From positions 7,378,001 to 7,442,000 of the forward strand of contig NW_026262582.1 of the NCBI RefSeq assembly GCF_021869535.1: a stretch of 64,000 nt of DNA. Direction: 5' to 3'. Below are positions 1-64,000 of the stretch, piece after piece. This DNA comes from Mytilus californianus (taxonomy: Eukaryota). How positions within the stretch are numbered: position 1 is the first letter of the stretch; each line of letters begins with the position of its first letter. Under the pieces are notes generated by a model, which ran no database searches, was not told where the DNA came from, and saw only the letters and a program-made list of their open reading frames with translations. The position numbers and the translations under genes are program-made.

Positions 1-798
1 TCTTTAAGGTTTAGCTGTTTAAATCCAAATAAGTGTCTCTGATTTAGCAAAGAAATCGACATAGTTTAATCACGTACCTCAAAGAGGACCCCAAAATGAA
101 CTGTCACAAAAACAGAAATATTCATTATACCGTACTTTTTTAATATTTATTTTGTTGTTGTTTAAATAACACAAATGTAAATAATGGAATAAAGAAAAGC
201 ATCTAGCTATCTGCATGCTATCTAAAGCACTAATAGTTTGCTATACAACATATTTGCACCACTATCTGCAACCAACTTGCATAAAAATGAAGAGTAATAT
301 ACACAGGGTTCATTTTCTCTCACTGTTTTGTTAAGTAAACAATTGTCTTGAAAATACCTAAGCAGACAGCGTGTGTCCTACTTGTTCAAAATATATTTGT
401 AAGAACCTAAGGAGAAGGTATGATAAAGCCACCTGTCTGGTTCTAGAATTCAAATATCCAACAGTATCATAAATATATTAAATAACAAACACCTTTCAGG
501 TGGAAAAGTACATTTATCTGTCTTTTCTTTGCCATGGTATAAACATAAAGTGCTGTGGTATAATGCCATGAAGACAGCTTTCCATGAAAACTAAAAATCA
601 AGGATGTAGTCGAATGATTAATTGTGTCTAATATGCATTCGGTTTTCTCTATTGGCTTTAACAAATGGTGATTTACCCGAGCTAATATATATTGAATAGA
701 GGTCCATAAATAAGCTACCTATAAACAGAGAATTGGAAAGTTCTAACTTAAGGTTAGCATAAAAATTCAATTTCATTTTATAAGTTAATCTATTTTAT

Positions 799-3700
799 TT
801 AGCACTCGACAATAGAACATGGGTTTTCTTTCAACATCTTCTCAAATGGATTTTTCTTTGGAATACAATCAACATCGCTGCTGACGCCATATCTTCGTAT
901 TTTAACAGACTCAGTTTTGCCATCTTTTTCAACAGCATCTATTCGAACTGCATTATTAACTGACATTCCAGGGCTCTCATCAAAATAGTTAAATGGTATT
1001 AGATAGAAACTACGAGACATTCCTGGTGTGTGGGTACTAGGCAAGTCTTCCTTCTTAGGAATGTGGTACATTCCCATTGAAACCCAGGCAACAAGGTCCT
1101 GTCAACATAAATACATATAGATTCATTGAATATTTATACAAAAGCTTAGTTTTGTACCATTTTTTAAACTATAATAACATAAACGGATTGAATGAATTTT
1201 ATCCTTGGAGAATGTAAGAATTTTAGAAAACTATCTACTCAAAACTTTTCAAGCACAATCGTTCAATATTGCAGTATTATCAAAACTTTTTACATCTATC
1301 CTTTACACTAGTAATTTCCAGTGTCAATTTAAAGATTGACTACAACATCTTATTAAACAGAGCTTGTTCTGCATATGACATGTATTATGCTGAATTCATA
1401 CAGATCTTTCATCAAGACAAAAAGAAAAGGTATCTTGCAAATGAAAAAAAAAAACACTTTATAGATTTCGAGAGTCCTAAGTGTTTTTCTGGAATTGACT
1501 TCATTGAGAACTCTGAAAACATAATTTCATATCCAAACATCGGTATAATTCAAATCGCCTTAATTTATCCATTATTTCTTTAACTACGTTCTAATTGCAT
1601 TATTTCCCTAACATTGTATATTTTTTCCTAGTTTTCATAGTGAAAAATTTAGTATATAAAAGATAAGGAGATGAGGTATGATTGCCAATGAGACAACTAT
1701 CCACCAAAGTATACTTTTTTTCCAATATCTTTTAATTTGTTGTAAATGAAACATACTATAAATATACAAAAAAAAATGTGCTCAAAATTACGGATCATAC
1801 TATTCTATGAGTATAATGCACAAGGTTATTTCAACAATTTTTACTTCATTGTCAACAATACTGAATGAACAAAGTCATTACTTCTTTTTCGGTAGAGTAT
1901 AATTTTCCTTTATGCTTTCTATCAATATAGATCACTGGTCCCTGAGAATTTTCTACACTTGAGTTAACTTTTTATAGTAAATTGATGGAATGATATAAAG
2001 TATTGTAAATGCTTAAAACTTAAAACAGACCTCGATTTCTACCAACGGCGAAACTTTGATAAATTGCATTATAAGCTAATTAAAAGGTAATTTCAATAAA
2101 AAGTAATAATGAGAATTACTACGAATGATATTTGTGAAAAATATTTTACCTTACTTTACTTTTTTAAACGTATCAAAAGGTTTACTTTCAAGAAATTTAC
2201 CCTACGGTGCAAAACAACTGTTCGCTTTTAAATACTAAATTCGAAATATGAGAATACCGACATTACATAAAAAAAGATGTTCTCCAACAGTAATTTTCGA
2301 AACATTTAATTTACTATTAAAATAAATCCATATCATTGTTGGAGGGGACTCTTATATTGAGAGGACAAAAATAATGCAATAACATTAACGGTACCAATTT
2401 TACTGCGTATTTTGACAATCAATGTCAATTCAGTGATGCTCGAGAGGCCAAAATTTGGAAATCCAAAACTTACCAAAGTTGGAAGCATTCCTATAACTGA
2501 TATTTTTGTGTATGAATACTTTACCTGATCTACAATATTTTCGTTATCGTCAATGAACTCTTGAAAATTAAAAACAGGATTGTAAGAATGTGCAAACATG
2601 TTGCTACTCGATGGTTCACTATCTTTGTACTTAGTTACGGCAACCTGATATTGCGACCAGCTGGCAGCTGGATTGTTTCCATCATCTGGAGGTCTTGTGT
2701 TTTTTATCATTCCTTCATTTACCAGTCTATATCCTGCCGAATTGCCAAACTTGTCTTTGACATTATTATTAACAAACGTTAGATACTTTGGAAAGTTGAA
2801 GTCAAATTTATAGGCTCCTTCAAATTCAGTCTTCTTAAGTCGTTTTATAAACTGGTTTTGAATAATCGTGGCATTGGGAACATCACTTGCTTCATTTGGA
2901 GTAACGACGGATTCAATATCCAGAGTTTCGAATCTGTTCTTTGTTCCTTTAATGTCAAGGTCAACTTTGAAATGATATAAGTGTTGATGCAGAGGTGCCA
3001 TGAGGTTATCATCAAGCTGGAAACTAAATGGATTGTCTTGTCCATACCATGTGCTCGCAACAACACCGGAAGCTGTCACTTTAATTTTCATGACGCCATT
3101 ATGATAAAATATAAAATCAATAATGTACTCATATGGATAGACTGTCGGAATTGTCCTTACTATTAAAACAATATTTTCAACACCTTCATAGAAACTATGA
3201 ATATTTTTAAAGTATCCATGCTGACGACGAAGTGGTAGTCCTGTGTTGAATTCAAATACACAAATCGAATGTTCATTGAAAAGTGGTTTATCTTGGGTTT
3301 CAACCTTGTAAGATGAGCTAAGGAATGTAGCATCCAAAGGACAATCAACTCCAGGTACTAGATATTTTGCTAAAGTTCCTGTCTGGTAGCTGTTGTCTAG
3401 ATAAAAAGATGTATATTCAAACGGTTTATAGCCGAAATAAAATACTGCTAGTTCCTGTGTGCTAACTTCATATGCAATACGTTCATTTTTGTATCGGATG
3501 TCATTTAGCCTTGGTCCACGGAAAGCTGCATTCGCAACATCAAATTCCCAGAAGCCATATGATATATGTCTATCGTAAATATTGTATCGTTTACCATCAG
3601 GGGAAACTTGCTGGGGGTCCTTCAAGGGCTTTTCAAATGGAGGCATGCCTCTTGAGGTCAAAATACGACGAGAACTTCCATTGGCATCAGGAAAGGGAAC

Positions 3701-4467
3701 TTTTTGTATATTATGCTTGTATCTATTGTAATACCTAAGAACATCTTCTAAACATTTGAAGAAATGTCCATCGAACCATACTTTCAGCAGAGAAAAATTA
3801 TCAAGTTCCGATTCAACCAAAAAGGCAAAATCTAAAGGTCTCAATATGTTATATTCTACATTATGCTGCACCCACCAAAAGAATCTTCGCTTTCTTACGC
3901 CAGATATTACGGAAGTTACCTGATTAAAATAGTTAGCTATCAGGCATCTATCACCGCAATTAGTAAACCGTCCGCCGTACAGGTCTAACAACATGTCACC
4001 AAGTGTCCTGTCTAAAAAAATCAAAACTTTTCCAACGTAATCTGCTACATTAAAAGGTCTGTCTATGAAAGGAAGTGATTTTGGTCGGTACGGAACATGT
4101 TTATAGGCGGAAGGGTTTGGTAAAGGACCAACAACTATTTCAATGACGTCTGGTTTTGGAATAGCTCCTCTGAAAATCATAACCTGTGCTTCTCGTTCTG
4201 GTTGAGGATGTCCATTATCAAGGTGATTTAGTATATCCCTTTTTAAAGGCCGATATATATCAGCAATAAAAATATAGTTCGAAGTAACCGAAGCCTTTTC
4301 TGCAACAGTGAGGTTTAAACTTGATTCTGCATAAAGAAAATCAAGAAGGCCTTTAATTTCTGTTTGTGTTAAATCACGAAACACAGATGGATGATCACTT
4401 TCCCGAGTATCAATGTTGCCATATTGGGATGAAGGTCGTCTACAAATTGGAAGCCGGGAAATATTTT
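799..4467 (-). CDS. AOC: Copper-containing (TPQ) amine oxidase, AOC1/AOC3 family; 5'-partial model: exons 4467-2525 and 1098-799
   Basis: The large exon starts after a ttttatag acceptor (AG at 4469-4468). It encodes ...PSVFRDLT...YLDNSY (catalytic Asp)...TVYPYEY (TPQ region)...HQHLYHF (two Cu ligands)...FIDDNENIVDQ, then a GTAA donor at 2524. A ttgacag acceptor precedes 1098, giving the phase-0 join DQ|DLVAWVSMGMYHIP (third Cu His) and a stop at 799-801. About 746 aa are recovered. The upstream exon(s) carrying the N-terminus were not located. Confidence 0.93.
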
Positions 4468-4544
4468 CTATAAAATAAAGATTAGTTTATAATAAATCGA
4501 TCATAATCGGACACTTCACTAAAGATGGAATGAAAAAAAATCGT

Positions 4545-4775
4545 TAAAGATACCAGGCTGAAAATTTTGTACGCCAGACGCGCGTTTCGTCTTCATTATA
4601 GTTTTTAGTGACTCTCGAAGCAAATAGGTAAAAGCCAAATCCTGTACGAAGTTGAAGAGCATAGAGGAATACAAAAACCCTAAACATTTTGCCAAATACA
4701 TCTACGTAATCTATTCATGAGAGTAGAAAATTCTTAGCTTTCGAACAATTGAAAGTTTTGTAAACTATTTTTGTT
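4545..4775 (-). mobile_element. Retrozyme-like repeat copy with degenerate hammerhead core
   Basis: The reverse complement matches the 14628-14872 element (ctcttcaactt...gaagacGAAACGCGCGTCtggcgta). The CUGAUGA box reads CTAAAAA. Confidence 0.75.
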
Positions 4776-5249
4776 ATACCATTTCAATGTCAAAACAGAA
4801 GTACGATTAACGAATACGTTATGAATATGGTGCGTTAATTCGCGTTCAACGCGCTTTTCTGGATTAGCCTGCAACAAAAAACTCAAATAAAAGAAAGAAC
4901 GAGTAGTTGGATAAGTACAACAATGATTCAAGGAAACTGTTTTGATACATTTAGATCATTTTATTAGATTTTATGGTAATCATGAGCTTTCGCATTGACT
5001 GTGACTTTCGTATTTGTTAAAGTTTATGGTACGCATATATATTTTTGTTTTAATTGATAATCGCAAGCTTTTTTGAGTTTTTTTTCAGCTTTATGTTACT
5101 CGCATATGTTTGTAGTCTCCTACTTTTAGCAAAATCAAGGATTTTTCTTCACTCTAACTCCATGCTTCCATAATCACCTACCTATATCTTTTAAATGATT
5201 AATATTGTCTTCAACTGAATGAATAATTTTGTCTGTGATTTGTGTCACC

Positions 5250-5545
5250 TTGTTGTGCCCCCGTCGTAACGGAGGGGGCATTAAGGTTTTCCCTTGTCCT
5301 TCCGTACGTCTGTCCGTCCGTACATACGTTCGTCTGTCCGTATGTCCGTCCGACCGTTCGTACGTACGAAATTGGTTTCCGATCTATAACTTAAGTTTGC
5401 CTCAACCAATTGTTCTGAAACTTATACACAATGCCTATAACCCAAAAACTCAGATCAAGTTTAAATTTGGGTGGAGTTATGCCCCTTTCTAGCGTTATAT
5501 ACAAGCGGGGAATCAATTGTGTCCCATGGACACATCCTCCATTCA
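5250..5545 (-). mobile_element. HINE/Pearl-like non-autonomous interspersed element with CGTC/CGTA microsatellite
   Basis: (CCGT/CTGT)n tract at ~5300-5370 followed by aacttaagtttgcctcaaccaattgttctgaaacttatacacaatgc. This is the reverse complement of the core at ~63255-63400. The class label is inferred from architecture. Confidence 0.55.
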
Positions 5546-7004
5546 TTTTTTTCTATGTTTTTGCGGTTGTGTCTTTTTTATTCACTTAGACTTTCGAAAG
5601 GAAGATATATCTCATTTGGATTGTTTTATACAGTGTCGTTTTTTTGCTATTAGATAATTCATTTAAAAAAGTAAGAAAAAGCTAGTTAAAGTACTGATGT
5701 TTACCTTTCATCATCTTAATTGACATCTTTGATGCTATGATTGATTTTGTTTGTTGTTTACCTTCCTTTCATCTATCTTATATTTCATTAAACTGTTTTC
5801 TTTTAAACATTAGTATCAAAACATATAACTGTTGTAAGGGACTCTAGTATATTAGGGAACAAAAAGAACGTAAAATTATTGGCGGTACCAATTTTGTTTC
5901 TGCATTTTATCTAGGCGTTGATAAACAATATTTTAAAATAATGAAAATATTGTTTTTTTAAATTCAAAATGGGGAAAACTTATGGTGGCAAACATTAACG
6001 AAGCATTTTTTTAAAATTCAAAAAAGGGGAAACCTACGATGTCATTAATGAATCAGTTGCAGTGTGTCAATAATATAAACATGATACATCGGTATCTAAA
6101 AAAAATACATTTTTGCAAACAACCGACAGAGCTTGTTTAAAAGGAACACATAACCTGTGAGTACCGGTGTCGAAACAATTAGATGAATCATTCTAAATCC
6201 AACAAAAACTCTCAAATAAAGATGAATTTTCCTAAATCAAACGTAAATTAAAGACGTTTTGCTGCATTTGATCACGTAAGAAATCATCAAAGATTCCAAG
6301 GATCTACAAGGCGTTTAACCAATTAATGAATATCAGACTGAGACATTTACTTCCATATATAATTTTTTTGGCAAAATATTATGCATATCTTGATTGGTTA
6401 GTGCTGATAAAACCATAGTCAGATAAAATTACCGTAATTCTCAAAGCTGTAATAAGGCGAATGTAGCTACCGATGTTCAAATCTTGTAAATCGATTCCAA
6501 ACAGACAAATTAAGGAAGCACATTAATGAGACAATCGAACCAACTCTAAAAAGAGCGAGATCGGATGTTTCGACAGGCGACGTCTCCTGCTATTCATGAA
6601 CCGCCCGTCATGCGAATTCACACGTAATCTCAGTCTGCGAAATCAATCCTCATTTTAAAAAGAAAGCCTAATTTTATGTTATCCGCAAACAAATATTTGT
6701 CTGGACTTTTTTTTCATTTGATAAGCCTTTACATTTAATTCAATATAATAGGATCTTCAATTTGCCACTTTCTTTGTATAAGCAGTTTGTCTAACCTTAG
6801 AGCCAGTTGTTTTCCTTTAACCATTAAGTTGAGAACAAAGTCGGTATTTGAAAATAGAGTATTGCACGAAAGACTGGTAGGCACATTCGTTTTGTTAAAT
6901 TCTCATTTCCCTTTTGATTTTTCTCACTTCCAACTTCACATATCACACTTCCAAGAAGGGAAAACACATTTAACAACGAGCAAAACCCTTACCGTATAGT
7001 TAAC

Positions 7005-7215
7005 TATAAAAGACACCGGCATGACAACATATGACACAATTCAAACGAGACTGGGGACGAACCAATAAACAAAGAACAAATATGACAGACAGCAACCAAC
7101 GATAATTAAATAAATCACAGGCTTCTGACTTTGGACATGCACATAAAGAAAGTGTCGGGGTTAAACATGTGTGTGAGCGCTCAACCCTCTCCTAACCTTA
7201 AACAGTGTTGTCAAC
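7005..7215 (-). repeat. Fragment of the abundant interspersed repeat (family A)
   Basis: Contains ggggttaaacatgtgtgtgagcgctcaaccctc and ttctgactttggaca, the reverse complements of the family-A core seen at 25850, 26790 and 50170. Confidence 0.7.
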
Positions 7216-8527
7216 AAACTGTAAAAATTAATTGGATTTGACTTGACCAATCAGATTAACAAGAAGCGCTAAAACAACTAACGTAAAGAAAAATACCCAG
7301 AGAACAATATAACAATACACTCAATAACTAAAATTTAGTTCAAAGTTCACTTACAACTAATAAATGGTGGTATTTGAAACTACAACTAATATAATGTTGG
7401 GATGGGTTTTTAACGTTTCAGATGAAAGCAAATTCAGAAAAACTCTTCAGACGCACAAAATTAAATAATTTGTATTCAATAAATAAGTCATTTCTCATTT
7501 TCTTAGAAACAATACACAATATGTCAACAATATCGTTTTCTTATTTTATACGAACTTATACATGTAAGTTAAATGCATCGCTGGTGTTTATAAGGAGATA
7601 TGTAGTAAACGTTTATGATATAGTCAATCGTTTTGTCATATCTAAAATCTTGCATAAAGATCTTGAAAAAATCTTGATGTTGTGATGTTTCGGACTCGTG
7701 ATGTCTTTTCGTTGCTTCACGTCATACGAATTCCTTAAATAGTGACGAATGAAGTCTGTCATACGGTAAAGTATCCATTTAAATATCTTCATGTACTAGT
7801 AATTAGGATTTCAATTTGGGCAATTTCCAATATAAGTGCATGGCCACGGTCAAAATTTATTTTATTTTAAGTATTTTAATTCGCTGTAAAGCTGATCTAG
7901 ATCTTTCTTGCACAAACATGTCTAAATGACAATATTGCAGTGTCATTCTGTATTTACAAGGTTAAAGTGTTGGCATCAGAACTTTTATATCTATAATTCT
8001 AAATAGTACAAAATAGCATTTTTCTTTCCGGTATGTGCTGAATTAATGTTATCTCAATTGTACGCTTCTATACATAGGTTATCTTGGATAAAGATTGTTT
8101 ATTAGGTACGCTCTTTTCTAAAAGGACCCGAATTAAAACTGTTCGCATCTGACTTTTGTCCTGTTGAAAGCTTAAAAACTTTAGTATATAAGATCTGTTG
8201 TCACTCTTTTAATTTCCGCTGCAGTTTTAAAGATCAGTGTAATTGACCATTACTATTCCGAAAATTAAAAGAATCTTTAGAATATGAGTCTTGTAACTTC
8301 ATACATGTTTTGTCATACTGTTTTGTAAGTGCAACTAAGAGCAACTGGGTTCCTTATATGTGCTAGTATTAATTTGCCTTTCATTTCTCATCTTTTGAAA
8401 GTTTTTGTATTAATCTTTCTTCCTTTAATCGTGACATATTGTGTGACATTGAGATCTTAAATCCTACGAATATTGTTTTTTGCTCATCATTTCGACGGAC
8501 TTCCAGGATTTGAAATATTGGTTTTAA

Positions 8528-8955
8528 GATGGCACGGTAGTATTTACATTCCGGAATTAAGGTTGCTCTTTTGTGTACCCTACTTAAGTCAATGTATCTG
8601 AACAGTGTGATTGGACAAAAAATACAGTATCTACTGAACATACTTCCCAAACGCAGGGATGAATCAGGTGTAGAAAAAATATGAAATAATTTTACATATA
8701 GGTGAAAATGAATTTTTGAGAATTTTTTTTCAATTTTGTATTCACTTCATGATAAAAGACCTAAAAGCACTAGTGGCCTTATGTTTATAAAGAGAGCAAA
8801 AACAGTAAACGGTCATCATAAATATTCAAATTAATTTCTTAATATTATAATAAAAAGTACTTCAGTTAACTGTATATGTAGAATTTTGGGCAGTGTAAGA
8901 TATTCTGAAAAGACTATCATTATCTCTATGTTCCAGGAAATACTACCGTGCCACC
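8528..8955. mobile_element. Non-autonomous Kolobok-like DNA transposon (TTAA-flanked MITE)
   Basis: ttaa|GATGGCACGGTAGTATTT ... AAATACTACCGTGCCACC|ttaa: ~18-bp TIR with 1 mismatch, purine-purine start, TTAA on both sides (8524-8527, 8956-8959). Confidence 0.65.
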
Positions 8956-9304
8956 TTAAACAACTAGTTACAGCACCTGTTTGTTCATTCAATTAATTAA
9001 TTACTTTGTACGTTACTATATATGCAACTACCACATATTTAATGTGTGTTGCCATTTCTTTCTTTTAAAGAAAAAGTTATGAAAAACTTACTCCTCGATG
9101 TCCATTTTTGAAAAAGATTGAAGCATTTCCTACTAGATACCTATAAATATAAGTGTTAAAGTCATAATCATTAGAGTTAAAGAAAGAAGAGTGGCTGCAA
9201 TAATAAAACAAAAAAGATATTACACTTTTAAACATGTTGTTTAGTTACAAATATCGCCTCTTGAACATTAATAAGACATCAAGCAGTATATGATTAATGA
9301 TCAC

Positions 9305-9470
9305 TTCCACATGTGGATTAGGATCTGCTTACCCTTCCGGAGCACATGAGATCAACCCTGGTTTTTTGTGGGGTATGTGTTGCTCAGTCTTTAGTTTTCA
9401 ATGTTGTGATTTTGTACTGTTGTTCTCTTTCGGTCGTTTTTCGTTTTTTGCCATGGCATTGTCAATATAA
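9305..9470 (-). repeat. Interspersed repeat family B fragment
   Basis: Reverse complement of GTGCTCCGGAAGGGTAAGCAGATCC; same family as 13925-14275 and 16340-16620. Confidence 0.7.
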
Positions 9471-12362
9471 GAATAAGAAGATGTAGTGACCAAATGACAT
9501 CAAAGTTAACAACTGGACAATTTGTTTTCAACATACGAGTTTGAATATCCCTTTGGTATGTTTCGCCTCTATCATATATGTTTTTATATTCTTAAGCAAT
9601 GAAATGTCGCTGAGAGAATTAATTATGAAAATAGCGTATATATTAAATTATTTGTAGGTCAGTAATGGCAACATCAAAAGCTTAAGCACATCAAACGACT
9701 GGAAAACAACTGTCATATTCCTGACTTGGTACAGGCATTTCTTTATGTAGAAAATGATCGATTAAACCTGGTTTTATAGCTAGCTAATGAGTTGTTGCAT
9801 ATGATCTTAATGTGCAGGAACCTTAGTTATCTCTTCACGCCAGGAATCAGATTAAGTGTCCCTTTTCTCACCGGACGTGGCTGCGTATTTATACATCTCG
9901 CACAACCAAAAGAATGCCCCACTTTAGCAAGGGTTTTGCTGCCAGTCGAACGAAGACTAAAAGTGATCGTACAGTGTATTTGTATTATCTAGTCACCCTT
10001 AAGGGTGGCTATAATATATATAAAATATCAGTGCATTATAAAACAAAAGCTTTCACAACTCTGTTACAATGGAATTGATAAATATATTAATATCATTTTC
10101 TTTTCGAATTTAGCAGATAGGCGTTATCAAAGCACAAAGTTTTTACATAAATGAACGACACCCTCTAAATTGAGAAAATAAAACACGTAGATTGTTTTTG
10201 TAAGAGCTATGATTTATGAGTTTGAATGTCCCTTTGCTATTTTTCGGCCATATTGTACTCAATTATGTACAATAAAATGATATTCAAAATTATAATTTAA
10301 AAAGGACAGAGGTTTGACATAGTCAGGTAAAAAGTAAATTAGCAAAAATAAAATATACGATTTGAATGCATGTTTGGTACAATGTTAGCGATATGAAGGC
10401 AAATAAATGATTAATTGTGAATGAATCACGAAACACTTTATTAACTAGTTTAACTGAGTGTCAATTCACTTGGCAGATGATGTGAACATATCAGGAGACG
10501 ACGCATTTGCTCGCTCTTTTCAAATTTATGCGATACCCTCAGAGGTTTTTTTTAATAGATTTGTGTTTTTTTTAATGGATTTAATGATTTGAACATCGGT
10601 ACACTACTGTTGCCTCTAATTCATCGTCTTGGAAAAATCTCAACAGTCATGTTTGGAAGAAATTAAAATATAATTAACATTTTGTGATACAAAAAGTACA
10701 TTAGTACTTACACGATTTAGATTCCTGGAGTCTGAAAGTGTAACATATATAAGCAAGCTTACTACTAAGACATTCATCATAATCGATTACTCCAAGTCTG
10801 AAACAAAAATTAACATTCTGAATATCTTAGTTCAGTTAAACTTTAACAAGGCTAAAAAATACCTGAAACCGAATACCAAGACATAAACTGACCACAGTGC
10901 CAAAAATCATGCGCAGTTGTTATTAATCAAGCATTCTGAATTTCATATTTTAGTCTAACCTCTATCAAGTATCAAAATAAATACATCCAAAATACAAGAA
11001 CAATGACGGACCTCAGTGCTTACAATCCACGTGTATCACAGTTTATAAGTCAAACATTCTGTATATCATAATTCAGGATTAACGTCATATTCGTCGCATC
11101 GAGTATTTAACACATGTCGTATGCATTTAGATGATCTTTAAACCATTTTGTTATTTGTGCATTATTTTTTATACCTTGCTGCATCAAATAAATTTAAATC
11201 ACTCATATATTTACATTGTTGTTATAAATTGCTTGTACAAATGTAAAATTTTGTTATTTTGTTATGCAATTTTGCTTTATTGTTCATACCTTTGTGCATA
11301 ACATCATTTAAATCAATTGCATATTTAGTTTGTTGTCAACATGAACAAATCTTTTTTAAAGAAGGTTATGTCATGATCTACATTGATAGTATATTTGGCG
11401 TGAAATTTTGAAGAGAAACTATTAATTTTGACTTCGTCATATTTTTACTTGATTGATTTTTCAAATATTGCGATTTCGCTACATAAACGCTTCACAAGTA
11501 TGAATACATTTTCCTGTAAGGAACATGGATTATAATTTCTAATTAACCGATTTGCATTATATAAAGTTTTGATATTTAATTTTTTTAACTGCCAGAGAAA
11601 ATTTAATGTTAAACTGGTATATTTCTTGCTGTCCAATTCTTTTCTGATGCAATTAATCAGAAATTATATTGCGTCAGTTATTAAGATCGATGTTTTGATT
11701 TGACTTCAAATAGAATCCATGATACGTGGCAGGAAAATGTCGACACTAATTTTCCCTTCACAGGACAAGTGCGTCCGGGCAATGAAACTGTCATCAGGCA
11801 CGTAAACATGTGTGAGCATCAAACCTATAGGTTTTAAACAATCAAATCAAAATTTCTAGATAGAAACAGCTCTAAAATAAGATACAGTTTGTATTATACA
11901 TTGTCAAAATTGTATAATATCCTTGTTTTATATTCCCAAATCTCTGTTTGTTACCTTGATTTGTCTCTTTCTGATCTATTTTTGAGATTTGAACATCGTT
12001 AAACTACTGCCGCCTTTATTAAAGACTTATCATTTATGTAATTATGACTACTGTCTTGTATTTAAGATGATATTATATCTAAAACAAAAAGTCGAAAAAA
12101 TTATGAATGGTATGATGTTATACTTCTGTTAAATTTCTGTAATTGTGCTTGTCTTATTATGTGTACGATGATTTGTACACCGGAGATTCGTTACCTTTAC
12201 CGTTTTTGAGAAGTAAGGATTGTAACACCTACATCGTGCAATCGTGTATAACCGTCCAAAAGTTGTTCTTTAATGTAATTTTTTGCCATTTGTACAACGA
12301 AAACATGCGTTTCAATCATTGCACTGGGATTTGGTTACGTGTTGGTTCAAAAACGAGGATAT

Positions 12363-12650
12363 ATATGGATGGGGTCCTTCATTTCTGTTTTCCTTAATTT
12401 GTTCGCTCATTATTTTTTATCTTTAAAAATAATGGCTTTTCTGTAATTGCTTGATAACTGTATTCTGCGAATAGTTCTTTTCTGTAATCTGTATTTTTTT
12501 ACCCTATACTTTAATTTTTGCAGTTATTCTTTATATTTTAGCACCCCGTTATTCTCTATTCTTTATTTTTTTTCCATCTGTCTCTATTCTTTATTTATTT
12601 TGCCCAGTATTCTCTATTTCTCTTATCTGTAAACCCCATTCACACCCTCA
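12363..12650. mobile_element. MITE family C (gagggtgtgga.../...tccataccctc ends, internal AGAATAG repeats)
   Basis: Reverse-orientation copy of the 52236-52446 element: ggatggggtccttcatttctg start, ccattcacaccctc end, repeated tattctct/tattttt motifs. Confidence 0.65.
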
Positions 12651-13419
12651 TTAACAGTGCACCTATTTCCTATATTTATATTTGGTAGTCAACAGAAATA
12701 CAAGCCTCCATTTACAAAGTTTACTCACAAATCCTGAAACGTAATTTATTCTATAATATATTCATAAGTTCAGTTTCATTTACTGAAGACATCAAAACTA
12801 AAGATGTCAACAAGTACTCGAGTACTCGAGTATCGCTTTGTAGAAAGTTAAATCACAAAAATACTGAACTCCGAGGAAAATTCAAAAAGGAAAGTCCCTA
12901 ATCAAATGGCAAAATCAAAAGCTCAAACACATCAAACGAATGGATAACAATAAAATAGTATCTAGTATTTAATAGTATCTAGTATCTATAACCAATATGA
13001 TAATCGTTTGATCAGTTTCCTGTAAGAACATTGCTCCTTCTTTCAATATATAACTTTTCTTGAGAACGCCCATTCGAGTTCGAGAATTCAATAGAAATGA
13101 CTAAATATACTGACGGACGTGCATCACACATTTTGGTGATTGATTTTGCCAAATCATGATTAATCTTCAAATGGTTGCTTTTTGTGCTTACCATATTCCT
13201 TTCTGTTTAGAAAAATTCAATACCTGACTTACATGCGGTAATTGAGTTACCGAACGAATTTCTAAAAGCGAATTTTGAAACAAATGCTTGATTTAAAAAA
13301 TAAAATATTCATGAAATATTCCTTTGAATCCATACTCCCACGATCAGCATCAAGTTGTTATGCTTCCATATTGCCGAGACTGATCAATGAGATCTGAAGC
13401 AAACCATAAGAAGGTTGTA

Positions 13420-13915
13420 GACAGGAATACGTCAACGTGCTGATGCGAAATTTCAAAATATCATCTTACAGTCCTTAAAACAACGGTACAGACAGACGGA
13501 TTTATTTTTAAATGACCACCAATGACCTAATCAACATGTAGGGACAACGCCACGTTAATTAAATGTCATTACGCAATGCCATTTGCGAGACAAGTTTACA
13601 TCTGCAACGTCAACTGCTAACTAAGTCGAATGTCATGGCAGACAGATTCAACCAATAAATGTTTCCAATATACTGAAATGCTATGACATTGACTGCAGAA
13701 AAAACATTTTCAGGCCTACAATTGAAACTGCATAATTGCCAAAACAGATTGTAAAGGGAAAGATAGAGGTCAAATCCAAAACTGACAACATGTAAAAAAC
13801 AAACTGGTCGACATTTCTGTCAATCGTTTTGACGTTGGTTACAAGAAGGCACTGTCTTCGAGAAAATTAGGGTTTCAGTGCACATCACATGATTTAAAAA
13901 TAAAACGTGACGTAA
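13420..13915. repeat. Diverged ~500-bp non-coding segment duplicated at 22125-22975
   Basis: Collinear shared blocks in the same orientation: caggaatac, tcatcttacagtcctta, tcatggcagacagatt, gactgcagaa, aggcctaca, ataattgccaaaacaga, ttctgtcaatc, agggtttcagt, aaacgtgac. Confidence 0.8.
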
Positions 13916-13924
13916 TATATACAA

Positions 13925-14275
13925 CTTTCACCATGGCTAAAAGAGAAAAAGACAAACAGACAAACAATAGTACACAAAACATAACATAGAAAACCAAAGA
14001 CTAAGCAACACGAACCCCACCAAAAACTGGGGGTGATCTCAGGTGCTCCGGAAGGGTAAGCAGATCCTGCTCCACCTGTGGCACCCGTCGTGTTGCTCAT
14101 GTTAGTACAAACCCGGTAATAAGTCTAGTTCGGTAGGTCACATTCGGGAAAAGGGGACGGGATTGTGGTTACGACATTAGGAATATATCCGCTATCATTT
14201 GTTAAACGGATATTCCGTAACGGTCAACTCGTGATGGCGTCCGTAAAATTTACGAAGGGATGATTTCAACTTTAA
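13925..14275 (+). repeat. Interspersed repeat family B
   Basis: aaagactaagcaacacgaacccc...GTGCTCCGGAAGGGTAAGCAGATCCTGCTCCAC...cggtaggtcacattcgg...gatattcc; closely matches 16340-16620. Confidence 0.8.
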
Positions 14276-14627
14276 TCTGGCTAGACTTTTTAACCATTTA
14301 TATTCAAAAGTTATTTATTCAATTTTTGATTACATTATAATAATAATTGTTCACTTATTTGGTACATGCAGTGATTGAGCTAATGATTATGGTAGATTAT
14401 GCCTAGGACTATATTTATCTCGCCTAAGGGTTTTACATCAAATTAAGGCAACAACCAAGAAAGCGTTTTCTCATTTGTAGATTTTTTTTTCAAGCTAGTT
14501 ATTCTTCACCGAGTTGTAATCCACAGATTCAAAACTAAAAATGTTGCGAAACCGAGTGCGTTGACAGGGTACGCGTCTCTTGTTTTGCATGCGAATGTCG
14601 CAAACTAGAATAGAACACAATCGGTTT

Positions 14628-14872
14628 AATAAATTTCCTCTTGACAAAACTTAAAATTTTTCGTAAAACTAAGGATTTTCTTATCCCAGGAATAGATTAC
14701 CTTAGCCGTATTTGACACAACTTTTTGGAATTTTGGGTCCTCAATGCTCTTCAACTTTGTACTTGTTTGGCTTTATAACTATTTTTATCTGAGCGTCACT
14801 GATGAGTCTTATGTAGACGAAACGCGCGTCTGGCGTATTAAATTATAATTCTGGTACCTTTGATAACTATTT
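14628..14872 (+). mobile_element. Retrozyme-like repeat (partial monomer spanning the hammerhead junction)
   Basis: Homologous to copies at 4545-4775 (minus) and 36350-36520 (plus); contains a complete hammerhead motif near its 3' end. Confidence 0.8.
14793..14836 (+). ncRNA. Minimal type I hammerhead ribozyme; predicted cleavage after C14830
   Basis: GCGTCA-CTGATGA-GTCT(TATGT)AGAC-GAAA-C(GCGC)G-TC^TGGCGT. Helix I has 6 bp (two G-U), helix II 4 bp, the CUGANGA and GAAA boxes are intact, the triplet is GUC, and helix III/loop is the palindrome ACGCGCGT. Confidence 0.85.
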
Positions 14873-15431
14873 ACAGATCATACGACTATTCTGGTAGCTC
14901 AATATCTAAGACTGCAAGAACATGTCGCTTGTTAATACTTATTTTGAAGAAAATCAAGAACTGGAGCTTAATGGCCCTTCTTATTGGTGTTCATGTTTTG
15001 CATATGAATAAATGAAAACAGGGGGCTTTCGTTAATGAGAAAGCCACCTTTCGCGATAGAAAAACAAAAAACATAAAAGGAAAAATATAATCTTTAACAA
15101 GAAGCATATGTGGTTAGTACACAGGAACTTGCAAACTTATATTTTGGCTATAAACCTTTTGAATATACAGCATCTTATCATTATATGTTGTCAATATAAT
15201 GGACTTCTATGCGACTGGCATACAAGTGAGAGGTTAAGCTATCTATAAAACCAAGTTTAATCCACCATTTTCTACATATCAAATTCCTGTACAAAGACAG
15301 GAATATGACAGTTTTTTCCATTCGTTTGATGTGTTTGGGCTTTTGATTTTGCCATTAAATAAAAGGACTTTCCGTTTTGAATTTTACTTGGAGTTCGGTA
15401 TTTTTGTAACTAAGTATTTTACTTTTTTCAG

Positions 15432-15759
15432 AATAACAGATACCAGTCAGGAACCTGAATGATAAGTCTGATACCCGGATTCATTTCCATTGGATGCAAC
15501 ATTTCGTAACTCACCTTTCAATGTTAAAGATAAGAATGAACCAATTTTAAATGAACATGCATTTTTATGTACTTGATTTTAACATATGACTACCACTTTG
15601 ACGCCATCATGCATACTTTAGAAAATGTTCAACTCTCGACCTACGAATGATGCAATTAACCGAGCAGTCAAAAAGTTGCCTATGTCTCAATAAACAGACA
15701 GTGAACCTGTATTTACTTTTCAACAATTCATAGACGATAACGAAAATATTGTAGATCAG
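15432..15759 (+). pseudogene. Copper amine oxidase pseudogene fragment, inverted relative to the intact gene
   Basis: Translates across frameshifts as NRYQSGT*...PLDATFRNSPFNVKDKNEPILNEHA...VLDFNI*LPL*RHHAYFRK..RPTNDAINRAV..DSEP..VFTFQQFIDDNENIVDQ|GT. This matches the intact gene including the same donor position. In-frame TGA stops and internal deletions are present. Confidence 0.9.
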
Positions 15760-16339
15760 GTATAGTATATTCAATATTGAAAATGATGTAACTAGCCTTG
15801 CGGAATACAAATAGTATGATAGGTCTGGATTTGGGTATTTCAATTATGGCCTTGATACTGATTTCTATAGTTGAGTCAATTATTCTAAGTTCTTTTTTTT
15901 TTAATTATCATCCAAACTATTTTAGTGTCATCATTCCTCTCATTCTTCTTATCTTCAGATTGTTAACTTATTCTGTGTCTGCTGTCCTTAGTTCTTGTTA
16001 GAAAAAATGAAATATTTTGTGTAATTCCTTTAGGCAGGATCATATCTGAATACTTATGAATAAATCGTAAAATGAGCCATTTCAGCAGATTTTGAAGTTT
16101 TTTTTGAAATGCAAGAATGAAGCCTAAAAGCAAATACCTAAGAACACAATTCATAATATCACTATGAATACTGAAATCTGACAGATCAGTATTATTTCAA
16201 CGTCTGAAGGATATTAAGTACTTTCTTGTTTTCCAAATCATTAGTAAAAAGAAAATGGCCTTTTTTTGTATCTTCTTCTTTAAAATTGTAACTATATAGT
16301 AATACCATGTAATATTGCGTATTCAATCCAATCACAACA

Positions 16340-16620
16340 CAGAAAACTAAGCAATACAAAAAGACTGAGCAACACAAACCCAAGCAGACACCGGGATGAT
16401 CGCAGGTTCTCCGTAAGGGTAAGCAGATCCTGCTTCACATGTGACACCCCTAGTTTTGCTCATGTAAGTACAAGCCCGGTGATTGGTCTAATTCGGTAGG
16501 TCACATTCGGTAAAAAGAGGACCGGATTATGGTTACGACATTTGGAACATATCTGTCGTCATCTGTGAAACAGATATTCCATAAAGGTCAACCAACTCGT
16601 TATGGTGTCCCTTAAATTTT
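16340..16620 (+). repeat. Interspersed repeat family B
   Basis: aaagactgagcaacacaaaccc...ggttctccgtaagggtaagcagatcctgcttcacatgtgacaccc...cggtaggtcacattcgg. Confidence 0.8.
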
Positions 16621-17240
16621 CGATAATCTATATGTATGGCAAGCCATTTTTATATTTGTTCAATTTCAAAATATTTCAAAAAGTTTTAGGTATATATATA
16701 TATTTTTTTTTTGTAAATGCCATTCCTGAACTAAGTCGAATAATTCAGGCTCTCCGCGTAATCGACTTATCCACTGCCGAGGGCCTAAACATTTTTATAC
16801 AACCAAAACGTGTGACAAATCCAGGATTTTGATGCGTGCTCCCTGAATTGGAGAGCCAATAAGCTGCTAGCTTAATGTGATAGATATTTTATCTATCTTA
16901 TTGTAGAGCACCTTCACCAGAACCATTCACCATAGTATCGGTCTTTCATATCCTGCAGATAATTCATCCCGTGTGAATATTGTCCCAAATTTTTTTTTTG
17001 TCAGGATCCAGTAGTCGTGCTCCTGTCATTGGCCGCCATTGTGTTTTTTTTTCTCCCTTTTTTTCTGATACTTTAATTTATCTCCGTTTGTCATTTTGAC
17101 TTGATTTGTTGTATATATATATATTGCAAACAACAGCTTTAGGTGTAATTTTTCGCGTACTATTTTTTCATATAATAAAATTGTACATGTCGTTGAGTAA
17201 GATCATAAAATTCTGCAATAAGAGCCTAATCCCACCTTAA

Positions 17241-17914
17241 GGCCGGAGAACACATAGACCGGTAATTCTAGTGGGTAGTTAAGGACTTAAATTACAGAAC
17301 CAATTCGTCCAAAGTCAGCAGAATAATATAATCTGGTGGTGTCAAAGAGGTAGAACCATACAACAAGCTATCAACTGGCTAAAAGCCAACCTAGTAACAG
17401 AGATTGAACTTATAGGGGATATTTGGTTATACGTCTGGATTGGCAAGTGCAATCTCACTTCAATGGACAAGCAAACAAGGTACACTTCCCTCTTTTGACA
17501 ACGAAGAGATAGTTGAGGAAATAACACAAGGGTACAAAGAAATTATCGAACTGTAGGGTCACTTACTTAGAAACTCCCTTTTATTCTATTGTCAATTGGA
17601 ACACCAAACAACATCACAAAGATCCGGCGGTATTCTATGATCAAGAACACACATTAGAACAAAACGTTATAGCACTAAACAAAGAAATAAAGGCAATCAA
17701 CACCTCTCTTCACTCACACTCTCCAGACTTCAACTACGATCTATACAGGACATCCAACTGCAAAACTTCAAAACATAAAGGCTCCTCTAAACATAGAAAA
17801 TTCTTCAACGTTGCACTTTACCCTGACAGCATTCACCCAGATCCAGCGTTATCGAAAGCCTGGCTGTGCAAACTTCTACAACAAATTTTCAGAAACTGCT
17901 GGTCTTCTCGGTAA
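17241..17914 (+). pseudogene. Decayed SGNH/GDSL-like esterase ORF, probably retroelement-associated
   Basis: Manual translation: RPVILVGS*GLKL (block I-like)...IIWWCQRGRTI...LYVWIGKCNLT (block III-like)...YLETPFYSIVNWN...LYPDSIHP (DxxH, block V)...AWLCKLL...stop at 17912-17914. In-frame stops and a frameshift are present. Confidence 0.65.
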
Positions 17915-18329
17915 CACCTATCATATATTTACAGAATTTTTTTCAGACAAATACAACTATCTTAGACATAACCGTCTTTAATACATATTCCTCTTTTTGG
18001 ATCTAAACTTGAATAAATACTTAAAGTTGGTTAAAAACATAATTGGGTAAATATCACAAGTATCTGGTTTATTTATTTTCATATTTTATTTAACAAGTAC
18101 TCTTTTTATTTTTACATTTTAATCCCAAAGTATTTGTATTTACATTTAGAACCAGAGTCTCCTACATATATTTAGAAGTGTCGTCTAGCATCACTAAAAT
18201 AAGTGCAATTTTTATTTACTTTTAAAATTACAATCATTATTGCTTTTTACATCGAACTCAGCTTTATCATTATCTCCTCACTGTAATAATTTATTTTTCT
18301 ATTATCGTTGTAGCATATTATTTCAATTT

Positions 18330-18620
18330 TACCATATATATACGTGGGAGGTTTGCCTAACCATAAAACCAGGTTCAACCCACCATTTTTTCTTAAAATG
18401 TCCTGTACCAAGTCAGAAATATGGCAGTTGTTATCAAATAGTTCATTTCTATGTATGTTGGCGTAGGTTTTTGTTGCACTTCAGTGTTTCTGTTGTCCCG
18501 TTGTTTTCCTCTTATAGTTGATGTGTTTCTCTTGGTTTTAGTTTGTAACCAGGATTTGTTTTCTCTCAATCGATTAATGACTTTTGAACAGCGGTATACT
18601 ACTGTTGCCTTTATTTATAG
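18330..18620 (+). repeat. Interspersed repeat family D
   Basis: aaaccaggttcaacccaccatt...gtaccaagtcag...tttgaacagcggtatactactgttgcctttattt; related fragments at ~9660-9790, 10590-10620, 11990-12020, 12855-12950 and 15190-15420. Confidence 0.6.
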
Positions 18621-18949
18621 TATACGCTTAATTAGTTAGAACAAGAAGTGTGCTTTTTATTTTTCCTTCCGCAATCTTAGATTCTAAAATACTTTCGTCA
18701 AAAACTATTGCAACAATTTACTGCTACTTGAGTACATTTATGAGTTAGCATTGTTAATAGCTTGACGTGTAACTTTAGCTTTTAACACCTGTATTATCAT
18801 TATTTTTACCCTGCTGTCAGCCTTATTATTACTTAGTCATTATCGTTTTTCCTTCTGTTGTTTCAAACTTTAATAAGTCTGATGGATTTTACATAGAATC
18901 TATAAATTGCACCCTTTTAACAGTAGCTGTACAAACAGTATGGTGTAAT

Positions 18950-21420
18950 ACTTACTAACCTGAACCTTGATTCTTGCTACAAAATCTTCAACAGCAAATC
19001 TAACAATCAACCAGGCAGTCTCCTCAAATTCACCATGAACCTATACATGCTATATCATACTACAAACAAGATGACGGTAAATGGCAGCAAGGTTGGTATT
19101 TTTATCAACGACATCTTTGATAAAATCTGTGCAGAAATTCAGAATCAGTATACAGAACTGAGCATCTACACTAAAAATATACACTCCCAATTGAGAATTT
19201 TGAAAGATTCGTCATCTAACATTATACACAGAGACCTTAACACAAACCAGCTTGAACCATTCAAAAGAACAGGCGAACAACTCTCTCCCAATGTGACAAA
19301 TCTTCCCATCTCATATGGACAACAACGACCAGAAAAGGAGGAGGATGAACTCTGTCCAAATTGTGTGAAAGTTGTGCAGACTGAAGGCATTGTGTTAGAC
19401 ACCTGCAATTACTGGTACCACTACGTATGCGTTGGGTTAATAGAAGATATCATCAATTCTTATCAACAACTTGAACTTCACTGCGACTAATGCAATAACG
19501 ATTTGCTCTATTTTAGCAGCTAAAATTGTATCTCAACCCAAAGAAAATAACCAAGAGACAGAGAATAACACATCTGGAGGTAAAGTTACATTAACCGATA
19601 ACGAAACACATCATCATCCTGGTAACCTGAAAAAATCATCCTTCAATTCACCTCCAGTAGCTTCCGTAAATCTTCGTAATATCAGCTGCTCCTCCCTGAC
19701 AGAAAACTCCATAGAAAACATAGAAGAGACTCCTACTACTGATGAAGTAAATGCCTCCAATTTTCCTTAAAGAAACTGCACTATAGAAAGAGGAAAAACG
19801 GAAAAAAAACAATGCATCGGGAACAAAGTCAAATAACATTCAAAGGAAAACAAAGATTAAGTCCATAGAATCAGAACAGGACCAAACACTAATTTTTCAA
19901 AGGACAAGAATTATTGATCTGGAAAATTAAGTCAATCAACACCGCACTGTTCTCCAAACTATTAAAAAAATATAAAAAACCAAAGTGACGCAGCTGAGAA
20001 AAACTCTACACGGCAAAATACCAACCAGTCTGAGTCACCTTATTTCGACTCGAGATATAGGAATTACACAAGCCCTCATTAGTCACACCAACACATGGAC
20101 AGTTATTATAAACAAGAGCTCCTGGCAACTAGACTGCGCATTTTAGAGAATCAAACTGCTCAAAATATGAGCATTTACACTGTTAACATTGCTTCTGATA
20201 ACTCAGCTGTCTCTACAGAATAGATTTACAGGATACTATCATCCTCATCCGCAGTACAACCCACAGCTAACTCCTTATCCACCTCATCAATCAATGTCTC
20301 TCTTGCCTTCTTGTAACACACATCCATCATATACTAGTAGCCAACATCATGGTCCGACACAACTTTCCAACCATTCAGGACTAACTCGCCATCAATTGCA
20401 ATCTCCATACCAGAGCCAATTTCATCATCTAGCAACAGGATATCTAGTTATTCCTAAACAAACCCATATTCCACCAGCTTATGCCACATCATCGCATCAA
20501 ATATCAGACATCTATGAATACACAAGGGCACCCCACATGTCAACAACTCCACATATCATTTCTCAGCCTCATGCTTGTCATCCTTACATGAGTGGAACAC
20601 ATCTAGGTTTTCAACAACAGGTTCCCCATCATCAACAAGGTTCAAGTCGACACAATATCAATCAAAAAGTGTTCCATCAAAATTCATCTAGACCTACAAC
20701 TAAGTCAAACCTACAAACAAGAACTGCTAACAACTTACCACAGGTTGTGTCTTTGAAATCCAGCCAAATAGGTCAGGCAAATAGGCGGCACCAACAAACT
20801 ATTTAGCATCATGTACAAGTCTCTACGGTGGATATATTGGGAAAACCATCTAAACCCAAAAATTACCAGGCTGAAAGGCCCGAAATGGGAAGCCTCACCA
20901 AAAGTCAGGAAACATCTTAAAATCTGCAAACAACTCTACTCTAAATGGAAAGCTCTGGGCAAACCAGAAAATCATCAAAAGAAAACAAGATCTTAAAATT
21001 GAAAAAAAAACTCCGTAGTCAACAAAAACAAGAATACGCTACTGACAGGAGAAAACTATACGAGCAAATTATGGACAATCCTTCAATCGAACTATTCTAC
21101 AAACTCATAAATAGAAATAAAACCAAATCACGTACGGAAACATCTGGTATGGAGATTAACGGTGAATTTAACTTCTCTACTCAAAATCAAAGCCGCGCCT
21201 TCGCTAACTACTATGAAGATCTCAGTAACCCTAAAGAGAGCTCATATGACAAATCCTACCTGGAACTCTTCCAAGTTAGACAGAAAATAGTTGAGAAAAC
21301 ATTCAGGCAGAAAATGCCATCAATCAACCCATACACCTAAAAGGAAGTAAAACAAGCAATTGAGAATTTAAACACAGGAAAATCATCAGATGAACACGGA
21401 ATCTGCGCTGAACACCTAAT
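18950..21420 (+). mobile_element. Degenerate non-LTR retrotransposon (CR1/L2-like group): PHD-finger ORF1 plus ORF2 pre-RT remnant
   Basis: ORF1-like KFTMNLY...VNG, then a PHD finger CPNC...LDTC...WYHYVC...CD*C (19350-19500), low-complexity Q/H/P-rich C-terminus. This is followed by ...WKALGKP...FYKLINRNK...FANYYEDL...PYT*KEVKQAIENLNTGKSSDEHGICAEHL, the typical linker before an RT domain. Stops and frameshifts present; ends at ~21420. Confidence 0.75.
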
Positions 21421-22124
21421 ATAAGAATTGTGTTCATTCATAAAGACAAAACGAAAGAGTAGCCTCTCTGGTAGATTGTTGAAAATGGTATTCTTCAGGG
21501 CATAACAATCTATAACAGTTCTTGACTTTCTAAATTTTAAGGAAACATTATTTTAAACTTATATAAATCTTCAGTAAATGGTTAAATTATGGATTGAAAA
21601 AAAATCATTTAACCAGGTTGTAAAGAACTTTTTTTTTCTTTGCAAGTGCTTTGAAACAGCTTTTCATTTTGTACTTTGACGATATGCCATAATCCTTCAG
21701 TTAACACGTGCTTGTAACTTTTAGAATTTGGAGTTAAGACTTACTCCAGTCATAACAAAAAACAAGATTTCTTACCGGATATTCCAAGATTATAAATATC
21801 CTGTTTGGACGGAAATCAGGGGCAACTTTACTTACACAGGGTTTGTGATGTTTAGTAATTAGTTTTCTGTGTTGTGTTTTTTTTTTTTTGTTACTAGTAT
21901 TTGCCGTGCCGTTGTCAGTTTTTCTTCGATTAATGAGTTTGAATATCCCTTTGGTATCTTTCATCTCTCTTTTAAACAATATGGGAACAATAAAAAGGAC
22001 ATGTCGATTTAATATTTAGTAGGAGAGCCTAGTAAATTCTGTGATATTTATCATAACTTATACTGATGACTTTAAAAACGTAACACATATTTTGGCGATT
22101 GTTTAAAACAAATCAATGTAACTG

Positions 22125-22975
22125 GCAGGAATACATTTGAACGTCAAAATGCTGTTGCTAAATAACTACACGTCAGAAACTCATCTTACAGTCCTTACAA
22201 TAACGGATTTTTTTTTACCACCCATGACCATATCAACCTGTAGTGAAAGCGTCAACTGATCACCAAGTCGTCGGAAATCATGGCAGACAGATTGACGCCA
22301 TAATTTTTTCCCATACACTAAAATGCCATAGAATCGACTGCAGAACAAATAGTTTAAGGCCTACAGTTTAAAGTATAATTGCCAAAACAGACTGTTATGG
22401 GTGGGACATAGGCCAAATCAGAAGGGACAAAACAGATATCAAACATGATCAACAGAACTGCTTGACTTTTCTGTCAATCATTTAAAAGTTGGTTCCAAGC
22501 ATCCATTGCTTCCAACGGTGACACATCCAATGATAAGGGACCGCCTCGGAGGTCTCGTGGTAGCGTGTTCGCCTCGAGTGCGGGAGGTCTTGGGTTCGAA
22601 CCCTGGCCGGGTCAAACCAAAGACTTTAAAATTGGTATTTGCTGCTTCTCTGCTAATCACGCGGCATTAAGGAGTAAGAGTAAAGGCTGGTCGGCTAGGA
22701 GTCAGAATAATGTGTCCGGGTAAGTTGACATGTCTTCCTGCGGACTGTTACCTTGTGAACTAGCACGTTAAAAATCTGGCTCAGCGTGTCGGTCTAGTAC
22801 AAAGCAGGGTTAATATTCATATTAAATTAACATGGTCTCGTCCTAATATGCATATTAATTTGCCGCTGGAAGTTAAGCAGCCATCCATCATCATCATCAT
22901 CCATTGATAAGGAGAAAACCAGGGTTTCAGTACACACCCAATGATTTGAACATTAAACGTGACATAATCAATTCA
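22125..22975. repeat. Second copy of the 13420-13915 segment, interrupted by a SINE
   Basis: Same collinear blocks as 13420-13915; homology resumes after the SINE with gagaaaaccagggtttcagt. Confidence 0.8.
22539..22897 (+). mobile_element. tRNA-derived SINE, full length with TSD
   Basis: A-box-like TGGTAGCGTG, B-box GGTTCGAACCC (22593-22603), central ggtcaaaccaaagactttaaaattggtatttgctgcttctc domain, (CAT)n tail, and 15-bp flanking repeat CATCCA(A/T)TGATAAGG (22524-22538, 22898-22912). The central domain resembles bivalve V-type SINEs from memory only. Confidence 0.88.
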
Positions 22976-24569
22976 ACTTTAGAACTGCAAACTGTATTCG
23001 GAAAACGAAGTAAAGAATGAAATGTATGTTGGTATATGTATTTTATAAGTATTGCTTTTTAAAATAATAAATTAAAAATAATAATGTGTCGCGTTTTAAA
23101 AGTCCGTCAGTATATATTGATCTTTAACATGTGCTTTATTAATTCATGAATATAAGATATTTCAAAAATATTATGTTTTAAAGATCTTCTTAAAATTCTT
23201 AAAATGTTTACATTTTTCATTCAATAAAAAAATGAAATTAACTTTTTATACCCTTGGCTTTTAAATGTTTCGATTTGAGAATTCCTGAAACTCAGGAAAA
23301 GCGCTTCGGGTGAATCAAATTCATATAAGCACTTGCTTACGTGAGGAGATATAAAAGGGTCCGAAAGAAATGGCAATAAACTTGTAAAGGTCAACTACAA
23401 TGTATGCTTAGGGAGTTAAAACCTTATTTCCCTAGTTATTTCTAAATTTACAATGGCGTATAAGTACATGTTAAGATTGTACTATCATAGAACTAAAATG
23501 TAGGATGTACCTGTTCATTGGATTAGAGAATTTCCCAGAAGTGTTATTGTCATATAACTTGCGAGTTTCCAGAAGTGTTATTGTCATATGACTTGTTAGA
23601 CGCGTTTCGTGTGTATCTTCAGAATGTAAAGAAATATGGGTTACTTTGGGTGTATCCACAAATGAAATAAACTTCATGTCATTGGTTGACTTTTTATTTT
23701 TTGGATGTTGTTAGCCAACCTTTGAAATGTACCCATTTGAAAATATATCCTAGAATGCGTTATATTCTGGACCGGGGAATAGGTTGGATATGTTTGGACT
23801 CATGAGTGTCCTTTGTTTTCCGGCCTTAATTTGTAGGTTTATATTTTCGAATGGTTAAGAAAATTTTGTATTGAAAACATTTGGAAACATTCTGGTCACA
23901 TGCCTGTGACAAATTTTCAGTAATAAAAAAGAAATTCCAGTCATTTAAAATTTTCTTGGGAAACAGATAGATTGATCTATCTATTAACTTTTGTCTTTGC
24001 TTCAACTAATTTATACATGAAATTCATTGTAAGATACTTTTAAGGACCATTCTGGTAGATTGTAGGTTTTGAAAATGTCTATGTTTCATGATTTTGAATA
24101 TTCAAACCGCAATATTCACTGTGATCAATTGCTTATATTGGTTATAAGTGTATTCTGGTCAGCATCGTCTTTCGAAAAAGTAAACTTAGAAAAAAATCAA
24201 TGATATTATACAGATATATATATTTAGTCGATTATATGTCGCCCTCAATGTCTAGGTTATTTCTTGTCGTTGGGTTGCTGTCTCGCCAAGTTATTCCCCA
24301 TACACCCTTTGAATCAAACGCTTAATTTTTAAATTTTAAATTCTCCCTCATACTTAATCATTCTTAAATGAGTTGTTTCCAGAAAGACTAAAATTGATTT
24401 TTTATTTGATGTAGCGAGTGGACTGGCGAACAGACAAGCAGTTCAGAGTAAACAATAAAATATCTTGTGTCCTGTATTTACATTGCTTTAGTAACGAAGA
24501 TAACCCTACACTTAAATAAATATACATTTCATTTATAGCTTGCATAAAATATACAGAGGTACACATAAA

Positions 24570-25450
24570 GCCTTCTCTTAATATGAAAAAGGGAAATTAG
24601 CTAGATATACTTACTGCAACTGTGATGAGACGATTTAAGATTTGTACGTTTTGGCAAAAAAGTTTATCGACAGGTTGTTTGTATGCCTATGGGCACCAAT
24701 TGCGCCCCTTTCGTTGCAGATTTGTTTTATGTATTGTTATGAATCACAGTTTATGGCCAAACTCAGTAAAAATCAATCTAAATTACATTTTATCGATAGA
24801 TTTGAAAACACTTACCATTACCTTGCTGTTATTTTTGCTTTATAATAATTAAGCTTTTTCTATTTTACTGCGGAAATTTACACCAAAGAACTCACTTTAA
24901 ATAAATCTAATACAGACAGGAATAATTGTCCTTTTCTATATTTGGATATTTTAGTTTCATAGGGGAATATCTATACAAATATTTATGACAAAAGAGACGA
25001 TTTGTCGTTCCCGATTATTAATTTTCTGTTTTTGGACGGGGGTGTTCTTTGGACCCTTCTTAGGGTGTTTATATTTCAAAACTTGTTCGCTATGCCCGTG
25101 TCAGTAGTCGCGTTTTAGATTTCAAGTCAACGTAATTTATGTATAACTGGTAAATTATTGAGTGAGGGATTTCGTTACCATAAATTAAAACCTTTACCAA
25201 AGAAACAAAGATTTGGTTGGGAAGTTTGGCTATACCTGTATAGTTCTTATTAAAAACGGGATATCACATACTAATTTGTACGTTGATGTTGGTTATAAAG
25301 CCCGTAAATTTAGATACGATCCATGTTAGCTAATTGATCTTTTGAATAAACTTATTCTTAAAGGTTATTAATCAGACAGTAGTAAAATATTTAAGTATTA
25401 TTTTTATGGTACTAACGTTGATTTTGTTTTTGAAAAATTAAACCATGATA
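24570..25450 (+). mobile_element. Penelope-like element RT fragment (Naiad-type C-terminal RT), degenerate
   Basis: Across frameshifts: YRQVVCMPMGTNCAP..ADL..YCYESQF...FENTYHYL (YIDD decayed)...YTKELTLNKS...IYDKRDD.SFPIINF...ISKLVRYAR...; the ORF ends soon after with no C-terminal GIY-YIG visible. Confidence 0.75.
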
Positions 25451-25639
25451 ACTAGATATATATTGCTGTATATGTAAAGTTATGAGAACTCTTGATCCTA
25501 AATTTTGTCAATACCGTTTACTTATTTATTTTGCATCGCATAAGGTCATACGTTTCTTAGACTGTTTATGACGTTTTATACTGAATCCGTTGGATGTGTA
25601 CTGATTTATACTTTAGTCTGGGACAACATGATTCAATTA

Positions 25640-26160
25640 TTAGCTGTAATTGGCTTCGAACTAGCTTTTAGTAACTGCGAGTACTTTTAGTTCGGTGCTT
25701 TGTGTCTATTGTTTTTTGTGTAAGTTGGGATTTTTTTTTTTCTGCCTCGTACCGACCTTTTGAGATAATTCAGTTGCAACTGATGTTTACAGTTTGTTCT
25801 TATGTTGTGCTGTTACACAACTGTCCTAGGCTAGGGGATGGTTAAGCGCTCACAAACATGTTTACCCCGCCACATTCTTTATGAGCCTTTCCCAAGTCAG
25901 GAGCCAATAGTTCAGTGATTGTCGTAAGTTCGTGTCTGTCAACTTTGTTTTTCGTAAATTGTTTTGTTATAAATTAGGCCGTTAGTTTTCTCGTTCAAAT
26001 TGTTCACATTTTTCATGTCAAGGCCTATTTTAGCGGAATATACGGTATGGGTTTTTCTCATTGTTGAAGGCTGTACGGTGGCCGATAAGTGGTTACATCC
26101 ACTTCATTTGAACTCGGTGGATAGTTGTCTCAATGACAATTATACCACGTCGTTATTTTT
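25640..26160 (+). repeat. Abundant interspersed repeat family A following the PLE RT end
   Basis: ggcttcgaactagcttttagtaactgcgagtact...gcgctcacaaacatgtttaccccgccacattc...cccaagtcaggagcc...cattgttgaaggctgtacggtg. Confidence 0.75.
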
Positions 26161-26749
26161 ATATTTATTACATTACCTTAAATTTGTATTTAAAGGACAA
26201 TACACTTTGATATTTTTGTAAACCTGTATATATATATATATATATTTATAGAAGTCTATAAAAAGGACCAACCAGCAAATTTACTATGTACCGGATCGTC
26301 TAGAATAGACGATACTGTGCAGATAAGGAAAAAACTATATAAGTCTAGAGATTTGCACAACGATACTAATATAAGATGGTATTATACGAAGATGTTGTAA
26401 TTAAATCGTGTTGACAAATATTCCGGCTTAACAAATAGCCTTCTTCAGTGTCAATGGTGAGCTAAGAAGAAGTTGTAAATAATTCTAACAACAAATACTC
26501 AAGATTTTCCACCAAACACCAAATTTTCAAAATAATGACAGAAGACAATCACTTACATGTAGAAGATTCCTGTATTAGGACAGACAAGCCTAACACATTT
26601 ATAGAGAAAGGGAGATAACTCAATTTAATGATATAGCTGTTTAACTGTTCCGTTCATAGTAAATAAACAAAAATGTGAAAATCAATGTTCGGCAGTTTTC
26701 CTCGGAAGGGGTCAGAATTATTTTCATTTAGAATGTACATTAAAATTTG

Positions 26750-27090
26750 ATGCGGTTCAAGGATTGGCGACAGCAAACATGTTCAACCCCACCACATTCT
26801 GTATGTGCCTGTCCCAAGTCAGGACCCTGTTATTCAGTGGTTGTCGTCTGTTGCTGTATATCATATTTGTTTTCGGTTCATTGTTTTGTACATTAATCTG
26901 GCCGTTATATTTCTAATTTCAATTGTTTTACATTTGTCATTTCAGGGCCTTTTATAGGTTATTAAGCGGTTTGGGATTTGCTCATTGTTGAAGGCCGTTC
27001 GATGACCTATAATTGTTCACTTGTTTGACATTTGGTCTCTGGTGAAGAGTTGTCTCATTGGCAATCATATCATATCTTCTCATTTTTATA
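26750..27090 (+). repeat. Family A repeat copy
   Basis: aacatgttcaaccccaccacattc...cccaagtcagga...ttgctcattgttgaaggccg...gagttgtctcattggcaatcata. Confidence 0.8.
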
Positions 27091-27919
27091 AAGCTACAAA
27101 TTTCCTTTTCTGAAATGTAAAAGTGAACGGACAAACCAATTACTATATATAACACTGCGTTCGGAAACAGGTCGGTTAAACTAGTAAAAAACAAGTATAT
27201 AGTTAGGCTGTAATGTCATCGCTATTTCAAAGAAACACAATTGGGTATTTAAAACTATTAATTTTATTGCACAAAATACTGTCGAAATACTGACATTGGT
27301 CATCACAGCTCTTGCTGGCCATTTTCGTAAAGTCCGAACCATAGCATCACCATAGCAATAACTAAACATATAATAAACATGGAGGACACCTTCAGTGTTT
27401 GGTAAAGCATGTCACACTGAAATAGAATAATGCGCAAAATAAATTTTATAAATGAAAAGAAAAAGTCCTACAATAAATATACATGTATAAAAACAGCGTA
27501 CTTGAGAAATGTAAACGTCCTACTGAAAACATAATATACATGCATAAAAAAGAGTACTCATGAAAAGAAAAATGAAAGATAATATGTATATTAATATGGA
27601 TAATAGGGGTAAAAACAAAGTGTTACTAAAATATCCTTCATTCTTGTGTATGATAATTAGTAAAACACAAGCAAACCTTTATTTCTTTTTAATAATTGTT
27701 CCTCACGTTTGGATTGTTTGTGGGTATTCAAAACAAGAATTTTTGACATAATATATAATAAATATTTATTAAGTTCAATATACTGAATCCGTTCATGGTA
27801 TAAATAAGCTAGTTGGTGAGTGGTCTAAGGCGCTAAACCCATTTCAGACAGTGTTGACCTGATATTCAAATCTCGTTTAAGAATGAACAAATTTAGTCTT
27901 CAAAGTTAAATGCATGATT

Positions 27920-28475
27920 TTTTTATTAGTTGTTATTGGCTTTGAACTAGCTGTCAGTAACTGTGGGTTCTCTCAGATCTATACTTATTGTCTTTGTTGT
28001 TGTGGGGGTGTATAAATATCCTGCCACTTCCGGTCTGTGTTTTTGTTAGATGTATTCTGCTTTGTATCAATCTGATGAGTTAAGCCCTTTTTAACTGATT
28101 TTTACAGTTTGTTCTCATGTTGCACCACTGTCCAACGTAAGGGGGAGCGTTTTTCGCCAACAAACTTGTTTAGACCTGCCACATTCTGTATGTATTTGTC
28201 CAAAGTCAGGAGCCTGTAATTCAGTGGTTGTAGTTTGTTGCTGTATATCATGTATGTTTTTCGTTCATTGATTAGTTCATAACTCAGCCCGTTAGTTTTC
28301 TCGTTTGAATTGTTTTACATTTGTCATTTCGGGGTCTTTTATAGCTGACGATGCGGTATGGGTTTTGCTCATTGTTGAAGGCCGTGCGGTGACCTTTAGT
28401 TCTCTACGTCTATGTCATTTGGTCTCGGGTGGAGAGTTGTCTCATTGGAAATTATACCCCATCTTCTTATTTTTA
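27920..28475 (+). repeat. Family A repeat copy (long)
   Basis: ttattggctttgaactagctgtcagtaactg...ctgccacattctgtatg...caaagtcaggagcctg...ttgctcattgttgaaggccg...gagagttgtctcattgg. Confidence 0.8.
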
Positions 28476-29107
28476 TAAAAACATCTGCTCATTATTGCTT
28501 TCCTTCCGCAGCGGGATACTATTGTAAGATACCAATACACAGTATTAGTGATCAGCATAAACCTCACTAAAAGACTGGGATGAATTTGACCATATCTTTT
28601 CTTGTCCATTAAAATAGTTCCGTAATCCACAATAAAATAGATTTTACAGTTGACAGTTGACACCATGCACATTTGCGATTGTTTTTGTTTCTGTTTGTTA
28701 AGAAGAAGGAGTTATAGAGAAGGAAACATAAAAACTCGAAGACCTACGAAAATCAAGAGAGACGAAATTTTTTCATGTTGAGAAATAGATAGAAAATCAA
28801 AAATAATATATAATTTACTTCATAGATCTAAATATCACAATTATATATTATGACTGATAAGATAGTTCTTGTGTGTAGGGTTTGCCTATAGGCTAGCAAC
28901 CTATACCCTTTTTATGACTAACATTGTCGACGTGTGTATTTGCACTATCAATATATTTACTTCAAAGGCACAATTAGACCTGGAAGGTTTGATCGTGAAT
29001 TGTTAAAAAAATGCAGGTGGTCACGATATATTCGAGGTAAAAAAAAAAGGTTCGAATAAAAGAAGATCTTTCATCTACCTAATACCTTATTTTTCTAAAG
29101 AAAGAAA

Positions 29108-32100
29108 TCATTTAAAAAAATTGTTTGGTCTAATTACCTTCTGCTGACTTATTTTTAGATGTATCCGTTTCAAATGAGTCTGTATTGTTTGTTTAGTCTC
29201 GTTTTGAATAAATCTCTCCAACATATCTAGACATATCTGTTCGGCTTCAATAAGGTCATCTACACTACCATAGTTTAAGCAGAAATTTATATACTGTTGA
29301 TACATTTTCAAATGGTATTGTGTATTCATGATGTTACCACTTTCCCTAGCCTTCTGACACGCCATTTTATAATTCAGTTTTGCGTTTTGAATATTTTCTT
29401 TGGTGGGACTTAGAAGGTAGGTTTGAGCAATTTCGAGATAAATGCTTGTTAATACTATCCATTGTTCCATTTCCTTGGACAATCCCACTAATTTTTCTGC
29501 TTGAAACAACGCTTCCGAAAGATCGTTTTGGTCTCGGTCATTTTCCCACAATTTTACATAGCACTTGACTAACATCCGGGTAATTAAACATCTATGATGG
29601 AGGTTGAATTTCGGCGCCATTTTCAGCACACCAAATGATGCATAAAATGTAGCTGAACTTTTATTGAACATTTCGTCTAATGTAACAATCACATCTTTTA
29701 GTTCATTACTTTCAATTTTCTCGTTTGATCTGAGAAAATATAATATTCCATTTCGTTTTGTTACTGTACTCGCTAAAGGATTACAGGACGGGTAATGCTC
29801 GCGGTAATAGTTATTCAAATATTGCGCAAGATTATGCGCAAAACGAAACTCCGTTAAGCTATCGATCTGCTGTTCCTTATAAAAAGTACGATCACGTGGG
29901 TTTACTTTTGCCGCCTCCATCCACCATCTGTTTTTACTACTATTGTTCATCAGGGTTATTAGAAGGTCAATTAGAAATGTGTCTCTGATATTTGCAAAGG
30001 GCACGATTATATCTTTCAAAGTCATAGCTTTGACAATATGCAGAGGCAGCTTATTGTTTCGAATCTCTTTTGGATTCATTTTTCCGTAATGCTTAAATAG
30101 TTCAATTTCTCTCTCATTTCTGAATTTGTTCGTCAAAAACATTTCTACAAAGTCTAGCGAAACACTGGATATTGATATCTCTAATAATTTCAAGAAGACT
30201 TGTCTTGCCTCTTCCTGCTCGGTTAAATTGCCGTATAAATAGTCCTCCAAATGTGTAACATTACCCGTATGCAGTGCCCTTTCTGGCAAAGACATACATG
30301 CAATGTCCTGAAAAATAATTTGTTTGGCACGTGCAAAATAGTCTTCTGCTGATAGCTCTGTACTTCCGTATAACCGAAATGTCACTCCAATTGCACAACA
30401 TAAATAACTTTCATACACTTTGCTTTCGAAAGAGTCATCGAACAAATCACAATATTTTCGCAACAGCAAAACAGCATGATGGATAAAGCATATATTTCTC
30501 TTCATGGATTCTACAAGTCTAGCATCGGTGTCTAAATAATAGCAATAATGTCGTAAAAGGTGATTGACATCTTGACGTACTTTGTGTTGAGATTTAGCAT
30601 TCTCAATCATTAAAGAGGAGACTCCGTGCATCGATAGAATTCGTTTTTCACCAACGCCTTCAACAGTAGCCAATGAATAATTAGAGAGTACAAGCAATAG
30701 TTTATTAATTTCTATCTCTTTCTCTGCTCTAGATAACTGGTCCGACAGAAAACTTTTCAAAACTGTCACTGATATATTATTATGGTTTAAATAGGGAACA
30801 AGGGAAAGAACTCTTCGAGCAATGTTTGTAATTTCATCATCTAAACGTTGCAGAGTTATGCTGTAAGATCTAGCAAGGCTTTGTGTTCCCAGTGTGTCTG
30901 CCTGAAGCTGAGAGCCTAACAAATTTTTATTATATTCATAAACGCTGATATGCGTTATTTTTATAAACGATGCTGCAAGTGACAGAGCAAGGGGGAGATA
31001 ATCTAGATTTTTAGCCAATAATTTCACTTGCTTTTCTTCACTTCTGCATGAGAACGGAAAAAGGGACACTGCTTCCTTTTCAGTCATTTTATCCATTTCC
31101 ATTCCATAAATTTCGTAATGGTTCGATAAAAATCGTTTATTAGAGGTTGCTACTACATAAATATTTTCCGCTGTTATGAACCTGTCCATTGCATTGTAGA
31201 CAATGATGTCTTCCGGTGATTCGATGTCATCCAAAATTATCAAATGCTTTCGGGTCACATTTCTCTGATTGGTTAAATTTTCGATAGCCAAGTCAAGCAT
31301 TGTTCTTATACAGTCTCTTGTATCCGATTCACATAATATACATTCTATTTTCAAATGTGACATCAGTGTTGCAAATGACAAATAGACACTTCTCTCTGAT
31401 TTGCAATGAACCCGCCAGACAACGGAAGATGGATGATTTACCTGAAATTTTCTGGCATACCAAAAGGCACTCTGAGATTTCCCTGACCCATTGGGTCCTG
31501 TAATGAAACAAATATTCTTTTACCTCTTTTTGAGAACTTGTATTGATAAAAGGAATAATGAATTTTACGTCAATGACAAAGAATTTCAACAACAAAAAAT
31601 AAAACAGCTAGCAGTTAAAATTAAAAAATGAAGTCATGGATAAAAGTTCCACTGAATAATCCATGAGTAATCCATTTCATGTCACCTCACATGCAATTCT
31701 TGATAAATCGCAAGGAATAGGATGACCGTTGGCCCGTTATATAGATAGCAATAGATGGCCGAGAGGTTTCATTTATTTTTTAAATAACATTCACATTATA
31801 TATATATATATGAATTAGAAAAAGTAACGATACAATGAAACTTAGACTATATAAAATATACGCCGAAAAGTTTACCCTGAAGTCTTTATGATTCGTTCAC
31901 CCAAAACGTAAATTCATGGTAAAACAGAATACAGATCATGGATACTTGTCTACATATATCCCTCTTTAAAGGTATATAAGTGGGATTTTTTTCTGTAATC
32001 GATTTTCTTAAAATATTTTCTTGGGCATTAAGCAAATAATTATCTGCGCATCTTTCTCCAGTTTTCAAAAGTAATTACAACATTGTATTTCAAATCATTG

Positions 32101-34758
32101 GGGTGGGGCACTGATAATTACTCCTAATTTAAAGTATATTATCTTATATTTCAACTTTTTTCATGTAACTTTTAGATAATGATTCAACTTCTTGAAAATT
32201 ATAAATGCAAAAACTTATGTCTGAACTTATTCCTTTAGAATTTCAATTTAAAACTTCCAAATTTTAAATTTTGAAATGCCTAACCTTTAACAAGAACTGC
32301 TCTTTTTGTCTCAACAATGTCTATCATCTTTCTTAGCTGCTCTGTTTCCTTGAAATTTCCAACAACATTCATTGATCTGACGTCAAAACCATCTACAACA
32401 TAAATGATTAACTTTCAATTTCTTAGTACGCATTTTTTTTTTCTTCTTCGTTAAACGGAATGAACTAGCCATTGTCAAAATATATGCAGCAATAAAAGAG
32501 CTTTTTAATATGGCTATTCATAGTCCTGAAGTCCCAGTACGTCACCGCTGTTTGTGTCGTATTTAATGTGTTCAAATATAAATTTTTTTGTAGAAACGCC
32601 AGAAATTATTGTTGTTTTTCACTACATTGATTATACTCTGTATTGGATTTTAAAACACAACACAAAATTTATTTTTGCTCAATATTGTTGAAGGAAGTGT
32701 GGATGACCGTTAGCTGTTTAAATCCCTGTCTTTTAATCTTTGGTGGTATGTTCTCTCACTGGCGTTTATACCATATCTCTTTATGTTATCAAGCAATATG
32801 AACTATAATTAGCTCTTATAACCCACCATATCAGTAAATACAACACAAACATATTTAAAATGGATAAATAAGGAAAACTGAAATAACTCTCTCGGACTCC
32901 GTAATAGTATTGTCTTGGGATTGAGTAAACATTGAAGACTTACAATGATAATCATTGTTAAAAATATACCATGTTTCGAAATTTCATCAGAAGATATAGG
33001 AAAATCTGATTGGATGATATCATCTACTCCATCAATCCCAGCATTCTTCAGTAGCGATCTCACGTGCGGTAACTTTTCTTCTGTTAAGATTTCTTTCTTT
33101 TCCAGCATGTGTACCAGCTCCCGTCCATCTGTTACTTTATTCAGATCGGATTGATCCACTTTGTTTCGAAGGATAAATTTTAGATTCTTGATGTCATCTG
33201 AAAACAGTTTTACAGATTTATTTATAAGAATAAAATTTAAAAAAAAAGAATGTCTTGTGAGCAAACTAACTATTTGTATTTAAACATCATTTATTATCCT
33301 ACTGCTTGGCTATGGCTATACAACTTTCAGGTTAAAAATCAAGATCACAAAATGACTTTAAAAAACCCTGCAGCCATGCATTGCAATTTCATGGAGCATT
33401 TTGCAGTACTTTGTCATTGGGAGATCCCATCCCGAGCTAAATCCTATTTAATCTCAATGTTGAAGCTCAATGTAATCTAATACCTGTAGCACATGGAAGA
33501 AAAGCCATTCAAATTATGTCGTATTGATTGGTATTCCAATTTGCGATATTGGTGCATATTCTGGTATAAAACCACTAATTTATGGCTCCATTGGTGCACT
33601 AATTTTCGGCATTCATAGTCATAATTAAATTGAAATAAAGTGACAGTCATTTCAAGTCAAAACGATATTTTATACAGGCTTGTGCTGAAAGATTAAAAAT
33701 CCATTAATTGCAATTAAGGTCAAGTTACAGTAAACTGGCTATGTCACATATTTTGGGAGGTGAGCCTATTATTATTTCATCGTTTCCGCCGATTTTATGT
33801 GCTTTCTATACAAATGTTCACCTACTTTGATAGAATTCAATCAGTAATATTTCAGAAAATAAAAAAGATAAAGGCACTATATTTTCGATTTTCAGATAGA
33901 GTTCAACGAGCCAAAGTTGTATGCAAAATTTTACCAAAATCTGTGACATAGCCCATGTACTGTTATCGCACTTGTTTCCGGAAGTCGGGAAGTACAGAAC
34001 AGGTCCTTCTGGTCTGAGAAATAGGTAAATATGCCCTTCTCAACTTCATACACTTTTCAATAATTCAAACTAAATATTCAAAAAGGTTCAACAGTGATCC
34101 TAGGTCCTAAAGCTATCATTTCATACCAATATTACCCGAATATTTTAGTTACAGCAATGCTTAGGAACTATGGTGTGTGAAATGTGTATTATACTTTCTT
34201 CCTGACATGGTCCAAATTAAAGACACATAAAGCTTTAGTCCAAACACTAATTTATTGAATTCAAGCTCAAACTTGGTTGTTAGTAACTTATATTTTTCTG
34301 ACGGGCCCTAATTAGTGGTTTTATGCATTCTCATTGTAAAATAGAATCGTAGATTACAATATAAGTATGCTATTATCTTTGCCTGTTGTAGATAGACCAG
34401 AATGCATCAATTATTGCCGCTTGTTTGACTTCAGTCAGTTACACAATTTTGTTAATAAAATTTTTTATCTTGAAATGTCAGATAATACATCCTAAAAGTC
34501 TTAATTATGTAAATGAGTTAAATAATATGCAGCCCGGGGTATACATTGTAATAAGACAACAACAAAACGACGCAACCAAAAGCAAATTATGTTATGTATA
34601 TGGTGTATAAGCGATCTATATATATATAAAGCAACAATCTCTGCGGGTGAATCTTTATAGAATAAATCCTTACCTACTGAAAGACTTCTAGCAAGACGTT
34701 GGCAGATATTTTCATATCTGGAACTGTAGTTCACTAATGAATCATCCATGGAGTCCAT
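29108..34758 (-). CDS. DED-NB-ARC(STAND)-TPR-like protein, 936 aa; exons 34758-34674, 33197-32970, 32392-32285, 31497-29108
   Basis: All three introns are GT-AG and phase 1; exon lengths 85+228+108+2390 = 2811 nt = 937 codons. Exons 1-2 give a DED-like fold (YENICQRLARSLSV-DDIKNLKFIL...LVHMLEKKEIL). Exons 3-4 join as RAVLVKG|PNGSGKS (Walker A), followed by Walker B HLIILDD, YLPLAL (GxP-like), a winged-helix-like LSMHG and a helical C-terminus. Confidence 0.85.
33728..33962. mobile_element. MITE with TTA target duplication (PIF/Harbinger-like) in an intron of the NB-ARC gene
   Basis: tta|CAGTAAACTGGCTATGTCACATATTTTGG ... CCAAAATCTGTGACATAGCCCATGTACTG|tta: imperfect ~29-bp TIR, TTA on both flanks. 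Confidence 0.65.
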
Positions 34759-34989
34759 ATTTTTAGTACATTATATCATGAATCTAAATTGTGAGAAAAA
34801 AAACAAATACAATTTTACCAACAATTAAGGCAACGGCAAGGTCAAAGTTCACTACAAAAAGAAGGATTTTATGTTGGGCTATCTCATGAATCATTTTGAA
34901 TTATTGAACCTTTAGTTAGTAAGTTCACATACACCCATGTTCCAAGTAAAAAGGGGGAAAACTTATAGAGAACTGGTGGTATAGTTTTG

Positions 34990-35620
34990 TTCTGTTTACT
35001 TATTATATGTGATATATATGCAATTAAGGTTGTAATCCCATATGCAGTATTTTACAAGCATTCGGAAACCACTTTTTTTGCACAAATGTGGTCTATTTAT
35101 AGATAACTATGACCTTTGCCATCAACATAGTGATCTCCAAATCAAGAGGGATCTTCCTCTCATTATATTTGATTGAATATGCAATTCAAGTTGAAATCCC
35201 ATATATAGTATTTTATTTAGTATGCCGAAACCTCTTTTATACTATACAAATATTGGCCTATTTCAGGTAACATAGAACTTGACAGTAGGCATGATAACCT
35301 AAAATCAATAGGGCCTTCCTCTCATTATATGTGACAATATATCCATCATACATGAAATCCAATATATAATTATGTAATGTAGCATCCGGAAACAATTTTT
35401 TTGTACCCATTTCTATTTTTAGTTACTACGACCTTGACCTTTGACACAGTGACTTAGGCATCAAATGGATCTTCCTATCATATATGTGAACATATATCCA
35501 AGTGAGGAAGCAATCAGATGTAAATTATTTGAGTTAGCATCCTGAATCGAAAATGACTGACAAACTGACTGATCGACTGACGGACGGACGGAAGGACGAG
35601 TCAAAAACTATTTACAGTAA
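34990..35620 (+). mobile_element. HINE/Pearl-like element with three core repeats and GACT/GACG microsatellite
   Basis: Three diverged cores (gacct(t)tg...aatcaa.aggg.tcttcct.tcattat) at ~35110, 35295 and 35430, then gactgacaaactgactgatcgactgacggacggacgg. Confidence 0.55.
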
Positions 35621-36349
35621 CCGCGTATAAAAGCACATATAAAACGTATACGGAATACACAGGCTTGAAATAGTTCGAATGTATATACTAGTACCAGCGA
35701 GAATTGTCTCCCTTAGGTTGTGTTACGGTCCGAACAATACAATAGCTTGTTTTTCATATATGTTTATGTTATATGTTTCATCATATATATTTTGAATTTG
35801 GAAATACTTATACTAGAGTACTCAACAGATAAAAAATATAAAATACTAACCAATACATTGTAATAGATGTCCACTATTTCTGTATAAATAATTACCGGTT
35901 TCCATCAAAATAGTAACAAAGCAACAATCGCCTCAGTTTCGATGTTGTCAAGCCTCTCAAAAACTAAATATTACAACATTTCGTAATCTGATAAGACTAC
36001 TAACCAATATATTGAGAATTACAAATTCCACACACACCAAAAATACCCCAATTTTTCATGTGTAACAATTTCTTTTCACAATTATATGGTTAACCATGAC
36101 CTTTTAACTGAATCGATAGATTTTTTAAATACAAACCTATTAGAATTGATCTTCCATACATGTTTAAACTTGAGACTATCTTGAATTAATGTGCTTATCT
36201 ATTTAAAGGGTAGATTTATATAACTTGTTAAACTTGTCGAAAATGTAATAACAAAAGTAAGGAAATATCATGACGTGAAATGTATTTGTTTTTATTCCTA
36301 ATATACTAGTAGGTCTGTTGTTATCTATTATTTTATAAAAAGGTTATCT

Positions 36350-36520
36350 ACCTCCAGGCATAGACAGTCTTAGCCGTATTTGGTACAACATTTAGGAATT
36401 TTTGGCATGCAATGCCCTTCAACTTCCTGTTTTATTTTTTCAAACGCCAGTTACGAGTCTCATGTAAACGAAACGCGCGTCTGGCCTAAAACAATTATAA
36501 ATCTTGTATCTTTGATGACG
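36350..36520 (+). mobile_element. Retrozyme-like repeat copy with degenerate hammerhead core
   Basis: cttagccgtatttgg...cttcaactt...ACGCCA-GTTACGA-GTC..AAC-GAAA-CGCGCGTC-TGGCCT (36444-36487); the core CUGAUGA is altered. Confidence 0.75.
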
Positions 36521-36544
36521 AGATTTTAATTGTCTCCCTTTTAT

Positions 36545-36718
36545 ATACACCTTATCGCTTATCCCGCTTGACCCGAGAATCAGTCCCGCTCGAACTTTTG
36601 ACGTCATACAACAATCACTTTTCCATTGTGGCGTCAGATATTTTCTATTATGACGTCAAAATTTTACGGGAACTTGTGTGATGTCCAGTAATGGCGGACA
36701 AATAGCGATAAGGTGTAT
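36545..36718. mobile_element. Short TIR element (MITE)
   Basis: Perfect 15-bp TIR ATACACCTTATCGCT (36545-36559) / AGCGATAAGGTGTAT (36704-36718). Confidence 0.7.
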
Positions 36719-37004
36719 TGATAGAATGTTAGATAAATGATTGATTGTTGGTGTTTTACGCACAAACAGCACACACAATTGGTGGGATGGCACAGAAAAT
36801 ACTTTTATAACTGCCACAAGAACTGTAGTATATTGGAATTCAGTAAGTTGTTAAATTTGGCATTTTGTAAGTAGCGGCCATGCATATACGCCTCTCCTTT
36901 ATTAAATATAGAAAAGGGTCTTTAACATGCATAAAGCCTTGCATTCTTCACTATTATTGTCTTTGGCTTTGCTTTCAGTGATATACTTAAGCTTGTAGTT
37001 AAGA

Positions 37005-37230
37005 GAGTGTGGATGGGTAGGGGGTTTACAGAATGGAAAATAATTGGCAAAAAATATAAAGAATAGAGAAAAATGGTTCAAAAAATATAGAATAGACAAT
37101 AATGAGGTGATAAAATATTAAGAATATAGAATAATGGGCAAAAAGTATAAAGAATAGAGAAAAATTACTACAAAAATGAAGGACCCCCCCCCCCCCCCCC
37201 CCCACACACACACACAACATGCCCCTCATT
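37005..37230. mobile_element. MITE family C copy
   Basis: gagagtgtggatggg...ttacagaat, internal aaagaatagagaaaaa repeats, atgaaggaccccc; same layout as 52236-52446. Confidence 0.65.
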
Positions 37231-39734
37231 TAACCCGACTACTCCTGAAAGTATCATTAGTCTTCTTCACCTTTGAGGCGCATTGCTGCACTTATGGTAG
37301 AGCTATACAGCTGGTCGCTGTCTGGTTTTTTTTTCAAGTTCGATAATTACTTTATCTCCTATCAACTTATGAAGTACTACGCTTATTCTAAAGCTCTTAT
37401 TTATAAATCATCTTTTACGAGACAATTTGGTTAACCTTGTTTGCCCAAAAAATAAATATTCTACACATAATCATATAAGGACAAAAGTGGTTACCTTGTT
37501 CGCAAAGACTTCCCTTCTTGTGCATTTAATCAAAAAAAAAAATGTGGAATCCTTGAAATCATGTTTTTCATATCGCAATAAAGTTTCAAAAGGCCGTTCA
37601 GGTCAAACTTTCTTCTTTTACACTCTGATATAGCATTTGATCCTTATTTGGATTCCATTGAACAAAAAAACAACTCTAACCTCCGATAAGTCTTGCATAT
37701 CTTCATCCAAATTCGCCCCTTGCTTTGACATGTGATGATCTCAAATAGAGTAGGAACTCCAGTCATGCGTCAAAACATTTTCGAGTGTCGTCAAATGAGT
37801 TTTTTCAAGATAACAGTTGAAAGGGCAAGACACGCCTTGAAGAACGGGAGTATTGGGGCCATTTATTTCAAAGAATTACCTACAGTTGAAAACTTATGTT
37901 TGACCTGTAGCTGTTGTTTTTGTTTTATTTGTGTTGTTGTCTTATTGACGTATCCCTCTTATATCACAGTAGATTAAAAACACATAGACCATTTACATCG
38001 TAGATTTTCGTTGAAAAATATGGCATCATTCTGTAGAAAGTCAAGTGTTACAGAAGTATAATTTATTGATACAAAAAAAAATGAATGGAAAAGTCATCGA
38101 TAATAAAAAGTAGCTTTTTAAAAACTCATAAGCAGTTAAAAAAATACATAAAGAAGGCATGTAAATGTTCAAAAGCTAAAGGGAAAAAAGAAATTAAGAA
38201 ATTGTGTTGTGTAGTATTATAGCTGTTTGCATAAAAAAGAAGTAAAATATCCATTCAAACCTAATCGTTTATTTTTGTTTCGTTTTCTTCTATTTGTTAG
38301 CTGTACAAAAACACAACACCAATAGCTGTAAAAATATAGTTTTCACCAACATAAGTCTGCGTTATGCTGCGTTGTCCAGATAACATCACTTTTAACGACT
38401 GAAACTGACGAAAATTGGAAAATCTCAAAATGTGTAAAGATTCGTCTCAACATATTTTTTATGTATACAGAAAATAAATGACTGTAAGCGTATGATGCAA
38501 CATTTAGCATAAAGTCTTTTTACAAGCAACATCAGAAAACTCATATAGTACATCTAATTTACAAATGCACATCGGTAAAACAAAATTGAAACAATTCTTA
38601 TTTTGGAAGGCCTACATGGATTACCAACGAATTTATAAGTTTTTGAATCGTCTCAATGACTGTTGTAGTTATCTCCCTTTATATGTCAATTTACTTCTCG
38701 GTTTGATTATTTAACGGATTTTTACGGATTGGGTTATTATTGTTTTCTTAACGTCCAGTGACAAATATTTCATGCTTATTCCAAACAAGATCAAATTAAA
38801 CAGAACATCATATCAGTCCGTTTTCAAGGAGAAGGGCGAGAAAGTAAAACTGACACACAAACGTCATTTGCAAAGTAAAACCATTTTCATTATCAAAGCT
38901 TCATGCGTATACGTGCACGTAGTTATGTTGATTTTTTTAGCATGAAACTAAATTAGAAATACTTATAGATGCATCAAACTTCAATTACGAATGATTTTAA
39001 CAAAACAAATTTTCAGTGTTTACAAAAAGTTGAATGTATCAAAATGGATTTCAATAGCAATGTTAGGGATGAGCAATATTAATTTTAATGAATGTATGTG
39101 AAAATATTTAGGGGAGGGTTGACCACTCACAATGATGTTTAATCCCTCCATTTTCTGTTTGGTGCTACATGACAAGCCAGGAACGTGTAGTCCAGTTATT
39201 GTCGTGTGTTGCTGTTTGTCCTTGTTGTTTTAGCATAAAGCAGGCCTTTCATTTTCTATTTTTAATTGTTTCACGTCATTTTCCCCGGGCCTTTTATAGC
39301 TTTCTATACAGTACGAAGGCCAAACAGTGACCTGTATTTCTTCACAATGGTTCGTGCTTATCCTCTAAACTTTGAAGTTAAGAGATAACTTTGAAATCAA
39401 GAAATAGATACTTTAGATTTAATTAGTAAATTTGGCTGTACCTGCAGAAAACTTATTAAAAACGATATATCTTAAACGATAATTGTGCTGATGTGAACAC
39501 GAGGTGCACTGCTGGACATATATAAATAATAAAAAAAAAAAAAAAAGTACTCATGAGTATTTTTAATGTATTTTTGTTATTGATGCTATTTTCATTTGTC
39601 TATTATAATATCAGTCACATTATATACTGTACAATGTCTCATGTTTGTTGCTTATATTATCATAATTGCTAATTGTAAATGCCCCCTGTGGAACCCTGAT
39701 TGGAATAATAAAATATTTGATTTGATTTGGTATT

Positions 39735-39950
39735 TCACATCCTAAATCTCAAGGTAATATTGTACTTAAAGCGTGGAAATCATTATGTGATCCATGTAAA
39801 CTCATCGAACCTTTAAACAAACTTATTAGTAAAGATTATCTTACCAATGTTGTAATTAGATCTTTGAATATAGTTTACATTGGCACAAATATCGATTTTG
39901 TCATCAGCAAATTAAAACATAACTAAATTTGTATTCTTTTCAAACGGTTA
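39735..39950 (+). mobile_element. C-terminal coding end of a Penelope-like (Naiad-type) element
   Basis: SHPKSQGNIVLKAWKSLCDPCKLIEPLNKLISKDY...YIGTNIDFVISKLKHN* aligns with the 25260-25450 translation (SHTNLYVDVGYKARKFRYDPC*LIDLLNKLILKGY...GTNVDFVFEKLKP*). Confidence 0.65.
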
Positions 39951-40864
39951 AATTGTTGTTGGCTTTAAACTAGCTTTCAGTTACTGCGAGTACTTTCAAA
40001 TCGTACTTTCGTGTTAATTTGACCTGTTGATACAATTTGTAATGTATTTTTGTTATTTAATGTTTACTTATTCAGTGTTATATCTAGTCTCACTATTTTT
40101 AATATATATCACCTTTGATAAGTGTTTAGTATGACGATAAATTTCACTTTTGTTCTCGTACTAGGAACAACAAAATTATTTATTTTGTAAAAATTATTTC
40201 CATACTCCATGTATACCTTACAACATTTTTTTTATTTACCCGTGTACGTTATTCTATTTGGCGGCAATTGTCCAAGGTTATGGTTGTCTTTCTGTATTTA
40301 CATTGTGTCATAGATCAAATTTATATTCGTTCAGTGTATGTTCACTTGTTTTTGTTAATATGTCTTTTGATTGAGTTAAGCCATTTTAATTGATATTTTA
40401 TAGTGTGTCTTTCCATGTTGTGATGTTACACTATTGTTTCAGGAAGGGGGAAGGTTGGCGCCTATTAAAACGTTTAAACCTGCTGCATTTGTTTGTACCT
40501 GTCCTAAGTCAGGAACCTGACGTTCATAATGTGGTTGTCGTTTGTTGATGTGGTTCGTAAGTGTTTCTCGTTTCTCGTTTTATATAGATTAGACCGCTGG
40601 TTTTCCTGTTTGGATGGGTTTACACTAGTCATTTTGGGGCCCTTTATAGCTTGCTGTTCGGTGTGAGCCAAGGCTCCGTGTTGAAGGCCGTACTTTGACC
40701 TATAATGGTTTACTTCTACAAATTGTGACTTGGATGGAGAGTTGTCTCATGGGCACTCATACCACATCTTCTTATATCTATTTAATCCGATAGAGTTTGG
40801 AAACAGTACACATGTATTTGTTCTTATGTCGCGTTGTTGCATCATTGTCCTAGGTTAGGGTTTT

Positions 40865-40895
<31 letters not shown>

Positions 40896-41180
40896 AAAGC
40901 AATCACAAACATCTTTATCAAGTAACCTGTTACAAGTCAACAGCCTGTAATACAGCGGTTTTCGTTGGTTACTGTCTTTCATATTTGTCTTTAATTTCGT
41001 TAAAATCTTCTTCTTTTCTTTCGTTTGAAGTGATTCATATTTAGCATTATGTCAGGGTCTTTCATAGCTTACGTATATATATGGTTTTTGCTCAATGTTG
41101 AAGGCCGTGTGATGACCTCTACGTTATTTGGTCTCTTGCGAGTAGTTGTTTCATTGGCAATCTTACCACAAATCCATATT
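39950..41180 (+). repeat. Family A repeat copies
   Basis: ggctttaaactagctttcagttactgcgagtact after the PLE end; cctaagtcaggaacctg...gttgaaggccgtac...gagagttgtctcatgggcactcataccacatcttctt (to ~40780). A second diverged copy spans ~40900-41180. Confidence 0.7.
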
Positions 41181-43000
41181 TTATATATCATTTGAAATGC
41201 ATATCTGATATTTTCAAAACTGACATAAATTATAATCATAATTTATTAGAAAATATGTACATAATAATAAAATTACAGGTGTTAAAATTGAAATTTTATT
41301 TCGTCAAATTATGACGATGAAACTGGATCCCTGTATCATTATTACCGACAGAACCTTAAACAAAATGAGGACAGAAAGGAAATACAAATTGCATTCAATA
41401 AATTATATATACATTGTAAATTATAAAAATTTACATATTATGAAAGTTAATGGGTAAAGTTACCTTAATAAATTTTATGAAAATTTGCATTTTTGATATT
41501 AAGCGCATAAGTATTGCTTCCATAAATAATTACTGTCTTTTTTCCTTTGAACACCAAAACCATTCGATATCAAGATTATGCTAAATCAAACACGTATTAA
41601 GTTAGTATAGGAGTATAAAAGAAAATGATAGAATGTTTTCATACTTTGTCAAAATGTATAGAATATATTGTGATATGTGAAAAAATATAATAAAAATGAT
41701 AGTTCACCGAGCTTGTTTCCAAGCTGCAATTTGTGAAAAAATAACACCCTTTTAATCGATTATACAGAAGAAAGGTATCATTATGCGAATAAAATGTACT
41801 AAATGATAAAATTTAGAAATAAAATAAGAAAAGATAGCTCATTAAAATTCATGCAAACTAATTCTGCCATTGTAAAACTATTGATTATTACAAGATAGAA
41901 TCACATAAATTTGTTAATTTCAATGAAAATTCTTATTAGTAAATTACATTGCTGCATCGATATTTGCTGACTTGATTGAAAATCCAGACCTGTTGTGTTC
42001 TGCCATTTTACGATCGAAGCTGGCGAAAGACTCCCATGTCACCTTAATACAACATTTTAATAATTATTGAGGAAAATGACAATTCTTAGTCTTGGAAACC
42101 ATGGTTTAGTTATTAGTTGAAATTGGATCTAGCTTTGACTGAGAAACTGCAAGTTCTCTTTGATCGGTACTGTGTGCATACCTTTCTCTTTTTGTTGTTT
42201 GGTTCTGTGCTCATAACAGTCTGATAGTTGAGTTCCTTCCAACTGATTCTTTAAGTTGTTCTTATGACGTGTTATTAGAGGAGCTATCGAGTTTAGCGCT
42301 CACAAACAAATGTAAACCCGTTACATTTTTTATGTGTCTGTCCCAAACCAGTAGCCTATAATCCAGTGGCTGCCGTTAATTTCAATAATTGTTTTCTGTT
42401 AATTGTTGTAGCATACATCAGGCCGTTGTTTTTCTCATTTGATTTGTTTTATATATTTTCAACCGAAGCATCATTTGGCGTCCGCCAATTAAGCTTGTCG
42501 TCAATCGTCCATCCATTGTCGTAAAATTTAAATAAAATCTTCTCTGAAACTACTTGACCAAATGTTATCCAAACTTTACGTGTATGTTACTTAGGGAATT
42601 AAGTGTATACAATGTATCCGGGAATACATCAACAAACATGGCCGCTGTCGCCTGAAATAAAAAAAAAAACAGTTATCACAGGTTTAAAATAATCAGCAGG
42701 TCAATGTCTATCAACTATGAAAATGCCCCTGAAATGTCATTTTGTTCGAAAATTTCGCATTGTACAATACATGTAGTAAAATTGATCAGAATAATAAGAT
42801 CTAAATTGAAAGTCAGCATGATCAAAATCGTCAATTGACCCCTTATAGGAGTAATTTGAAGAATAATATTTACGCATTTTTGTGATTTTTGCAGAAATAA
42901 TAAATAAACAAGTAGTTCTAAACACTTTTATTCAAACATTGCATCGGTCATCAATGGAGGCTTTACCGATTCATGTTCATGTTGCCAATGTATAATAGTT

Positions 43001-43220
43001 TCATACCAAAATCATAATTTGAAAGCTGAAATCATCTCTTTTGTCGTAAAGTTTTGTTTTCAACCGACCCTCATTGACAATTTCTAGATGTAAATGAAGA
43101 TAAGAGACAGAATTAACTTTAACTATATCCGTTGTATCCTTTATTTCAAGTTTGATGGAATAGATGCGTTCAATATAGTCACCAAACTGATTAAGAAATT
43201 GACATGTTAATTTGGGCTGC
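43001..43220 (-). mobile_element. Penelope-like RT fragment
   Basis: NQFGDYIERIYSIKLEIKDTTD...SYLHLHLEIVNEGRLKTKLYDKRDDFSF, the thumb-proximal motif shared with the 24570-25450 fragment. Confidence 0.75.
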
Positions 43221-43746
43221 CTGTGATTTCCCCTTTTCAACCAGTAAACAACAGATCCGTAATGCGGAAGAAAATTAACTAAATTTTTGTAAATTAATCG
43301 AAAAGCACAGCAATTAAAACTTTTTATCTTGTTGAACAAATAAAGTTCAAAGAATTTTCCCTGACAGATGAACACAATACCAACAGAATTAACTGCATAC
43401 GTTTAATATCAAGTTTGAATTACATGTAATTTTTAACTTCCGACAAATTTTAGAGGTTTTTTGTTTGAAACTGTATCATATTACATCTAAACGGCAATAC
43501 AGAAAGATTGATTGTGAAATGAAATAAAGAACGTCAAGTGAGTAGTCAAGCTTAACATGTTTTCTAAAAGAAAACCATTGTGTATGGATAAATAGATAAC
43601 TGTATCCGGAGTACAAAATTCCGGAAGTCAAAGTCATTTAAAATGAATAGAGTTACTTCCCCTAGTACCATAAGAATGATTGACTCATACAAGGTCGATC
43701 AAAATAAATACCCCACAAAATAATCTTTACCTAATCAGTAAGGATG

Positions 43747-43855
43747 CAGTGGCCGATCCAGGGGGGTGTTCTGGGGGTTGGAATCCCCCCTTTTTTGACG
43801 ATCAATGCTTTTGAATGGGGACATATGGTTGGAACCCCTTTAAAAATGGCTGGGA
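43747..43855. mobile_element. Degenerate MITE (CAGTGGCGGATCCAG family)
   Basis: cagtggccgatccagggggg...gatcaatgcttttgaatgggacata..gttggaacccc...aaaaatggctgg; matches 54276-54445. Confidence 0.7.
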
Positions 43856-43989
43856 TGTGCTTGTCTATTTTGATCAACGAAACCAAACTAGCATCTATAA
43901 TTTTTTACGCATCGCGTGGCTTGACAATATGCTTACCATAAGAGAGCCTAAGATCCTGTATCCACATCTAAGTTTAGCTCACAATTTAC

Positions 43990-46567
43990 ATTATCGCACC
44001 TCGAGTAAATAGTCACATTGTGATTGGTTTAACGCCGTCACGTGGTGACCCCCTATGGACCCGTAGGGGGTCAGTAGATTTCATAGGGGGTGTCATGGCG
44101 GCGATAGGAGATGACTGATGTGCCGCTTGGAATTTTCAGAACGGTATTTTAAACGCAATACCTTATCGATTCAAGTAATTATTTGGGAGTTGTCCCCCGT
44201 TGACCAGTATACAATATCAGTACTTTAATTGAAGTTATCTCCCGTTTCAAACAACATGTGACGTCATATTTTCGTCTGCAACAAAATGGAGAGATTCGGG
44301 ACGTCAACACGTCAGGACATTGACGATAAAAGACGGAACATTCACTCCGAAAAGACGCAAAAAAGTAACACCCTATCTGCAAAATTGTTCAGGGAATATC
44401 TTACTAGTAAAAATCATGAAGCTGACTTTGAAAGCTTTACAACACAACGTTTGGTTGAATCGTTATCTCATTTTTACCTTGATGCTAGAAAAACAGATGG
44501 TTCCATGTATAAATCCTCTTCCCTGGAATCCATTCGACATGGCTTGAATCGCCACCTTAAAGCACCTCCAAACAATAAGGACTTTGACATTATTAAAGAT
44601 GCAGCATTTCGATATGCAAACATGAGCTTTGACGCTGCAAGGGCCGAACTGAAACAAGCAGGAAAAGGAAACGTTGAACACTGTCCAATTATCCAGGAAT
44701 CTGACAGGGAGAAGCTGTACAAGTCAGTCTACTTTTCTACACAAACCCCCACAGGACTATTTAACAAAGTCCAGTATGATATAAGACTGTATTTTTGCCG
44801 ACGAGGTGCAGAAAATATGCATACAATGACCAAGTCAACTTTTGCTTTGAAAACAGACCCAAATACAGGAATGAGATACATCGAAAAGATTTTAGATGAA
44901 TTAACCAAAAAACATAGAGGAAATGATAAGGAGACAACAAGTGGAGTCATGCCAGAAGCTACAGGTACATTAGTTTATATATTTGATAATCATCAGGCTT
45001 GGTTAGTAATATGTCATTAATTACACCCCCCCCCTCCTCCCAAAAAAAATAATAAAAAACAACCCCAAAATATTGGGTAATTTAAAGTTAAAGAGTCCCA
45101 CCCCCGAAACAAACACAAAATGAAAATGTAACCTGATTATCCACAGACCATCTAATATCTTATTTGACGTGTCGTGAAGTGCAAAAGCATGGAATGGTTT
45201 GTATTTTTACTTTTCAATCATCAATGACTGCAGCACAAAAAAAAAGAAATGTCAAAATTTTCTACATATTTGTATACTTTAAAATGTTTTTTTTTTTTTT
45301 ACTATAACTATATCATATAGAATTTTGTATTCCAGGCTCAATGTATTGTCCAGTGGAATCCTTTATAAAGTATACAGACAAGCTGCACCCTGATTGTGAT
45401 ATGTAAGTGAATTTAACAATAAATAAAAGCTACAATCGTCAAACAACTTTAAACACAATCATAAGAACAAAAACCCCCAAAAAACATGAAAAAACATGGG
45501 TAAAAAAAAAAAAAAAAAACACAGCTGAAAAAATTCACCAAAAGTATATTAAAGAAGGTATGTGTCATAATTGTTCTAAATGTCGAGAAAAGCCAGATTT
45601 TTTTAAAGTTAATTCTTCATTTTATTCTTCATTTAAAAAAAATTTCAGATTGTGGCAGCGTCCAAGGGACTGCTTTGTTGATGACGACAACGAAATATGG
45701 TATTACAACGCACCTGTTGGGAAGAAAAAGCTGAAAACATTTATGAGTGACCTGAGTTTGTCATGTAAACTTAGCCAGAAATATACAAATCATTCCATAA
45801 GAGCAACGGGAGCTTCAATTTTGTCAAAAAATAAGTTTAATGATGCTCAGATAATGTCTGTTACCGGTCACAAATACGTACAATCTCTATCCGTTTATCA
45901 ACGGGTAGACACGCAAGAAAAGTTACAAATGGGACAAACTCTGGGAGTAACTATGGGAGCTGTGCCAGCCCAGATAGAGGCTTTACCAGCACCTCCTATT
46001 AGACCAGCACTACCAGCACCTCCTGTAAGACCAGCACTTACTGAAAATGGATCTATGGCACCTGTTCTTATTGAAGCAAATACTCCGCAGAATTTGCATT
46101 CCGATTTCGAAGGATTCGATTTGAACGCAATATTAGGGGACTTTGATTATAATGAATCATCCATTACTGTTAGCAACACAAGACAAGCTGCCGGTCCACA
46201 ATTATTTCACAAATGTAAAGTGACAATCATTCAAAATCTAACATTGAACAAATGACATTCATTCCGAATTGTATTTTCAAAAAAGAAAATGCTCTAAATA
46301 CTTGTTAGTAGTTGTGTTAATAAATTCCTATTGTTATTGTTATTATTTTTCATTGTTAAATTTTGATATTTTATACTAAACTTGGCAGAAAACGCTCTCT
46401 GTGCGATAAATTTGTTATACGGTTCGCTACTGACCCCCTACGGATCCATAGAGGGTTAGTAAAATCCATAGGGGACTCGGCCTACGGCCTCACCCCCTAT
46501 GGATTTACTAACCCTCTATGGATCCGTAGGGGGTCAGTAGCAAACCATATAACTTATAATAGCTATT
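43990..46567 (+). mobile_element. Crypton-type tyrosine-recombinase DNA transposon, apparently complete
   Basis: Contains a spliced YR gene. The 5' end ATTATCGCACCTCGAGTAAATAGT recurs at 54163; there is a small 5' hairpin (44046-44073) and a large 3' palindrome (46414-46553) ending ...AATAGCTATTT. No TIR or clear TSD. Boundaries are inferred from related copies. Confidence 0.8.
44286..46255 (+). CDS. Crypton tyrosine recombinase (DUF3504-type), 450 aa; exons 44286-44964, 45336-45402, 45649-46255
   Basis: GT-AG introns (phase 1, phase 2); 679+67+607 = 1353 nt = 451 codons with no internal stop. Catalytic-type residues: R in FCRRGAEN, K in ELTKKHR, H-x-x-R in NHSIRAT, H in TGHK, Y in SLSVYQ. 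Spliced junctions read ...EATG|SMYCPVESF...HPDCDI|LWQRP. Confidence 0.88.
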
Positions 46568-48089
46568 TGCATCTCAAATTCCACGTTACCTCTGTCATAG
46601 CGTTTCTCGAGAAATTTTGAGATCACACATTGCCTTCTTAAAATGCCTTGTAACAAAATACTTCAGGATACGTTTTCTACTTTTTCTAATTCTGCCTTTT
46701 ATCATTAACTACTATTTTCTTTTTCCAATTGACTGCGTTTACTTCCTTGTGCTTTCAGAAATATATAAATATTCTCTCTCAAAACAGCACAGACTGTTGT
46801 ATAGGATTCGATACTCTCTCCACTCCTTCCGATATTAACTGAGACGAATCCTTGTTAGTTTCATTTCCTCCGCTTAGTCATATGCTCATATTCAACGGGT
46901 ACTCTGGTCTGAAGTCGGAGAGAACAAGATAGCAGGCAATGTTGGCCGCCTTCACAGGAATGTATGTGAATAGAAAGAAAATATAATGTGCTTTCAGAAA
47001 TTACAAAGAAAAATTGGTGTTACCATACTCGTTACTTGCTTCATAACAAAATAGATAAACTTACTGTACATTCCCTTATAAAATAAATTGTCTATTTTAT
47101 TTCTCCTATTATACATTTAACATGGACTTAAAATTTGAAGTTCTGAAAGATTTTCTACTTTTGTTAAAATAAATGTTACCATAAGATACAAATGTTTATA
47201 TTTTTCATGTGCCATAGATGAGGGTCTTTCATTTCAGCATTCTTTAATTTTTTAGGCATCTTTTCTCTATTTTTAAATATTTTTTACCTATTATTCTCTA
47301 TTTAAGCACCTCATTATTCTCTTTTTTTTTTCTTTCTTATTTTTTTTGGTTCAATTAACTAGTACCGTTTTTATGAAAGTACTAAGCTAAATGTCAATAT
47401 TTATTCGGGTTCAATTCATTTGGCTGATAGAAAGGTTTAAAATAAAATAGTGTTAATAATCACGCACAAGTCTGGCATTGTTTTCACAGTTATATTATTT
47501 TTTTACAATGTAAATGATCCTAAAACAACTATTTTCTGAACAATGGAGTTCACTTAGTACAGTTTGTCTACGATTCTTTTGAAGTAGTGGAATCTTCAGA
47601 CGTTTCATGTTATTACCATAACAACGCGTGCTAATTTATCGTCTGCTAAAACGTCTGTCATTTTCAATCATTATGTTCAACTAATAACTGAAAAAAAACA
47701 ATGTTTTGACTTTAATGATATATTTAACCGAAAAACATAAACTCTTCACTCATTTTCTCGTGGAATGTAATGGTATTACCTCACAAATACATCCAACATA
47801 TTGAAGTAGAAACAGTGTAAATCTTGCCTAAATTATTATATACAATCTAGCCATTGTATATTTTTCAGATATTTATAAAAAAAAAAACAAGGAGATTGAG
47901 GTTTTCTCAAAATATATATTTTGTATCCAACAAGGACGTGATCACCTTTGATTTTATTTTGCTTAATAAATCAAAAGACGGATATCATGTACGACCAAAT
48001 GAAAAGAGGAAACCCACATTAAATGTCACCTATAATGCATAAAAGAATGAGAAACAAAAGCTTCACCTAAATGTAAAAGCAGAAATTAA

Positions 48090-48790
48090 CTCATGTGCTA
48101 CATTTCAAGGACAGCAGTGAACTTATGTGCTATAGTTCACGGACAGCAGTGAATTCATGTGCTACATTTCAAGGACAGCAGTAAACTCCTGTGCTACATT
48201 TCAATGACAGCAGTAAATTCATGTGCTACATTTCAAGGACAGCAGTAAACTCGTGTGCTACATTTCAAGGACAGAAGTGAACTCATGAGCTACATTTCAA
48301 GGACAGCAGTGAACTCATGAGCTACATTTCAAGGACAGCAGTGAACTCATGTGTTACATTTCAAGGACAGCAGTGAGCACATGTGTTTCATCCATGGACT
48401 GCAATAAACGCATGTGCTTCATCCAAGGGCAGCAGTAATCTAATGTGATACATTTCAAGAACATCAGTAAACTCGTGTGCTACATTTTATGGTCAGCAGT
48501 GAACTCATTTGCTACATTTCAAGGGCCCCAGTGAACATTGTGGTAATTTCAAGGACATTAGTGAACTCATGTGCTACATTTTATGGGCAGCAGTGAACTC
48601 ATTTGCTACATTTCAAGGGCCCCAGTGAACATTGTGGTCATTTCAAGGACATTAGTGAACTCATGTGCTACATTTCATGGGCAGCAGTGAACGTATTTGC
48701 TACATTGTAAGAACGACAGCAGTAAACTCATGTGCTAGTAACATTTCAAGAACAGCAGTGAAATCATTTTCTACAATCCAAGGGCAACAG
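48090..48790. repeat. 32-bp minisatellite, ~20+ diverged copies
   Basis: Consensus GCTACATTTCAAGGACAGCAGTGAACTCATGT; period 32 measured at 48261, 48293 and 48325. Confidence 0.92.
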
Positions 48791-48984
48791 TCTTAGTCCC
48801 CTAGAATAAGCCAATCTTTAAAGACTTTTTACGTTTTGGTGTCATAGACAAACACCCTCAATCTTTATTCATATCAAAAAGTGTGTTTTTCTCTAAACAT
48901 TACTGCATACCAAAACACTAGTTGCACATCTTAATCGACAATGTAAAAACGAAAGATAGCCTGATTTTTGCATAACCAAATCTA

Positions 48985-49245
48985 ACCGACTCGTTGTTTT
49001 CCGGAGGTCTAGGAGTTCGATCCACGACTGGGTCAAACCAAAGGCTTGAAAGTTGGTTGCTGCTGTTTCTCAGCTATGAACGCGATATTTATGAGCAAGA
49101 CTGTTTGGCTCGGAATAATATTTCCGGGTTAGTTGAAATGCCTCCCTTGCGAAGTGTTATCTTGCGAAATAACACATTAAAAAATGTCCATGTGTGTTAG
49201 TCCAGTACAAAGTATGGTTCATATTCATATCACATAGGATGTTCT
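48985..49245 (+). mobile_element. Old, diverged copy of the tRNA-derived SINE
   Basis: ggagttcgatcc...gggtcaaaccaaagg...gagcaagactgtttggctcggaataat...gtccagtacaaag, collinear with 22539-22897. Confidence 0.7.
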
Positions 49246-49254
49246 CGTTCTGAT

Positions 49255-49540
49255 ATATAGATATAAGAAGATGTGGTATGAGTGCCAATGAGACAACTCT
49301 CCATCCAAGTCAAAATTTATAAAAGTAAACCATTATAGGTCAAAGTACGGTCTTCAACACGGAGCCTTGGCTCACACCGAACAGCAAGCTATAGGCCCCT
49401 AAAATTACTAGTGTAAAACCATTCAAACGGGAAAACCAACGGTCTAATCTATATAAAAAACGAGAAAAGAGAAACACTTATGAACCACATCAACAAACGA
49501 CAACTACTGAACAACAGGTTCCTGACTTAGGACAGGATAT
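49255..49540 (-). repeat. Family A subfamily copy, inverted relative to 40500-40790
   Basis: Reverse complement is highly similar to 40500-40790 and to 53680-53820. Confidence 0.85.
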
Positions 49541-50160
49541 CCACGTTATGTTTGTCCCCATTCATTTAGCGCCATACAACTGGAACGACAACACATTGTA
49601 ATACGCTCCAAATAGTAACCTAATATTGAATCAATGCAGATAAATAATGTGATTGCCGCATTGTGTACATATCGAAGATCCAGTTCATAAATAGTTTATA
49701 TTCAGTGGTTATATTTAACATTTCGTACCATTTAAATAGTAACAATAATTATTGAAGTTGTGTCTGTCTAGGGGTCTTAAATTGATATCAGTCTGACACT
49801 CTGAACAATAAGAATAAATTTGCTTGGTTGTAAAATCCCGAACTATTGTAAAATACCTCTTTTTTATTAAATTGAGTGGAAGACGTAATTATAGCTTTCA
49901 GAATATCTGGTCAAGACATGATTTATTAGTTTTACGGGTTTATGTATTGTTAATCGGATAAAAATTTGCAGTACTAAAAAATGAAACATGTTTGGTTAAA
50001 CATAATTTATTTATGCTTTGAACTTGGAGTTCTCTTATATCGATGCTTTGTGTCTATTTTTTTTCTGTGTTTTTGTTTTTGTTTTTTAGTTTCCTACCGA
50101 TCATCTATTGGGTTTAGCCTAATTTTTACAGTTTGTTCTTATGTTGTACTGTTACACCAC

Positions 50161-50713
50161 TGTTCTGTGTAAGGGGAGGGTTGAGCGCTCACAAACATGT
50201 TTAACCCCGCCACGTTCTATAAGTGTCTGACCCAAGTCAGGTGTTCTGGGTAAGGGGAGGGTTGAGCGCTCACAAACATGTTTAACCCCGCCACGTTCTA
50301 TAAGTGTCTGACCCAAGTCAGGTGTTCTGGGTAAGGGGAGGGTTGAGCGCTCACAAACATGTTTAACCCCGCCACGTTCTATAAGTGTCTGACCCAAGTC
50401 AGGTGTTCTGGGTAAGGGGAGGGTTGAGCGCTCACAAACATGTTTAACCCCGCCACGTTCTATAAGTGTCTGACCCAAGTCAGGTGTTCTGGGTAAGGGG
50501 AGGGTTGAGCGCTCACAAACATGTTTAACCCCGCCACGTTCTATAAGTGTCTGACCCAAGTCAGGTGTTCTGGGTAAGGGGAGGGTTGAGCGCTCACAAA
50601 CATGTTTAACCCCGCCACGTTCTATAAGTGTCTGACCCAAGTCAGGTGTTCTGGGTAAGGGGAGGGTTGAGCGCTCACAAACATGTTTAACCCCGCCACG
50701 TTCTATAAGTGTC
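50161..50713. repeat. 81-bp tandem array (~6.8 copies) derived from an internal piece of repeat family A
   Basis: Unit tgttctgggtaaggggagggttgagcgctcacaaacatgtttaaccccgccacgttctataagtgtctgacccaagtcagg; period 81 (50161, 50242); internal copies appear identical. Confidence 0.95.
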
Positions 50714-51554
50714 AGGTGCCTATAATTCAGTGTTTGTCATTGCTTCATGTCTGTCATATTTGTATTTCATAAATTGTATTGTTATCAATTAGGTCGTTAG
50801 TTTTCTAGTTTTTACATGTCGGGAAGTTTACAGCTGACTCTGTATTATGGGCATTTACTGTCATTTACTCGTAATTGCTTTTATTTATACGTCATTTGAA
50901 CTCTTGTGGATAGTCGTCTCATTCATACTACATCTCCCAATGTTTATATTGATACATTTGTTATTACTCAATGAAATAATAACTCGTTATCCTGCAAGAT
51001 TTCTTGTCTTAATTCTCAATGTTCGGAAATGATCGAGTGTGTGTATAGTTCATTTTATTTTAGTGAGTCATTTCCTAAGTGGGATCTGGTATTCTAGAGT
51101 CGACTGTTCCCAAATCAACGGGAAGATCCAGGATACTGCCGGGTCGAGCGCGAGGCGAAAAATGTTTGGGACGATTTTTTGCTAAAATAAATCATATAAA
51201 TCATGAGAACATGAGGTTTTTTTGCAATTAAAAGGTACGCCCTGTCCTGGATTCGCCACTGAAAAAGTCCCTTTCGTATGAAATGCCTACGGCAATATAC
51301 TTGTCAACACAAAGAGCAGATGAAAGCTATTGGCGATTAAAACATTATATTTTGATACATTTTCTGCATTACAACAAACCAAAGCTTATCATACCGCAAT
51401 GCCCATTAAAACACCATTTTAGAGGCAATTTGAGTATCTTTGAAATGATTTATAGGAAAGAGCTCGACTTTTATGCGCTATACCTTTCATCGTGTACGTC
51501 ATCGTAGACGATCGTGATCATATTTAGCGCTTTTGTCTTTTAAGGTTTAATTCA

Positions 51555-51797
51555 ACAATACAACCAGGTCATATCGCAGTAAAATGTTCTAAGTTTATCC
51601 TCTTGTGATCCTCCGACAATACAACCAGGTCATATCGCAGTAAAATGTTCTAAGTTTATCCTCTTGTGATCCTCCGACAATACAACCAGGTCATATCGCA
51701 GAAAAATGTTCTAAGTTTATCCTCTTGTGATCCTCCGACAATACAACCAGGTCATATCGCAGAAAAATGTTCTACGTTTATCCTCTTGTGATCCTCC
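51555..51797. repeat. 61-bp tandem repeat x4
   Basis: caatacaaccaggtcatatcgcag(t/a)aaaatgttcta(a/c)gtttatcctcttgtgatcctccga; period 61 (51601, 51662, 51723). Confidence 0.95.
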
Positions 51798-52235
51798 TTT
51801 CGAGTTTCTAAATTGCCATAATAAATTTCTATATTCTCTATAACAAATGTCACGAAAAGATTAACAGCCACCTTATTATTGAATTACCTGTAATAAATGT
51901 GTCTGGAAATATATTATTTCAGCATCAGCACGCTGCAAAAGTACACGATCCATATAATATGTATTAATTAGAACTCACCTGCATCAGGGGAAAGTTTGAA
52001 ATGGAATAAGTAAAAGGTACGTGGTTCAAAGATAATAAAGGATAACATGGGGACGTTAATACCGACGCCTCGTGTCGAAAGAGAACGGTCCGTAAGTAGC
52101 CTGTGTTGGAAGTCTACACTTCAACCTTTTTCTGACGGAGTTCGAGTGGTAGTGAAAATTCCCGCCCTTTATCCCGGTCGAGCAACTTTGAGGAAACTAC
52201 CTATTGAGTTATTGCCAACTTGTTCTTCAATCGAA

Positions 52236-52446
52236 GAGGGTGTGGATATAGGGGGTTGCAGAATAGAGAATAATGGGCAAAAAATATAAAGAATAGAGAA
52301 AAATGGACACAATAATAAAGAATAGAGAATAATGAGGTGCTAAAATATAAAGAATAGAGAATAATGGGCAAAAAGTAAAAAGAATAGTGAAAAATGGCAA
52401 AAAAAATTAAAGAATACAGACATGAAGGACCCCCATCCATACCCTC
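52236..52446. mobile_element. MITE family C copy
   Basis: gagggtgtggat...atccataccctc terminal inverted match, with internal AAAGAATAGAGAATAATG repeats. Partial relatives at 47250-47345 and 53925-54045. Confidence 0.7.
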
Positions 52447-52627
52447 AGTTATTGTCAACCTGTTCTTCAATTAAACATGCGTGAAATATCTGCCACTGAA
52501 CGATAAGAAAACAACAACCCATTTACCAATCAATCCTAACCTGTGACTATGACAAATCGTTACCAAGAATTTTTGTATTAGATACACTTTGAGGGTGTTA
52601 GCTCGAAAGGGTGTATCTAATTTACAT

Positions 52628-52830
52628 CAAGATATTATTGTCAATGCAGAATGATAATTTTCAATAATTCAGCCATTTGACCATATGTTATTGAAAAGCA
52701 TGATAAATGCTGCGTATCCAAGATATTATTGTCAATGTAGAATGATAGTTTTCAATAATTCAGGAGTGGATCTTTCAGCCATTTGACCATGCATATGTTA
52801 TTGAAAATCATGATAAATGCAGCGTATCAA
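52628..52830. repeat. Direct duplication of ~90 bp
   Basis: caagatattattgtcaatg.agaatgata.ttttcaataattcag...gccatttgaccat..atgttattgaaaa.catgataaatgc.gcgtat occurs twice. Confidence 0.85.
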
Positions 52831-54162
52831 ATTGCATTTAACGACATCTTGGTGTAAGGAAATATATAATACTTAGCTAGTCACTGTCAGCACAATACAA
52901 GTAAATTGAAATACATTGAATCATAGATATGTCAAAGCTTTTTGCAATAAAATAGTACTGGAATCAGATATTTGCACGTTGCTATTTTCTGTTGTTTAAA
53001 TAAAATCTTCCTTGTAAGAATAATACCAAATAACCATGACAACAGACATTTATTCTCATGAGAAAATCTTTTAATAATTATATCATATTAAATTGTCATA
53101 AAACTTGTAAAGTTTCTCAATGAATTCGATCAGAGAAATAGGCTTCCATCAGCATCAGCTATAGACGCTTCATCATCGTCTGACACTCGGTACCGTCCAA
53201 AGAAAAATAGTTATATTCATTTTCTTCTCCCCGATGAAATTTATAATGGAAAACGTTGACAAAAAATCAAATAATCATGTAGTGGAAGGAAATTAAATCT
53301 GCAGAACTTTCGTCTGGGTCAAAAACAGAATTAATTGCACGCTTCTGTAATATGCTGTGGGATAAGGAAAAGATCACGATATATAAAGGCTAACTATCGG
53401 TTAGCATAACTTATCAGTGTGTTGTTTAAAACTGTATGTTGAACTTTATAATACGTATGTTGGTTAATTATGTCGTTGGGTTGCGGTCTCCTTGGCGTAT
53501 GCAGTACATCTCCTTTAATTCATTTATATAGACATAAAATTGAGAATGGAAACGGGGGATGTGTCAAAGAGTCACCAGCCCGACAAAAGTGCAGAAAACA
53601 GGGATGCTGTGTCGTGGGTTGCTGTCTCATTGGCGTATGCAATACATCTCCTTTAATTCATTTATATAGGAATCTGATGTTCAGTAGTTGTCGTTTGTTA
53701 AGTGGTTCATAAGTGTTTCTCGTTTCTCGTTTTGTATATAGATTAGACCGTTGGTTTTCCCGTTTGACTGGTTTTACACTAGTAATTTTTAGGGGCCCTT
53801 TATAGCTTGCTGTTCGGTGATTTTGAATGTTGTTAAGTATAGCACCTAAAGACATGAAAGACTTAACAGAAGCCACCGCGATGAAGAACACGAATAAAAC
53901 ACGATGTCTTGTACTCTTTTATTTTGTAGGTATTTTTCCCCATTTTTCTATTCTTTATATTTTAGCACCCCTTTATTCTCTTTTCTTTATTATGTAATCC
54001 TATTTTTTCTCTATATTCTTTATTTTTTGGCCCATTTATCTGATTATTGACAGATATCCCTATAGTAGAGAATATGATAGTATGTTAAACACGTGTGAAA
54101 AGTTCTAGTATTAAGCGCTATACTCAATCGTTGCCAAATATACAACAGACAAAAGAAACTTT

Positions 54163-54635
54163 ATCGCACCTCGGGTAAATAGTGACGTTGTATAGTGATG
54201 TAATGCTATATATGCTAAATTTACTTAGGTCAGGTTTAGGCTGGTCCTCTCCCTTGCGACATACGGGTATCTCAGCAGTGGCGGATCCAGGGGGAAAGGG
54301 GGGAGGGGGGTTACGGGGGTTGGACCCCCCCTTTTTTTATGATCAATGCATTTGAATGGGACATATAGTTGGAACCCCCCCCCCCCTTTTTATCCTGGGT
54401 TGGGAACCCCCCACCCCCTTTTAAAAATGGCTGGATCCGCCCCTGCTCAGATATAATCTGTCAGAGCCAAACAGATAAAGGACAGGGAACCAGTCTAAGG
54501 TCAGGTTTAGTAATTTGTGTCAGCGGACTCTTCGGTATTTTTCGTACGATACAGTGTAAAATATTTTGCCCCAAAACACCCGTTTTTCTATGGATCCGAG
54601 CTGTTCAGGGTCAGTATCAAACCATATAACTTGTT
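54163..54635 (+). mobile_element. Non-autonomous derivative of the Crypton family, with a nested MITE
   Basis: 5' ttatcgcacctcgggtaaatagtgac matches 43991-44015; 3' ctatggatcc...gggtcagtatcaaaccatataactt matches 46516-46555. Confidence 0.6.
54276..54445. mobile_element. MITE with CAG(T/G)GGCGGATCCAG TIR
   Basis: ctcag|CAGTGGCGGATCCAG ... CTGGATCCGCCCCTG|ctcag: 15-bp TIR with 1 mismatch and a 5-bp flanking repeat CTCAG. Confidence 0.8.
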
Positions 54636-56044
54636 ATATCAAAATTTTGCTGACCTCATTTTATGGATCAGTGTTTAACGATTATGTAAATTTCTAAGGT
54701 AATATAAGCAATAGATCAACTGCATTGGGTGTATAGAATAATTGTATGGTTAACATGTCCGTCTGGCAGGGTTCATCCGAACAGAGCCTCAATTTTTTGG
54801 TTCAATGCTCAACGTTTAGTTATCGTTATCGAATTTTTCTCAGATACTATAAACAATAATGGGTCAGCGTTCATCTGACCTTGACCTCATTTTTATGGTT
54901 CATTGGTCAACGTTAGTTTTACGGGATAATGTTAGTTTAACTTTTGCCAATAACATAGGCAAAGTATCAGCTATATTTAATTTGTTTATTTAAGGAATGA
55001 CTGTAATATTTTTTCTGTCTATTCGAAATAACATCAAAAATGTGGTGCACACTGAATGACCCGCGTAGAAGACAATCAGAAGACACGTTACATCCAAAAT
55101 TAAATTATATTTATATATACATGTATATTAATTTTAAAATTTTCGTGACTTATTTCACAGGTATTTGGGGACAGGACAATGTTTTTATCCTCCCCTTTTT
55201 TTTCCAAAATCCCATTATATATTTTTTTTAATTTTATAATTGCAATTATTTTCATGTTTTTTTTCCATATATGAGGGGGTGGACAGGGGGTACCCTTCTC
55301 CGACCTCCCGGCCCCTATCTCCCACCTCCCACTTTAAGAATCTTTTTTTTCTCTCCTACTATTTTTGTCTACCACCTAATTTCAATCCCCCATTACTCCC
55401 ATGGTGATCGCCTCATGCACGACTACCGCGTCCAGTCTCCTTATTCCTATACGCCTGGCTTACCCCTCAAAAAAGGACACAGAAAATTCAAGAGGTATCT
55501 AAAAAATCGGTGTTAATCAGGGCAAATATAACGTACACCTTTTTCAGACTAATAAGATTCGAAATTAATGTCACAACTCTTCCTGACTTCATCTAATACT
55601 GTCAATAAAACAAGTTCTCTGTAATGTGACTCAACATAACTCCAGGATATTACAGTCGGTATTATCGATTCTGTGGCTATATTTAATCCAATAAACAGTA
55701 ATTTGTATGTATATCACACGTGTGAAACAATAAGATGGTGATCAATACGTATAATAACAGAGTACATGTGTCTTTTATTAAAAAGCCAATTAACGTTGCT
55801 TTATAAAAACTCGACAACCTGATGCTTTTTCCGCTATTGGTCAATTTAGAAAAAGATGTGAACTAAAGATAAGAAGTTTATGGCTCTAAGACGGATTGCA
55901 TGTCTCACCAGCATTTACCATTAAGATAATTTTCACCTTTTTCAAAAAAAAATTCAAGAAACGAAATATTTGTTTTCAAATATATAGCGCAAGTGAAATC
56001 AAGCCAATAAACTATTTTGCTTCAGTACCACGACAACATTATAT

Positions 56045-56566
56045 AAATAGCACATAGCTGACAGGGTAGTAGGGCAGATTGTTACCCCGAGAAAACATTG
56101 TCAACTAAGGCGAAGCCGAGGTTGACAATGTTCTTTCGATGTGTATCAGGCATCTCTTTCAATCTCTCAGCTATGTGTTATTTAATTTATTATACTGGAT
56201 GTTCTATTATTATTGTCTAATATCACTATTACATTTTGAATTGAAAGATCTTAACTATGACTTTGTGTACATAACAACGTTACAGTTAAAAAAAAAATCA
56301 ACAGAAGTGAAGCAAGATATATATATAATTTTTTTTGACAGTGTATGAAAAAAGTTCTGAGGCCAAAACGTAGAACTTGGGCATTCAGTGTCGTGAATTT
56401 ATTGATGTAAATTCAATTAATTGTCCTTTATAGTTTTTCGATTTTTGATTGCACTGCACGAGAGAGCGACATTAATAAAATTGTATCCCGCTTAGCCATG
56501 AGATAGAGTAAATTATCTCCCTCGTATAGCCAATCAAAATCTGGCATTTTAACGTGAGGTATGATA
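56045..56566 (-). mobile_element. Non-autonomous Crypton-like element of a related family
   Basis: Begins AAATAGC, has a hairpin aacattgtcaac-taaGGCGAAGCCgag-gttgacaatgtt (~56093-56132), and ends ccaatcaaaat...gaggtatgataat. This mirrors the reverse complement of the autonomous element's ends (ccaatcacaat...gaggtgcgataat). Confidence 0.55.
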
Positions 56567-56700
56567 ATATATGAACATACTAATCATGATAAAAAAAATC
56601 TTTACAAAATCTTCAAAGCTTTATACAATTCGATATCAAAATCATCACAAAATCCACGATGAATGCTGGAAATGGAGAAGAATCTGTAACCACACTGGAC

Positions 56701-57241
56701 GCCCAACTCCCAATATATTTATATGCCCAATTAGAATTAACCGTGAAATTAGAATCAAATGGACGCATCGCCCAACTCCCAATATATCTATATGCCCAAT
56801 TAGAATTAACCGTGAAATTAGAATCAAATGGACGCATCGCCCAACTCCCAATATATCTATATGCCCAATTAGAATTAACCGTGAAATTAGAATCAAATGG
56901 ACGCATCGCCCAACTCCCAATATATTTATATGCCCAATTAGAATTAACCGTGAAATTAGAATCAAATGGACGCATCGCTCAACTCCCAATATATTTATAT
57001 GCCCAATTAGAATTAACCGTGAAAGTAGAATCAAATGGACGCATCGCCCAACTCCCAATATATCTATATGCCCAATTAGAATTAACCGTGAAATTAGAAT
57101 CAAATGGACGCATCGCCCAACTCCCAATATATTTATATGCCCAATTAGAATTAACCGTGAAATTAGAATCAAATGGACGCATCGCCCAACTCCCAATATA
57201 TTTATATGCCCAATTAGAATTAACCGTGAAATTAGAATCAA
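56701..57241. repeat. 69-bp tandem array (~7.8 copies)
   Basis: gcccaactcccaatatat(t/c)tatatgcccaattagaattaaccgtgaaattagaatcaaatggacgcatc; period 69 (56701, 56770). Confidence 0.95.
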
Positions 57242-57280
57242 AACCCAAATTTGGCAGACAGTTTAAAAAGTTCACATGCA

Positions 57281-60200
57281 CACTGTAAATATACCTGACG
57301 CCTGACGCGTCCGGACGCGTTCAAAATTTGTACACCGAATGTTCAATATTTTAACGTCATATGTTCATGCTGAGAGACGTGTTCAAAGTTTTAACGTTTG
57401 TGTTAAAAATATTATCATGTGTGTTCAGACGCAGTGAACACCGGTGTTCGAATTCTGATCTAAAAAAAGAAGATAGTCGTTTGTCCGATTTCTATCCTTC
57501 CAATTGGCAAATTCAAAAAGAAATTCTTTAAAAAATATGAATGTATACGACGGATGATGATCTTGTGAATTTTTGGCTAATATTTTAGTAATTGTGAAAT
57601 ATTAAACTTCCAAGCTGGCATATATGTATAGTTTATGAATTTATTTTATTATTTATTTATATATACTAGTTTTACTTATAAGTGACATAATTATGCATAT
57701 CAATGAGGCCTGTTATGATAATATCGTAATAAAAATATGTCGATGTTTTATCTTATTTCATGATCCGTTCATTTTATTAACATGCATTACATGTTAAATC
57801 AGTGTTCAAATCGCTCGAAATTTTGAACACCTCGTGTTAAAAAAAATATACCAGGATACCAAATACCGGCAACAGATATCGGCTGGCGATTTAGGCAATG
57901 GATACACATAAGAAAGAGAACTGGAGAAGGGACTTCTATCCCATATGAACACGAAAGAAGTAAGTAACAAGTTAGAATAATCTCCATAGGTAGTTCGATG
58001 GCTTCCTTGTTATTTTCTCATGCCAGATATATATTTGTCAAATATTCATAACTGTTATATCCAAATTTTCAATATTCAACATAAAAGACGAATTAAAAAA
58101 CGGGCTTTAGATATAAACGTAAATAACAGTCAGCTTTGTTCTGATGATTTCCTAAACTGATGAATAACCAGACTGTCTGTTATACAGAATAAATGATGAT
58201 TTTCGACATCCACATACATTAGCTGAAAACTAAGTGTGAAGAACTCTAACATCAAGTGTTCAAAAATGAAACACAAAGGCATTAAAAACTGAACACCACA
58301 CATTCAATTGATGAACACTAAGTGTGAAGAACTGTAACATCAAGTGTTAAAAAATGAAACACAAAGGCATTAAAAACTGAACACCACACATTCAATTGAT
58401 GAACACTAAGTGTTAAGAACTCTAACATCAAGTGTTAAAAAATGAAACACAAAGGCATTAAAAACTGAACACCACACATTCAATTGATGAACACTAAGTG
58501 TTAAGAACTCTAACATCAAGTGTTCAAAAATGAAACACAAAGGCATTAAAAACTGAACACCACACATTCAATTGATGAACACTATGTGTTAAGAACTCTA
58601 ACATCAAGTGTTCAAAAATGAAACACAAAGGCATTAAAAACTGAACACCACACATTCAATTGATGAACACTAAGTGTTAAGAACTCTAACATCAAGTGTT
58701 CAAAAATGAAACACAAAGGCATTAAAAACTGAACACCACACATTCAATTGATGAACACTATGTGTTAAGAACTCTAACATCAAGTGTTCAAAAATGAAAC
58801 ACAAAGGCATTAAAAACTGAACACCACACATTCAATTGATGAACACTAAGTGTTAAGAACTCTAACATCAAGTGTTCAAAAATGAAACACAAAGGCATTA
58901 AAAACTGAACACCACACATTCAATTGATGAACACTATGTGTTAAGAACTCTAACATCAAGTGTTCAAAAATGAAACACAAAGGCATTAAAAACTGAACAC
59001 CACACATTCAATTGATGAACACTAAGTGTTAAGAACTCTAACATCAAGTGTTCAAAAATGAAACACAAAGGCATTAAAAACTGAACACCACACATTCAAT
59101 TGATGAACACTAGTGCAAACATTTGGAACACCATTTTTGACTTAGAAAATGCATTTGTTTTTTTATTTGCAGGAATCGTTAGATTAAAATGTTTGAATTA
59201 GGAACCGGTAGCCAATAATCCCAAAAAGGTCATTTCTGCATGCTATAAAGTGATGGAAAATAGAAAGATGTCGAAAAAAGGTATGGCAATATATGTATAT
59301 TAATAGCTTATGTGGGTGTATCATTTCTATCTGTTCACCTTAGGTCAAGAAATCGACTTTTGTAATTTATAATGTCAAAACTTGCATTTCATTGCTATAG
59401 AATATCAATTTATACAGTAGTATATATCGACATTAAAGCATAACAAGCATTGCATAATTTGATGCTTTATGAAAAACTCTCTTCTAACTATTTTTGATTT
59501 TAGTTTGGAGGATATATAGGCTCATATACATTCTTGTTGTGGAGGATTTTGACATTGGAAGTTGATAACAACACATAAAATGCCACCCAGTTGATAGCTT
59601 TAAGTGAAGATGCACTGAAAAGTGGAGCGTACATTGTATGTGATCGTACAAGAACTGTTGGAATTTGCCAACTTTTAAACTTTCATTGTGACAAATACCT
59701 ATATCATAAACTATCTAATTATCACATTGACATGCTTTTTGGTTAGGATACAAATGATGTTGCAACTACCTATTCATGTAGGGGAAAATCATTATTTGTG
59801 ATATATATTAAGTCAGTTTAAAAACATTATGTATGTGATTTCACTGACTGTTACTTGTGATATCATAAGGTATCTGGTGTACTTTTCTTACATATAATAT
59901 GCTCATTTGATTACATAAAGAATTACTTGTTAAAATATGTTTTATTGTTATATTTTGCCTGATTGAATATAGTTTTTATAACAGTTTATTTAAGTTGAGT
60001 ACTTGTGGAAAATTATGTACGCTTGAAAATAGAACATTTTCCACATTTGAACACCATCACTTTGAACATTTATGTCAACTGTTCTGAAAGTTAACGTCTG
60101 GTGTTCTGAATCTTAACACTTTGGCTTTAAACATGTTCTATGTGTTCAAAAAGTGTTACATGACTGTTGAACGCGTCGACGTATTAAGATTTTGAACATT

Positions 60201-60407
60201 CGGACACGTTAAATCGTTGAACACTAAGTGTTAAGAACTCTAACATCAAGTGTTCAAAAATGAAACACAAAGGCATTAAAAACTGAACACCACACATTCA
60301 ATTGATGAACACTAGTGTAAACATTTGGAACACCATTACACGTTCAAAAGGTGTAACAAAAAAGCGTTCAAGCAGTGTTCTATTTATTAACACTTAGATT
60401 TACAGTG
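57281..60407. mobile_element. CACTG-ended (CMC/EnSpm-like) non-autonomous DNA transposon, 3.1 kb
   Basis: ca|CACTGTAAAT ... ATTTACAGTG|ca: 10-bp TIR and 2-bp CA target duplication; many subterminal GTGTTC/GAACAC motifs at both ends; no intact transposase seen. Confidence 0.75.
58225..59135. repeat. 88-bp tandem array (~10 copies) inside the CACTG element; one more unit at ~60223-60335
   Basis: cactaagtgttaagaactctaacatcaagtgttcaaaaatgaaacacaaaggcattaaaaactgaacaccacacattcaattgatgaa; period 88 (58231, 58319, 58407, 58495). Confidence 0.95.
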
Positions 60408-60857
60408 CATATATTGAACATGTGTATTCAGTTTCTAGTTGATTTGACCTCAAATATCTTAACCAATAACCTAATACGAGACAGACAACGGAATAACGGA
60501 CGGACGGACGCACAGACCGGAGAACATAATGCACACTTTTGTAGCGGGGCATAAAAATTGTCTTTTTATTGGATGACCTTAATTATACATTTAACATTAA
60601 AAAAATTTAAAAATGTGTTTCCAGTTGGCCTAGCGTTTTCAGAGCATAATATGTTTAAAAATATTAATGACATTTGATGGTATAAAACAACAAAGTTGTA
60701 CGAAATTTCGATTTGGACCTTAGCACCATGTGACTTAAAAGGGTTTATAGACACATAGACAATAGATTAGGGGGACAAGGTGAGGGGAGACGGGGAGAAA
60801 GTGAGTGTCAGAAATGTGAAAGGGTGGGGAAAGGGCGTAGAGGGACGAGAGAAGGAA

Positions 60858-61015
60858 GAAGACTATCCCCGTCATACCCCTCATTGATGCTGAGGGGAGA
60901 AGACTACCCCCCTCATACCCCTCATTGATGCTGAGGGGAGAAGACTACCCCCGTCATACCCCTCATTGATTCTGAGGGGAGAAGACTACCCACGGCATAC
61001 CCCTCATTGATGCTA
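60858..61015. repeat. 41-bp tandem repeat x4, each with a CCCCTCA/TGAGGGG hairpin
   Basis: gaagactaccccc.tcatacccctcattgatgctgagggga; period 41 (60860, 60901, 60942, 60983). Confidence 0.9.
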
Positions 61016-61262
61016 AGTAAAGAAAATAGCTTCAAGGTAAATATAAATTTTAAAAAGCTTGCAAATGAGTTTTTGTGATATTTGTAAAATGCATGTCTGT
61101 CATAATCTATCTTCAATATAAGATTACAATGTTATTATATTAAGTTAATAATAAAACATGATCTTATCAATGAGATGACATCTGCTTTAAAATATAATCT
61201 AAAACAGTCATGATAAAAAAAACAGTATAATCGGTCACAGCTGGTAAAAAAATCACAGTACG

Positions 61263-61410
61263 GGAAAATAAACAACCTTGAGAAGTTACAGTACAATCTG
61301 AAACCGATGGTGAAAGTTAAGAACTCTTGGAAATTGGAAAATAAACAACCTTGAGAAGTTACAGTACAATCTGAAACCGATGGTGAAAGTAAAGAACTCT
61401 TGGAAATTAT
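61263..61410. repeat. Direct duplication of ~74 bp
   Basis: ggaaaataaacaaccttgagaagttacagtacaatctgaaaccgatggtgaaagt(t/a)aagaactcttggaaatt occurs twice. Confidence 0.9.
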
Positions 61411-62769
61411 AGTACAACCTGCAACATATGGTAAAAAGTAAACATCACCAACTACAACTACAACGTAAATGTTACAGTAAAATCTGAAAAGCTGGCGCCG
61501 GGTAATAATACAAACAACTTAAGGGTAATGGTTAGTTGAGGATGAAGTATTGGGGGCACTAGGGTGACAAAGGGAGTGGGACTTGTAAAAAGTCTTATGC
61601 ATCAACCATATATGTATATATAGCTCCATTGAAGTGTGCTTTCTCGATCTTTCTGCTTACCAACCCACATAGAAAATCACTATAAATGAGATCAAATAAC
61701 AAGCTATGTCATCATTACCTGACTAACTATTGATGCTACAATTTCCTTCCAGTACACGAGTTAAATAAGGGAAGTAGCAATTTAATAATAATTTTTTAGG
61801 AACTCTCAGTTAATGAAATAATGGAGATTTGATTGTTTTTTCGATATCTGCCATTCCTCATTTTCAATTATGGTATGAACGAATTCATTTATAGATGTTG
61901 AAATGAAATACAACTTTTCCCGTTTTCCATTAGTTTCTTTTGTGACCTGTGGAAAGATAGCTTTTTGAAGGAGTGTCATGGAAATCTGCATATTTGGTAT
62001 TGTTGAAGTTACAACATTATGCCTGTTGCTTATGAAATTCAACAACTCAAAATGTAAAAAAAAATTGCTTTCAAGCATTCATGGAAAAATTAATGAATTT
62101 TGCAGATGAAATGAGACAATATTTTTTTAATTGCTTGATTCACAGAGGATGCAGTATTACATGTATGTCTTATTTATATTAATCTTTAACTTGTTATAAG
62201 CAAATATTTTGTTGTTGAATTTGCTTGTCATATTTCCGTACATCTAACCCAGATGTTATTTTGTTTTTACATAATACAGGGACCCGGTCCAAAATTAAAT
62301 ATGAAGGTTGAAAAAAAAAGTAAGCGAAATACCATAGGGACAATCAAAATTTATAAGTCAAAGAAAATCTGACAAAAATTCAAATATATGTATTTATATC
62401 ATTGTGTATGGAAATATCTTAAACTTCACACCATAATGTGCATTCACTTATGATTTTGCATGGTACAAATGCTCACTGTCAATCAAGTAATTTAAAAAAT
62501 GTTATCTAATCTCATCTGCAAATGTCATTAATTTTACAACTAGAAATAAATTTAAAAAATCACCATTAATAATACATTATGGACAACACCAGATGTAATT
62601 AATAAAAAATAGCATGTGAATCTGAATAAAAATTACCTTTAGTCATGATTATAAATAATTAAAACCTTTTATATTAATGACAAAAAAATTTAAAAACTAT
62701 ATTTAAATACCCATCAGTAAAATTTCATCATGTGTATTTGTATTTAATTAAGCCCCAATTGTAAATATG

Positions 62770-63410
62770 AATGAGTCAATGTACTAATTCAATTTGATTG
62801 TGGCAAAGTAAGATTAGTGTGAAAACGGCAAATTTGCCAATTTTTCCATTCATAAAGGGACATAACTCGAGAACAGTAACAGTGACGCTACCATATTCAA
62901 ACTTGATATGTGTTTGGTAGTAATAAGCATTGTGAAAAAGTTTAAGAACATTTGGTTGTTGCAAACTAAAGTTGGAGTGAAGAAACTGCAAATAACTTAT
63001 AAGCCAATATTTCCATTTATAAAGGGACATAACTCGAGAACTACACAAGTGACACCACACATATTCAAACTTGATCTTTGTTTGGTGGTAATAAGCATTG
63101 TGTATAAGTTTCAGAACATTTGATTGTGGCAAACTCAAGTTAGAGTGCGGAAACTGTAAATTTGCCAATTTGTTCACTTATAAAGGGACATAACTCGAGA
63201 ACGGCAAAAGTGACGCTACCCATATTCTAATTTAATCTGTGTTTGGTGATAATAAGCATTGTGTATAAGTTTCATAACATTTGGTTGAGGGAAACTAAAG
63301 TTAAAGAATGGAAACTAATTTTGGGACGTACGGACTGACAGACGGACGGACAAACGGAAGGACGTACATACAGACAAGGGTAAAACTAAATACCCCCTCC
63401 GCCGCGAAGT
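62770..63410 (+). mobile_element. HINE/Pearl-like element with ~165-bp core repeats and GACG/GACA microsatellite
   Basis: aaagggacataactcgagaac recurs at ~62855, 63021 and 63182, then gacagacggacggacaaacgg; same family as 5250-5545. Confidence 0.65.
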
Positions 63411-63602
63411 TGTGTACAGTTTTACCCATCAGATTTCTCTCTCTAATATGGTTTACAAAATATAAGACAACTACTTGCATTTTATCCCTTTATTTAACTT
63501 TAGCCCCTGGCTGCTTTGTTGGTTGATGTTTATATAATTCACAAACTATAATCTATTCTGACGCCATTACAACCAATCGTGCACAGTTTGGTTAATATGG
63601 GT

Positions 63603-63770
63603 ATGACCCTGTAAAGACTAAGTCATGACCCTGTAAAGACTAAGACATGACCCTGTAAAGACTAAGTCATGAGCCTGTAAAGACTAAGTCATGAGCCTGT
63701 AAAGACTAAGTCACGAGCCTGTAAAGACTAAGTCATGAGCCTGTAAAGACTAAGTCACGAGCCTGTAATT
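63603..63770. repeat. 22-bp tandem repeat (~7.5 copies) running into a family A copy (63760-64000)
   Basis: atga(c/g)cctgtaaagactaagtc repeated; the last unit continues as gagcctgtaattcagt, the family A motif. Confidence 0.9.
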
Positions 63771-64000
63771 CAGTACCAGTTGTCATTTGTTGCTGTATAT
63801 CTAGTATTTGTTTTTCTTTATTTGCTATGTACATAAATCAGGCTATAAGTTGTCTTGTTTGAATTGTTACACATTTGTCATGTCAGGGCTTTTTATGGCT
63901 TGCTATGCGGTTTAGGTTTTTGCTCATTGTTGAAGGCTGTACCGTGACCTATAGTTGCTTTTACGTCATTTGGTCTCTGGTGGAAAGTTGCATTATCAGC

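Follow-up and report, generated by a model that had tools for sequence, protein, structure and literature searches.

The window, the whole 64,000-nucleotide stretch of Mytilus californianus DNA that was analysed (contig NW_026262582.1, positions 7,378,001 to 7,442,000), carries on its minus strand a gene of five coding exons for a protein of 964 amino acids. By sequence profile and predicted fold, the product combines a death effector domain (DED), an NB-ARC-type NTPase, a TPR-type superhelix and a single C-terminal transmembrane (TM) helix. The features are given below in positions of the window; X1 and X2 are the two runs that yielded spliced transcript contigs.

34674-34758, minus strand: coding exon 1, amino acids 1-28 plus 1 nt; holds the start codon and encodes DED helix 1; open frame, GT donor
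32970-33197, minus strand: coding exon 2, amino acids 29-104; DED helices 2-6, with GIDGV replacing RxDL; present in the X1 and X2 contigs
32285-32392, minus strand: coding exon 3, amino acids 105-140; linker, then the nucleotide-binding domain's first helix and strand; both borders spliced in X1 and X2
30524-31497, minus strand: exon 4, part 1, amino acids 141-465; predicted NB-ARC-type NBD-HD1-WHD
29204-30523, minus strand: exon 4, part 2, amino acids 466-905; predicted TPR-type alpha-superhelix, the presumed sensor
29138-29203, minus strand: end of exon 4, amino acids 906-927; start of a long terminal helix; donor GTAATT from 29137
29108-29137, minus strand: read-through tail of the earlier model, 10 codons plus stop; intronic in the transcripts seen
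27303-27416, minus strand: coding exon 5, amino acids 928-964 plus TGA; tail anchor; AG acceptor, open frame
27327-27389, minus strand: TM helix, about amino acids 937-957, followed by 7 residues
27850-28650, no strand assigned: high-copy repeat in intron 4, outside the protein, seen in the depth profile

Gene structure, transcripts and the tail anchor

An earlier note on this DNA had proposed a four-exon model (34758-34674, 33197-32970, 32392-32285 and 31497-29108, minus strand). Its open frame of 936 amino acids and its GT-AG borders throughout were upheld, but its 3' end was wrong, as exon 4 ends at 29138 and exon 5, which contributes 37 residues with the single C-terminal TM helix, had been missed. 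The note was right that the DED and the P-loop escaped the open reading frame (ORF) list by lying on separate exons: the DED is spread over exons 1-2, and intron 3 interrupts the codon for the first glycine of GPNGSGKS, the P-loop, so that the list shows just a 757-aa ORF starting past the P-loop. Stop codons are estimated from base composition at about 7% of random codons here, and the 795-codon open exon 4 is therefore far beyond chance (about 1e-26, estimate).

Spliced transcript contigs were found in two runs (X1, 2978 nt; X2, 3212 nt), with the structure 33197-32970 / 32392-32285 / 31497-29138 / 27416 onward, so that junctions 32970/32392 and 32285/31497, which had been put forward for checking by RNA-seq, were recovered exactly. 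Intron depth was zero in both runs, and DNA run X15 was unspliced. At the 3' border of exon 4, depth was zero at 28650-29049 in X1 and X2, and the bin 29050-29249 had 0.56 of exon depth, as expected if coverage begins at 29138; because the contigs join 29138 to 27416, the last 10 codons of the 936-aa model (29137-29108) are intron. Raw RNA reads lay over exon 4 only and in a single orientation, consistent with a minus-strand mRNA, and expression was low and steady across several unrelated studies. Over the repeat in intron 4, where chimeric joints were numerous, read depth rose to 1e5-1e6 in the DNA run, against 1e3-1e4 in the RNA runs. For the first intron the evidence is indirect: junction 34674/33197 is common to independent annotations in other Mytilus species, the X1 and X2 contigs continue past the 5' border of exon 2 for 111 and 362 nt, and both the Pfam DED match and a confidently predicted helix 1 cross the junction. 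The N-terminus encoded by exon 1 is identical in the M. coruscus model P0001 and has one substitution, N17K, in P0002, P0199 and P0200. The gene is real and expressed in Mytilus. It had been described as unannotated-looking; public models do exist in M. coruscus (99% identical), M. trossulus, M. galloprovincialis and M. edulis, labelled "uncharacterized" or "DED domain-containing".

The TM helix (about 937-957 of 964) has a Kyte-Doolittle value of 2.44 over 19 residues and is the sole such segment in the protein, the maximum elsewhere being 1.54 (measured on the tail-less P0001). The protein has a lone TM helix within about 30 residues of its C-terminus, and neither a signal peptide nor a second TM segment; exon 5 therefore makes it a predicted tail-anchored membrane protein and not a soluble cytosolic receptor. 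The tail is conserved with M. trossulus at 27 of 31 residues (87%) and is present in four of five orthologue models (M. trossulus, M. galloprovincialis and two annotations of M. edulis). CARD paralogue models from M. edulis, M. trossulus and M. galloprovincialis are also tail-anchored, with a different tail sequence. As a rule of thumb, the acidic, lysine-free stub ENGQQEL and the very hydrophobic TM presumably hint at the ER rather than mitochondria. It is highly improbable that the functional product is a soluble 936-aa protein translated from mRNA retaining intron 4, with the tail-anchored form as a minor isoform: the frame stays open for 10 codons beyond the donor and M. coruscus P0001 is without the tail, but both transcript contigs splice 29138/27416, the intron adjoining exon 4 is at zero depth, and the tail is kept in the other four models.

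Domain composition of the protein

The N-terminus is a DED by profile and by predicted fold, as the earlier note had it. With Pfam PF01335 (cut-off 35.9), the score is 36.8 bits for P0001, which is 99% identical to the window protein, 36.6 bits for exon 2 by itself and 34.2 bits, slightly below the cut-off, for the M. trossulus orthologue. The family profile matches the DEDs of cFLIP, caspase-8, FADD and PEA-15 at 1.4e-9 to 1e-5, the best PDB match being cFLIP DED2. The expected death fold appeared in the AF2 model, in which six helices are predicted between residues 14 and 90 (14-25, 28-38, 44-48, 53-62, 68-80 and 86-90; block pLDDT 78-97). The helix-2 KF(I/L) patch, which serves DED-DED contacts, is retained. 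The reported loss of the charge-triad motif RxDL in helix 6 was confirmed: the sequence is GIDGV here and in the aligned orthologues of M. coruscus and M. trossulus, whereas paralogues retain GRxDL (GRIDL, GRHDL, GRNDL or GRRDL). Because of this loss the DED may fail to nucleate DED filaments, and its role may be either signalling or purely regulatory.

The assignment of the NTPase to the NB-ARC type, also made earlier, holds by profile and predicted fold, but not by Pfam, as PF00931 has no match at E<=1 on the protein. Two other Pfam models, AAA_22 (24.8 bits) and nSTAND3 (19.7 bits), match under their respective cut-offs, and NB-ARC itself matches 7 of 23 family members (best 3.4e-7). NCBIfam FxSxx_TPR matches the NTPase part at 8.5e-23, and the profile search matches NRC2/NRC3 at 6e-7 and Dark at 1e-5, and also Roq1. 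Among the 50 best Foldseek matches (E 2e-11 to 9e-7), 49 are CED-4, Apaf-1, Dark, NRC, ZAR1, Sr35 or other plant NLRs, the single exception being a Drosophila ORC/Cdc6 entry at rank 40; the smallest rmsd, 5.3-5.7 A over about 396 columns, is to closed Apaf-1 structures (3sfz/3shf) and resting NRC2. No NACHT protein occurs among these 50 or among the profile-search matches, and Pfam NACHT does not match.

The motifs consist of the P-loop (G141-S148, with K147), Walker B LIILDD (D230/D231), LPLAL (P309) and SMHG (H431), preceded on exon 3 by a helix predicted at 122-134 and a strand at 136-140. Among the alignment columns that never vary are G141, K147, P309 and H431, the histidine being the same in 23 sequences. 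The sensor-1 arginine column, N260 here, is not conserved within the bivalve family, so hydrolysis may be weak.

These features bear on a reading that we regard as unlikely, in which the DED acts like those of cFLIP, PEA-15 or the vFLIP type and sequesters FADD or DED-caspases at the membrane, gated by the NTPase and TPR module, with an anti-death or NF-kB-type output. The replacement of RxDL in both aligned orthologues while paralogues keep it, the cFLIP DED2 match and the retained helix-2 patch agree with a regulator or decoy of this kind; the remainder of the protein, however, is a complete NB-ARC switch with histidine and P-loop intact, of the sort that drives assembly in known systems, and nothing indicates inhibition.

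Past the NB-ARC module, a helical region of about 440-480 residues is predicted to form a TPR-type superhelix along its full length (AF2 pLDDT 89.5, pTM 0.86), so that the earlier confinement of TPR-like repeats to the end of the protein does not hold. VIA-align Z scores were 18.2 for APPBP2, 16.8 for NprR and 15.2 for MalT domain III, covering model residues 8-496, and 17.1 for the LGN TPR (294 of 330 residues, rmsd 4.5), values of 15-18 that are only moderately higher than the tool's own noise figure of about 13-14 for helical repeats; Foldseek matches were weak (3e-4). Pfam TPR families have no match at E<=1 on the protein, and 1-2 of 23 relatives match any TPR model. The structural neighbours are mostly scaffolds (APPBP2, LGN, APC subunits); further neighbours are MalT domain III, a STAND sensor, and the Rap/NprR/PlcR group of peptide sensors. 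LRR and WD40 have no Pfam match on the protein, in agreement with the note. Two identities were rejected: an APAF-1 orthologue, given the DED in place of a CARD head, the TPR-type superhelix and the missing WD40 match, and a canonical NACHT-LRR NLR, given the missing NACHT and LRR matches and structural neighbours that are NB-ARC proteins.

Relatives and proposed function

Full-length relatives came to light in just two groups, pteriomorph bivalves and amphioxus, with several paralogues per genome in which the death-fold head is swapped between DED and CARD; the gene itself has one orthologue per annotated Mytilus genome. Distant matches include NLR-like proteins of Fusarium and Aspergillus, and the closest feature cluster in the ESM-Atlas is cnidarian, a DED+AAA_22+TPR_12 family. 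Conservation between Mytilus species is even over all domains (89-94%), and this comparison gave no sign of the fast-evolving sensor that immune receptors often show.

A housekeeping role outside immunity and death, in which a membrane-tethered STAND scaffold would serve organelle biology or trafficking with the DED as a generic interaction module, is quite improbable in our judgement. NPHP3-, NWD1- and TRANK1-like STAND proteins are not immune receptors, and the even, fairly high conservation of a single orthologue, the low and steady expression and the scaffold neighbours of the superhelix would all suit such a role. Against it, full-length relatives are restricted to a few marine invertebrate lineages, and together with multiple paralogues per genome and DED/CARD head swaps this forms a pattern typical of immune or death families and not of housekeeping genes.

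The reading that we favour, with about even confidence, is that this Mytilus gene encodes a tail-anchored STAND protein acting as a membrane-tethered, ligand-triggered platform for DED clustering. Beyond the exon structure, expression, domain identities (by profile and predicted fold) and tail conservation given above, we infer a sensor that feeds a DED pathway. The whole protein would face the cytosol, anchored in an organelle membrane (ER or mitochondrial outer membrane), with the resting NB-ARC module closed around ADP; the P-loop lysine, Walker B aspartates and MHD-type histidine are all retained. Ligand binding by the TPR superhelix would release the closed state and lead to nucleotide exchange and assembly of a ring or oligomer, by which the DEDs would be clustered at the membrane surface and DED partners recruited or regulated. 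Such an assembly would be akin to an apoptosome or DISC bound to a membrane.

In molluscs, FADD and DED-caspases have been reported and APAF-1 reported absent or lost (PMC11463336), and Death/DED-NACHT/NB-ARC-TPR proteins occur in cnidarians and placozoans (PMC7642931, PMC6321704). A broader, doubtful proposal is that tail-anchored death-fold-NB-ARC-TPR proteins, a small family, serve mussels on organelle surfaces as platforms of the apoptosome or DISC kind, the DED form leading to DED-caspases/FADD and the CARD paralogues to CARD-caspases; if true, sensor, switch, adaptor and membrane tether would lie within one polypeptide.

Comparison with known systems

Apoptosomes, inflammasomes and plant resistosomes have their core logic in death-fold-STAND-repeat proteins, whose invertebrate versions have been catalogued mainly through Pfam domain counts. 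Surveys that rely on domain matches would overlook the mussel family, which is nearly invisible to the NB-ARC and TPR models of Pfam; among them is the survey concluding that APAF-1-type activators are absent in molluscs. In bivalves, where death and immune gene sets are greatly expanded and transmissible cancers occur, the gene offers a testable entry point into the onset of caspase activation. Until function is shown the advance is modest, because the gene is publicly annotated and the tripartite architecture is already known.

That architecture is shared with the NLR-like proteins of cnidarians and placozoans (Hydra, Acropora, Trichoplax; PMC7642931, PMC4083563, PMC6321704), in which Death, DED or CARD precedes NB-ARC/NACHT and TPR; both have a death-fold head, a STAND NTPase and a TPR-type sensor and form lineage-specific families. 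The mussel family differs in its distribution (bivalves and amphioxus) and in an NTPase and repeats too divergent for Pfam NB-ARC and TPR, and the mussel gene and its CARD paralogues differ in the C-terminal tail anchor, of which no description for death-fold-NB-ARC/NACHT-TPR proteins was found in the literature searched. MalT and the bacterial and fungal NB-ARC-TPR STANDs (FxSxx-COOH system TPR protein, fungal NLRs) likewise place an inducer-binding TPR/SUPR superhelix after the STAND NTPase, but are without DED and tail anchor, their effectors being DNA-binding domains, enzymes or prion-like motifs.

Apaf-1, CED-4 and Dark are the best structural matches to the death-fold and NBD-HD1-WHD module (Foldseek 2e-11 to 1e-10) and share with it the P-loop, the GLPLA-like motif and the MHD/LHD-type histidine. 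The mussel protein has a DED in place of the CARD and a TPR-type superhelix in place of the WD40 propellers of Apaf-1 and Dark; CED-4 has no repeat domain. Membrane tethering of CED-4 is indirect, through CED-9, whereas the mussel protein has its own anchor.

A DED-headed and a CARD-headed Mytilus lineage, paralogous to each other, have both retained a tail anchor, which suggests assembly on a membrane surface. Such assembly is known for MAVS and for Bcl-2/CED-9; for an NB-ARC receptor itself, no such arrangement was found in the literature searched. MAVS, a CARD adaptor that upstream RIG-I-like receptors activate, is tail-anchored at its C-terminus on mitochondria, peroxisomes and MAM; the likeness lies in a death-fold signalling domain that a C-terminal TM helix fixes to the surface of an organelle and in oligomerisation on a membrane platform. 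MAVS, however, has neither NTPase nor repeat sensor, whereas the mussel protein would unite sensor, switch and adaptor in a single chain.

Gene model and its public annotation

The window is AT-rich (GC ~33%), contains no N runs, and carries the following features relevant to this analysis:

34758-34674, minus strand, exon 1
33197-32970, minus strand, exon 2
32392-32285, minus strand, exon 3
31497-29138, minus strand, exon 4 as corrected here
27416-27303, minus strand, exon 5, 37 open codons and a TGA at 27303-27305
27850-28650, repeat within intron 4
2333-4384, minus strand, 683-aa ORF of an unrelated neighbouring gene

With exon 4 extended to 29108, as the earlier note had modelled, the first four exons of the window sequence give an uninterrupted frame of 936 codons when joined, and their borders are GT-AG. 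That note had also remarked that the ORF track misses the death effector domain (DED) and the P-loop, and the listing indeed has just one ORF for the gene; it is limited to 757 aa because intron 3 splits the first P-loop glycine codon and the DED is encoded by exons 1-2.

Four public runs were mapped to window positions 27250-33249, a stretch spanning exons 2-5. One transcript contig each was obtained from runs X1 (2978 nt) and X2 (3212 nt), and both aligned without gaps in the pieces 33199/7-32970, 32392-32284/5, 31496/7-29138, and 27416 onward, so that junctions 32970/32392 and 32285/31497 were matched exactly. Depth in the introns was zero in X1 and X2, and in the bin at the end of exon 4 it was 0.56 of that over the exon, the drop to be expected with coverage ending at 29138; contigs of the DNA run X15 ran through the introns unspliced. 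Thin coverage of exon 4 in raw RNA-seq run X21 came in a single mate orientation, which fits a minus-strand mRNA. The 3' end of the four-exon model had to be replaced, since its last ten codons are intronic: in the window sequence a GTAATT donor directly follows codon 927, with exon 4 ending at 29138, and an AG acceptor precedes 27416, where the contigs resume. Exon 5 is followed shortly downstream by AATAAA, and the M. trossulus orthologue (P0002) has 44 extra C-terminal residues matching window 27437-27306. The gene product is thus a protein of 964 aa encoded by five exons. The exon 1/exon 2 junction (34674/33197) is supported indirectly: the X1 and X2 contigs carry a further 111 and 362 nt on the upstream side of exon 2, the independently annotated public orthologue models share the first three junctions, and both the DED profile match and a confidently predicted helix 1 cross this junction.

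The repeat in intron 4, probably a short interspersed or MITE-like element that is transcribed, is of very high copy number. Its summed contig depth reached 1e5-1e6 in the DNA run and 1e3-1e4 in the RNA runs, and chimeric joints and loose ends were numerous. The product of the ORF at 2333-4384 is a copper amine oxidase by its Pfam matches (Cu_amine_oxid 2.7e-81, N2 domain 7e-10).

The gene had been described as unannotated-looking, but it is already in the public annotation of the Mytilus species, as uncharacterized. A word-index protein search returned the M. coruscus orthologue P0001 ("unnamed protein product / DED domain-containing protein", 922 aa, 99% identical) and P0002 (LOC134694702, 966 aa, 92% identical), and a cluster look-up gave 966-aa RefSeq orthologue models in M. 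galloprovincialis and M. edulis. An older M. edulis orthologue model, P0198 (CAG2257198.1), is named "ntrX", evidently an automatic misnomer from the P-loop NTPase.

Relatives and the C-terminal tail anchor

Because the word-index search gave 5 relatives, an exhaustive search of 1.84 billion representatives was used instead, which produced 214 matches at E<=1e-3 and 13 at E<=1e-30. Full-length relatives were found in Mytilus, the scallops Argopecten and Ylistrum, the ark shell Tegillarca and, more distantly, amphioxus, beyond which the alignment is confined to the NTPase, as in fungal NLR-like proteins. Of the 23 members aligned for the family profile, 11 are headed by a DED and 3 by a CARD. 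The CARD paralogues share 43% identity with the gene, and in two of them from Mytilus (P0004 and P0005) residues ~130-215, between the CARD and the NTPase, form a second, DED-like domain below Pfam detection that aligns with the DED of the gene; these paralogues therefore have tandem death-fold heads. No tandem paralogue was detected in the window, where tblastn with five family members matched this gene alone. The 1194-aa Branchiostoma floridae protein P0046 (XP_002588457.1) begins with what resembles a signal peptide, carries an FN3 annotation, and has a stretch of very high hydrophobicity at ~349-367 (Kyte-Doolittle 3.25), all ahead of a DED-like/NTPase/helical module at residues ~376-1017. 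Either P0046 is a transmembrane receptor whose STAND module is intracellular, or its gene model is a fusion.

Identity between Mytilus species is 89-94% in every domain. This even conservation, together with low, steady expression, would suit a non-immune role of the gene, which is a possible alternative to the sensor function proposed below.

Residues 937-957 of 964 are the sole strongly hydrophobic segment of the protein and end one long helix in the AF2 model. The tail is identical at 27/31 positions to that of the M. trossulus orthologue model and also occurs in the M. galloprovincialis and M. edulis orthologue models; the CARD paralogue models of these three species end in a tail anchor of different sequence. 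Among 168 scanned relatives of >=300 aa, transmembrane-helix ends were found only in P0002, P0005, and two distant matches (one metagenome, one Aspergillus). No description of tail-anchored NB-ARC proteins or of the Mytilus family was found in a survey of mainly freely accessible literature, which is weak evidence of absence.

At the locus of P0004, the M. coruscus CARD paralogue (L001, 38100-38150), a GTGAGT donor-like site stands directly after ...ISN, just before the annotated stop, and a final exon is probably missing from this model as well. Searching 6 kb downstream by tblastn with the M. edulis tail gave no match, and a scan for hydrophobic ORFs there yielded only candidates of the kind that chance gives in AT-rich DNA, with a comparable result in a control on the window.

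Domain assignment

An N-terminal DED, as the earlier note had proposed, was recovered by Pfam above its cut-off (36.8 against 35.9 bits; exon 2 alone 36.6), by matches of the 23-member family profile to cFLIP DED2 (1.4e-9) and to the DEDs of caspase-8, FADD, and PEA-15, and by six helices within residues 14-90 of the AF2 model, which was built from a 71-sequence alignment (mean pLDDT 88.4). The KF(I/L) patch of helix 2 aligns with its caspase-8 counterpart. The RxDL motif is absent, as had been noticed, with GIDGV in its place; as the paralogues retain GRxDL, sequence comparison indicates that the loss is derived in the orthologue group of this gene. A regulatory or decoy role of the protein is a serious rival to signalling by its DED, and the loss of RxDL speaks for it.

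Searching PDB by phmmer with exon 4 as a single sequence yielded just chance matches, to coronavirus spike S2 (E ~0.4), and the family profile was therefore needed. Pfam NB-ARC and NACHT had no match to the protein at E<=1, AAA_22 and nSTAND3 being the sole Pfam NTPase signals, both under their own cut-offs; the NCBIfam FxSxx_TPR model covered the NTPase part at 8.5e-23. The family profile matched the NB-ARC domains of plant NRC2/NRC3/NRC1 (6e-7), Drosophila Dark (1e-5), and Roq1, and no NACHT proteins were among its matches. Among the best 50 Foldseek matches to the predicted structure, 49 were CED-4, Apaf-1, Dark, or plant NLRs (2e-11 to 9e-7), with a Drosophila ORC/Cdc6 entry at rank 40 as the single exception, and the smallest rmsd values were to closed Apaf-1 and resting NRC2. 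The motifs GPNGSGKS, LIILDD, LPLAL (P309 invariant), and SMHG (H431 invariant) are present, and the sensor-1 arginine column is not conserved. The domain was accordingly filed as NB-ARC type by predicted fold and motifs, though the Pfam test fails. Profile and fold spoke against a NACHT-type NTPase, to which weak matches in 3 of the 23 relatives had pointed, and it was rejected.

The region after the NB-ARC is all helical in the AF2 model (pLDDT 89.5, pTM 0.86), Pfam TPR gave nothing at E<=1 on the protein, and Foldseek with this region returned weak TPR-solenoid matches alone (3e-4). Exhaustive VIA-align gave Z values of 18.2 for APPBP2, 17.1 for LGN TPR, 16.8 for NprR, and 15.2 for MalT domain III, with Rap/PlcR sensors matched too; the values exceed the noise level that the tool gives for helical repeats by only a moderate margin. 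Since these alignments cover nearly the entire domain, the region is predicted to be a TPR-type superhelix over its whole length; TPR-like repeats had earlier been placed only at the end, a restriction that was dropped while the fold type was kept.

Proposed mechanism and comparison with known systems

Modelled on Apaf-1/CED-4, plant NLRs, and MalT, the proposed mechanism is that ligand binding by the TPR superhelix would free the NB-ARC from a closed, ADP-bound state, after which the protein would oligomerise and cluster its DEDs. Given the tail anchor, this clustering would take place at an organelle membrane, on its cytosolic side, as with MAVS. FADD and DED-caspases, but not APAF-1, have been reported from molluscs (PMC11463336), so that candidate partners exist.

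The analysis contributes a corrected gene model, a bivalve and amphioxus family of NB-ARC type although missed by Pfam, a conserved tail anchor new to the literature surveyed, and the occurrence together of DED and CARD versions in animals from which APAF-1 is said to be missing. The same kind of architecture is well documented in the death-fold-NB-ARC/NACHT-TPR proteins of cnidarians and placozoans, and the nearest ESM Atlas feature cluster is a cnidarian family of this kind.

Follow-up and report, generated by a model that had tools for sequence, protein, structure and literature searches.

The mode of transposition of Cryptons is still inferred mostly by analogy. Animal Cryptons have been reported without terminal repeats (PMC3212892), and Cryptons are described as generally low in copy number (PMC8969392). 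The first Crypton seen moving is CryptonF-1_cRei of Chlamydomonas, which was detected in mutation-accumulation lines (PMC9977147).

The window analysed here is a 64,000-nt stretch of Mytilus DNA, which is free of N stretches, and its positions 43991-46558 constitute one 2,568-bp copy of a CryptonA/DUF3504-type tyrosine-recombinase transposon. The first-pass annotation had assigned definable ends to this element; the ends are indeed definable, but copy alignments and empty-site contigs place them at 43991 and 46558, not at 43990 and 46567. The segment is very probably a recently inserted, unfixed CryptonA-type copy that carries a three-exon gene for a Cre-like recombinase, and whose ends would have been joined and then recombined with a target. 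The element itself belongs to a known kind, and the novelty is the detail on Crypton ends. Its features are as follows.

43982-43990, + strand: left target half-site and 6-bp spacer (CAA TTTACA); kept in the empty allele and fitting YAW-N6
43991-46558, + strand: whole Crypton element, 5'-TTATCGCACC ... AACTTATA-3'; ends common to approximately 50 copies and given by empty-site contigs
43991-43999, + strand: 5' terminal arm TTATCGCAC; outer stem with 46401-46409 once the ends are joined
44023-44028, + strand: ATTGGT box (element positions 33-38); unchanged in each of the five 5' ends that were compared
44046-44089, + strand: 5' copy of a 44-nt motif with TAGGGGGT/ACCCCCTA boxes; two further copies lie in the 3' palindrome
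44286-44964, + strand: exon 1 (phase 1), encoding aa 1-227; QRICH1-like core-binding domain at the N terminus, followed by the start of the catalytic domain (R173, K208)
44965-45335, + strand: intron 1, GT..AG; position matches an intron in an Ostrea edulis relative
45336-45402, + strand: exon 2, a 67-nt micro-exon; last base T
45403-45648, + strand: intron 2, GT..AG
45649-46255, + strand: exon 3; H297, R300, H323, Y332, Pro-rich repeat and stop codon
46319-46324, + strand: AATAAA, a candidate polyadenylation signal that precedes the palindrome, as read from the sequence
46401-46409, + strand: GTGCGATAA, the 5' terminus repeated in inverted orientation; together with ATTT-GTTATA, a pseudo-core left of the palindrome
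46414-46553, + strand: palindrome of 140 nt, with 96% complementarity between its 50-nt outer arms
46553-46558, + strand: CTTATA, 6-bp spacer of the putative crossover core TAA-CTTATA^TTAT
46559-46562, + strand: right target half-site ATAG (DTRK); kept in the empty allele

Joining the three exons yields an intact open CDS of 1,353 nt (450 amino acids plus the stop codon), with the start context acaaaATGG and GT..AG boundaries at both introns, in agreement with the intact spliced ORF, good ATG context and canonical splice sites described previously. This splice model is colinear, and gap-free at both junctions, with an intronless 442-aa paralogue in the same genome, and likewise with gene models of three other Mytilus species, with no junction gaps. 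A full catalytic set (R, K, HxxR, H and Y) had also been proposed and was confirmed: the motifs FCRRGAEN, DELTKKHR, NHSIRATG, GHK and SVYQR supply R173, K208, H297, R300, H323 and Y332; the HxxR, H and Y residues align with catalytic residues of XerA; and each of the six positions is conserved in at least 90% of a 72-protein family alignment. Sequence matches to QRICH1 and XerA were obtained for the recombinase. Exon-wise Pfam matches (QRICH1, DUF3504, and Phage_integrase) were all below the cut-offs; the DUF3504 cut-off was passed by all six full-length relatives, and the intronless paralogue scored 45.9 bits against a cut-off of 29.7 bits. An AF2 model (72-sequence alignment) of a 53%-identical paralogue, not of the window protein, has a pLDDT of 86 and superposes on full-length Cre (TM 0.53/0.70, approximately 350 columns) and also on QRICH1. 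These comparisons support the prediction that the product of the long ORF is a Cre-like tyrosine recombinase with two domains and that the element is a Crypton. No ORF for reverse transcriptase or another transposase was found in the 2,568-bp element, in which ORFs of >130 aa are only pieces of the recombinase ORF; this sets the element apart from DIRS, Ngaro and MarCry. Metagenome contigs L075 and L076 stop directly 3' of the gene. A 723-nt contig of X17 (whose 'RNA?' label is conjectural) begins within intron 2 and shows eight differences; it therefore derives from another copy and is uninformative on splicing.

The genome-wide survey of copy number and divergence proposed in the first-pass annotation identified approximately eight coding copies of this family in the assembly, all of which are broken except for the window copy. 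Full-length copies with 93-98% identity lie on C1, C57, C165, C46 and C157, and there is an additional subfamily at approximately 80% identity. The same survey identified approximately 1,000 non-autonomous derivatives (MITEs) of approximately 360 bp that keep only the element ends (approximately 1,140 first-look loci, 40 of which were scored); the 40 scored MITEs are 96-100% identical to one another. X1 read depth is approximately 37 over the coding part, 5,000-9,600 over the element ends and 5.3-5.9 over the flanks. Private changes across the family copies comprise 26 synonymous and 66 non-synonymous substitutions, and the copies look neutral in their decay. The earlier description of a decayed repeat landscape holds for the other copies of the window family but not for other Crypton families in the same genome, which have several intact copies. 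With approximately eight copies at such divergence, one intact ORF could persist by chance.

The window insertion is a presence/absence polymorphism. In the search for empty-site alleles that had been suggested, contigs of 455 nt in X1 and 473 nt in X9, which come from another individual (with the same species label) and a second species, were both found to join 43989 directly to 46558, with an ambiguity of 1 nt at the joint; within the assembly, the right flank is unique over its first 287 nt. Target-site duplication was observed neither at the window copy nor at approximately 45 other copies. The flanks of 42-45 insertions define a two-fold symmetric target consensus, YAW-N6-^DTRK, with A at -8 in 34/42 (p=3e-11) and T at -9 in 29/42 on the left side, and T at +2 in 42/45 (p=1e-17), R at +3 in 43/45 and K at +4 in 42/45 on the right side. 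The joined element ends (TAA-CTTATA^TTAT) obey the same pattern, and the 5' TTAT of the element resembles the DTRK found after its 3' end. A strict 'TTAT' core common to target and element, of which the empty site would keep one copy, was rejected, since the empty allele reads ...TTTACA|ATAG... and contains no TTAT; only the degenerate DTRK match is left. The joint is fixed: all 40 scored MITE matches extend to the CTTATA end, 30 of 30 extracted copies terminate in CTTATA, and ...CCATATAA is never followed by variable 6-mers. Exchange of both strands across a 6-bp spacer that lacks homology was also rejected, as the 6-bp-shifted insertions that it predicts were not seen. Exact ...CATATAACTTATA|TTATCGCACC head-to-tail joints occur seven times in the genome, compared with none in a reversed-pattern control.

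In the transposition model that we favour, the recombinase would join both ends to form a circle with the joint ...ATAA-CTTATA^TTAT-CGC..., and the core of this circle would recombine with a genomic site of two-fold symmetry that matches it only loosely (YAW-N6-^DTRK); exchange would always fall on the same phosphodiester, where the 6-bp spacer ends on its right side. The repeated boxes of the 5' subterminal region and the 3' palindrome may serve as accessory binding sites. With each insertion, a good target would be recreated at the 3' joint of the new copy; this would account for the perfect tandem arrays, although head-to-tail joints can also form without circles. The same machinery would mobilise the end-only derivatives; however, the MITE ends are only approximately 88-90% identical to those of the window copy, and the window recombinase may therefore not have driven the MITE burst.

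The first-pass annotation had considered the element potentially active. The sequence data support this description for the family, which is multi-copy and polymorphic, whereas activity of the window copy itself is only putative. We consider it possible, if somewhat improbable, that the window copy is a dead passenger of a family that is or once was mobile, its ORF being open by chance and the recombinase being supplied by another copy. Consistent with this reading, every other family copy in the assembly is broken, and the private changes of the window copy (five synonymous and eight non-synonymous) leave the constraint unclear. N209K replaces an Asn conserved in 92% of the family, adjoining the catalytic Lys, with Lys, and S325Y replaces a Ser found in the closer aligned relatives. 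The final base of exon 2 is a non-consensus T, in place of the G found in an X1 contig from another copy, and its codon specifies I249 where relatives have Arg. In run X21, of which 6% was read, RNA depth was zero over 44272-46399, including the coding part. On the other hand, the six catalytic residues are intact, N209K is the sole change among residues with at least 85% conservation, and a functional source copy absent from the assembly may have passed on the private changes. The insertion is polymorphic and therefore need not be old, which also counts against a dead passenger.

The termini of the element are more elaborate than previously described, and the statement that Cryptons are 'without TIRs' is only loosely true here because this clade has a complex, conserved terminal structure. 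The TAGGGGGT/ACCCCCTA boxes number six in total, all located in the element ends and none in the interior. The ATTGGT box, compared among mussel families, the MITE, an oyster and a hydrozoan, is a candidate CCAAT-type promoter box or recombinase site. When the ends are joined, the 3' palindrome runs on across the joint into the 5' terminus, and the inverted copy of the 5' terminus co-varies with that terminus in the MITE and three other families. Ends of like geometry and unrelated sequence were identified in a second Mytilus family, in Ostrea edulis and in Clytia hemisphaerica; a 9-bp direct repeat, which the model does not predict, borders the Clytia copy. Targeted literature searches found no published description of palindromic or hairpin Crypton ends.

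These features raise the possibility, which we regard as unlikely, that the palindrome is the true substrate and acts when folded into a hairpin or extruded as a cruciform; the 5' terminus would then be base-paired to its inverted copy, and crossover would take place at the border of a small internal loop. By analogy with integron attC and CTX-phage attP(+), one strand pair might then be exchanged and the product completed by replication, a scheme that we likewise hold to be doubtful. The loop-and-stem geometry around the joint is identical in four families with unrelated palindromes, and the outer stem co-varies both in the MITE (TTATCGCACCGCGGG with CCCGCG-TGCGATAA) and in family 2 (TTATCCCCGG-CTTAG with CTAAGACCGGGGATAA). 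The fixed joint and the lack of the shifted products of two-strand exchange also fit such folding, as do the deletion derivatives, whose breakpoints lie at the palindrome centre. However, two inverted duplex core sites with accessory boxes would give the same symmetry, gene conversion can homogenise palindrome arms without selection for folding, and both the geometry and the one-sided products fit duplex sites equally well. We know of no single-stranded intermediate for Cryptons. A broader version, to which we give little weight, is that a CryptonA clade extending from hydrozoans to bivalves shares a conserved composite site, in which the core TAA-CTWATA^TTATC lies within a 100-180-nt palindrome that would be completed only on joining of the element ends, and would be folded and recombined by a single strand-pair exchange. 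If true, this composite folded site would represent the first case in eukaryotes of recombination of the integron attC or CTX attP(+) kind, and the 360-bp MITE would be a minimal substrate for a eukaryotic integrase acting free of double-strand breaks.

Domesticated DUF3504 genes (KCTD1, KIAA1958, ZMYM2-4, QRICH1, and WOC) are single-copy, syntenic and under purifying selection, have mostly lost the catalytic residues and are fused to host domains. A host gene of this KCTD1/KIAA1958/ZMYM/QRICH1 type, to which the introns and the database names KCTD1_15 or KIAA1958-like on some relatives might point, was rejected as extremely improbable, and the earlier assignment to a Crypton stands, because the element has several copies, which lie at non-syntenic sites within the genome and have defined ends, and approximately 1,000 non-autonomous derivatives, its orthologous site is empty in another individual and another species, the M. 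trossulus copy (87% identity) occupies a non-syntenic locus, the copies appear to decay neutrally rather than with the low dN/dS of a conserved gene, and the full catalytic set is kept with no extra domains.

The locus supplies exact element boundaries from occupied and empty alleles and a statistically solid, dyad-symmetric target rule that is obeyed by the joined ends as well, the family supplies abundant minimal non-autonomous substrates, and the terminal architecture is conserved across phyla despite sequence turnover. The mechanism is therefore open to direct tests of whether circles form, whether one or two strands are exchanged and what the palindrome does. With approximately 1,000 young derivatives and polymorphic insertions, the family is a live source of structural variation in mussels.

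Like the animal CryptonA elements (PMC3212892), the Mytilus element has a single tyrosine-recombinase ORF with DUF3504/QRICH1-type similarity and no C-terminal GCR1 domain, generates no target duplication, and has non-autonomous derivatives that outnumber the autonomous copies. Unlike these elements as reported, its ends carry repeated boxes and a 100-140-nt palindrome in addition to the conserved core TTATC...AAC-TWATA, the 5' terminus recurs there as an inverted copy, and its ORF is split by two introns; its derivatives, at approximately 10^3 copies, also contrast with generally low-copy Cryptons. It resembles CryptonF-1_cRei in that a short terminal motif is similar to a degenerate target (CACCG/CAYCG in that element and TTAT/DTRK in Mytilus), in that the unoccupied site consists of the target sequence only, which fits the clean excisions reported there, and in having more than one copy. 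The two belong to different Crypton groups (A and F), the palindrome is unreported for CryptonF-1_cRei, and activity was observed directly in CryptonF-1_cRei, whereas it is only suggested by polymorphism in Mytilus.

The predicted fold matches full-length Cre, and the putative core, like loxP and other simple tyrosine-recombinase sites, has dyad-symmetric half-sites, in this case around a 6-bp spacer; in contrast to Cre/loxP, the conserved half-sites are only 3-4 bp long, the target spacer need not match that of the element, and the products show a single fixed joint rather than exchange across the spacer. DIRS1-type retrotransposons also employ a tyrosine recombinase and have termini complementary to an internal region, with the circle joint as the recombination site, but they are much longer and encode reverse transcriptase and RNase H, whereas the Mytilus element has no second ORF. 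Integron attC and CTX-phage attP(+) share with the Mytilus element a tyrosine recombinase and a site in which two imperfect copies face each other in inverted orientation around an unpaired centre, and its one-sided products would be compatible, by analogy, with exchange of a single strand pair; here, however, the host is a eukaryote and the recombinase is no closer to IntI than to Cre.

The element that the first-pass annotation described as an apparently intact, potentially active Crypton belongs to CryptonA, a known group. The observation was confirmed, and the Crypton interpretation is supported by the intact ORF, the recombinase domains, membership of a transposon family and a polymorphic insertion. 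The coding sequence comprises 1,353 nt (450 codons and a stop codon) and is open once three exons are joined; both introns are bounded by GT..AG, and the start codon lies in the context acaaaATGG.

Exons of the window Crypton, based on the spliced open CDS
44286-44964, exon 1
45336-45402, exon 2
45649-46255, exon 3

The spliced protein shares 53% identity with the intronless 442-aa ORF of family 2, a second Mytilus Crypton family present in the same genome. This alignment is gap-free over both junctions, which supports the splice model beyond the consensus sites. Identities to Mytilus gene models are 92% (M. trossulus), 90% (M. edulis) and 83% (M. galloprovincialis), which identifies the host as a Mytilus mussel. 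The splice model and intact 450-aa ORF initially proposed are thus upheld by the open CDS, the GT..AG introns and the gap-free alignments to relatives. In an Ostrea edulis relative (locus L072, 3001-4422), an intron interrupts the coding sequence at the codon where intron 1 of the window element lies (aa 226/227), whereas a Clytia relative and Mytilus family 2 are both intronless.

The window insertion is polymorphic. Contigs from four sequencing runs were aligned to window positions 43600-46950, and a 455-nt contig from run X1, which carries the same species label as the best holders, covered 43812-43989 and continued straight on to 46558-46834 at a depth equal to that of the flanks. A 473-nt contig from run X9, which carries a second species label, contained the same 43989-to-46558 join. 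The empty alleles that had been suggested as a check were therefore found in both runs and, because the right flank is single-copy in the assembly over its first 287 nt, the contigs represent the allelic empty site rather than a paralogue. The join is ambiguous by one A, which is resolved by the constant end of all copies (...CTTATA) and the variable base preceding TTATCGC, placing the element at 43991-46558. Definable ends do exist, as first noted, but at these positions, which rest on the empty-site contigs and the copy ends, and not at 43990-46567. Comparison of the occupied and empty sites revealed no target duplication at the window insertion.

In Pfam searches, exon 1 gave sub-threshold matches to QRICH1 and DUF3504, and exon 3 gave a sub-threshold match to Phage_integrase (positions 103-171 of 172). 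The identity of the protein was settled by the Pfam domains of its full-length relatives: DUF3504 was found in all six, and Phage_integrase and QRICH1 were each found in five of the six. In the family 2 paralogue, DUF3504 scored 45.9 bits against a cut-off of 29.7. The Crypton family profile finds the solved structure of QRICH1, and the HxxR, H and Y of the profile line up with XerA. Among 1.84 billion cluster representatives, the profile search yielded 12,829 relatives (E<=1e-3), of which 1,404 reach E<=1e-30, indicating that the recombinase family is very large. A 72-sequence alignment shows conservation of 90% or more at each of the Arg of RG.EN, the Lys of TKN, HxxR, GH and Tyr, and the R, K, HxxR, H and Y set noted at first reading is complete in the window protein (R173, K208, H297, R300, H323 and Y332), which departs from the residues conserved at >=85% only by N209K. 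Structure was predicted for the 53%-identical family 2 paralogue as a stand-in for the spliced window protein; the model obtained with the 72-sequence alignment (pLDDT 86) superposes on full-length Cre (TM 0.53/0.70, about 350 columns), and also on QRICH1, XerA, lambda Int, Tn1549 Int and IntI.

The suggested survey of copy number and divergence revealed a multi-copy family. Within the assembly (1.65 Gb, 175 contigs), the window corresponds to C2:7378001-7442000. A DNA search of this assembly identified full-length copies on contigs C1, C57, C165 and C46 with 93-98% identity, one segmentally duplicated locus present in three copies on C165/C157 (also 93-98%), a subfamily of ~80% identity on C2, and very many short matches limited to the two ends of the element. 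No other coding copy in the assembly is intact, the disruptions being one deletion of 44 bp, single-base deletions, an internal duplication and an insertion of 180-220 bp; protein-level searches agree. Private codon changes pooled over the copies (26 synonymous versus 66 non-synonymous) look neutral. The ~360-bp MITE, a non-autonomous derivative, retains about 105 and 205 nt of the 5' and 3' ends, respectively; 1138 loci were counted at first look, and mutual identity is 96-100% among 40 scored loci. DNA read depth in run X1 is consistent with these copy numbers, at 5.3-5.9 in the flanks, about 37 in the coding part and 5000-9600 in the ends. A domesticated host gene, for which single-copy synteny and low dN/dS had been anticipated, is excluded by the many copies, their neutral-looking decay, a full-length M. 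trossulus copy (87% identity) in unrelated flanks and the polymorphic insertion; the element is a member of a transposon family.

Five MITE copies on contig C99 (73.45-75.07 Mb; loci L045-L048 and L062) have identical flanks on both sides, indicating multiple amplifications of a MITE-bearing segment over a stretch of about 1.6 Mb. Immediately 5' of the window Crypton (window 43712-43935) is a further repeat of very high copy number, which reaches a summed contig depth of about 32,000 versus 5.5 in single-copy flank and to which RNA reads map.

The evidence on whether the window copy itself is functional points both ways. It carries the sole intact ORF of its own family in the assembly, keeps almost every conserved residue and is an unfixed insertion. 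However, N209K is adjacent to the catalytic Lys, S325Y is also present, and R249I arises from a G>T substitution in the final base of exon 2 that weakens the donor site; moreover, the chance survival of one open ORF among about eight same-age copies is not improbable. No RNA reads for this copy were found in the sample examined. The MITE ends share no more than about 88-90% identity with those of the window copy, and the MITE burst may thus have had another recombinase source. Family 2 (2191 bp, intronless) has copies that are 99-99.5% identical, with the 442-aa ORF intact in all four fetched (L031, at C121:5148500-5153500, element on the reverse complement at 1828-4018; L032; L033; and L034), and at least one further open copy was listed in the genome searches. 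Given these several near-identical intact copies, family 2 looks more likely than the window family to be the currently active autonomous Crypton here.

Target preferences were derived from non-redundant flanks (42 left and 45 right).

Base preferences at Crypton target positions
-9, T, 29/42, p 1e-6
-9, T or C, 37/42, p 1e-6
-8, A, 34/42, p 3e-11
-7, A or T, 38/42, p 6e-5
+1, not C, 44/45, p 5e-4
+2, T, 42/45, p 1e-17
+3, A or G, 43/45, p 3e-12
+4, G or T, 42/45, p 2e-10

The target is a two-fold symmetric YAW-N6-WTR, in which the element inserts at the right-hand border of the 6-bp spacer; the window's own target (CAA-TTTACA^ATAG) conforms to it. The joined element ends, TAA-CTTATA^TTAT, follow the same rule, and this joint occurs in seven genomic head-to-tail tandems versus none for a reversed control pattern; among these tandems are MITE-MITE dimers and an autonomous copy with a deletion derivative after it. 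At its 3' joint, an inserted copy restores TAA-CTTATA plus the DTR of the target, so tandems are expected from re-insertion and alone do not prove circles. The insertion joint is fixed: canonical two-strand exchange over a non-matching 6-bp spacer is expected to shift half of the insertions by 6 bp, no such shift occurred among 40 scored MITEs or 30 extracted copies, and no variable 6-mers were found after ...CCATATAA.

The six TAGGGGGT/ACCCCCTA boxes of the window Crypton all lie in its ends, together with the following features.

46414-46553, 3' palindrome of 140 nt
44046-44089, further copy of the 44-nt motif of the palindrome

When the joined ends are folded, the palindrome runs on past the joint: GTGCGATAA (46401-46409) base-pairs with TTATCGCAC at the 5' terminus, and the crossover point borders a small internal loop in which ATTT faces TTATA. 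The MITE has CCGCGGG at its 5' terminus versus CCTCGAG in the window element, and the pairing partner has changed to match. BLAST detects no DNA similarity between family 2 and the window Crypton; family 2 has the same end layout, i.e. 5'-TTATCCCCGG..., an inverted copy ...CCGGGGATAA-ATTC-GTTATC, an unrelated 140-nt palindrome and ...GATAAC-TTATA-3'. This layout recurs in elements of Ostrea edulis (TTATCACG... / CGTGATAA-ATTC-GTTACA ... GTAAC-TAATA) and Clytia hemisphaerica, and all four fold into an identical dot-bracket pattern around the joint. Downstream of a more distantly related DUF3504 recombinase gene (L077, GCA_013332995.1) lies a 160-nt palindrome (2096-2256) with a different core; the gene has a Dicer-like neighbour on its contig.

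All five 5' ends compared (window, L030, L031, L072 and L073), from hydrozoan to mussel, carry an unchanged ATTGGT box at positions 33-38 counted from the terminus (window 44023-44028), and CACGTG follows it in three of the five. The box may represent promoter sequence, with a CCAAT box and an E-box, or a site bound by the recombinase. The Clytia copy (L073) has the same 9 bp, ATATTATAC, on both sides (2464-2472 and 4776-4784), and such a repeat flanks no mussel or oyster copy. In deletion derivatives (L017 1501-1862, L003 3963-4286 and L065 1320-1513), the breakpoints coincide with the centre of the 3' palindrome or flank it symmetrically (element positions about 2458-2505), as would be expected if the palindrome folded into hairpins in vivo and these were cut at the tip.

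The window family has been shown to combine a Cre-like recombinase gene and exact ends with a target consensus to which the joined ends also conform, an invariable insertion joint, head-to-tail tandems and abundant ends-only derivatives. In the mechanism that we propose, the recombinase would synapse two Crypton ends, a circle bearing the composite site would be excised, and this site would be recombined with the degenerate dyad target, the repeated boxes possibly serving as accessory sites. Exchange of a single strand pair on a folded or cruciform site is an attractive variant that fits the fixed joint and the folded geometry, but two inverted duplex sites explain the same symmetry, and we therefore consider the variant rather unlikely. 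Taken together, the occupied/empty allele pair, the clear rule for target choice and a terminal architecture shared across phyla make Crypton transposition experimentally approachable.

In the papers searched, animal Cryptons are described as lacking terminal repeats (PMC3212892), and a short direct repeat is given as the only distinguishing feature (PMC8969392); a literature search combining Crypton with palindrome or hairpin returned nothing relevant. In the terms of the Goodwin model, the terminal TTAT of the Crypton is the donor motif and DTRK its degenerate target; the model has been confirmed for CryptonF-1_cRei of Chlamydomonas (PMC9977147).

Follow-up and report, generated by a model that had tools for sequence, protein, structure and literature searches.

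A conserved subterminal palindrome as a candidate 3' recombination end of CryptonA-type transposons in Mytilus californianus and other animals

What does a long palindrome do at the end of a transposon whose only gene encodes a tyrosine recombinase? Among eukaryotic DNA transposons, Cryptons are, to our knowledge, the class that is least understood, and we know of no animal family with a defined substrate, cleavage site or intermediate. We analysed a 64,000-nucleotide stretch of Mytilus californianus DNA (contig NW_026262582.1), called the window here, that contains an element with a tyrosine-recombinase (YR) gene and a long palindrome near its 3' end. A first-pass annotation of this stretch proposed that the asymmetric arrangement of self-complementary units in the element serves the recombinase. 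We examined the class of the element, whether the palindrome belongs to it, and what role the palindrome could have in its movement.

Element class, gene and copies

The ends of the element were set by aligning about 18 copies with unrelated flanks, which placed its first base at 43991 (TTATCGCACC...) and its last base at 46558 (...AACTTATA). An empty allele was present on a 455-nt contig of run X1, in which 43989 is joined directly to 46558; one A at the junction is ambiguous, and the target is not duplicated. At another locus (L044), a copy of another family is nested in the palindrome of a third family at CGAT/ATAT (the slash marks the point of insertion) with neither duplication nor loss.

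The recombinase gene has three exons, and Pfam searches were run exon by exon with the three kept separate. Exon 3 matched Phage_integrase with E = 9e-6, narrowly below the curated cut-off, and exon 1 had weak matches to QRICH1 and DUF3504. PF12012 and PF00589 are present in homologues of the recombinase, and the matches from protein searches included sequences with 94-96% identity to Mytilus edulis. The motifs RRGAEN, HSIR and GHK...SVY, which correspond to the R...HxxR...H...Y set, were read in the ORFs of the window and of the L043 family. A 27-bp tandem duplication (93% identical) at 45984-46037 repeats a proline-rich nonapeptide in the C-terminal tail of the protein. At four loci from other species that come with a table of called genes (L066-L069), the recombinase is the sole called gene.

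Comparison of 43950-46650 with the genome showed that full copies match across the entire 2.57 kb, introns included, at 93-96% identity. This query found four near-full copies and three truncated copies elsewhere in the genome. There are also hundreds of short copies of about 350 bp that consist of the first ~110 nt and the last ~190-230 nt of the element. Three copies (L005, L006 and L007) have a common insertion of ~180 bp near element position 530 and end within the left arm of the palindrome; because at least two of them have common flanks, they resemble a segmental duplication of one damaged copy. The sequence directly upstream of the element (43712-43935) is a very high-copy repeat with a summed contig depth of 10^4 to 10^5, far above that of its flanks, and RNA reads are heaped on both of its strands.

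A single recombinase gene, exact ends and the lack of a duplication identify the element as an intron-bearing CryptonA-type tyrosine-recombinase DNA transposon. It resembles published CryptonA elements (Goodwin 2003; Kojima and Jurka 2011, PMC3212892) in that its one gene encodes a tyrosine recombinase with integrase and DUF3504/QRICH1-like parts, that reverse transcriptase, terminal inverted repeats and target duplications are all absent, and that non-autonomous deletion derivatives are abundant. The empty allele, the nested insertion and the flank alignments all agree with the absence of terminal inverted repeats and target-site duplications that characterizes Cryptons, and the copies have kept their introns, with no reverse transcriptase. 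The 2568 bp of the window element contain no long ORF besides the recombinase; they contain neither the reverse transcriptase/RNase H and methyltransferase genes of DIRS-like elements nor the Rep/helicase protein of Helitron2.

All Mytilus families, and Saccostrea as well, have a motif similar to TGATTGGTT at a distance of 30-40 nt from the 5' end (5' ends of L043, L056 and L066). This inverted CCAAT box and the CACGTG that follows it are probably the promoter of the recombinase gene, of the host-factor type. RNA run X21 contained zero reads over the body of the recombinase gene.

Table 1. Features of the window element, with positions in the window
Feature	Position	Strand	Basis or remark
Whole autonomous CryptonA-type element, 2568 bp	43991..46558	+	about 18 copies aligned, unrelated flanks; empty allele
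5' terminal box TTATCGCAC	43991..43999	+	boundary sharp in all copies
Inverted CCAAT box (TGATTGGTT), then CACGTG	44021..44044	+	conserved motif
Arm module, 5' subterminal copy, own small hairpin	44046..44089	+	82% identity to left arm
Recombinase exon 1	44286..44964	+	ORF from ATG; GT donor read in sequence
Recombinase exon 2	45336..45402	+	AG/GT borders and frame; agrees with intronless L043-family ORF, 463 aa
Recombinase exon 3, HxxR and GH...Y catalytic motifs	45649..46255	+	ORF; Pfam Phage_integrase
Inverted 5' terminal box (GTGCGATAA on + strand)	46401..46409	-	kept in 15/15 aligned copies
Internal core-like site, central spacer ATTTG	46410..46414		ATTCG in most copies and families
Palindrome left arm	46414..46474		repeat search, fold
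Asymmetric apex	46475..46493		top strand ACTC-GGCC-TAC-GGCC-TCAC
Palindrome right arm	46493..46553		repeat search, fold
3' terminal box CCATATAAC and TTATA	46545..46558	+	break point after 46558

Structure, strand marks and conservation of the palindrome

A repeat search of the window identified two arms of 50 nt each (46414-46463 and 46504-46553) that are 96% complementary, and the pairing extends to 46474/46493 when one 1-nt indel is allowed. When 46405-46562 was folded as single-stranded DNA, it was predicted to form one hairpin at -65.9 kcal/mol; shuffled controls gave -15.9 +/- 2.7 kcal/mol (z = -18) and none of 200 shuffles folded as well. These results confirm a palindrome of ~140 bp at 46414-46553 with arms of ~60 bp, as the first-pass annotation had claimed, and the GGCC-TAC-GGCC apex that it described is also present. 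Its description of the palindrome as terminal was correct in placing it near the 3' end, but the palindrome is subterminal because the end of the element lies 5 nt beyond it. Similarly, the arm indel that it reported is present in the window copy but is not a feature of the family; since most family copies carry an extra T at this position, the indel is private to the window copy.

The self-complementary unit nested in the arms occurs at three sites in the window (44046, 46431 and 46509, each scored on both strands), with zero chance matches expected. The sequence at 44046-44089 is 82% identical over 44 nt, in direct orientation, to the left arm at 46431-46474, which bears out the claim that this unit recurs near the 5' end as a hairpin. 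The L056 and L043 families have their own, family-specific counterparts of this 5' arm module. Directly adjoining the left arm we also found the 5' terminal box in inverted form, a feature absent from the first-pass annotation. The order of the parts is therefore 5' terminal box, putative promoter, arm module, recombinase gene, inverted 5' box, palindrome and a 5-nt tail.

The apex of the palindrome has a fixed orientation, with 161 copies against 3, and two of these 3 represent one duplication. Part of this constancy is inherited, as the copies derive from a small number of masters. The bottom-strand sequence of the apex, GTGA-GGCC-GTA-GGCC-GAGT, corresponds to a C-GNA-G triloop with a 4-bp stem and flanking G.T and G.A pairs. 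C-GNA-G triloops on the bottom strand, with a GC stem of 3-4 bp and a varying N, were found in seven lineages, and five of the seven (the window element, L043, L059, Pinctada and L073) have a tandem G.A internal loop beneath the stem. Littorina has the tandem G.A loop too, with an apical loop of TTTA. The stem letters covary (GGCC, GGC/GCC, GCC/GGC, GAGC/GCTC and CGGC/GCCG); covariation was judged between families, the copies within the window family being too young to inform. In DNA, mini-hairpins of the GCGNAGC type that are closed by a C-G pair have exceptional stability (PMC13037366, PMC3201870).

The top strand would have pyrimidine mismatches where the bottom strand has G.A pairs. The bottom strand is predicted to fold better in 11 of 14 palindromes, corresponding to 7 of 9 independent lineages, although by a modest 2-5 kcal/mol. 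Transition mismatches that favour the bottom strand numbered about 10 versus 3, a bias to which we gave little weight because it is confounded by CpG decay. Among the family variants, L037, L052 and L057 have shorter palindromes (97-124 bp) without a GNA apex. One old, stop-ridden subfamily copy (L011 / L038:2212-2359; 80% identical) has an inverted apex with the outer arm asymmetry unchanged, a rare internal flip.

Many diverged families were found by searching the genome with the exon-3 protein, and the number of families is a lower bound. At least five diverged Mytilus Crypton families have this layout in common. In families with 47-62% protein identity, the Mytilus palindromes are 97-163 bp long and lie 0.6-1.1 kb downstream of the recombinase match. 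Their interiors are about 50% identical between families, which is near chance after alignment, and the two arms inside one element are 72-97% complementary. In most lineages the left arm starts with ATAAATTCGTTAY and the right arm ends with RTAACTWATA, usually followed by AT, and the outer boxes are common to elements from mussel to hydrozoan. The relation between the 5' terminus and its inverted copy was found in the window family, four other Mytilus families, Saccostrea and Amphiura; the copy beside the left arm is 16-17 nt long in the L043 group, 11 nt in L056 and 16 nt in L059.

The oysters Saccostrea and Ostrea have the same layout as the mussel, as does the brittle star Amphiura, where the match to its own 5' terminus is 17 nt. 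In the hydrozoan Clytia the outer boxes are present, and no match to the 5' terminus was found within 3 kb. The periwinkle Littorina, the pearl oyster Pinctada and one metagenome organism have the palindrome with different outer boxes, and one scallop copy has the boxes with the palindrome missing. At six fetched loci the palindrome was not found within 1.5 kb, for which truncation and absence are alike possible. From these comparisons of sequence, the palindrome is a conserved and constrained part of the element across families and phyla. A 4.3-kb inverted duplication in Littorina saxatilis consists of two head-to-head Crypton copies with 99.7% identity (L074:1-4311).

Joined ends, target sites and proposed strand exchange

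Five independent head-to-tail junctions in the genome have the sequence AACTTATA/TTATCGCACC or near variants of it (3/5 exact, 1/5 with a substitution and 1/5 with two extra letters). A single shared TTAT occurs in none of these five junctions, all of which keep TTATA plus TTAT. The same type of joint is present in contigs of another species, and short copies also form tandem arrays. The joined ends, ATAA-CTTATA-TTAT (GATAA...TTATC in the L043 family), are inverted short boxes separated by a 6-nt spacer, and the internal site GATAA-ATTTG-TTAT mirrors this joint across the palindrome. Because the inverted 5' terminus adjoins the left arm, the palindrome spans the joint in the joined form. The first-pass annotation had seen a likeness to the repeats of other YR elements. 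DIRS1, as reviewed in PMC13465315, has inverted terminal repeats and, by its right end, an internal stretch complementary to the joined termini, so that its joint too is mirrored inside the element. DIRS elements, however, are retrotransposons with reverse transcriptase/RNase H, whereas the Crypton copies all keep their introns and have no reverse transcriptase.

The matches listed that are anchored upstream at ATATAAC all run on with TTATA or a one-letter variant of it (100/100). With the exception of tandem joints, TTATA precedes the 5' end in none of the matches listed. There is one junction class only among these matches, with the break always at the same point. The 3' end is followed by the four bases R-T-A-T (R ~84%, T ~94%, A ~78% and T ~62% in 100 matches), and the base preceding the 5' end is mostly a pyrimidine among the matches listed. 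This gives a target consensus of Y/RTAT, in which RTAT resembles the TTATC box. The nested insertion described above (L044:530-760) is an L043-family copy in a palindrome arm of an L056-type Crypton; the palindromes of other families can therefore be targets.

Tyrosine recombinases form a 3'-phosphotyrosine and leave a 5' overhang, as in Cre-loxP. Given this polarity, a break that falls on the right-hand border of the spacer would correspond to a cut of the bottom strand by the monomer at the TTATC box. An exchange of two strands without spacer homology would give two junction classes, leading us to infer that one strand is exchanged and that replication follows. In the Goodwin model, insertion reportedly occurs via crossover in a short direct repeat common to the terminus and the target. 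A crossover of this type in TTAT was rejected because the empty site is without TTAT and the five head-to-tail joints keep both copies. TTAT is found at both ends of the element, but the likeness to the target is RTAT and is on one side only. This crossover is a proposed mechanism and not a defining trait of the Crypton class.

Based on these observations, we suggest that the palindrome acts in cis as the 3' end of a CryptonA-type transposon and that its bottom strand is folded and exchanged, a reading to which we assign a probability of roughly 0.55. The bottom strand would fold into a long hairpin, and at the base of this hairpin the joint strand would pair with the internal mirror. This pairing would create a duplex-like recombination site whose centre is imperfectly paired. 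The recombinase would then cut the bottom strand after GATAA and exchange that strand alone with a Y/RTAT target, and replication would complete the insertion. The fixed apex, the GNA mini-hairpin with its tandem G.A pairs and the single break point fit the exchange of one strand of a folded hairpin.

It is very probable that the palindrome is an essential recombination end, and we somewhat favour the view that only one strand is exchanged. We put slightly less than even odds on a folded single strand being the substrate of the recombinase. More tentative still is the full scheme, in which animal CryptonA elements move via a folded bottom-strand hairpin, with the joined termini paired with the internal mirror, a single exchange and resolution by replication. 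The first-pass annotation had proposed that the asymmetric design supplies the recombinase with binding sites or with a hairpin or cruciform for excision or replication. The results support this proposal, except that hairpin-primed replication is disfavoured because the apex does not flip.

Some observations weigh against the folded strand. A portion of the arm mismatches could be plain CpG decay, and the 5' arm-module repeat would fit protein-binding sites on duplex DNA equally well. The differing boxes of Littorina and Pinctada, the lack of a 5' match in Clytia and the scallop copy without a palindrome also count against it. We know of no eukaryotic tyrosine recombinase that acts on single-stranded substrates.

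Alternative explanations and related systems

The strongest competing explanation is a duplex complex, with the recombinase acting on an ordinary double-stranded circle at ATAA-CTTATA-TTAT. The arms and the 5' module would then be accessory arm-type sites that shape the recombination complex, as in lambda attP, and the palindrome would result only from the symmetric arrangement of these sites. We consider this unlikely. It would account for the third copy of the arm module near the 5' end, which changes with the arms between families, and this repeat speaks for the duplex complex or for both models together. The joint, with inverted boxes on either side of a 6-nt spacer, is also of the classical form, and head-to-tail copies fit the integration of a duplex circle. 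By contrast, accessory sites do not account for the pairing of the whole arm, spacers included, in every family despite sequence turnover, nor for an apex asymmetry that marks one strand through the GNA triloop, the tandem G.A pairs and the covarying stem. The single junction class, at targets without common spacer homology, also argues against a duplex exchange.

The other explanations are much less probable. Hairpin-primed replication or resolution inverts the apex in about half of the cases, and the ratio of 3 flips to 161 is far from half; on these counts apex flip-flop was rejected. A hairpin origin or telomere-like end, which would prime synthesis or be resolved in the manner of parvovirus terminal repeats and protelomerase sites, is thus very unlikely, even though the element has a long terminal palindrome with a GC-rich apex. 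Its break point is the outer base of one arm and not the centre. In favour of such an end, active Chlamydomonas Cryptons gain copies despite excision, for reasons that are unexplained (PMC9977147). We see just as little prospect for a role at the RNA level, where the palindrome could help to process transcripts as a hairpin at their 3' end or could give rise to small RNAs that adjust the activity of the element. Reads of RNA run X21 do lie over both element ends, but they are 90-95% alike and derive from the many short copies, and the poly(A) signal (46319-46324) comes before the palindrome. Moreover, the strand that is favoured lies antisense to the recombinase gene, the GNA triloop is a motif of DNA (PMC3201870), and the conserved break point and the inverted 5' box would be left unexplained. 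Finally, the presence of the palindrome on hundreds of short copies could mean that an unrelated foldback or MITE-type element was inserted by chance at the Crypton end, which we regard as highly improbable. According to the first-pass annotation, its reading would fail if the palindrome occurred as a MITE with its own target-site duplication and were missing from autonomous copies. Instead, it is present in all autonomous copies, and in none of the copies aligned does it stand alone with a target duplication of its own. Every full or short copy that was aligned keeps the palindrome and the boxes, 7 of the 9 short copies inspected also retain the Crypton 5' end, and the palindrome is always downstream of the recombinase gene, including in diverged families and other phyla. 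In the genome there are 436 exact copies of the 16-nt 3' end and 913 matches to the 10-nt 5' box versus 414 for a control, which leaves ~500 real 5' ends, and contig depth at both element ends is 100 to 1000 times the depth of the body. The terminal inverted repeats and target duplication of MITEs and foldback elements were not found in the short copies. An independent MITE was ruled out, since the short copies are composed of Crypton 5' and 3' ends with no target duplication.

The proposed folded strand has parallels in bacterial systems. Integron attC sites (PMC2727003) are imperfect palindromes of ~60-140 nt with a variable interior in which only the outer boxes are conserved, and the Crypton palindrome has this same composition. 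An attC site is a self-paired, duplex-like site with an unpaired centre and a favoured strand, as the Crypton end would be if it folds. One strand of attC is exchanged and replication completes the reaction without duplication, and we propose the same one-strand exchange here. Integrons, however, are bacterial, their integrase belongs to a different subfamily (IntI-type, with an attI partner), and the strand of attC is chosen by extrahelical bases, whereas the Crypton has a DUF3504/Crypton-type recombinase, dispersed Y/RTAT targets and strand marks that consist of a GNA triloop and G.A pairs. In the attP(+) site of the cholera phage CTXphi (PMC3089051), two opposite core-like sites ~90-140 nt apart pair to form a hairpin of ~150 nt with a mismatched centre, and the exchange of a single strand integrates the element, as may occur for the Crypton. 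CTXphi is a single-stranded phage that borrows the host XerC/D and has a fixed dif target, in contrast to the Crypton with its own enzyme and loose Y/RTAT target. Helitron2 (PMC3627910) resembles the mussel element in having a 5' T, no duplication, and a 5' terminal repeat whose inverted counterpart immediately precedes a 3' hairpin. It differs in its Rep/helicase, its hairpins of 20-30 nt and its T-rich insertion sites; the mussel element is without a Rep gene.

The reference survey of Cryptons (PMC3212892) did not detect terminal repeats of whatever type in the animal families, and the only repeats it describes elsewhere are direct ones of 4-6 bp. Curation guides and a 2026 paper describe Cryptons as marked only by short direct repeats. 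The mussel element differs from published CryptonA elements in having a subterminal palindrome of 100-180 bp and an inverted 5' terminus that are conserved across phyla. These features contrast with the papers searched, which report no terminal repeats in animal Cryptons.

The element supplies exact ends, the sequence of the joint, a target consensus and a conserved, strand-marked palindrome found in cnidarians, molluscs and echinoderms, and with these the Crypton mechanism becomes directly testable with oligonucleotides and recombinant enzyme. The layout also provides an annotation signature for Crypton ends and for their very numerous short derivatives. If the folded-strand reading is true, single-strand recombination by tyrosine recombinases would not be peculiar to bacteria. 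Cryptons would then represent a eukaryotic counterpart of integron attC sites and CTXphi integration, which would explain how they gain copies, and this would have implications for the DNA-binding ancestry of ZMYM2-4, QRICH1 and KCTD1, vertebrate genes that derive from Cryptons.
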